Part shown: positions 1-64,000 of the stretch, piece after piece
Layout: each line of letters begins with the position of its first letter
Position numbering within the stretch: position 1 is the stretch's first letter
Origin: Blastocystis sp. Blastoise
Lineage: Eukaryota > Protista > Bigyra: Opalinata
Reading direction: 5' to 3'
Assembly (NCBI GenBank): GCA_039096225.1
Contig: JBBPEB010000009.1
Location: 1,178,001-1,242,000, forward strand
Length of the DNA stretch: 64,000 nt
Translations under genes and position numbers: made by a program
The notes under the pieces: generated by a model
Seen by the model: only the letters and a program-made list of their open reading frames with translations
What the model was told of the DNA's origin: nothing
Databases searched by the model: none

Positions 1-47
1 TTATTATGATTTATATATATATGTTTGTAATGTACATTTTTTTTTAG

Positions 48-282
48 TTATCGCAAATAGTTCAGTATTCACAAATATTGTACAGTTAGTAGTAAAAGAT
101 ACATTTCCATTCTTGAAGAAAATCAAAATATATTTATGCTGTATATTTTTAATATAAAATTTATAATATATATAGCATCATTTGATTTCAATGAAGAAGT
201 GATATTATTACAGTCGTATAATGATACTCATTTATTCTATTGTGAAATTATTCAATGTCGTTTACAAGATGATGATTATTAA
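48..282 (+). CDS. Last two exons of a gene entering from the left edge; possibly LRR-like family
   Basis: ttttag|exon (…DTFPFLKKIKIYLC)|gtatat…atag|exon (…CRLQDDDY TAA at 280-282). The FPxLkkI motif resembles the family at 3.8-7.7 kb. Confidence 0.45.
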
Positions 283-648
283 AGTAATTATAAATAATTA
301 TAAATATTTATTTATATGTATGATATTTATTTATGGGTTTATTAAGTTGTTAATGGATATTTTGTAGAAATTTATTGTAGTTATATTTGTTGTTTATAAA
401 AAATATTATATGCAATTAATTCCAAAGATTTTTGTATAGAAATGTTATTTTGTAATTATAAATTTTTATTCATTCTAAACTATTCAGTAAAATAGATTAA
501 AAATATTCATTAAAGACTATATTATATAAGATATGATTAAAAACTAAAAGAAAAACATATATATAAATATTATAATGGATATAAAACAAAGTATATATAT
601 AAATGAATGTATATAAAAAGTGTGTTGCGAATATAAATATGCAACTAT

Positions 649-2231
649 TTAAATATAAATTCTTCCCCAGACTTCATAATCTTCTACTGTAAAATCATTA
701 ACAGAATTAGCATTATTAGTATTCACAAATAATGATGATTCTTGAGGAGTATTTATCTCTGCATAGCGTGTTGCATTACAATAAGAATTAGTATTACTAT
801 GACATTGATCACATATCGTTATATCACCACCAGATCCAAATACTGGACCATATGAAGAATTACAATATATAGCTTTACTTCTATCACTATTTGTATAATC
901 ATATTGAGCAGGAGGAATATTATGTTCATTACTTAATGTAAATAGAAACTCTTTAGAATAAGGTTTCCAACCTATATAAATGATATTGAATAATTAATAA
1001 AAAATAAATATACCAGTTGAACTATCCCAAATATTATCTGTATATCCTCCAAATATATTAATATTATTATTATGACCTTTATGTTTGATTATAGTCACTG
1101 TTTCTCCTTTATTATCACAATATTTATGGAATTCACTTACTTTATATTCATGTTCACTTGCTCTATATATATAAAATAATATAATATAATATAAATATAC
1201 CTAAATAACAATTTCCATTTCTTTTCTTTACCAAGCCAATTTACTAAAGGAGTTTCAAAACATTTCTTCTCAATTATTTTTGAGTTTATAAATACAGTTG
1301 GTTTTCCTATCATTGCTTCTTTCACAGCTTCCTTTCCTTGATCACCAAATAATTCAACCATTTCGTTCTCTAATAAATCCTTATTAATATCAATAATCTT
1401 TTCTTCTTCTATATCTATATATCCATTATTCACATATTCATTAATATATTCAATATATTCATATTTCTTATCAATATATAAACTATCTTCAATATTATTA
1501 TAATCAATAAATCCATTATCGTAATTTTTAACATAATTATTCCATAATCCATTCTTTATGAAATATTCTTTAATAATATCATTCTTATTTCCATTAATAA
1601 TCAAACTTATTTCATCTCCTTCTTCATATTTCTTCATCTTTCGATCTCTTCTTTCTCTACAATTGATTAATTCTATAGGAATTACTAAGCCACAAAATTC
1701 AAATAAATTCAATAATTCTAATTGTTCTTCATAAGAAAAATGATCAAAATCTACTTTCTTTCCATTCAAATAATCTAATAAATAATAAATAAAAGCATCA
1801 TTACCTCTATAATCAAGATATATAGATCCATCATTTGTTCTTTTTTCTTCTTCGCGTTGATCATCTATAAAAGAACCTTTCAAAGTATCTAAAACAGATT
1901 TCGATATTTGAAATACAGGACCTCTATTCGTAAACTGAATTAAATCATTATCATTATCATTATTATCATCCATATCCATCTTCATATCTTCATTATTATT
2001 CCTTTCATAAACACATTTCTTTTCAAATTCATTTCATTCGCCTTCCTTTTCAATACAATCATTTCCAATATGTTTAATAAGTCTATTAATCGATATTCCA
2101 GAATGTATTCCAAGATTCATTACTGATCCAAATACATTAACTACATCTTTCATCAATTCTTCATATATATTGATATCTTCCTTCAATCTATTGAATTTAT
2201 CAATATCAAATAACACCTTTTCTTTCACCAT
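649..2231 (-). pseudogene. BTB/POZ-like + TLDc domain protein, copy 1, interrupted by an in-frame TGA (2034-2036)
   Basis: ATG at 2231 (MVKEKVLFD). BTB-like segment FQISKSVLDTL…DGSIYLDY. TLDc motifs WKLLFR|ASEH, IFGGYT, GPVFG, DYEVWG across two GT-AG introns. TAA at 649-651. ORFs 2034..2258 and 1137..1985 are in the same frame. Confidence 0.75.
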
Positions 2232-3777
2232 TAATGAAATAATGCCAATTAAATACAAATAGTTGTTTCCCCTGTTTATTTTAAATTTTTAAAATTTCTT
2301 TTATTTTTTCGTTATTCTATTATTATTCATACATAATAATTAATATTATATTAATATTCCATATGATCTACAAAAAAATGCTATTAGTTTCTTAAAATAA
2401 AAACTTCACTATGGATCTTTACCTCATTGATTACTTGAAATAAATAATTGAGTATTAGTTAGAAATATAGAGGATGCTGAAGACAGAGTGGTATGCTGAA
2501 TTAGTATATATCTCTTGATTATTTTTCATTTTGATTAATAAATCTCTTATTTTAAGTATATGAATTTTTATTTTTATTTATATGATATACACATATTTAT
2601 ATATACTAATTATTATTATCTAGAAATGAATAACTATATTTTCTTGTAATCATTCCTGATTTCGGACTGAATTTAATAGATTATTATTTATTTTTATATC
2701 ATATTTATGAAATATGTTTCTAATCCTCTAATAGTATCTCTTGTATTGTCTGTTGATACAATTATCTCACCTTTTTTCAGTCTCCTTTTCTTACTCTTCC
2801 ATTTCTATTTTTATTTATTCTATACAATAATTTTTTAATATCTAAAAATCATACTCATAATTATAGTATATACTATATTATCTATATATATGATGAATAA
2901 CAACTATTTTTTGATATTTTATTCAATAATATATTATTGGTAATAGAAATGTATATAGTTTATAAATGTTGCTTATATATCAATAGATACATATAACTAA
3001 ATATAATTTTATTTTACCTATAATTATCCGTAATTCTCAAATAATTTTCTATATTTAAAAATTATTAAATATATATATATTTTAATAAGAGTAAAATCAG
3101 GAAATATTTTTTATTCTCATTGTATTTTTTATAAAATATATTTCTTGTCAAAATAGAATAGTATTAGTATGCTTACATTCATTAGTATTTATATTTAATT
3201 ATATTTATATTAAAACTTCATTATAAACTATTATATATACTGAAAATGAAAAATATGTTTCAGTAAATAATATGTTTTTAAGTTCTTTAGAACACTTGTT
3301 GAAAAAATATTTTATTAAATATAAAAAAAGTTATATACAAAACATGAACAAAAGCAAAAACAAAAAAGAATTATTTATAGTCTTATAATATATAATAAAT
3401 TGTTTATCAAGAAAGTCATTAACTAATCTATTCTATAAAACTAATGTTAAAAACATTGTTAATATACTTGAAGATATCATTGTAATAATGACAATTCTGT
3501 AGAAATATTTATATAGTTTATACATAGTGAATACAAATTAATTCACAATATACACTAAATACTATAATATATATATCATTTATATATGTTACTAAAATAT
3601 ATATATTTTTTTTGAGTCACTAGTATTTTCTTATTTTGAAATAAAACAAGAAACGATATACTTAATATATATTTATATATATACTTTATAACATTACTAA
3701 AAAAAACATGAAAAAACATGAAAAAAAGTAAAAATAAATAAATAATAAAAGATATAAAAATGGTATATACAAGAGAA

Positions 3778-4451
3778 TTAATAAAATGTATCAAATTCAT
3801 AACTAACATGATTTTCCTGAATAAATAAAGAATCACTCAATTGTTGTTTATACATAATAATTTGTTCATCTGAAATGTCTTTATCTATATAATATAATAA
3901 TATGAGATATAAATGATTATATGCATACTGATATTCATAATACACTCTTCTAATTGAGGAATCTTTCCAGTAGTAATAAAATCAATTAGTTTCGATAATT
4001 GTTCCTCATCATAAATATCTATAACAAAGAAATATTATTTAGAAAAATTATATATGAATACATATTATTAGATATGTTAGATTTTGAGCTTTATTATCAT
4101 TTATACAATTAAATAACTCTTGTATCTCAGATTTACTAATCTCTTCATCTATATATACATAATATGTTGTTATATATATATATATACCTTTTGTTCCATA
4201 AAATGCACCCATAAATGAATTACTATTATATTTAAATCGGAAAATTGAATTATTTGGATCATAAATATACTCAGTAATCCAATAATGATCTATAGAAATA
4301 TAATATATATGAATATAAATAGAATTAATATTATTATTTATGACATACCACCTAATTGAACAATACTTGAAGATGGAAAGTTATTATTATTCATAAAAGT
4401 ATAAAATGTTTTAATAAAAGAACTCCGCCATCTGTCTACACGAGAACCATC

Positions 4452-4482
<31 letters not shown>

Positions 4483-4972
4483 ATAATAATTTGTATTATT
4501 ATATACAATAAAAATATATATAGTATATACATGATATATAATAAGAATAGTAATATATATATATACAAAACTGGATATATTTTAGTTGAGGGAAATTATC
4601 TGTAGTATATAATTTGAAAAAGTTTTCATCTGATACATCATCAATAGACACAGAATCAAGATCTAAATTAATATTCATAAAAGAATTAGGATGAAATACA
4701 TAATATATTATAATTAAATAATATATATAAAATGTATACGTAGAATTAATTGAGTTGTATTATGGAAACAACCTTTATGAATTAATCGATTTATAGAAGT
4801 CATAGTCCAATCTAATAATAATAGTTAAATTAATTAAATATTCTATTACTAATTATATATATATATATATATAATTACATTCGATATCTACAATAGAAGC
4901 CTTAGGAATTAATTTCTCCATAATATTTTCATATACAGTAAAACCTTCAGAGGATGTGTTAAGGCTGATATC

Positions 4973-5061
<89 letters not shown>

Positions 5062-7174
5062 TATTTTATAATATAAATTACAATCAATTGTTAATTCATG
5101 AATATTATTAAACTTATTATCATTAAAAAGAGTTGATATCCATTCTAAATATTCTATACTTAACAAAGTATCAACTATAGATATTATGCAAAGAATTATA
5201 TAGATATAGATATATAGAATATACATAAAATAAATAACTTTTTCAAATTTTTTAATTTATTACTCTTTAAGAATCTTTCTAATGAATTTTTTTTATCAAT
5301 TTCATCTGGATTATTATTATTATTATTATTATCATTATTATCATTATCTTCAATATAATCAATATCATCACCTATAAATGAATAAATAGTAATATCATTA
5401 TTATATATAAACAATTTCTATTTTACATATAAAATAAATACGTAGAAATGATATAGCTGAGTTCTCAATATTTTTCTTATAGTTTTCAAAATACTCTAAT
5501 ATCTTTATATTTTTTGAACATGAAGAATAAACTTTAGAGTATATATATAAAATAAAATTTTAAAAATTAATATATATATATATGTCATACTAGAAATAAT
5601 ATCAAAGGTTATAAGATCTTTCTCAAATAATTCATTTAGATGAGGAAAACAATAAAACCACTCAGCTATATACAAAGTCAATAGATATCATTAATTATAT
5701 AGATAGTATTATGATCTTAAATTTCAATATATATAATACGTATATATGTGCCACTTATATTAATATGAATTGAATGAGTATAAATTATATTATCTAAAAA
5801 GAAAAACATTTCCTTTTTATTATCACACTCAATATAGTCTATTCGAATAGTATCAATCATTGATATTAAATTATCAGGAAATAGAGAATCAAAATTTTCA
5901 GTAGCTAAATTAAGAATAATAATTTTTTTATTAACATATAAATATACTTATAAAAATATTATAGTTGATAATATGTAATTTTGGGAAACATTCCTTTTTT
6001 AGTAAAGATAATTTAAACGATTCTATATATATAATATATAATATTGATTCTATTATTATATATATACGATCATCATAGATAAGTTCAGTAACATTTGGAA
6101 GTACATGAGTTGTCATTATTTTCATAAATAGACTCTCATCAATTTCATTAGTCAATTCTTTAACTATATAGAATGATAATATTAATAATGATAATACAAT
6201 ATAATACTCCATCGAACACTTAATGCAGTTAAAGAATCGAAAAGTTCTTCTTCAAGTAATTTCATAACAATAAAAGGATTATATTGAGTAGAATAATCTA
6301 AAACATATTATTTAATTTATATTATATATCTATTTACCTTTATTTAAAATGATTTTTGAAATAGACAAATAGGAAGGAAGAAGTAATAATTGAGCAATAC
6401 CATATATAGAAGATACTCCATTAATTCTATATAAGATATATAAGTATAAAGTATATAATATGAAATAATAATAGTATTTACATGAATGTTTTATCATTTG
6501 TTTTATCTATATATAATAATAATAAATGAAATAATATTATAATTATATATATACCATCATATTTAATACTGACTGTATCTATTAATGTATATTCATTGAC
6601 TATTTCATTTATTTCTACTTCTGAATAATCATTTGTATATATAGCTTCATTAACTATATATTTATATAATTTAGGTAATTCATTCTTTTCTCTTCTTTTA
6701 TTATACGAATCAATCAGTTTTTGTGAATAATATATTTTATTAAGATCTAAAGAAGAAATCTTATTATATTCATTCATTTCTGATTCAGTGTAATACTCAT
6801 ATTTTTCAGGATTCTCTATTTCATAATCATTATTAGAGAATAGGCGAATATATTCCATTATATATTCATCATTATTTGGATTTAATAATAGTTCAGTTTT
6901 CTTATAATGTGTAGTTACTATATATATTTATTAATAATATATATATATACATATACCATTTATTTTTGATTCTTCTAATGAAGGAAATATATCTTTAATA
7001 TTTGATGGACACATATATTCTATTGGAATATTTGATGAATAATCATCTATATATATAGTATTATTTAGGGTATATTAAATATATATACATGTAATTTCAA
7101 CTTTAGTAATATTCATCATTTTATTAAGAAGAGAATAATATAATAATTCATCTTTTCGTTGAGGAGAAAATAAT

Positions 7175-7246
<72 letters not shown>

Positions 7247-7750
7247 ATTTATATGTATTTTTTTCTTCCCTAAATTGAATAATTCTACAGGAATAATATT
7301 CTTCTCAATAATTTCCATATCATCTACATATTCATATACACTATACTTATTTTCTTTTAAATATTTGTAGAATAATTCTTTAATATGGTATAATAAATCA
7401 ATTGCTTTATTATTTTTTAGATCTACTGAGTACTCAACAAGTGTTTTATATATATCATAACTATCTTTCAAATTTAAAGAAGAGATATCCACGTTATCTT
7501 CCATTAAAAACTGAATCATTTTTTCCATATGAAAAGGAAGCATATCTATATAATAAATACAATCCTTATCTATATCAGTGTGTTTAATAGCATCATAAAA
7601 GGGTAACATGGGATATTTCTTAATAAATTCTTTAGAAATCCATAATTGCGTCTCATCTTGAAATGTAAACAAATCTAAAAGCATATAAATATCTAATATT
7701 CATAAATGTATACATTTATCTTCAGCTAATTCGGCTATGACTTCTGACAT
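3778..7750 (-). CDS. Multi-exon lineage-specific protein, N-terminal BTB-like region and degenerate LRR-like repeats, copy 1
   Basis: ATG 7750 (MSEVIAELAEDK|YLFTFQDE). Many GT-AG introns. Recurrent FPxLxxI motifs (FPKLHII, FPQLKYI, IPQLEEC). TAA 3778-3780. Clear paralog at 11.9-15.9 kb. Not every junction was verified. Confidence 0.65.
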
Positions 7751-8983
7751 GACTTATTAAACTATATAAACAATGATCATAAAATGAAATGAAGAAACGA
7801 CACTATTTAAAAGTATATAATATATAGATTCATGAAATTTACCGTAATAAACTAAATTTAAGACAATATTTAAATTATTTGTGAAACAACAAAATAAAAT
7901 AAATATGAAATAAGTTTTTTATTTCAATACAAAAACTAGTTTTTTTTTTCTAGTATTTCTTAATTATCATAAAAAGTGAAAAAATTATGATTAAGTGATA
8001 AGATTTGCTTCATAACCGCAATTTTTCCACAATTATTTTTTAAAATGAAAAATAGAAAATAATCAAGATTTTTCCAATTTTTTATTTCTTTTTTTTAATC
8101 ATTATGTTTAAGCCGTTTATATTAATAATATTTGCATTGATTGAATTCTTGAGGTTGTACTTGCTATCTACTATTTATTTGGAATGTATTGTAGAAATGA
8201 ATAAGAGAATTATTGTCGGTGAGTAGCTACTTATTGACTTATAGTTTATCTATGATATTCATCATATTGTCACAACTATGGTGAGCATTTTAAATACATT
8301 ATTTCAATAAAATTATGAACTACACTTGATCTTTTGTACAATGAGTTGAAAATAAGAAAAAACAAATATTATAAGTATGTTATTATTATTTGAAATATTT
8401 AATTATAATGAATTTAATATCTTATTATACGATAATTAATAAGAAATATAATTATTTTCTGTTTAAAAGAAAGAAATCTTCTTAATAGTTTATTTTTTTT
8501 TTTTTGATTATGAAAATAGATTATCTAAAGCATTTTAATGTAAAGATAGATAGATTAAAATAATAATTAATAAGTTGGTATATATAAACAAACCATATAC
8601 TTAATTTTTATACTATTTGTAATAACAGCAACTGAATGTATTTTTAACAAATATAAATATAAGTGAATGCCAAAAAAAAAATCAAATATTTAAAAGAATT
8701 TATATATATATTATTTTAAATAATTTATATATGTCAATCCTTTTATATAGCATATGAGAAAGAACTCAATTTAAAAAAATACAAAATTTTTATTAAATTC
8801 AATTTTGAAACTAAACTCATTAATAAACATAAACATATAATTAAAATAGACACTTTTAAAAATAATTAAATATATTAATAATAATAATAAAACATTAATT
8901 GTTAAAAAAATAAATGTAACAAAAAATATACATATATAAATTTATCTGAAAAAAATAATTTAAAAAAATATTGATACTTGTTC

Positions 8984-10604
8984 TTAAACTCTTCCCCATA
9001 CTTCATAATCTTCGACTGTAAAGTCATTTCTAGAATCACCATTATCAGTATTAACAAATAATGATGATTTTTGAAGAGTATTGAGTGTATCATAAGAACA
9101 TGCACTACAATAAGAACTAGCATTACTATGACATTGATTAGATATATAGATATCACTATTTCCAAATGTAGGACCACATGAAGAAGAACAATATATAGCA
9201 TTACTTCCATTACCACTTATATTATCATATTTAGTAGGAGGAATACCATGTTCATTAATTAGAGTAAATAGAAACTCCTTTGAATAAGGTTTATAAACTA
9301 TATAAATTATATTGAATAATTATACTGAATAATTATGTAAAATAAATAAATATATATACTATTTGAATCAGCCCAACTTTGATCAGTATATCCTCCAAAT
9401 ATATTAATATGATTATTATGACCTTTATGTTTGATTAAAGTCACTGTTTCTCCTTTATAATCACAAAAAAAATGAAATTCACATGCGTTATAATGATGTT
9501 CACTTGCTCTATATATATATAAATATAATACATAATAATAATAATATATAAATAATCATACCTGAATAATAATTTCCATTTCTTTTCAGTTCCAAGCCAA
9601 TTCATTAAGGAGGTTTCTATCATTTTATTAACTAGTATTTTTGTACCTTTAAAGCATTCTAAAGGAATCATTGCTTCTTTAGCAGCTTCCTTTCCTTTTT
9701 CACCAAATAATTCAATCATTTCTTTCTCTAATAATTTTTTATTAATAGTAATTATATTATATTCTTCTTTATTTATAAAACCATTATTTACATATTGAGT
9801 AATTTGTTCAATATATTTGAATGTTTTATTCACATATAAACTATCAGTTAGATGATTATAATCAGCATATCCATTATCATAATTCTTAACATAATCATTC
9901 CATAATCCACTCTTTATTAAATATTCTTTAATAATATCATTCTTATTGCCATTAATAATCAAATCTATTTCATCTTCTTCTTCAAGTTTCTTTTTCTTTA
10001 TATCTCTTCTTTCTCTACAATTTATTAATTCTATAGGAATCACTAATTCACAATATTCAAATAATTCTAATATTTCTAATTGTTGTTCATAAGAAAATTG
10101 AGTAAAATTGACTTTCTTTCCATTCAAATAATCTAATAAAATATAAGCAGCAGCATCATTTCCAGGATAATCAAGAAATATAGATCCATCATCTGTTCTA
10201 AGGTATTCTTCACATTGCTCTTGAATAAAAGAACGTTTCAAAGTATCTAAAATAGATTTCGATATTTGAAATACAGGACCACTATTTGTAAATCGTATCA
10301 AATCCATGTTATCATCATCACATTCATCGTGATATTTACGCTTATTCATATAATTATTTTTAATATTCTCTTCAGGGAAATCATCAAAAGAAGAAAAATC
10401 ACCAGCTAATTTAGGTTTATTTTCACTATAATCATTTCCAATATGTTTTATAAGTCTATTAATCGATATTCCAGAATGTATACCAAGATTCATTAAAGAA
10501 GAGAAAACACTAATTATATCTTTCATTAATTCTTCAAATACATTGATATCTTCCTTCAATATATTAATCTTTTCAGTATCAAATAATATATTTTCTTTCG
10601 CCAT
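8984..10604 (-). CDS. BTB/POZ-like + TLDc domain protein, copy 2 (intact)
   Basis: ATG 10604 (MAKENILFD). Same exon structure as copy 1, with WKLLFR|ASEH, IFGGYT, GPTFG and DYEVWGRV then TAA 8984-8986. Confidence 0.8.
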
Positions 10605-11911
10605 TTTCAAAAATAAAGAAATAAAAATAAATATAAAATTTTGTTATTTTAAAAAATAAACAAAAGAATTCACTACTAAGAAATTCTAGTTAAAAACTGA
10701 ATATGGAGAATACGTTAATTTACATTTAAAGTTTTAAAATAATCGTGAATATTTATTAGTTTTCTTTTTCATAATGTTTGATTATTCTCGTTTTATTACT
10801 TGAATTTAATAAAAAATCATGATTTCTAACATTTTTATTTTTTTATTTTACTACGTTATTATTCATTCAGTTATCATGTACAATGATGGTTATCAGACTA
10901 AACTATTTCAGAATGAATGTGATCTACAAGAATATTTTTTAAATAGAGTAAAATAAGGGTAAAATGTAAATTTTCTATTGTGTTAGCTAATATAAGTAGT
11001 TTATTACATACTGATTATAAGTTAAAACATTATTCATATTTATAATTTACAGTAATTATTATAAATATTCTCCTGTATTTTCATTTTGATTTGTAATCTT
11101 CTGAATACGCTCTATTTGAACATTAATTTATATCAATAATACTTAAATATGTCTGATCAATAAAAACCACCTATAATAAGTATGATTATAAATACATTTT
11201 TGGAATCATTCCAATTGTTTTCAATATTTTTATATTTTTATTACTTGTCTATTATTTCTATGTTATATTTCTCTAATTATTTAATAATCAGTTGGTTTCT
11301 ATATATACATTCTTTCTAAACTTTAAATAACAAGCAAATTTTAAAAAATATATACATTTATTACCCAATAGTTTAATCAATTATTAGTATCTGAAAACAG
11401 TTTAATTTATTTAAAAACAAAGTCGTTTCCTTAGTTATAGATCATTGAGTTCTATTTAGTTAACTTTAAAACTATGAATTAATTTATTTTATAAAATAAT
11501 CATTTTCTTTCATTCTTTAGAGTTTTTATAATATACAAAAATACATATTTTATGATTCATTTATTTCTTACAAAAAAAATTTGTTATTCCATTATTTTAG
11601 TTCTTATTCATTTAAAGAAAATATTTTTTTGAATATTCTTCTTCGTATGTTGTTAACATATCAAGATCAAATAACCAGAAAAAAAGCTATATTAAAAAAA
11701 TGAAATTTTAGTATATACTATTTTATGATCTCTTTTGGTGTATCTAAGTTGGAGAGTTTTTTCATTAATTAAGATAATTTATTAAATTTAGGAACTTTTT
11801 TTTTGCTTATGCAATAACTAAGTTCATTTAATAAACGACATCAATCTTTAATACTACTTGTTTAATACTTTAAAAATAACAAAATAATAGCATATCTATA
11901 GAATAATAATA

Positions 11912-14900
11912 CTAAATAGTTTTAAATTTATAATAAACATGATTTTTCTGAATAAACGATGAATCTTTCAACTGTTGTTCATTCACATTCATTTGTTTAT
12001 ATGATATACCAATACCTATATTATTTATTGTATTCATATAAATAATTATATATATATACTTGTATGAACAATAAACTCTTTCAATATAGGAATCTTTCCA
12101 GTAATAATATAATTAATAAATTTTGATAATTGTTTGTCATTATAAATATCTATAAAAAAAATTAAATATTATATCAATATTTAATATTAATATACATATT
12201 TCAAAATATCTACAGTTTTGAGTTCTATTTTCGTTAATACAATCAAATAATGTTTCAATCTCATATTTATTGATCAATTGATCTATATATAAATATATAC
12301 TAGGCTAGCTATTATACATATATATACTTTCTGTTCCAATAATTGATTCAATAGATGAACTATTATCATATTTACATCGAAAAATAGAAGTATTGGGATT
12401 ATAAATATAATTATCACCAGAATAACTGTCTATATAAAAAATAATAATATAAATTTATATAAATATTCTTATTCTTATTAGTATACCCATTATTTTTATT
12501 GCAGTTAATATTGGAAAGTTATTATTACAAATATATTTATATAATTCTTGAATAAAGATAATTAACAACTCTTTATCCCAATATTTACCTATTGATATAT
12601 AAAATATTTAATAAAAAATAATAATTATATCATAAAACTTAATTTATAAATATTTATAATACAATATATTATTAATATATACGTAACTCGATATATTTTA
12701 ATTGATGGAAATTGTTTGTAGTATATAGTATATAAAAGTTATCATCAGGTAGATCATAAGCTTCTAGAATTATGTTAATATCAACATAATATAGTACATT
12801 ATATATAATCATTGAAAAGTAATATGTTTATATAATATATATACCTAGAGTTAATTGAGTAGTATTAAGAAAACAATTAGTAATAATTAATTTGTTTATA
12901 AAAGTTATATAGCAATCTAAGAATAGTTGTGAAATTAATTAATACATTATTATATACTATCCTGTTTATATATATAAATACATACATTTTATTGTGACAG
13001 TAGAAGCCTTAGGAATTATTTTCTTTAATATAGTCTCATATACCGTTAAATATGCAGGTGATAAGTCTTTCTTAATAAAATATACTATATATATATATAT
13101 ACTAAATAATATAATATACAATCAATTGCTAGTTCATGAATAGTTTTAAATTTATTATCATTAAACAGAGTTGATATCCATGTTAAATAGTTTATATTCA
13201 TAGTTTTACTAACTATAGAGATCATATAAAGTATAATACTTATCTAAATATAAAGAAAGAATATACATGAAATAGTTAAATCACTTAAATGTTCTAATAA
13301 ATGACTTTTAAAAAAGATTTCTAAAGATTCTTTCATATCAATTTCATTTGGATTATTATTATCATATTCTTCATTGTCTATAAATGAATAAATAGTAGTA
13401 TAAATATTATATGTCAACTATGTATTTCTTTAATATATAGGAATACTATTTAGTTTTATTTTTAAAGAATTAATGTTTTGTTTATAATTTATAAAATAAT
13501 CTAATTTTTTGATATTTACAAAATTAGAAGAATCAACTATATAATAGAGAATATAGTATACTAGAAATGAATAAATAGGAAATTTATATATATACTATAA
13601 AGTTCATGAATAAATAGAAGATCGTTCTCAATTAATTCATTTAAATGTGGAAAATAATAAATCAAATTATCTATATAAAAACAACGAAATATAATTAATT
13701 ATAGGTTTATAGTTTTATAGTCTGAATTATATAGATATTAATCATAATAATATATATATATATATATACATACCTATTCCATCAATATAAATACTATGAG
13801 TATATATTAAATTATCTAAAAGAGAAGCTATTTCTGGTTTATGGCTATTATCAATATCATGTATATGAATAGTATCTATTAGAGATATTAAATTCTTAGG
13901 AAATAATGAACCAAAATTATCAATTGCTAGATTAAGAATAATAGTTTTTTATTAATATATATAAGTTTACTTATATCAATCTCATATTGGATAATATGTA
14001 AATTTGGGAAGCATTGTTTCTTTATTAAAGATAATTGGAATGATTCTATATATATATATATATATATATATACTAATATATATACCATAATCATATATAA
14101 TTTCAGTAACATTTGGAAAAATATGAGTATTCATTATTTTAATATAAGAATTATGATTAGTTTTATCAGCTAATCCTTTAACTATATTAAATGATAGTAT
14201 GAATAATAATAATTATAAATACTCCATTTTACACTTAATATAGTTAAAGAATCAAAAACACCATCTTCTAGTGATTTCATAACAATTAAAGAAGCAAATC
14301 TTTTATAAATATCTAAAATAAAATAGTATTTATATTTTTAGATATATTTACCTGTATCAAACATTATTTTTGTAATAGAATAATATGAAAGAAGACTCAA
14401 TAATTGAGATATACCATAATTAGAAAAAATTGATTGAATACTATTTAATATATGTATATTTTAAATAGACTTATTATAAAAATATAATATTAAATAATAA
14501 TAATTATATACTAGAATGTTTTATCATTGGTGTTCTCTATATAATAATCAAGTTATATGTTATTATAATATATATATATACCATCAAATTGAATCATGAT
14601 TCTATCTTTTATTATATCTTCATCGATCGACTTATTTATGTCTACTTCTGAATAATCATTTGTATATATTGCTTCATTAATTACATTTTTATATAATTTC
14701 GGTAATTGATTGTCTTCTTTTCTTTTATTATAACTCCAAAGAAGATCATTAGAACATTTTAATTTATTAGTATTAACCAAAGAAATATTATTATATTCAT
14801 TCATTTCTCTTTCTGTATAATAATCATATGTTTCAGAATTATCTATATTATTTCCATATCTATATAATAGATGAATATATCTTTTTATATATTCATTACT

Positions 14901-15298
14901 ATTTGGATTTAATAATACTTCACTTTCTTTATAATTTGTAATTACTATATATTTTTTGTTTATATATATATTTGGTTATATATTTTTTTGTTTATATATA
15001 TATATTTGGTTATATATTTGTTATATTTTTTGTTTATATATATATATATTTGTTTATATATATAATTTATATATATATACCAGTTATTATTAATTCTTTT
15101 AAAGAAGGGAATATATCTTTAATACACGATGGACATATATATTCTAATGGAATATTTGAGGAATATTGATCTATATATTATGTAATTGTAATTAAATTAC
15201 TATATATATACATTCAATATCCACTTTAGTAATATTCATCATTCTAAAAAGAAACAAAAAATAGAATAATTTTTCTTTTCGTTGAGTTGTAAATAATC

Positions 15299-15353
<55 letters not shown>

Positions 15354-15871
15354 ATTATTATATATACCATTTATATGTATTTCTTTCTCTTCTGAATTAA
15401 ATAATTCCATGGGAATATTGACATTTTCATGACGTTTGATAGACTCTACATATTTATATATACTATAATGATTCTCATTCAAATAATTATTGAATAATTC
15501 CTTAATATGGCATAATAAATCACTTTTCTTTTCATTATCAATCGAAATTGAATACACAAGAAATAGTTGATATATGTCGAAACTTTCTTTCAAATCTAAT
15601 GAAGAAATATCCATATTATCTTCCATAAAAAAATGAATCATTTTTTCTGTGTTAAATGAAGGCATATCTACATAATAACTACCATCATCATATCTATCAG
15701 ACTGCTGAACAATATCATAAAAGGGAAACTCAGGATATTTCTCAATAAATTTTTTAGGAATCCAAAATTTCGTCTCGTCTTGAAATGTGAACAAATCTAA
15801 TAATATATAAATATTCTATATTTATATGCAGTACATTCCTGTTCCAATGATTCGGCTGCACACTCTGACAT
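11912..15871 (-). CDS. Multi-exon BTB-like/LRR-like protein, copy 2
   Basis: ATG 15871 (MSECAAESLEQE|YLFTFQDE). Shares blocks (NEAIYTNDYSEV, FIQ.NHV.Y.F) and intron positions with copy 1. TAG 11912-11914. Confidence 0.65.
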
Positions 15872-16712
15872 GACTTCTAAACTATAAATACATGAAAATC
15901 ACACCATTCAATGCAATGAAGAAAATATCGTTGAATATATAATGTATGTGTAAAAAATACTTAAAAATAAGATTAAATAGTGGAAGATATCTGAATTATT
16001 CTCAAAAAAGATAAACAAATGGATTATTATTAGAAATAAAAAACTACAACTGTTTTAAAAATTAATCTTGAATAGAGATATTTCATGATTCAATAATAAA
16101 AGAACACAGAAATAATAAAATTTCCCGTGATTATTTTCAAAACAAAAAATAATGTATTCTTTTGTTTTTTATTCTTATTCTAATGATTTTTAAAAATTTC
16201 TTCTGAAATCCATTAATAATATATTCAAGGGCATATATATCATCATTATAAGTTGTTATAAATATCTCCAAACAGCACAATATATTGTTCAGTATACATT
16301 TCATTGACTATTTTCTATAACTTTATATATATATTATACCATTTTCATAAAGCAAAAACAGTAGATTCTCTATTAGCATACATATATCAAACAAAAACAA
16401 AATATTTGATAATTATAATATTTGCTTCTTTTCTCTTATAAAATATAACTATTTTATAACTACATAACTATAAACAAAAATAAAACACATGCAAATGTAT
16501 TAGCATAAATAAAAACTATACAAAATATTTAAATTGTATATAATAATACTAAAATATAAAAATAATAACCTGATGTTTAAAAAAGAAGAAAAAAATAGAA
16601 TAAGATATATGTTTTATTTATAATGAAAGAATTGATAATTATATAACAATGATAGAAAATATAATAATAATAAAAGTTTAAAAAATAAAAATAAAAATAA
16701 AAAGAAAACAGT

Positions 16713-19059
16713 TTAATATACAAATGAATAGTGTCTATCAGTAATAGCTTTTTCAGTAATATTATATACTTTATGCATTATAGAGACATAACCTCCTTCT
16801 ATATAATACTTATACATATCTTCCATAGCTGCTTTCCTAAATAAATAATTCATATATGGTAAAGAAAGACCTTTATAAGCTTTATTCGACTCATATCTGA
16901 ATCTACCAATAGAATGATCTGATCTATATCGATCAGTATGTGTATCAAAAGTTCTCATATAAAAACGAACACTTTCACTTTGACATTCAATCATATTAGC
17001 AGCAGAAAACATTGCATCTTCACCATAAGTATATGTTAATTGTTTAAATCTTAAAAATATTTTTGCATTACTTGGTCTTACCCATAAAAGTTGTGCTACA
17101 TGGTCACAACGATCCTTTAAAACTATATATACTCTTGATTGAAGCCTTTTCTTAAAATATCGATTACGACCACAAAAACGACCCATAATATTCGTATTAT
17201 TTCTATAATGATGATCTGTTAAATTACGATCTTGAATAATAGTCTCTATATTTTCAATAGAATTATCTTTCGAATGTATTTGCATTTTCTTTATATTATT
17301 AATTTCTATAGTATTAGAAGTGGAATTATTGCCTATATATTCAGTAAATGATTTTCCTTGTTGTACAGCATTATAAATAGCATTAGAGATTTGTTTATTT
17401 ACAGGATACGAATGAGGAGGAGGAGGAAATATAGAATAAAGATGAGAAGCATTAAAAGGACTATGAACTTCTTTATACATTTCTTCTTGTAATTGATTCA
17501 ATACAAATCGTTCTCGTAGCACATAATCATCATCCATATATACAGCATAATCGACATCAAATAAAGAAGAGAAGAAATATTTACCATGAAATTTAGAATT
17601 CCAATTACTACACCATACATGATATATAGGATTTGCTGTTATATTAAATATACTTTGATTTAATTTCATTAAGTGACTATTTTGATATAATAATATAAAT
17701 TTAGGTATAGCCCATTGAATTTGAATACTATTGATTGTTTTCTCGACATAAGGTCGACGATAAACAGCTATAGTAACAGCAAGAGTCTTTTCATCTGAAA
17801 CATACGGTTTGCATTTAAATAAATAAGGAATAGTATCATAATGAGGAGGAGATTCTAATATATGTTTATCAAATGAATTATAAGTAAAGAATAAAGAATC
17901 TTCTTTTATAAATATAGGTAAATAATCCATAACATCGATTTCTCCTTTACGAATAGAACTATAAGAATAAAGTTTACGTACAAGAGCTTGAGAAGTTAAT
18001 AAGCATCCACTTAGTTTATGTAATGAATTAGAAAAAGTAGAAGATGAACAAGAGAAGAAAGTTAATTCATGATTTTGTATTTGTGTTAATGTAGTATCAA
18101 TCCATTCAGGAGTAATTTGTTGTCGTTGAGAATCAGTTAATGTATATTCATCAAGATAAAGAATAAAATCAGCAGGTAAGAAGATAGAATACATAAAAGC
18201 AACATGATCTGATTCATCATAATTTTGTAATACACAAAAAGGAAAAGAAAAAGATTTACAAGGATTATCATGGTAATCAAGAGATTTCCCTTTCTCATAA
18301 GGTGTATATCGTATAATATAAATTTGACTTCTATAAAATTTATTAGCATATAATAAAGATAAAGATAATATAGATTCAGTAATATTCTTTGCACGAATTA
18401 CAATAACAAATTTTGGAAGCATCGATAAAAACGACTTTGCAAATTGTTTATTTATTTCAGAAGGAAGTGTTCTTGAAGAATTAGTTTGTTTTATAGTAGT
18501 AATAGATTTACTTGATTGAATAGAGGAAGAAGTATTTGATGATGATAATGATGAGAATAATGAAGAAATATTTGATGGAGGAAAAATCTTTCTTTCAATC
18601 AATGGCTCAGTAACATTTTTCTGAATAGATACTCGCTCTGATTTAGTATTATTGTAATTTGTAGTGCTCACATTTGTAGTTTTGTTTGATAAAGATGATT
18701 TCATAATTGAAATGACAGACATTGTTTGATTAATTAATTTAGAACTGGGAAATAAAGGTTTTGACATATTTTTCTGTATCTGTATATTTGATTGATTCTT
18801 ATTTTCAAACAGTTTTAGCGATAAAATGAATGATGACAATTGATCATAGTTTTTCGCAACTATATTCAATATATATATTATTATATAATATACATGAGTT
18901 ATTGTTTGGTTGATTAGTAACATTTTTGAACTGATCTATTGATAGAGTATCATTACTTCTGATAATTGTTAACAAAAATGGTGGAAAGTTCTTAAAAATC
19001 TTAGGCAAAACACCAATAGATATGCACACAATGATTAAAAGATTTAAAAAACTCTTCAT
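16713..19059 (-). CDS. Type II membrane/secreted GT-A-fold glycosyltransferase-like protein
   Basis: Exon 1 has a hydrophobic anchor (MKSFLNLLIIVCISIGVLP), followed by one intron and a Ser/Thr-rich stem. Motifs AVTIAVYRRP, DxD-type YMDDDYV and YGEDAMFS. Confidence 0.6.
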
Positions 19060-19902
19060 TGACAATAAAAATTAACTTAATTTTATGAAAAACAGAAAAT
19101 GGATGAAATCTTTTTCAGTTACTGACTTAAATTTTTGGGGTTTTTCTTTTTTTTTGATATTCTTCTTGTCATATATTTTTTTTAAATCTATAATTTGTTT
19201 TTAAACTTGATATTAAAAAAATATTCATTTTATTATTTGTATGAACATCTAATAGCTTGTCTTTTGTAGAAACTAATCGATAGTAATAATGAATAGTATT
19301 ATTATTTCATCTTTTTGAATACTAAATATATATATATATATATATTTAAGACTAGAATCTGTAGCTTCTTTTATTTATATGCATTTAATTTTCAGCAAGT
19401 GATTTATCTAGTTAAAGTTGTTTATATGTGTATTTATATATCAAGTAACATTTAAATAATAGAATGAAAACATTCATTGTATTAAAATCATTGGAATTCA
19501 CTTGACAAAGACAATGTATATACATTTTTGAGTCAAATATTATTTCTATTACTTAAAAATATATTTTGATAAATCAAGAATAGTTTATTTTAAATGTAAA
19601 ATAAAGTATATGTATCCAATAAAGATATGTCAGAACTATTGAGTCAAAATGAACAAAAATTAAATAAATACTTGTGTTTATACTAACAAAAACAAAAATA
19701 AAGCATAAATATAGAAATAGAGAAGCTACAATATATGTAAAAACAAAAAGAAAAAAAGCAATCATAATGATATAAATATTAATAAAATGATTCAATATAT
19801 ATAAAACATTAAAATGAATACAAATAAAAGAAAATAGACAAAAAAATTATAGAGTAAGAATATAATATGACATTTAAAAAAATATATATATATTTATATA
19901 TA

Positions 19903-25515
<5,613 letters not shown>

Positions 25516-25837
25516 GATCTACATATATATCATGTAACTGTAAATAGGATATAAATATATACAAACTCTAATCAAATACTACTTAAACAAAAATAAGAGA
25601 AAGATGTTTTTTTTTGATAAAAATTAATTGTTCACTATTTTCAAAAAACCACGGGATTACGAGAAACATTGGGAGAAAAAGGAGAATTTAACGGATTGAA
25701 GGAAGAGAGAATTATTTTCAGTATGTTTCAGAGATAACTGAATTGTTTTATATAAGTCTGAAATATAGTGAACAAGAAACAGAAATATTTTATGGGAATA
25801 CTAACGTTTTTAATAGAATTTTTAATAAATCGATTCA

Positions 25838-28440
25838 ATGAAACCAATAAGTTATTATAAGAATATATTTGCTAACGTATGTAAAACCAGTGGGTATACT
25901 ATCAAAACTGCATGGTTGAATTCGGAAAGTAAGATAAGTTTTTAACGATTCTGTTTATTTTTTGTAGATGAAACGCTTATAACTTTAGAGAATTGTTTAG
26001 ATATTGAAAAATGCTCAGGGAGTAGTCGATTATGTACTAGAAAAATAGATAATGAAAAGAAATCTCTTGAAATTGTGTCTGCAAACAATGATTTAACTGG
26101 GATTCGTATGATAAAATATTCAAAAGATATGAGTGCCTATATCTACGTATATATGATATTTTTGGTAATACTATTAACATGTATAGATGACAAATAGTCA
26201 TTTTTTATTCTATAATAAGGAGAACAAAATGAGTTCAGTTGATTATAGTGCTGTTCATAATCAGGTTTATACTGATGGACCTTTTTCAGGTTTCGATTGG
26301 AATGAAAAGAATAATGAAATCATGTAAATAGATTTATTTTTTTATTCTCTATGTTTTTTTTTTAATAATTCTAAATATCTTTTAGTTTATTATATTTCTA
26401 TACATATACATATGTATGATAATATATATAGATATATTGCAGAACCAACTGAAAAAGATCGAAGAGAAATCATGGAAATAAATGTATTTATTTTTTATTA
26501 TTCATAATAATTTATAACAATGATTTTTTAATAATATATATATTTTTTTAATATTCATGGTAATTATAGGATTCTTTGTATGATCATTATGATATTTCTT
26601 CTTGGGGCGAAGGATATGATTCAACATTTATTCCTTCTCTTTATATACTATATAATATATATACATGTCCTGTAATACAAGTATAGATATTATAATTTTA
26701 TTTATATAAAAATTCTTGTATTACTATTATTCTCTATATTTTTTATATGTTATTTTTATAAATATTCTTTTATCGTTATTATGCTCAGTATCTTTTATAT
26801 ATTATTAATATATATTATATATTATATATATAGATGATTCATAATGTATTACCTGTTTCACATGGTCAATGTTTTTATATACCTCAATATAATCCTCAAA
26901 TCCCTCATTCTGTTGAGAATATTTGTTATTCAGAACTACAAAATGTGTCTATTCTTAATTCTCCTATTCATTCTATAAATAATAATAATTATGAAAATAT
27001 TGAGAAATACATCGGAGTCGTATGTTATCCCCGTGAAACTCCTTATGGAATGATGCACTGTTTTCAAAGACAATCTGAAATATATATATATGGAATTAAT
27101 AAAGAAAACTCAGTTATATATAAAGAAAAAATATCTTTAGATTGTGAGATCGCTTATTCCCCGCGAATATCTCCTGATCATAATTATATTGTATATTTAA
27201 GTAAACCTAAATCTATATATATAAATGAAAGTGGTTCTATTCTTCAATTATATAATCTTCAAACACATGTAATTATTATATATTTATTTTATTATTATAT
27301 TTATTATAATCATTATTATTCTATTTATTTTCTTATTTTATACTAATAATTATTATTATATAGACAACATCTACACTTTTATCTTTATGTGAAGATCCTA
27401 AACCAAATGAATTCCCAGGGTTATTTTGCATGGAATTACCCTATTCTCCATGGTCAACAGATTCTCAATATCCAAATATATATTTATATAACTATTTATA
27501 TATATATTTATATATAACTATTTCTCATGAATTAAATTTATTATAAATTTAAATATATCCTTAATTTATTGGTTTTTACATCTCTCTATATAAATACTGT
27601 AAATAAAAGTGTTATTAGTATATTACATATTAATATTAATCATCCTCTATATACATCGGCTAATTCTATTCCTCATTCTCTTACTAATAATATATCTATT
27701 CCTGTTTCTTCTTCTTCTACTCTTTCTTCTTCTTCTACTCTTTCTTCTCCTACTACTCTTTCTATTCCTATTTCTTCATGTATATATAATTCTAATGAGA
27801 AAGCTAGTTATGAATACTTATTATATACACAACAAGGAATTCTTGTAAAATATAGGTATATTATATCATATATATCTATTATAAATAACTTTATTTTTCT
27901 ATATATTAAATAGTTCTACTATAATTGTATTATTATATATTATCTTCTATAATATTACTATATATATATAAATATATATATATATAGTACTCCTTCTTAT
28001 CCTTCTACATTAATGATTCTTGACCCCTTATCCGGTACTATTCTATATAAAGATCAAGAAGAACAAAGTATTCCCACGGAAATTCAAGATATGTATTGGG
28101 ATATTCTCACAATTCCCACGAAAACGTATTCTATGAATATGTATATCTATATTCTAATATATAAATTATAGCAGTTACATAGATTATATATTAATTATAA
28201 ATACACAATAATAGCATTTTTCTATATTCCTTTATATATATATATTTCTAGTCAGTCCAATCAAACATTTGAGTCCACAATTCTAATCCCTCAGTTAGAT
28301 CCCTCAAAACTATCGGATTATTCAACGAAATCAACCAATAAAATACCTCTTCTTCTTTGGTTACATGGAGGACCTCATCGTAGTTTCCCCGCGGTTTTTG
28401 ACATTATTACAAATTATTATGTAACACTTGGGTATATATA

Positions 28441-28471
<31 letters not shown>

Positions 28472-29605
28472 TTATATTATTAATATATATTTATATTATT
28501 ATTACATATTTATACGTATACTATTACTATGAATATGTTTATAACGTTTTATATAAAGTTATGCAGTATTAATGATTAATTACCGCGGTTCTTTTGGATA
28601 TGGAGAAGGCAATATTCATAGTTTAAGTGAGAAATCTGGAGAATTAGCTTTAGAAGATATATATAGTAGTCTTGAAGAAATACAGAAAAAGCATGATAAT
28701 AATGAGATTTATTATAAGGATATAGATTTCAATCGTATATATATACAAGGAGGTAGTTATGGAGGGTATATTGCTTCTTTAATTATAGGGAAAAATCCTA
28801 GTCTTGCTAAAGTATATTCATTTATTTAATAATATAAGAATAGTTCTATAGTCATATGGATATAGATTTCATTATATAATTATATTTAGATAGATTTATA
28901 AAAATAGATTTATTAATTAAGAATATTTATATATATATTAGGAAAATTATTCATATCTCTTTATTTTTATTTTAGTGCGCTTATTTACGAAATCCAGTTA
29001 CAAATATGGTGAATATGATTGGATGCACCGATATGCCTGAATGGTGTCTTGTCGAATCAGGTTGCTGTATTACACGTGGATATTCTGTAGATTCCCGTGG
29101 GAATATTAATGTTTTAACTAAACCCTCTTCTATGTTACAAAAAGCTATTGATATTCAACAAGGTAATTGTATATATACAAAAGAAGATATTGAAAAGATG
29201 TATAATTGTTCTCCTATTGCTTATGCTGATCAAGTATATATAAATAATTATTATATTTATTATTAATTTATATTATCCAAATTTTTAGTACATCAATTCT
29301 TTTTTATAAAATTTTATTTTTTTTATATATTATTATATTAGGTCAAATGTGGTGTTCTATTGGCATTAGGAGGAAAAGATCGAAGAGTTCCAAAGAATAT
29401 TGGTCGTGAATTTATTCATATTGTTGAAAAGAACAACAAAGATACGTTGTATGTTTTCTTATTTATTTATGATCATTTTCTTGTTCTCATATTTTATATA
29501 TACAGGACTTTATTTTATCCTAATGATGGTCATACACTTCGTTCTCCTCTTGCAACAATCGATGGGTATACAATCTTTGCTCAATTCATGGATAATCATC
29601 CTTAA
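25838..29605 (+). CDS. APEH: Acylamino-acid-releasing enzyme-like serine peptidase (S9C)
   Basis: LWLHGGPH, INYRGSFGYG, nucleophile GGSYGG, RNPVTN, DRRVP (Asp), YPNDGH (His). Multi-exon; ATG 25838 is the likely start. Confidence 0.85.
27468..27579 (+). other. U12-type AT-AC intron (112 nt) in APEH
   Basis: 5' ATATCCAA, branch-like TCCTTAAT at 27558-27565, 3' TTTTAC. Removal gives WSTDSQ-SLYINTV in frame. Read-through hits a stop. Confidence 0.85.
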
Positions 29606-29917
29606 AATGATTTTATATTGTTTTATTTGTGTAAGAATTTATGTTTCATTTATATATATATTAACAATTGTTTTTTTTTGTATCATTGTATTTCTTGTTA
29701 AAGTTTTTTCATTGAAAAGATATAATACACAGTGTTTTAAAAATATACAAAGAATTATTTATTACATTTATCAAAAGATTGTAGTCAAAATTTATATAAA
29801 AAAAGACAATAAAAATTCATCAACTTTAAGACAAAATAAGCGAATGAATGAAAGCCCGCCAGAAATTGTATATTTATTTTTATTTTTAAGATTGATTAGT
29901 TGCGTTAATTAGGCAAT

Positions 29918-30758
29918 ATGGCAAAGAAAGGTTTATCAGCAGATGAAAAGAGAACAAAAATCGTTTCAGCGCTTGCTGCAACAAAAGGTATATACAATAT
30001 GAAGGAGCTTGAAAAGATAGGAAAGGAACAGGGAATTTGTATATTTAATAATTTAGGAATATGTTTATATGAATTTAGCTCCTATGATTATTAAAGATGT
30101 TATTCAAGGTTGTTTAGATGATGACTTATTGATGTCTGAGAAGGTAGGCACTCAGACCTTATATTGGACATTTCCCAGTACAACCTATGTTACAGTAAAT
30201 AATAAATATATAATAATTTTTTTTTGAATCATTATTTTTTTTGTTTTGATTTTATTTTATTGTTTATTCATATATAAATAGAAAAAACGAAGATTAGAAG
30301 AAACAGAAACAAATATAGCTTCTCTTTCAAAGGAAGTAGAATCATTAGAACAACAAGTTTCTCAAGAAAAAGCATCAAAACAAGAAACTGTATAGTTATT
30401 ATTGTTTTTAGTATCATTTATAGTTATTATTTATATTTATTTTTATTTATTTTTATTTATTTTTATTCATTTTTATTTATTTTTTATAAAACTTTCTCAT
30501 AAATAGAATTATATGTTATTTTAATTATAAAATATATATAATATTTAAAAAACTATATATAAATATAGGAAGAAAGAATTCAGATGCTTCAAGATTATGC
30601 TGAGTTGTCTGAAAAGCATAAGCAATTAACCGCGGAAGTCGGATCGTTAAGAGAACGTGATCCAGAAACTGTCTCTTTAATGAGTATATATATATAGTAT
30701 TATATATTATTATTACTATTATTGTTATTATTATTTTGTGAATAAGACTAATAGAATC

Positions 30759-30819
<61 letters not shown>

Positions 30820-30864
30820 GAAAAGCAAATAAAGGATTCTGTTGATGGTGCTAATAGATGGACT

Positions 30865-30915
<51 letters not shown>

Positions 30916-31091
30916 TAATTATGATAACAAAAATATAATCTCATACTATATAATAATAATTATTATTATATATAGATAATGTATGGACATTAAAGAGTTA
31001 TATAGTTCGTAAATATGGATATAATTCTAAAGATGTTGATAATATGTTAGAAATACCAAGTGATTTTGATTATATAGAATATAAACCATAA
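29918..31091 (+). CDS. MND1: Meiotic nuclear division protein 1
   Basis: MAKKGLSADEKR, YNMKELEK, IKDVIQGCLDDDL, EKVGTQTLYWTFPS, ANRWT|DNVW, EIPSDFDYIE. Six exons; absent from the ORF track. Confidence 0.9.
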
Positions 31092-32181
31092 TATATATAT
31101 ATATTTGTTTTTCATGTATTATATTGTTAATTTTTTTATAGTTATTATATACATTGCTGTCAAAATATACTTGTTGTTTCTTTGCTTTATATAAATTAAA
31201 ACATATATATATGTATAATTTTGTGTATAACAATATTACTTTCCAAATATAATTAAAGAGTCACAATATTTAAAAGTTTTATTTTATTAGTTGATATAAT
31301 TCTCTAGAGTATTTAAATGAAAAGTAGTTCGATATTTTGTGAAAAATCAAATAATAGATTATGATAACAAAACTATAAAAAAAGAATATATGTATATTTA
31401 CATATAAGAAAATAAAGAATAGTAAACATAAAAGATAGGATAATATCAAGAATATAACATGATAAAGAAAAACAATATATCAATAAGAAAAGAGAAAATT
31501 ATAAAATAATCGATATATTGATTTAAATATCATATATTATTTAATAAATAAAAGAAATGATTAGTAATAATAGTATTACTAATAAAAAAATAATTATATT
31601 TGTAAAAAAAACACATATACATAATAATCTTGTTTAAAAGAATATAATTTTTGTTAAATTATGAAAAAATTAAAAATTAAAAAATTAAAGAAATCAAAAT
31701 AAAAAATGAAAATTAATAAAAAAAAGACAAGTTAATATATATACTAGCAAGTCAAGAACTACTATATATAAATATATTATAATATATTTATAAAAATGAA
31801 GAAAATAATTTATTAGAATATATATTACTAGAAAATAAAAAAGATAAAGAAAAAATAAAATAAATATACAATTTAAAAAAAATGAAAAATGAAAAATGAA
31901 AAAGAAAAATAGAAAATGAAAATGAAAATAAAAAAATAAAAATGAAAAATGAAAAAGAATATATAATTCATAAAATTAAAATGAAATTATAAAGATATTG
32001 TCTATTATTATTTAATATATATATGTTAAATAACAAGAAAAATAAGAAATATATTTAAATACAAAGAATTAAAAAATATATATAAACATATTTAATAAAA
32101 TAAAAATTTATAAATAAAAATAATATAGTAACTATATATATAGATAATTATGAATCTAAAAGACCTTGTTTTAAATAAATA

Positions 32182-39717
<7,536 letters not shown>

Positions 39718-41612
39718 CCTCAATAAATTGTATTCTTAATGTGAAAACAAGATAAAAAGTAATAAAGATTAATCAAATACTCTTTTCATAAACGACATTC
39801 CCATAAATATTTCTTATTTCTTCTTAGCCAATAATAGGCTATTTTCATACGAATATCCAATGAAAACTGATTGTTTCTTTTTTCTACAAATAACTACGCG
39901 TCATTTCCATATTTTTCGGCAAATAATTAAAACACAGTTAATGAATGAAAATATAGAGTAACACAGAAGCTATTTATGAGTAAAGTTCATGAGTCTGTCT
40001 TGCATATACGCTTTCATTTATTTGTATATATATAGATATATATATTTAGTGTTACTTATTTTAAAAATCCTTTGATAATACAGCTCATATCAATAATTAA
40101 TGATGTGATGAGTAACTCATATAGTCTTTAACATATATACTAACAAAACTTATAATATAAACGACATTGAGTGGCTAATAATTCTATAAATCAATTTTTT
40201 TTGTTTTTATAGATTGAAACAAATGAAAACTGACTGTTTTGAAAAGCTAGAAAGTGATTGGTTAATAACGAATAGAACATCTTTTCTTCTTCTTTTATGA
40301 AATCCCGATTATTTTAATTTCTTCAGTGGATATAAAAGTTAATTCTTGTTTTCAATTTTTTTGTAATTCAATATCATGTGGACATTATTCTCACAGTCTC
40401 TCCTCACTTTTCTTTTGTTTCTCATGAATTAGTTATTATCTCAATCCTATATTCTAGAATTATCAAGAAACTATCGTCTTCACTCTATATATATTTCGCT
40501 TTTTCTAAAAAAACATAACATTTGAAAACTTCTCTTTGTTGAAAATGAACCTATTTCTTCTTAATTAAAAGGTTATTAGTTCAGATAATCAAAATATACA
40601 TATATATATTTACATAATTAAAACTATTTTTAAAATATTGAATAAATTGACGTCTGGGACTTGTTGGTACTTTAGTGGAATTCGTTTATTAAAGGATATC
40701 TAAAGAATTCTCAAACACTATATATATTTTGAAATGATATATGCGAATATTTTGGATAGTAAATATAAAATATATAATTTTGTGTTATACCAAGTATTTA
40801 TATTTAGAATAAATGCTAATTGATGAGTGAAGACAAAATGTAATTAATAAATATTTTGTTGTCATAAACTAATTTAGTATTCTAAGCATAAATATATGTT
40901 TATTTTGTCTGGACATAATTTTGTAGACTGTTATTTTGAGTATATAAGAAATTTTAAAAATAAATATTTCTCAATAAGTATTCTTTTCGATAGATTAAAT
41001 GTTTTCACAAGATATTTTGATATACCCTATTATTTTAAAATGTAGACAATTATAAAATATATATTTTGAGATATTTATAAGATTAATTTTATAATAAGTT
41101 TTTCGTTATCATTGTAATAATTCATATTTTAGTAAATATATGTGACTGCTATTGTGATAAGGAAGTGAAATGTATGATAATATCAAAAAAGAGAAATGTT
41201 GAGATGAAATGCTCTAATAAAAAAAGATGTAAAATCAATTAGATATATTCGTTAGACTCTGAATAACATAAAAATGATTTTATTTTGAATTTAAAAAATA
41301 TAAATCTATTAATATATTGAAATAATTGATTGCAAATAGTTTTATAATATTACAAAAATTTTCTTATGACAAAATGAATTTTTCAAAAAAAAAAAAAATT
41401 AAAAAAAAAGCACAACAACTCTATTTTTATAGATTTCTATACTATGTTTTAGAAACAAGTATATAGTAGAAATAAAAAATTAAGAAAGGAATTGAACAAC
41501 AATATACAACACATAAAAAAAGTAACTAAACATGAATATATATTTAAAAAAGAAAAAGTTAATAGAAAATTATTTCTATTAAGAGCTCATATAAATGTGA
41601 ATTTTAATTACT

Positions 41613-43321
41613 TTATTCTTCAAAGATTTGTGATACAGATTGTTTAGAATGAATAGCACGAATACAATTGGCAAGAAGAGGAGCAACAGATAAAGTAATA
41701 ATCTTTTCATTTTCACGAGAAGCAACAGAAAGAGGAACAGTATTTAAGACAACAACTTGTTCAAGGACACTCTTAGTAATATTATCATTAGCATTCTTAG
41801 AGAAAACACCATGAGAAGCAAAAGCGAAAACACGTTTAGCACCAGATTCTCTGAGTTTCATAGCAGCTTTACATAAAGTACCAGCAGTATCAATCATATC
41901 ATCAACAATAACACAATCACAACCAGATACACTACCAACTAAATCCATTTGTTCAATTTGGCCAGGTTTACCTCTTTGTTTAATAATCATAGCAAGACCA
42001 GATTCTATTTGTTTACGAGCTAAACCTTCTCTGAATTTCTTAACTCTATAAACACCACCAGCATCAGGAGAAACAATAACAGGGTTTTCAAGTTTAATTT
42101 GATTAGAGAAATAATCAACACCAACAACACCACCTTGAAGATTATCTACAGGAACACGAGGTCCAAAGAAACCTTGGAATAAATAAATAAATATAATAAT
42201 AGTAATATAATACTATAATAATATATATATATATATATAGATACTTGAATTTGACCACAGTGGAGATCAACAGCAACAACTCTATCGACTCCCATAGACT
42301 CAAGGAGACGAGCTACATCAGCAGCAGAAATAGGAACACGACTAGTCATCTATATATATATATAATAGTATATAACATTTGATTTTTAAAAATAAAACAA
42401 AATTAAAATATTGAAAACAAATACAATATTAACAATAAAATAAAAAATTAAACATACCTTTCTATCTTGTCTAGCATAACCATAATAAGGAATAACAGCA
42501 GTAATCTTACGAGCAGAAGCACGTCTTACAGTAGAGATCATAAGCATTAATTCCATAAGGTTATCGTTAATATTAGGAGGACAAGTAGATTGAATAATAT
42601 AGATATCCTTTCCTCTAACAGGTTCATTAATATTGACATTAACTTCACCATCAGCATAACGAGAAACACTACAGTTACCAAGTTTAATACCAAGTTCAGT
42701 GCAAATTTCTTCAGCTAATACACGATTAGAATTACCAGAGAAAATTCTGAGGTTAGATTTTAAGGCACCTATGAGAAATAGGTATATATATATTAAAAAT
42801 ATAGAATAATAAAAAAATAATAATAATAAGCAATAAAACAAAAGCAAAACACACGCACACAAATAAACAAAAAATAAATAAATAAATAACAGAACTCAAG
42901 GATTTAAATAAATAAAAAAATAGCAATGACACACTGTTAGAGATGGAAGCAGAATGTTTTTTGGTAATTTCAGAAACAGAAACCTAAACAAATAAGTATA
43001 ATAAATAGAAAAGTGAAAAAAAACTTACAGAGTCTTCATTAGCGTAGGCATTAGAGAAGGCAGTATAACCAGCAAAAGTGGCAGCAGCAAAACCAGCAGC
43101 TCCCTATATAAGAGATTTGAATAAAAAATGAAAAAAGAAACGAATTTTTATAAATAAACTAACAAAACGATGATTTGAAATAAAGAAGATTCTATAAATA
43201 CAGCAAGAAGAAGACCAAAGTTATTTTGATTAGTCTTCGTTGAAGAGACAACATTACGAGTTAAAAACTTAGAGGAGTTAAAACCCATACGCATAACCTT
43301 AGCAGCACATCTGTTAAACAT
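41613..43321 (-). CDS. PRPS: Ribose-phosphate pyrophosphokinase with N-terminal organelle-targeting-like extension
   Basis: [26 protein letters not shown]|[23 protein letters not shown]. Six exons; ATG 43321 ([14 protein letters not shown]). Confidence 0.95.
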
Positions 43322-43465
43322 GGCTTAAAATTCTGGTATTTAAAAGTCTACAAAGAAATAGAGTCTATGTTTTGATTCAACAAAAACAAAGGTAAAGAGG
43401 AACAGTTCCTATTTTGCCCCAAGAATATTTATCAACTACTTGAATATAAAGACCAAGGAGATTAA

Positions 43466-43554
43466 CCAATAGAATTGCTGACATTTATTCTTGAAATAAA
43501 GACTGGTCAAAAAAGTAAAGTCCATTCATTTCTCTATTTCTAGAATTCTATTGG
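43466..43554. promoter_or_regulatory. Inverted CCAAT-box pair in the divergent PRPS/SCS-alpha promoter
   Basis: CCAATAGAATT (43466-43476) and its exact reverse complement AATTCTATTGG (43544-43554) lie in a 388-bp head-to-head spacer. Confidence 0.5.
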
Positions 43555-43709
43555 CTTATACGAGTCGCATTTTAAACATAGAGTATTATGAAAAAGGAGA
43601 AAAAATCGCAAGGTTCTCTTTTTTTATGGACTCTAGAATGGAAATATTATAGGTATGTATAAAAGTTCTTCTTTTACAAATTCTTTTTTTTTGTTGATAT
43701 CACATCAAG

Positions 43710-44517
43710 ATGCTTGCTAAGAGTATGACTTCTGTTGCTAAGCTCAACTTCGTCAGAGCTAGCAGTACTGCTAAGGTTTGGGTTGATAAAAATACCAAGG
43801 TCATCTGCCAAGGTTTAACTGGTAAAACTGGTACTTTCCATGCTAAACAATGTATGGAATATGGTACTAAGTTTGTAGGAGGAATCAACCCTAAAAAGGC
43901 TGGTACTACTCATATTGGTCTTCCCATCTTCGGTTCTATTAAGGAAGCATGTTCTCTTTAATGTTTCTTTTTATTCTATTTGCTTATTATGATTATTTTA
44001 AACAAATCATTTTATTATGTTTTTTTTTTTTAAATATTTATACTTATGTTTAAGCTAAACAAGAAACTGATTGTGATTGCAATCTTCTTTTTGTCCCTCC
44101 TCCAAATGCCGCTCAAGCTATCTTAGATTCTATTGCTGCTGAAATTCCTTTAGTCGTTTGTATTACTGAAGGTATTCCTCAACAAGATATGGTTCGTGTA
44201 TGCTTTTATTATTATTATTATTGTTTTTATTGTTTATATTATTTATATTATTTTTTAAATATTTTTTTATTGTTTATATTATTTTCTTATTTTTTTAAAT
44301 ATTTTTTTATTTTTTTTTAAATATTTTTTTATCTATATAATATACAATATATGTTAAGAGAGCTCTTAGAGATCAAAATAAGACTAGACTTATTGGACCT
44401 AACTGTCCTGGTATTATTAAACCTGGTGAATGTAAGATTGGTATTATGCCTGGTTATATTCATAAGGCCGGTAAAATCGGTATGTTTTATTATTATAATC
44501 ATTATATTTATTATAAT

Positions 44518-44562
<45 letters not shown>

Positions 44563-45278
44563 TTAAATATCAATAATAATTTTCTTAATAATCTACACTA
44601 TTTCTTATAAATAAATATATAAAAATCGGTATTGTATCTCGTTCTGGTACCCTTACTTATGAAGCTGTTTACCAAACTACTCAATATGGTTTAGGTCAAT
44701 CTACTGTCGTTGGTATTGGTGGTGATCCTTTCAATGGTACTAACTTCATTGATTGTATTGAACGTTTTACTAATGATCCTCAAACTGAAGGTATTGTTAT
44801 GATTGGTGAAATCGGTGGTACTGCTGAAGAAGATGCTTCTGAATGGTTAATGAAATATGGTGATCCTAATAAACCTGTTGTCGGTTTCATTGCTGGACGT
44901 ACTGCTCCTCCAGGCAGAAGAATGGGTATTTATTTATTGATTATTATTTATTTATTTATTATTTTATTTGTATATCTTTTTATATATATATATATATTTT
45001 TGCTTACATAGAATAATCATATATTAATAATAATATATATATGAATGGGTCATGCTGGTGCTATTATTTCTAACGGTAAGGGTACTGCTGAAGCTAAGAT
45101 GGCTGCTATGAATGTATGTTTTTATCTATTTAATTAAAAAAAAAAATTTAATGTATTCTATAAATCTATATTAATATTATATGTATCTATATATGCTGCT
45201 CATATTACTGTTTCTGATTCTCCTGCTCAAATCGGTCTTAAGATGTTCGAAGCTATGAAGAGAGCTGGTAAAATCTAA
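43710..45278 (+). CDS. SUCLG1: Succinyl-CoA synthetase alpha subunit (317 aa), five non-canonical introns
   Basis: Exons 43710-43946, 44054-44197, 44353-44479, 44629-44925, 45049-45113 and 45195-45278 total 954 nt. Motifs [43 protein letters not shown]|HAGA (phospho-His). Short mitochondrial-type presequence. Confidence 0.95.
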
Positions 45279-45579
45279 ACCAATTTGATTTCTTTGCACC
45301 TTTTAACATTCTAATTGTTTTATATATGTGTAGTTCCTAGTAAAATTTATGAGCATGGAATAACATTAAATATCTTATCCAATTGATTTTCTACAAATAA
45401 TATAATTGTTTGGTTTGAGTATATTCTTTATTATATTCTTTTGAAAATCAGTTTCTTTTCATTTTTCTTGTTGTGTTTGTCTGATATTTATATTTTATTA
45501 AACAACACCCAAAATTTAAAAATATATAAATGACTTGAAAAAATGGATTCATTAGTATATAGTATGTGATGTATTAAAA

Positions 45580-48694
<3,115 letters not shown>

Positions 48695-48953
48695 GATTTG
48701 TATATTATATCAATTAAAAACTCAATAGACTTTACAAGAATGGTATATATTTCTTTAAATGAAAAATTATAAATAACCTCGAAAATCAAATAAAGTCCCA
48801 GTTAATTTTGATTTTTTAAAATAAGGAGAACACTTTTTCTTTAGAAATAATCTTTTTGATTATTTTCCATTGTTCGCGTATAAACTGATTCATTTCTTTG
48901 AAAAACTAGTTTCATTTCTTTTTTCACATATATTTCCTTTATTATTTTATAAG

Positions 48954-49823
48954 ATGCCTTATGGTCAAGTTATTATAGGTCCACCTGGAAGTGGAAAGAC
49001 AACATACTGTAATTCACTGAAATTATTTCTAGATGCAATTGAAAGACCTTCAGTAATTGTCAACTTAGATCCTGCAAATGAAAACAAACCATATGAAGCA
49101 GGAGTGGATATTGAAGAATTAATCACATTAGAAGATGTTATGGATGAATTTGAACTTGGTCCTAATGGAGGATTAGTTTATTGTATGGAGTATCTTCAAA
49201 AGAATGTAGATTGGTTACTTGAGAAACTCCGAGAACATGAAAATGAATATTTTATATTTGATTGTCCTGGACAAGTAGAACTCTATAGTCATAGTGATTG
49301 TGTTCGAAACATATTTCAAACTCTTGAAAAAGAAGGATTTAAATGTGTTTGCTTATATTTATTGGATTCCTATTATATCAGTTCCCCGTCATTATTTATA
49401 TCTGCGTCATTATTAGCACTATCTACGATGGTATATATATATATATGTTATTTATTTATTTATTTATATATTTTTTATATTTATATTTTTTCATTGAATT
49501 ATATAAATTAAATATTATATATGTTTTAGGTTAATTTAGAAATGCCATCTTTAAATATATTGTCAAAAATAGATCTTGTAGAAAAATTAGGAAAACCAGG
49601 TATATATATATATAGTATTTTTAAATTTGTGTATATTAATAATTATATATATATTAGGTTATCTATTTATTAATAATATATATATATATAGTGTTTGATT
49701 TAGAATATTATACATCACTTCATTCATTAAAAGCACTTCTTCCTTTTCTTCAGGGGTATGTATATATATATATATATAATATATATATAATAATATATAT
49801 AATAATAATAAATATTATTAATA

Positions 49824-49854
<31 letters not shown>

Positions 49855-50481
49855 AAATATTATTAATAATATATATATATATATATATAGAGGTTCAATG
49901 GAATCAGCTACACAAGAAGAGCTTGAAGAACAGAGAAACAGGGAAATTGAAACACAAAAATATTTTCCTGATGATGCTGAATTTAATGATGATGACGAGT
50001 TCGATGACGAAGCCTATTATGAACAAAGTCTAACAGAAGAAGAAAAGAACTCATTTTCTTATAAATTCAGAAAATTAAATAGAGCATTATGTGATTTATT
50101 TGATGATTTTGGATTTGTGAGTTATCTTACATTAAATATCAATGAAAGTGAGAGTATAGCTCGAGTAGTAGATCAGGCTGATAAGGCAAATGGATATAGT
50201 TTATTACAATATATATCAAATGATCCTAAGAATATATTAGGAAAAGATGGCAATATAAAGAATCTACTAGCGAAACAAGACACTAATTATGATCAATACA
50301 TAGATGGTATATAGTTATTATTATACATATTATTATATCTAGTATTATATCTATTAGTATACTTATTATTATATCCATTATAATACTTATTATTCTTATA
50401 GATTTAAATATAAAATACTTATCAAATTATAAAAATGAAGAGGAAGAAGAAGAGGAAAATAGTGATAATGGATTTATATAA
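48954..50481 (+). CDS. GPN2: GPN-loop GTPase 2
   Basis: MPYGQVIIGPPGSGKTTYC, VNLDPAN, LGPNGGLVYCMEY, FDCPGQVELY, LSKIDL, DKANGY. Five exons; TAA 50479-50481. Confidence 0.9.
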
Positions 50482-50862
50482 TTATATAAATTGATTGTTG
50501 TAGAATCATTTCATTAAATTTGCTTTGTTTTTATGGTATTGAAATTAGTATTAATTATTTATTTAATGCTAGATTTAAAATAGACGTATCACTTGCATAA
50601 TAAAAACAACGTATATTATATTTAAATAACTAATAAATAATATTATAAGACATTGTAAAACATGAATATCATTTCAATGCAAATAATAATATTTTAATAG
50701 AGAAATCAAAACAAAACAACTATTTTAAAAAAACACAAAATTATGAAATAATACAAATATACATATAATTTTAGTATAATATTCATTACAACAATAAAAC
50801 AATACAAAAAAAAAATAGATTCAAAATAATAAATAAATAAAAATAACAATATATATATATAT

Positions 50863-52239
50863 TTAATGAGGAGGAACAGAAGAAATAGTAGAATTGGAAT
50901 GAGAAAGAATACTATGTTCATTATTTAATATATCTTTTTTATTCTTATTCATATCGATATCAATTATTTCATTTCCTTCTATCTTATGTAATTCTATATT
51001 CTCTTTCTTATCTTTATTATTATTTAACGATATTTTTCCTTCTCTTTCTTTCTCTTTTTTCTTATATTCAGTTTGAATCCATAATGTACCAAATATTTCT
51101 AATATACAGTATACTATTAATAATTTATAACCATAAGCTGGACCTATCCATTCATTTATATAACCAACTAATAAATTTAATAATTCTTTTAGAATTCCTT
51201 GTAAAGATAACATAAGATTTGAAGCTATAGGTGAGTTTTCTTCCCAGAATTTCATATTTATACATATCATTAATGGCCAATAAGGACCAATAGTAAAACC
51301 AGATAATGCTAATATATAAGAACCTGATTCTCCTAATGAAAAACCTATTATATAAATTAACAAATTAACTCCTAAACAACAATAATAAGCTATAAATATA
51401 TTTATTTTATTTCCTAAAAATGCTAATATTAATCGACTTATAGCATATCCAAATGTATATATACTCATAAATGTTGATCCTTGTTCTGTATTTTTCCATC
51501 CATACATTGTTTCTAAATAAATCATAGACCAATCAACAGTCACATACATAATAGCAGACATAAACGAAAATGTTATTGTAAATAACCAAAGATGAGGCTT
51601 CTTTAAAATTTGAGACATTAATAATGGCGGTTTTTCATCATTATTTATTTGTTTTCTTTTAAAATCATATTTTATGATAATTATATAGATATATGCGATA
51701 ATAATAGGAATTGATAAGACAATATAAGCTGCTCGGAATCCATATTCTGAATGAGGGATAATACTGCGTGATATTAATGGAGATAGAAAAGTACCGATGC
51801 CAAATACAAAATGCATCATACTAATCATTAATGTAGAATTCTTTACAAATATAGCATTTGAAAGACCATTGTTACCCATCTGGATATAGCATGTTCCTAA
51901 CCAAATAACTAATAAAGAAGCAATCACAGCAATTTCTGTGTAGGAAAAGAACATAGAGATAATTCCTATAAACCAAACTGACAAGCCAAGCAGAATAGAT
52001 ATCTTATAACTAAATTTTTGAATACACCATGTCACTAGAAACCCATAAGCAACATAACAATAACCAAGGCCAGAAATAATATAAGCAATAATATTATCAG
52101 AGAATTGAAACTCACTCTTCAATGAACTAGTTGCTAAACCTCGAAAATTATCAAAAATACCACTGATGATTTGTACAAAGAAGATTTGTAGGGTTAATAA
52201 TGTATAGGTTTTCTTACTAATTTCGATATCATAGGCCAT
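50863..52239 (-). CDS. Major facilitator superfamily transporter (single exon)
   Basis: 458 aa with about 12 hydrophobic segments in two halves; MHFVFGIGTFLSP and GFTIGPYWP. Confidence 0.85.
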   Translation of the reverse strand: MAYDIEISKKTYTLLTLQIFFVQIISGIFDNFRGLATSSLKSEFQFSDNIIAYIISGLGYCYVAYGFLVTWCIQKFSYKISILLGLSVWFIGIISMFFSYTEIAVIASLLVIWLGTCYIQMGNNGLSNAIFVKNSTLMISMMHFVFGIGTFLSPLISRSIIPHSEYGFRAAYIVLSIPIIIAYIYIIIIKYDFKRKQINNDEKPPLLMSQILKKPHLWLFTITFSFMSAIMYVTVDWSMIYLETMYGWKNTEQGSTFMSIYTFGYAISRLILAFLGNKINIFIAYYCCLGVNLLIYIIGFSLGESGSYILALSGFTIGPYWPLMICINMKFWEENSPIASNLMLSLQGILKELLNLLVGYINEWIGPAYGYKLLIVYCILEIFGTLWIQTEYKKKEKEREGKISLNNNKDKKENIELHKIEGNEIIDIDMNKNKKDILNNEHSILSHSNSTISSVPPH

Positions 52240-53116
52240 ATTTTATAATTAATTTAGAATCGTAAGGGATCATTGAGATTTAAAAAAAAATGTTTTTTTG
52301 GGGAAACCAAAAAATTGTTTTGTTCATATAGATGTAATCTAAGTGCGGTTGAATGAGGTTTTTACATTTTATGGTGATAAGATATATTATTTATTCAAAG
52401 AAGAGAGTATTATTGATTCTACAGTACTTTTTGAAATTTTATATAATTCTCTTCATATTATTTGTCTGATATTTCATTTGAAAATGATTGTGTGATCATT
52501 TGAATATATATGATGTGAATCTTTGTGATATATAGTATTGTGAACAATAAGAATTTCTTTTTTTTTATGAATCACTTAGTTATGTATGATAAATGATAGA
52601 AGAATATTATGATTCCCTCAAATCATGATCTTAGAATATTATCGACATCAAATAATTGATATTTTCTAATTTAATAATAGAGAAAACTAATTATGAGTCT
52701 TATTTTGTTCTAATACAGATGAATAACAAACAAGAATATATAGTAAGCGATGACAGAATAAGAATATAATGCAATACATACTATAATGTATCCATAATGA
52801 TATATAATAAAAGAATGTATTAAAAATAGAACACAAATAAAAAAATATATAATATTTCTTTACTGAATATAAACTAAAAAAAAAACAAATGACTACTATT
52901 GTTATGTCTGTAAGCAATATGAATAAATAAAATATATATGAATAAAATAGAGAAAGATGGAATATATATATGTATTGAAACAAGATAATATAAAATACTA
53001 TATAAATTATAATTGAAAAACTAATATAAAGAATATATATTGTTAGTGTTGAAATAATTTGGATGTTTTCAATATTATTTATTAAATAGATATTTATATA
53101 TATTAACCATCATCAA

Positions 53117-54295
53117 TTAATTTTCAGAAATAGCTATATAAAGTATATATAAAGAAATAATATAAAGTATATATATATATATATACGTTGATATTTAGGA
53201 ACACCTTTTGTACCATTTTCACGCTCTACAAGATACTATATAATATATAATATATAATAATAATAAAAATAATAATATATATAAATATTAAAAAAATAAA
53301 TAAATCGTTTTTAAATATAAAAAGAAAATATTCATTTAAAAAAAATAATTATATATATAAATATACTTTTTCCCAGTTTTCTTTGAGACGAAATGTTTTG
53401 CATTGTTCGTTGACAGTAAATTGAGGCATAGAAAGAAGAAGGTCGTGTAATAAAACTGCATCTAAAGTTAACCTAATATATAAATAATAATAATAATAAT
53501 GATAATGATAATAAGAATAAAAATAACATAATAATCATAATAATAAATATCATAATAAACAAAATAAAAAGTATTCTATTTCTCCTCTAAATAACAATAT
53601 ATATATATACATTTGAATAGCAGGAATAAGTGTTAATACAGTAATAGGAATATAACCTTCAATATCCATATACTGACGTAAAAATAAATTCTTTTCTAAA
53701 TTTTCATCTTGAAAACATAATTCACTATATAAAAGAATAAATATAATAATAAATATAATAAAAATAATAATAAATATAATAATATAATAATAAATATAAT
53801 AATAAATATAATAATAAATATAATAATAAATATAATAATAAATATAATAATAAATATAATATTAACTATATACATCTGTGATTTTACATGTTCTTTAAGG
53901 GATTTTAACGATTGTTCAGTTTCATAAGAAGGAAAACTATAGAAAATAAGTCCTTAACTATTAATAAAGTCTTTTATTTAAAATAATACATACAATACAC
54001 CATTAATAATAACACCACCTTGAACTTTTTTAGGTATAGAATTGTAAACACCTGAAAAAAATAACTTTAAAAACAATTAAAGTAAAGAAAACATACCTTT
54101 AGGAAGGAATCCACGTCTACGATAACGACGTCTATGAATACAATAGATTTGAAGATCAAAAATCATACTCATTTTCAGGTATATCAACTTCGGCAGGAAC
54201 AATAGTATATTTTATAGATTGAGTCTAGATTTTTCGATATATATTAAACAAAATAGTGTTGAAATTACATTTTGAATGTGTTTAGCGGGATCCAT
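53117..54295 (-). CDS. Small La-motif (LARP-like) RNA-binding protein
   Basis: Spliced VKSQI|ELCFQDENLEKNLFLRQYMDIEGYIPI matches the La motif. Nine short exons with consistent phases. ATG 54295, TAA 53117-53119. Absent from the ORF track. Confidence 0.8.
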
Positions 54296-55029
54296 ACTGG
54301 GCGACCTATACATTAAAAATTATAATTACTTGATAACAATAAAAAGATGATTATATCTCATAATAATAAAGAGATACAAGTTTAAGAAATAAATAAAAGC
54401 TAATAATCAAATAATAAGCAACAAATGCAGATTAACAAGCAGAAAACAGAATTAGAAAACAAAAAAAAAGAAACAAAACACCGATTAACTGACTGGTTTT
54501 TATACGAGAAATTCTTCAATAATTGGTTTATTCATAAAAGACCAATAGGTTTATATGAATATCTTTTATTTAATTGGATAACTTGATGATCAATATAAAA
54601 AAATATTTTGGATAAATTCATTATTTCTAAATTCTTTGGGATATATAGAATTAATTAGGACATTTTAAAATCATTTATAAAGAAAAGAGGATAGTGAACC
54701 ATTGATTAAAAATAAAAATGAAAAATGATTTTCGAAATATTGCTGATGTTTAATTGATTGAAACTACTTTTCAAGGAATAGAAGATATCTTTTAAATAAA
54801 AATAAACTGATCGAAAGGTGAACAAAAAACAAAATGACAAAAAAATGACCTTAAAAACAAGATAATAACAAACAAAATATATATTCTTATTTAAATAACA
54901 TATATATATTTCAATTCATATAAATAAGTAACAATTAAATAAAAAAAAAAATAGAAAAGCGAGAAAATACAAAAGGAATAAAAGAGTTTTTTCATTAAAA
55001 TTTATATATAAAATAACATAAAGAGAATT

Positions 55030-63916
<8,887 letters not shown>

Positions 63917-64000
63917 CTATATATTATTATTAAAATTTACACATATTATTATTATATTATTATATTATTATTAATATACTAATTATATATAAATAATATT

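Follow-up and report, generated by a model that had tools for sequence, protein, structure and literature searches.

Odd intron ends in a Blastocystis succinyl-CoA ligase alpha gene: probable overwriting of intron bases by spliced RNA reads during assembly polishing

Among the described introns with ends other than GT and AG, the introners of Amoebophrya (PMC7789003) are comparable to those of the succinyl-CoA ligase alpha (SCS-alpha) gene considered here, since in both the boundaries of introns with such ends are spanned by short direct repeats. In Amoebophrya, more than 60% of introns are non-canonical, and these avoid conserved genes (PMC7789003). Unlike the introners, the introns with odd ends in the present genome have no terminal inverted repeats of 8-20 nt, form a minority of the introns, sit at ancient positions and are enriched in conserved genes. 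They are closer to the U2-type GT-AG introns of Blastocystis, with which they share the donor GTAT(A/G)T, an AT-rich body and the length (81-155 nt, sample median 105) as well as, for introns 1 and 4, the positions in other Blastocystis. In the assembly, the departure from this type consists of one terminal base per affected end that is off GT or AG and equals the base of the mRNA. A further point of comparison is a short-read polishing error that arises from unspliced alignment of RNA reads under a majority vote of the POLCA or Polypolish type, in which the first mismatch is likewise replaced by the read base, depth is needed, and high expression together with chance similarity favors the change. 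In Polypolish, a base counts as valid above 50% of the depth or 5 reads (PMC8812927). The SCS-alpha case differs from this type of error in that the use of RNA reads is unstated in the assembly paper, and our literature search found no paper describing a polishing error caused by spliced RNA.

The SCS-alpha gene spans positions 43710-45278 on the plus strand of the window, the whole stretch of 64,000 nt that was analyzed, and comprises six exons and 317 codons (Table 1). When joined by script, the exons add up to 954 nt with no internal stop, in agreement with the initial annotation, which had described them as intact. The encoded protein contains the domains PF02629 and PF00549 (Pfam) and, with the same domains and the catalytic GHAG motif as known succinyl-CoA ligase alpha proteins, displays no oddity of its own. 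Homology searches were made exon by exon: mammalian SCS alpha matched exon 4, the CoA-ligase region, with an E value of 3e-43, and exon 4 was 92-95% identical to its nearest, Blastocystis-like homologs. The search with exon 1 found no close relative, the DNA pattern of exon 4 had no match among the metagenome contigs, and exact look-ups of the ORFs of the window returned no match. The gene is present as a single copy in the genome (33.3 Mb, 34 contigs, GC content about 22%), and since it is single-copy and its frame is intact, five real splice-killing changes are unlikely.

Table 1. Exons and introns of the SCS-alpha gene and an affected intron of a second gene in the window
Feature	Position	Strand	Description
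SCS-alpha exon 1	43710..43946	+	ATG, short N-terminal leader, start of CoA-binding domain; PF02629 positions 1-57
SCS-alpha intron 1	43947..44053	+	107 nt, GC..AA; changed 43948 (C for T) and 44053 (A for G)
SCS-alpha exon 2	44054..44197	+	PF02629 positions 58-97
SCS-alpha intron 2	44198..44352	+	155 nt, GT..AT; changed 44352 (T for G)
SCS-alpha exon 3	44353..44479	+	95% identical to P0089 residues 19-60
SCS-alpha intron 3	44480..44628	+	149 nt, GT..CG; changed 44627 (C for A), probably also 44624 and 44622
SCS-alpha exon 4	44629..44925	+	CoA-ligase domain; PF00549
SCS-alpha intron 4	44926..45048	+	123 nt, GT..GG; changed 45047 (G for A), probably also 45044 and 45043
SCS-alpha exon 5	45049..45113	+	catalytic His motif GHAG straddles the intron 4 junction (translation; same flank in L081)
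SCS-alpha intron 5	45114..45194	+	81 nt, GT..AT; changed 45194 (T for G)
SCS-alpha exon 6	45195..45278	+	TAA stop; matches the C-terminal end of P0094 at 58% identity
PRPP synthetase intron	42174..42244	-	GT..AA after exon end CAA; overwriting pattern as in SCS-alpha

The five introns, with the coordinates and ends listed in Table 1, had been proposed in the initial annotation and were borne out by the sequence check, as was the ordinary character of their bodies, which like the donors are unremarkable for this genome. Junctions 2 and 3 were set by P0089, a 95% identical Blastocystis protein that is intronless at both sites; protein identity could fix them because L081, a contig from a metagenome that represents a close relative (95% protein identity), lacks introns 2 and 3. 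Junctions 1 and 4 were set by orthologous introns in L081-L083, and junction 5 by the reading frame and the sole good-scoring parse. Each odd end is a GT or an AG with a single base altered (43948 C, 44053 A, 44352 T, 44627 C, 45047 G and 45194 T). Counted outward from the junction, the altered base is in every case the first one at which a canonical intron and the mRNA would disagree, and it has become that of the mRNA, so that the earlier claim of deviant bases that all match the mRNA holds for 6/6 changed dinucleotide bases of this gene. The direct repeats reported across the junctions are present (AAGC, TGT, AAAATCGGTAT, GAATGGGT and ATG at introns 1-5, corresponding to 4, 3, 11, 8 and 3 nt) but do not constitute a feature in their own right; the ends of exon and intron resemble each other in part by nature, and the changed bases have extended this similarity. 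Introns 3 and 4 carry further bases that are rare in acceptors and equal the mRNA (A at -5, A at -7 and G at -6, found in 13%, 14% and 4% of the genome's acceptors), with joint frequencies of 0.009 and 0.004 for the extra atypical bases of the two introns, and this suggests stepwise overwriting in more than one round.

The donors of SCS-alpha follow the U2-type motif, four of the five being GT and the fifth, GCATGT, being one base off and GT in the orthologs. An AG acceptor is absent from the assembly at all five introns and present in the orthologs of introns 1 and 4. The ortholog of intron 4 (L081:599-629) occupies the same site between identical exon flanks and is a GT..TAG intron of 31 nt; in L081, intron 1 has TAG at its 3' end, and the intron 1 orthologs in L082 and L083, two other Blastocystis contigs, are GT..TAG introns of 32 nt. 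Because introns 1 and 4 are shared as GT..AG introns with other Blastocystis, they are old canonical introns and not recent lineage-specific insertions with target duplications. Canonical orthologs by themselves leave room for a true lineage-specific change. A U12-type identity of the SCS-alpha introns was rejected, as their donors (GCATGT, GTATGC, GTATGT, GTATTT and GTATGT) differ from the RTATCCTT that, with the branch point TCCTTAAC, characterizes this type. Elsewhere in the genome, an intron of an Arp4-like gene (L019:1725-1875; G000:C5:451795-451945, plus strand) has the donor ATATCTTT, a branch-like TTCTTAAT and a CAC acceptor, and its removal yields AKAPTCITFAMGR; it is likely a real minor-class U12-type AT-AC intron that was not overwritten.

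For a survey of intron ends, a gene parser was trained on the window together with 54 merged loci that family searches had returned (279 kb). Each intron flanked on both sides by a well-scoring exon was then scored for boundaries of the canonical, the mRNA-matching and any other type, and the non-canonical set was curated by hand following this ab initio parse; the strict parse was used, while a low-penalty parse with many false non-canonical calls at gene ends was dropped. The 253 confident introns contained 420 ends able to show a change, 18 of which were changed, and 18/18 were of the mRNA-matching type; no clear non-canonical end with a base unlike the mRNA was found among the surveyed introns. 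SCS-alpha accounted for six changed ends out of seven testable ones, compared to 18/420 (about 4%) in the genome sample, and a further 12, donors as well as acceptors, were distributed over the approximately 250 introns of other genes. All 11 changed ends whose boundary is set by protein conservation match the mRNA, for which the chance expectation is (1/6)^11 = 3e-9. Ten parses were excluded from the count; apart from one U12 AT-AC intron and one additional intron with overwriting, these were canonical or located in unconserved sequence, and they included no clear non-matching site.

Codon bias, which we take to track expression, served as the expression proxy. The initial annotation had suggested a genome-wide comparison with expression level, and by this proxy the rate of changed ends rises as anticipated, from 6/379 in the remaining genes to 12/41 in strongly codon-biased genes (p=2e-9); with SCS-alpha left out, the comparison was 6/34 versus 6/379 (p=1e-4). 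The number of admissible overhang lengths mattered as well. In strongly biased genes, 3/25, 6/12 and 3/4 ends were changed at 1, 2 and at least 3 admissible lengths, respectively, and in weakly biased genes 3/14 ends with at least 5 admissible lengths were changed versus 3/365 (p=8e-4; rank test p=2e-4). A simple overhang model nevertheless over-predicts, because 29 of the 41 testable ends in strongly biased genes were untouched and because in intron 1 of SCS-beta2 the less favored end was affected, the end with 4 admissible overhangs being unchanged and the one with a single admissible overhang being changed. Uneven read starts could be the cause of such untouched or less favored ends. The side bias expected from end trimming by Polypolish was not significant (12/211 versus 6/209, p=0.23).

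Closer examination of individual genes outside SCS-alpha revealed donors in which one base was changed and the remaining motif was intact, such as CTAAGTT in CCT2. SCS-beta2 has the same donor CTAAGTT where its paralog SCS-beta1 reads GTAAGTT at the same position, and the donor of Arp2 is TTATATA. In a carrier gene the acceptor is still AG, since the mRNA has AG there too, while the bases at -3/-4 agree with the mRNA; a rule of this kind would not be expected of a splicing mechanism. A mitochondrial carrier intron (L054; G000:C7 about 164382-164500, plus strand) has an 11-nt flanking repeat, CTGAAGGATAT, with the donor GATATAT and the acceptor CTGAAG, and is consistent with overwriting past the dinucleotide. 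The SCS-beta paralogs L034/L035 (G000:C3:1637774-1639230, minus strand) and L032 (G000:C2:159418-159512, minus strand) share intron positions and together exhibit four overwritten ends (CT donor, AT donor, AA acceptor and AT acceptor). Within the window, the PRPP synthetase gene, a neighbor of SCS-alpha, contains, besides the intron included in Table 1, another conserved intron (42350-42457) that is canonical. A probable AT..AA intron with both ends equal to the mRNA was also noted in a peptidase-like gene (27476-27593, plus strand), which has weak codon bias and a boundary that lies outside homology support.

We consider it highly likely that the odd ends of SCS-alpha are an assembly artefact that arose when spliced RNA reads overwrote intron bases during polishing, and in the true genome all five introns of this gene are very probably of the ordinary U2-type GT..AG kind. 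Of three options in the initial annotation this was the one judged most parsimonious, and it is supported by the mRNA-match rule, the expression proxy, the dependence on overhangs and the canonical orthologous introns; support for the other two, repeat-guided splicing or excision and partial gene conversion, was not found. BWA-MEM scores a mismatch at 4 and clipping at 5. If an unspliced aligner was used to place poly(A) mRNA reads during the short-read polishing of a nanopore assembly, a spliced read running a few bases past the exon end would stay unclipped where its overhang is cheaper than clipping, which allows for one mismatch, and would put the base of the neighboring exon onto the first differing intron position. 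Where expression is very high, these overhangs would outnumber the sparse reads that come from the AT-rich intron, and the polisher would write the mRNA base, while the extra bases of introns 3 and 4 would come from more than one polishing round.

We infer that RNA reads entered the polishing. The assembly appears to be that of the tortoise isolate Rus-B, for which three Polypolish rounds with Illumina DNA are described and the use of RNA is never stated (PMC12129017). The input of POLCA, the last polishing step, is unspecified in the same methods, a sentence of the Results is compatible with RNA, and the deposited reads listed in the paper are RNA only (PMC12129017). It is possible that RNA was a polishing input undocumented in the paper. 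The best public run contained 0.44 of the words of the stretch, with 0.41-0.50 expected for spliced mRNA, and the introns of the stretch were present in none of the public runs checked by word content.

That the bases are instead real, with mRNA-templated changes creeping into old introns of highly expressed genes and introns with odd ends still being spliced, we regard as unlikely; if they were, RNA-mediated intron loss would be visible here at an intermediate stage, and the spliceosome would have to be unusually tolerant. The specific form of this idea, in which a few bases of the mRNA reached the intron ends of highly expressed genes through reverse-transcribed or RNA-templated repair, so that intron loss is seen midway and a tolerant spliceosome copes with the result, is very unlikely, even though it predicts the same match to the mRNA and the same link to expression and is compatible with an RNA-like run and its share of spliced-mRNA words (0.44 versus 0.41-0.50). 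In the established model, recombination with cDNA is expected to delete the entire intron rather than to alter 1-3 terminal bases and keep the body. Five independent events would be required in one single-copy essential gene, and the spliceosome would have to tolerate CG, GG, AT and AA acceptors as well as CT, TT and AT donors in a genome in which about 96% of testable ends are strictly GT/AG. Moreover, aligner scoring gives rise to changes of just this kind, which hit the first mismatch only and come more readily when more bases match beyond it.

There is very little probability, in our estimation, that these are real repeat-guided non-canonical introns that, as in the introners of Amoebophrya, the nonconventional introns of euglenids or those of Fritillaria, are spliced or excised via short direct repeats. 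A direct repeat of 3-11 nt does occur at every SCS-alpha intron and the two ends of intron 4 show stronger pairing than shuffled sequences (p=0.013, in one of five such tests), but in the other four of the five introns end-to-end pairing was no better than in shuffles, with no terminal inverted repeat found to join their ends. The ordinary bodies and donors and the old GT..AG sites of introns 1 and 4 in relatives likewise oppose such a class, as does the distribution of affected ends, which at about 4% and with a preference for conserved, highly expressed genes contrasts with that in Amoebophrya. Leftover nanopore errors that involve no RNA are hardly credible as the source: Rus-B was sequenced on R9 cells and the introns have about 10% GC, but random errors would be expected to match the mRNA at the first mismatch in 1/6 of cases, against 11/11 homology-fixed ends observed, and would not be expected to track codon bias.

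With overwriting by RNA reads as the preferred explanation, the odd ends most likely are neither a feature of the organism nor a new kind of splicing and amount to a data-quality warning on a public genome. About 4% of the sampled testable ends, and about 30% of those in strongly codon-biased genes, appear overwritten, and such ends would break ab initio gene models of core metabolic genes in the public assembly.

Several additional observations were made in the genome and the window. Near-identical, intron-containing copies of an HSP70-family gene (L029 and L030, G000:C33:707398 and 1073906) are located about 366 kb apart on one contig, and identical-scoring copies of EF-1alpha and of cytosolic HSP70 were found on different contigs; these duplicated HSP70-family and EF-1alpha copies could be segmental duplications or retained haplotypes. 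A pair of actin genes was only 79% identical. On the minus strand of the window, positions 1137-15800 contain paralogous ORF repeats of an unknown family (1137-1985 with 9441-10610, 7148-7684 with 15192-15794, and 6478-6858 with 14553-14804), which points to tandem duplication of a block. Also on this strand, an intronless ORF of 2198 aa (32182-38778) has repeated cysteine-containing units and, toward the C-terminus, a hydrophobic stretch, in the manner of large surface proteins, and a gene with many introns (52254-64000) resembles the catalytic subunit of DNA polymerase epsilon; its inspected conserved introns, one of them 43 nt long, were canonical.
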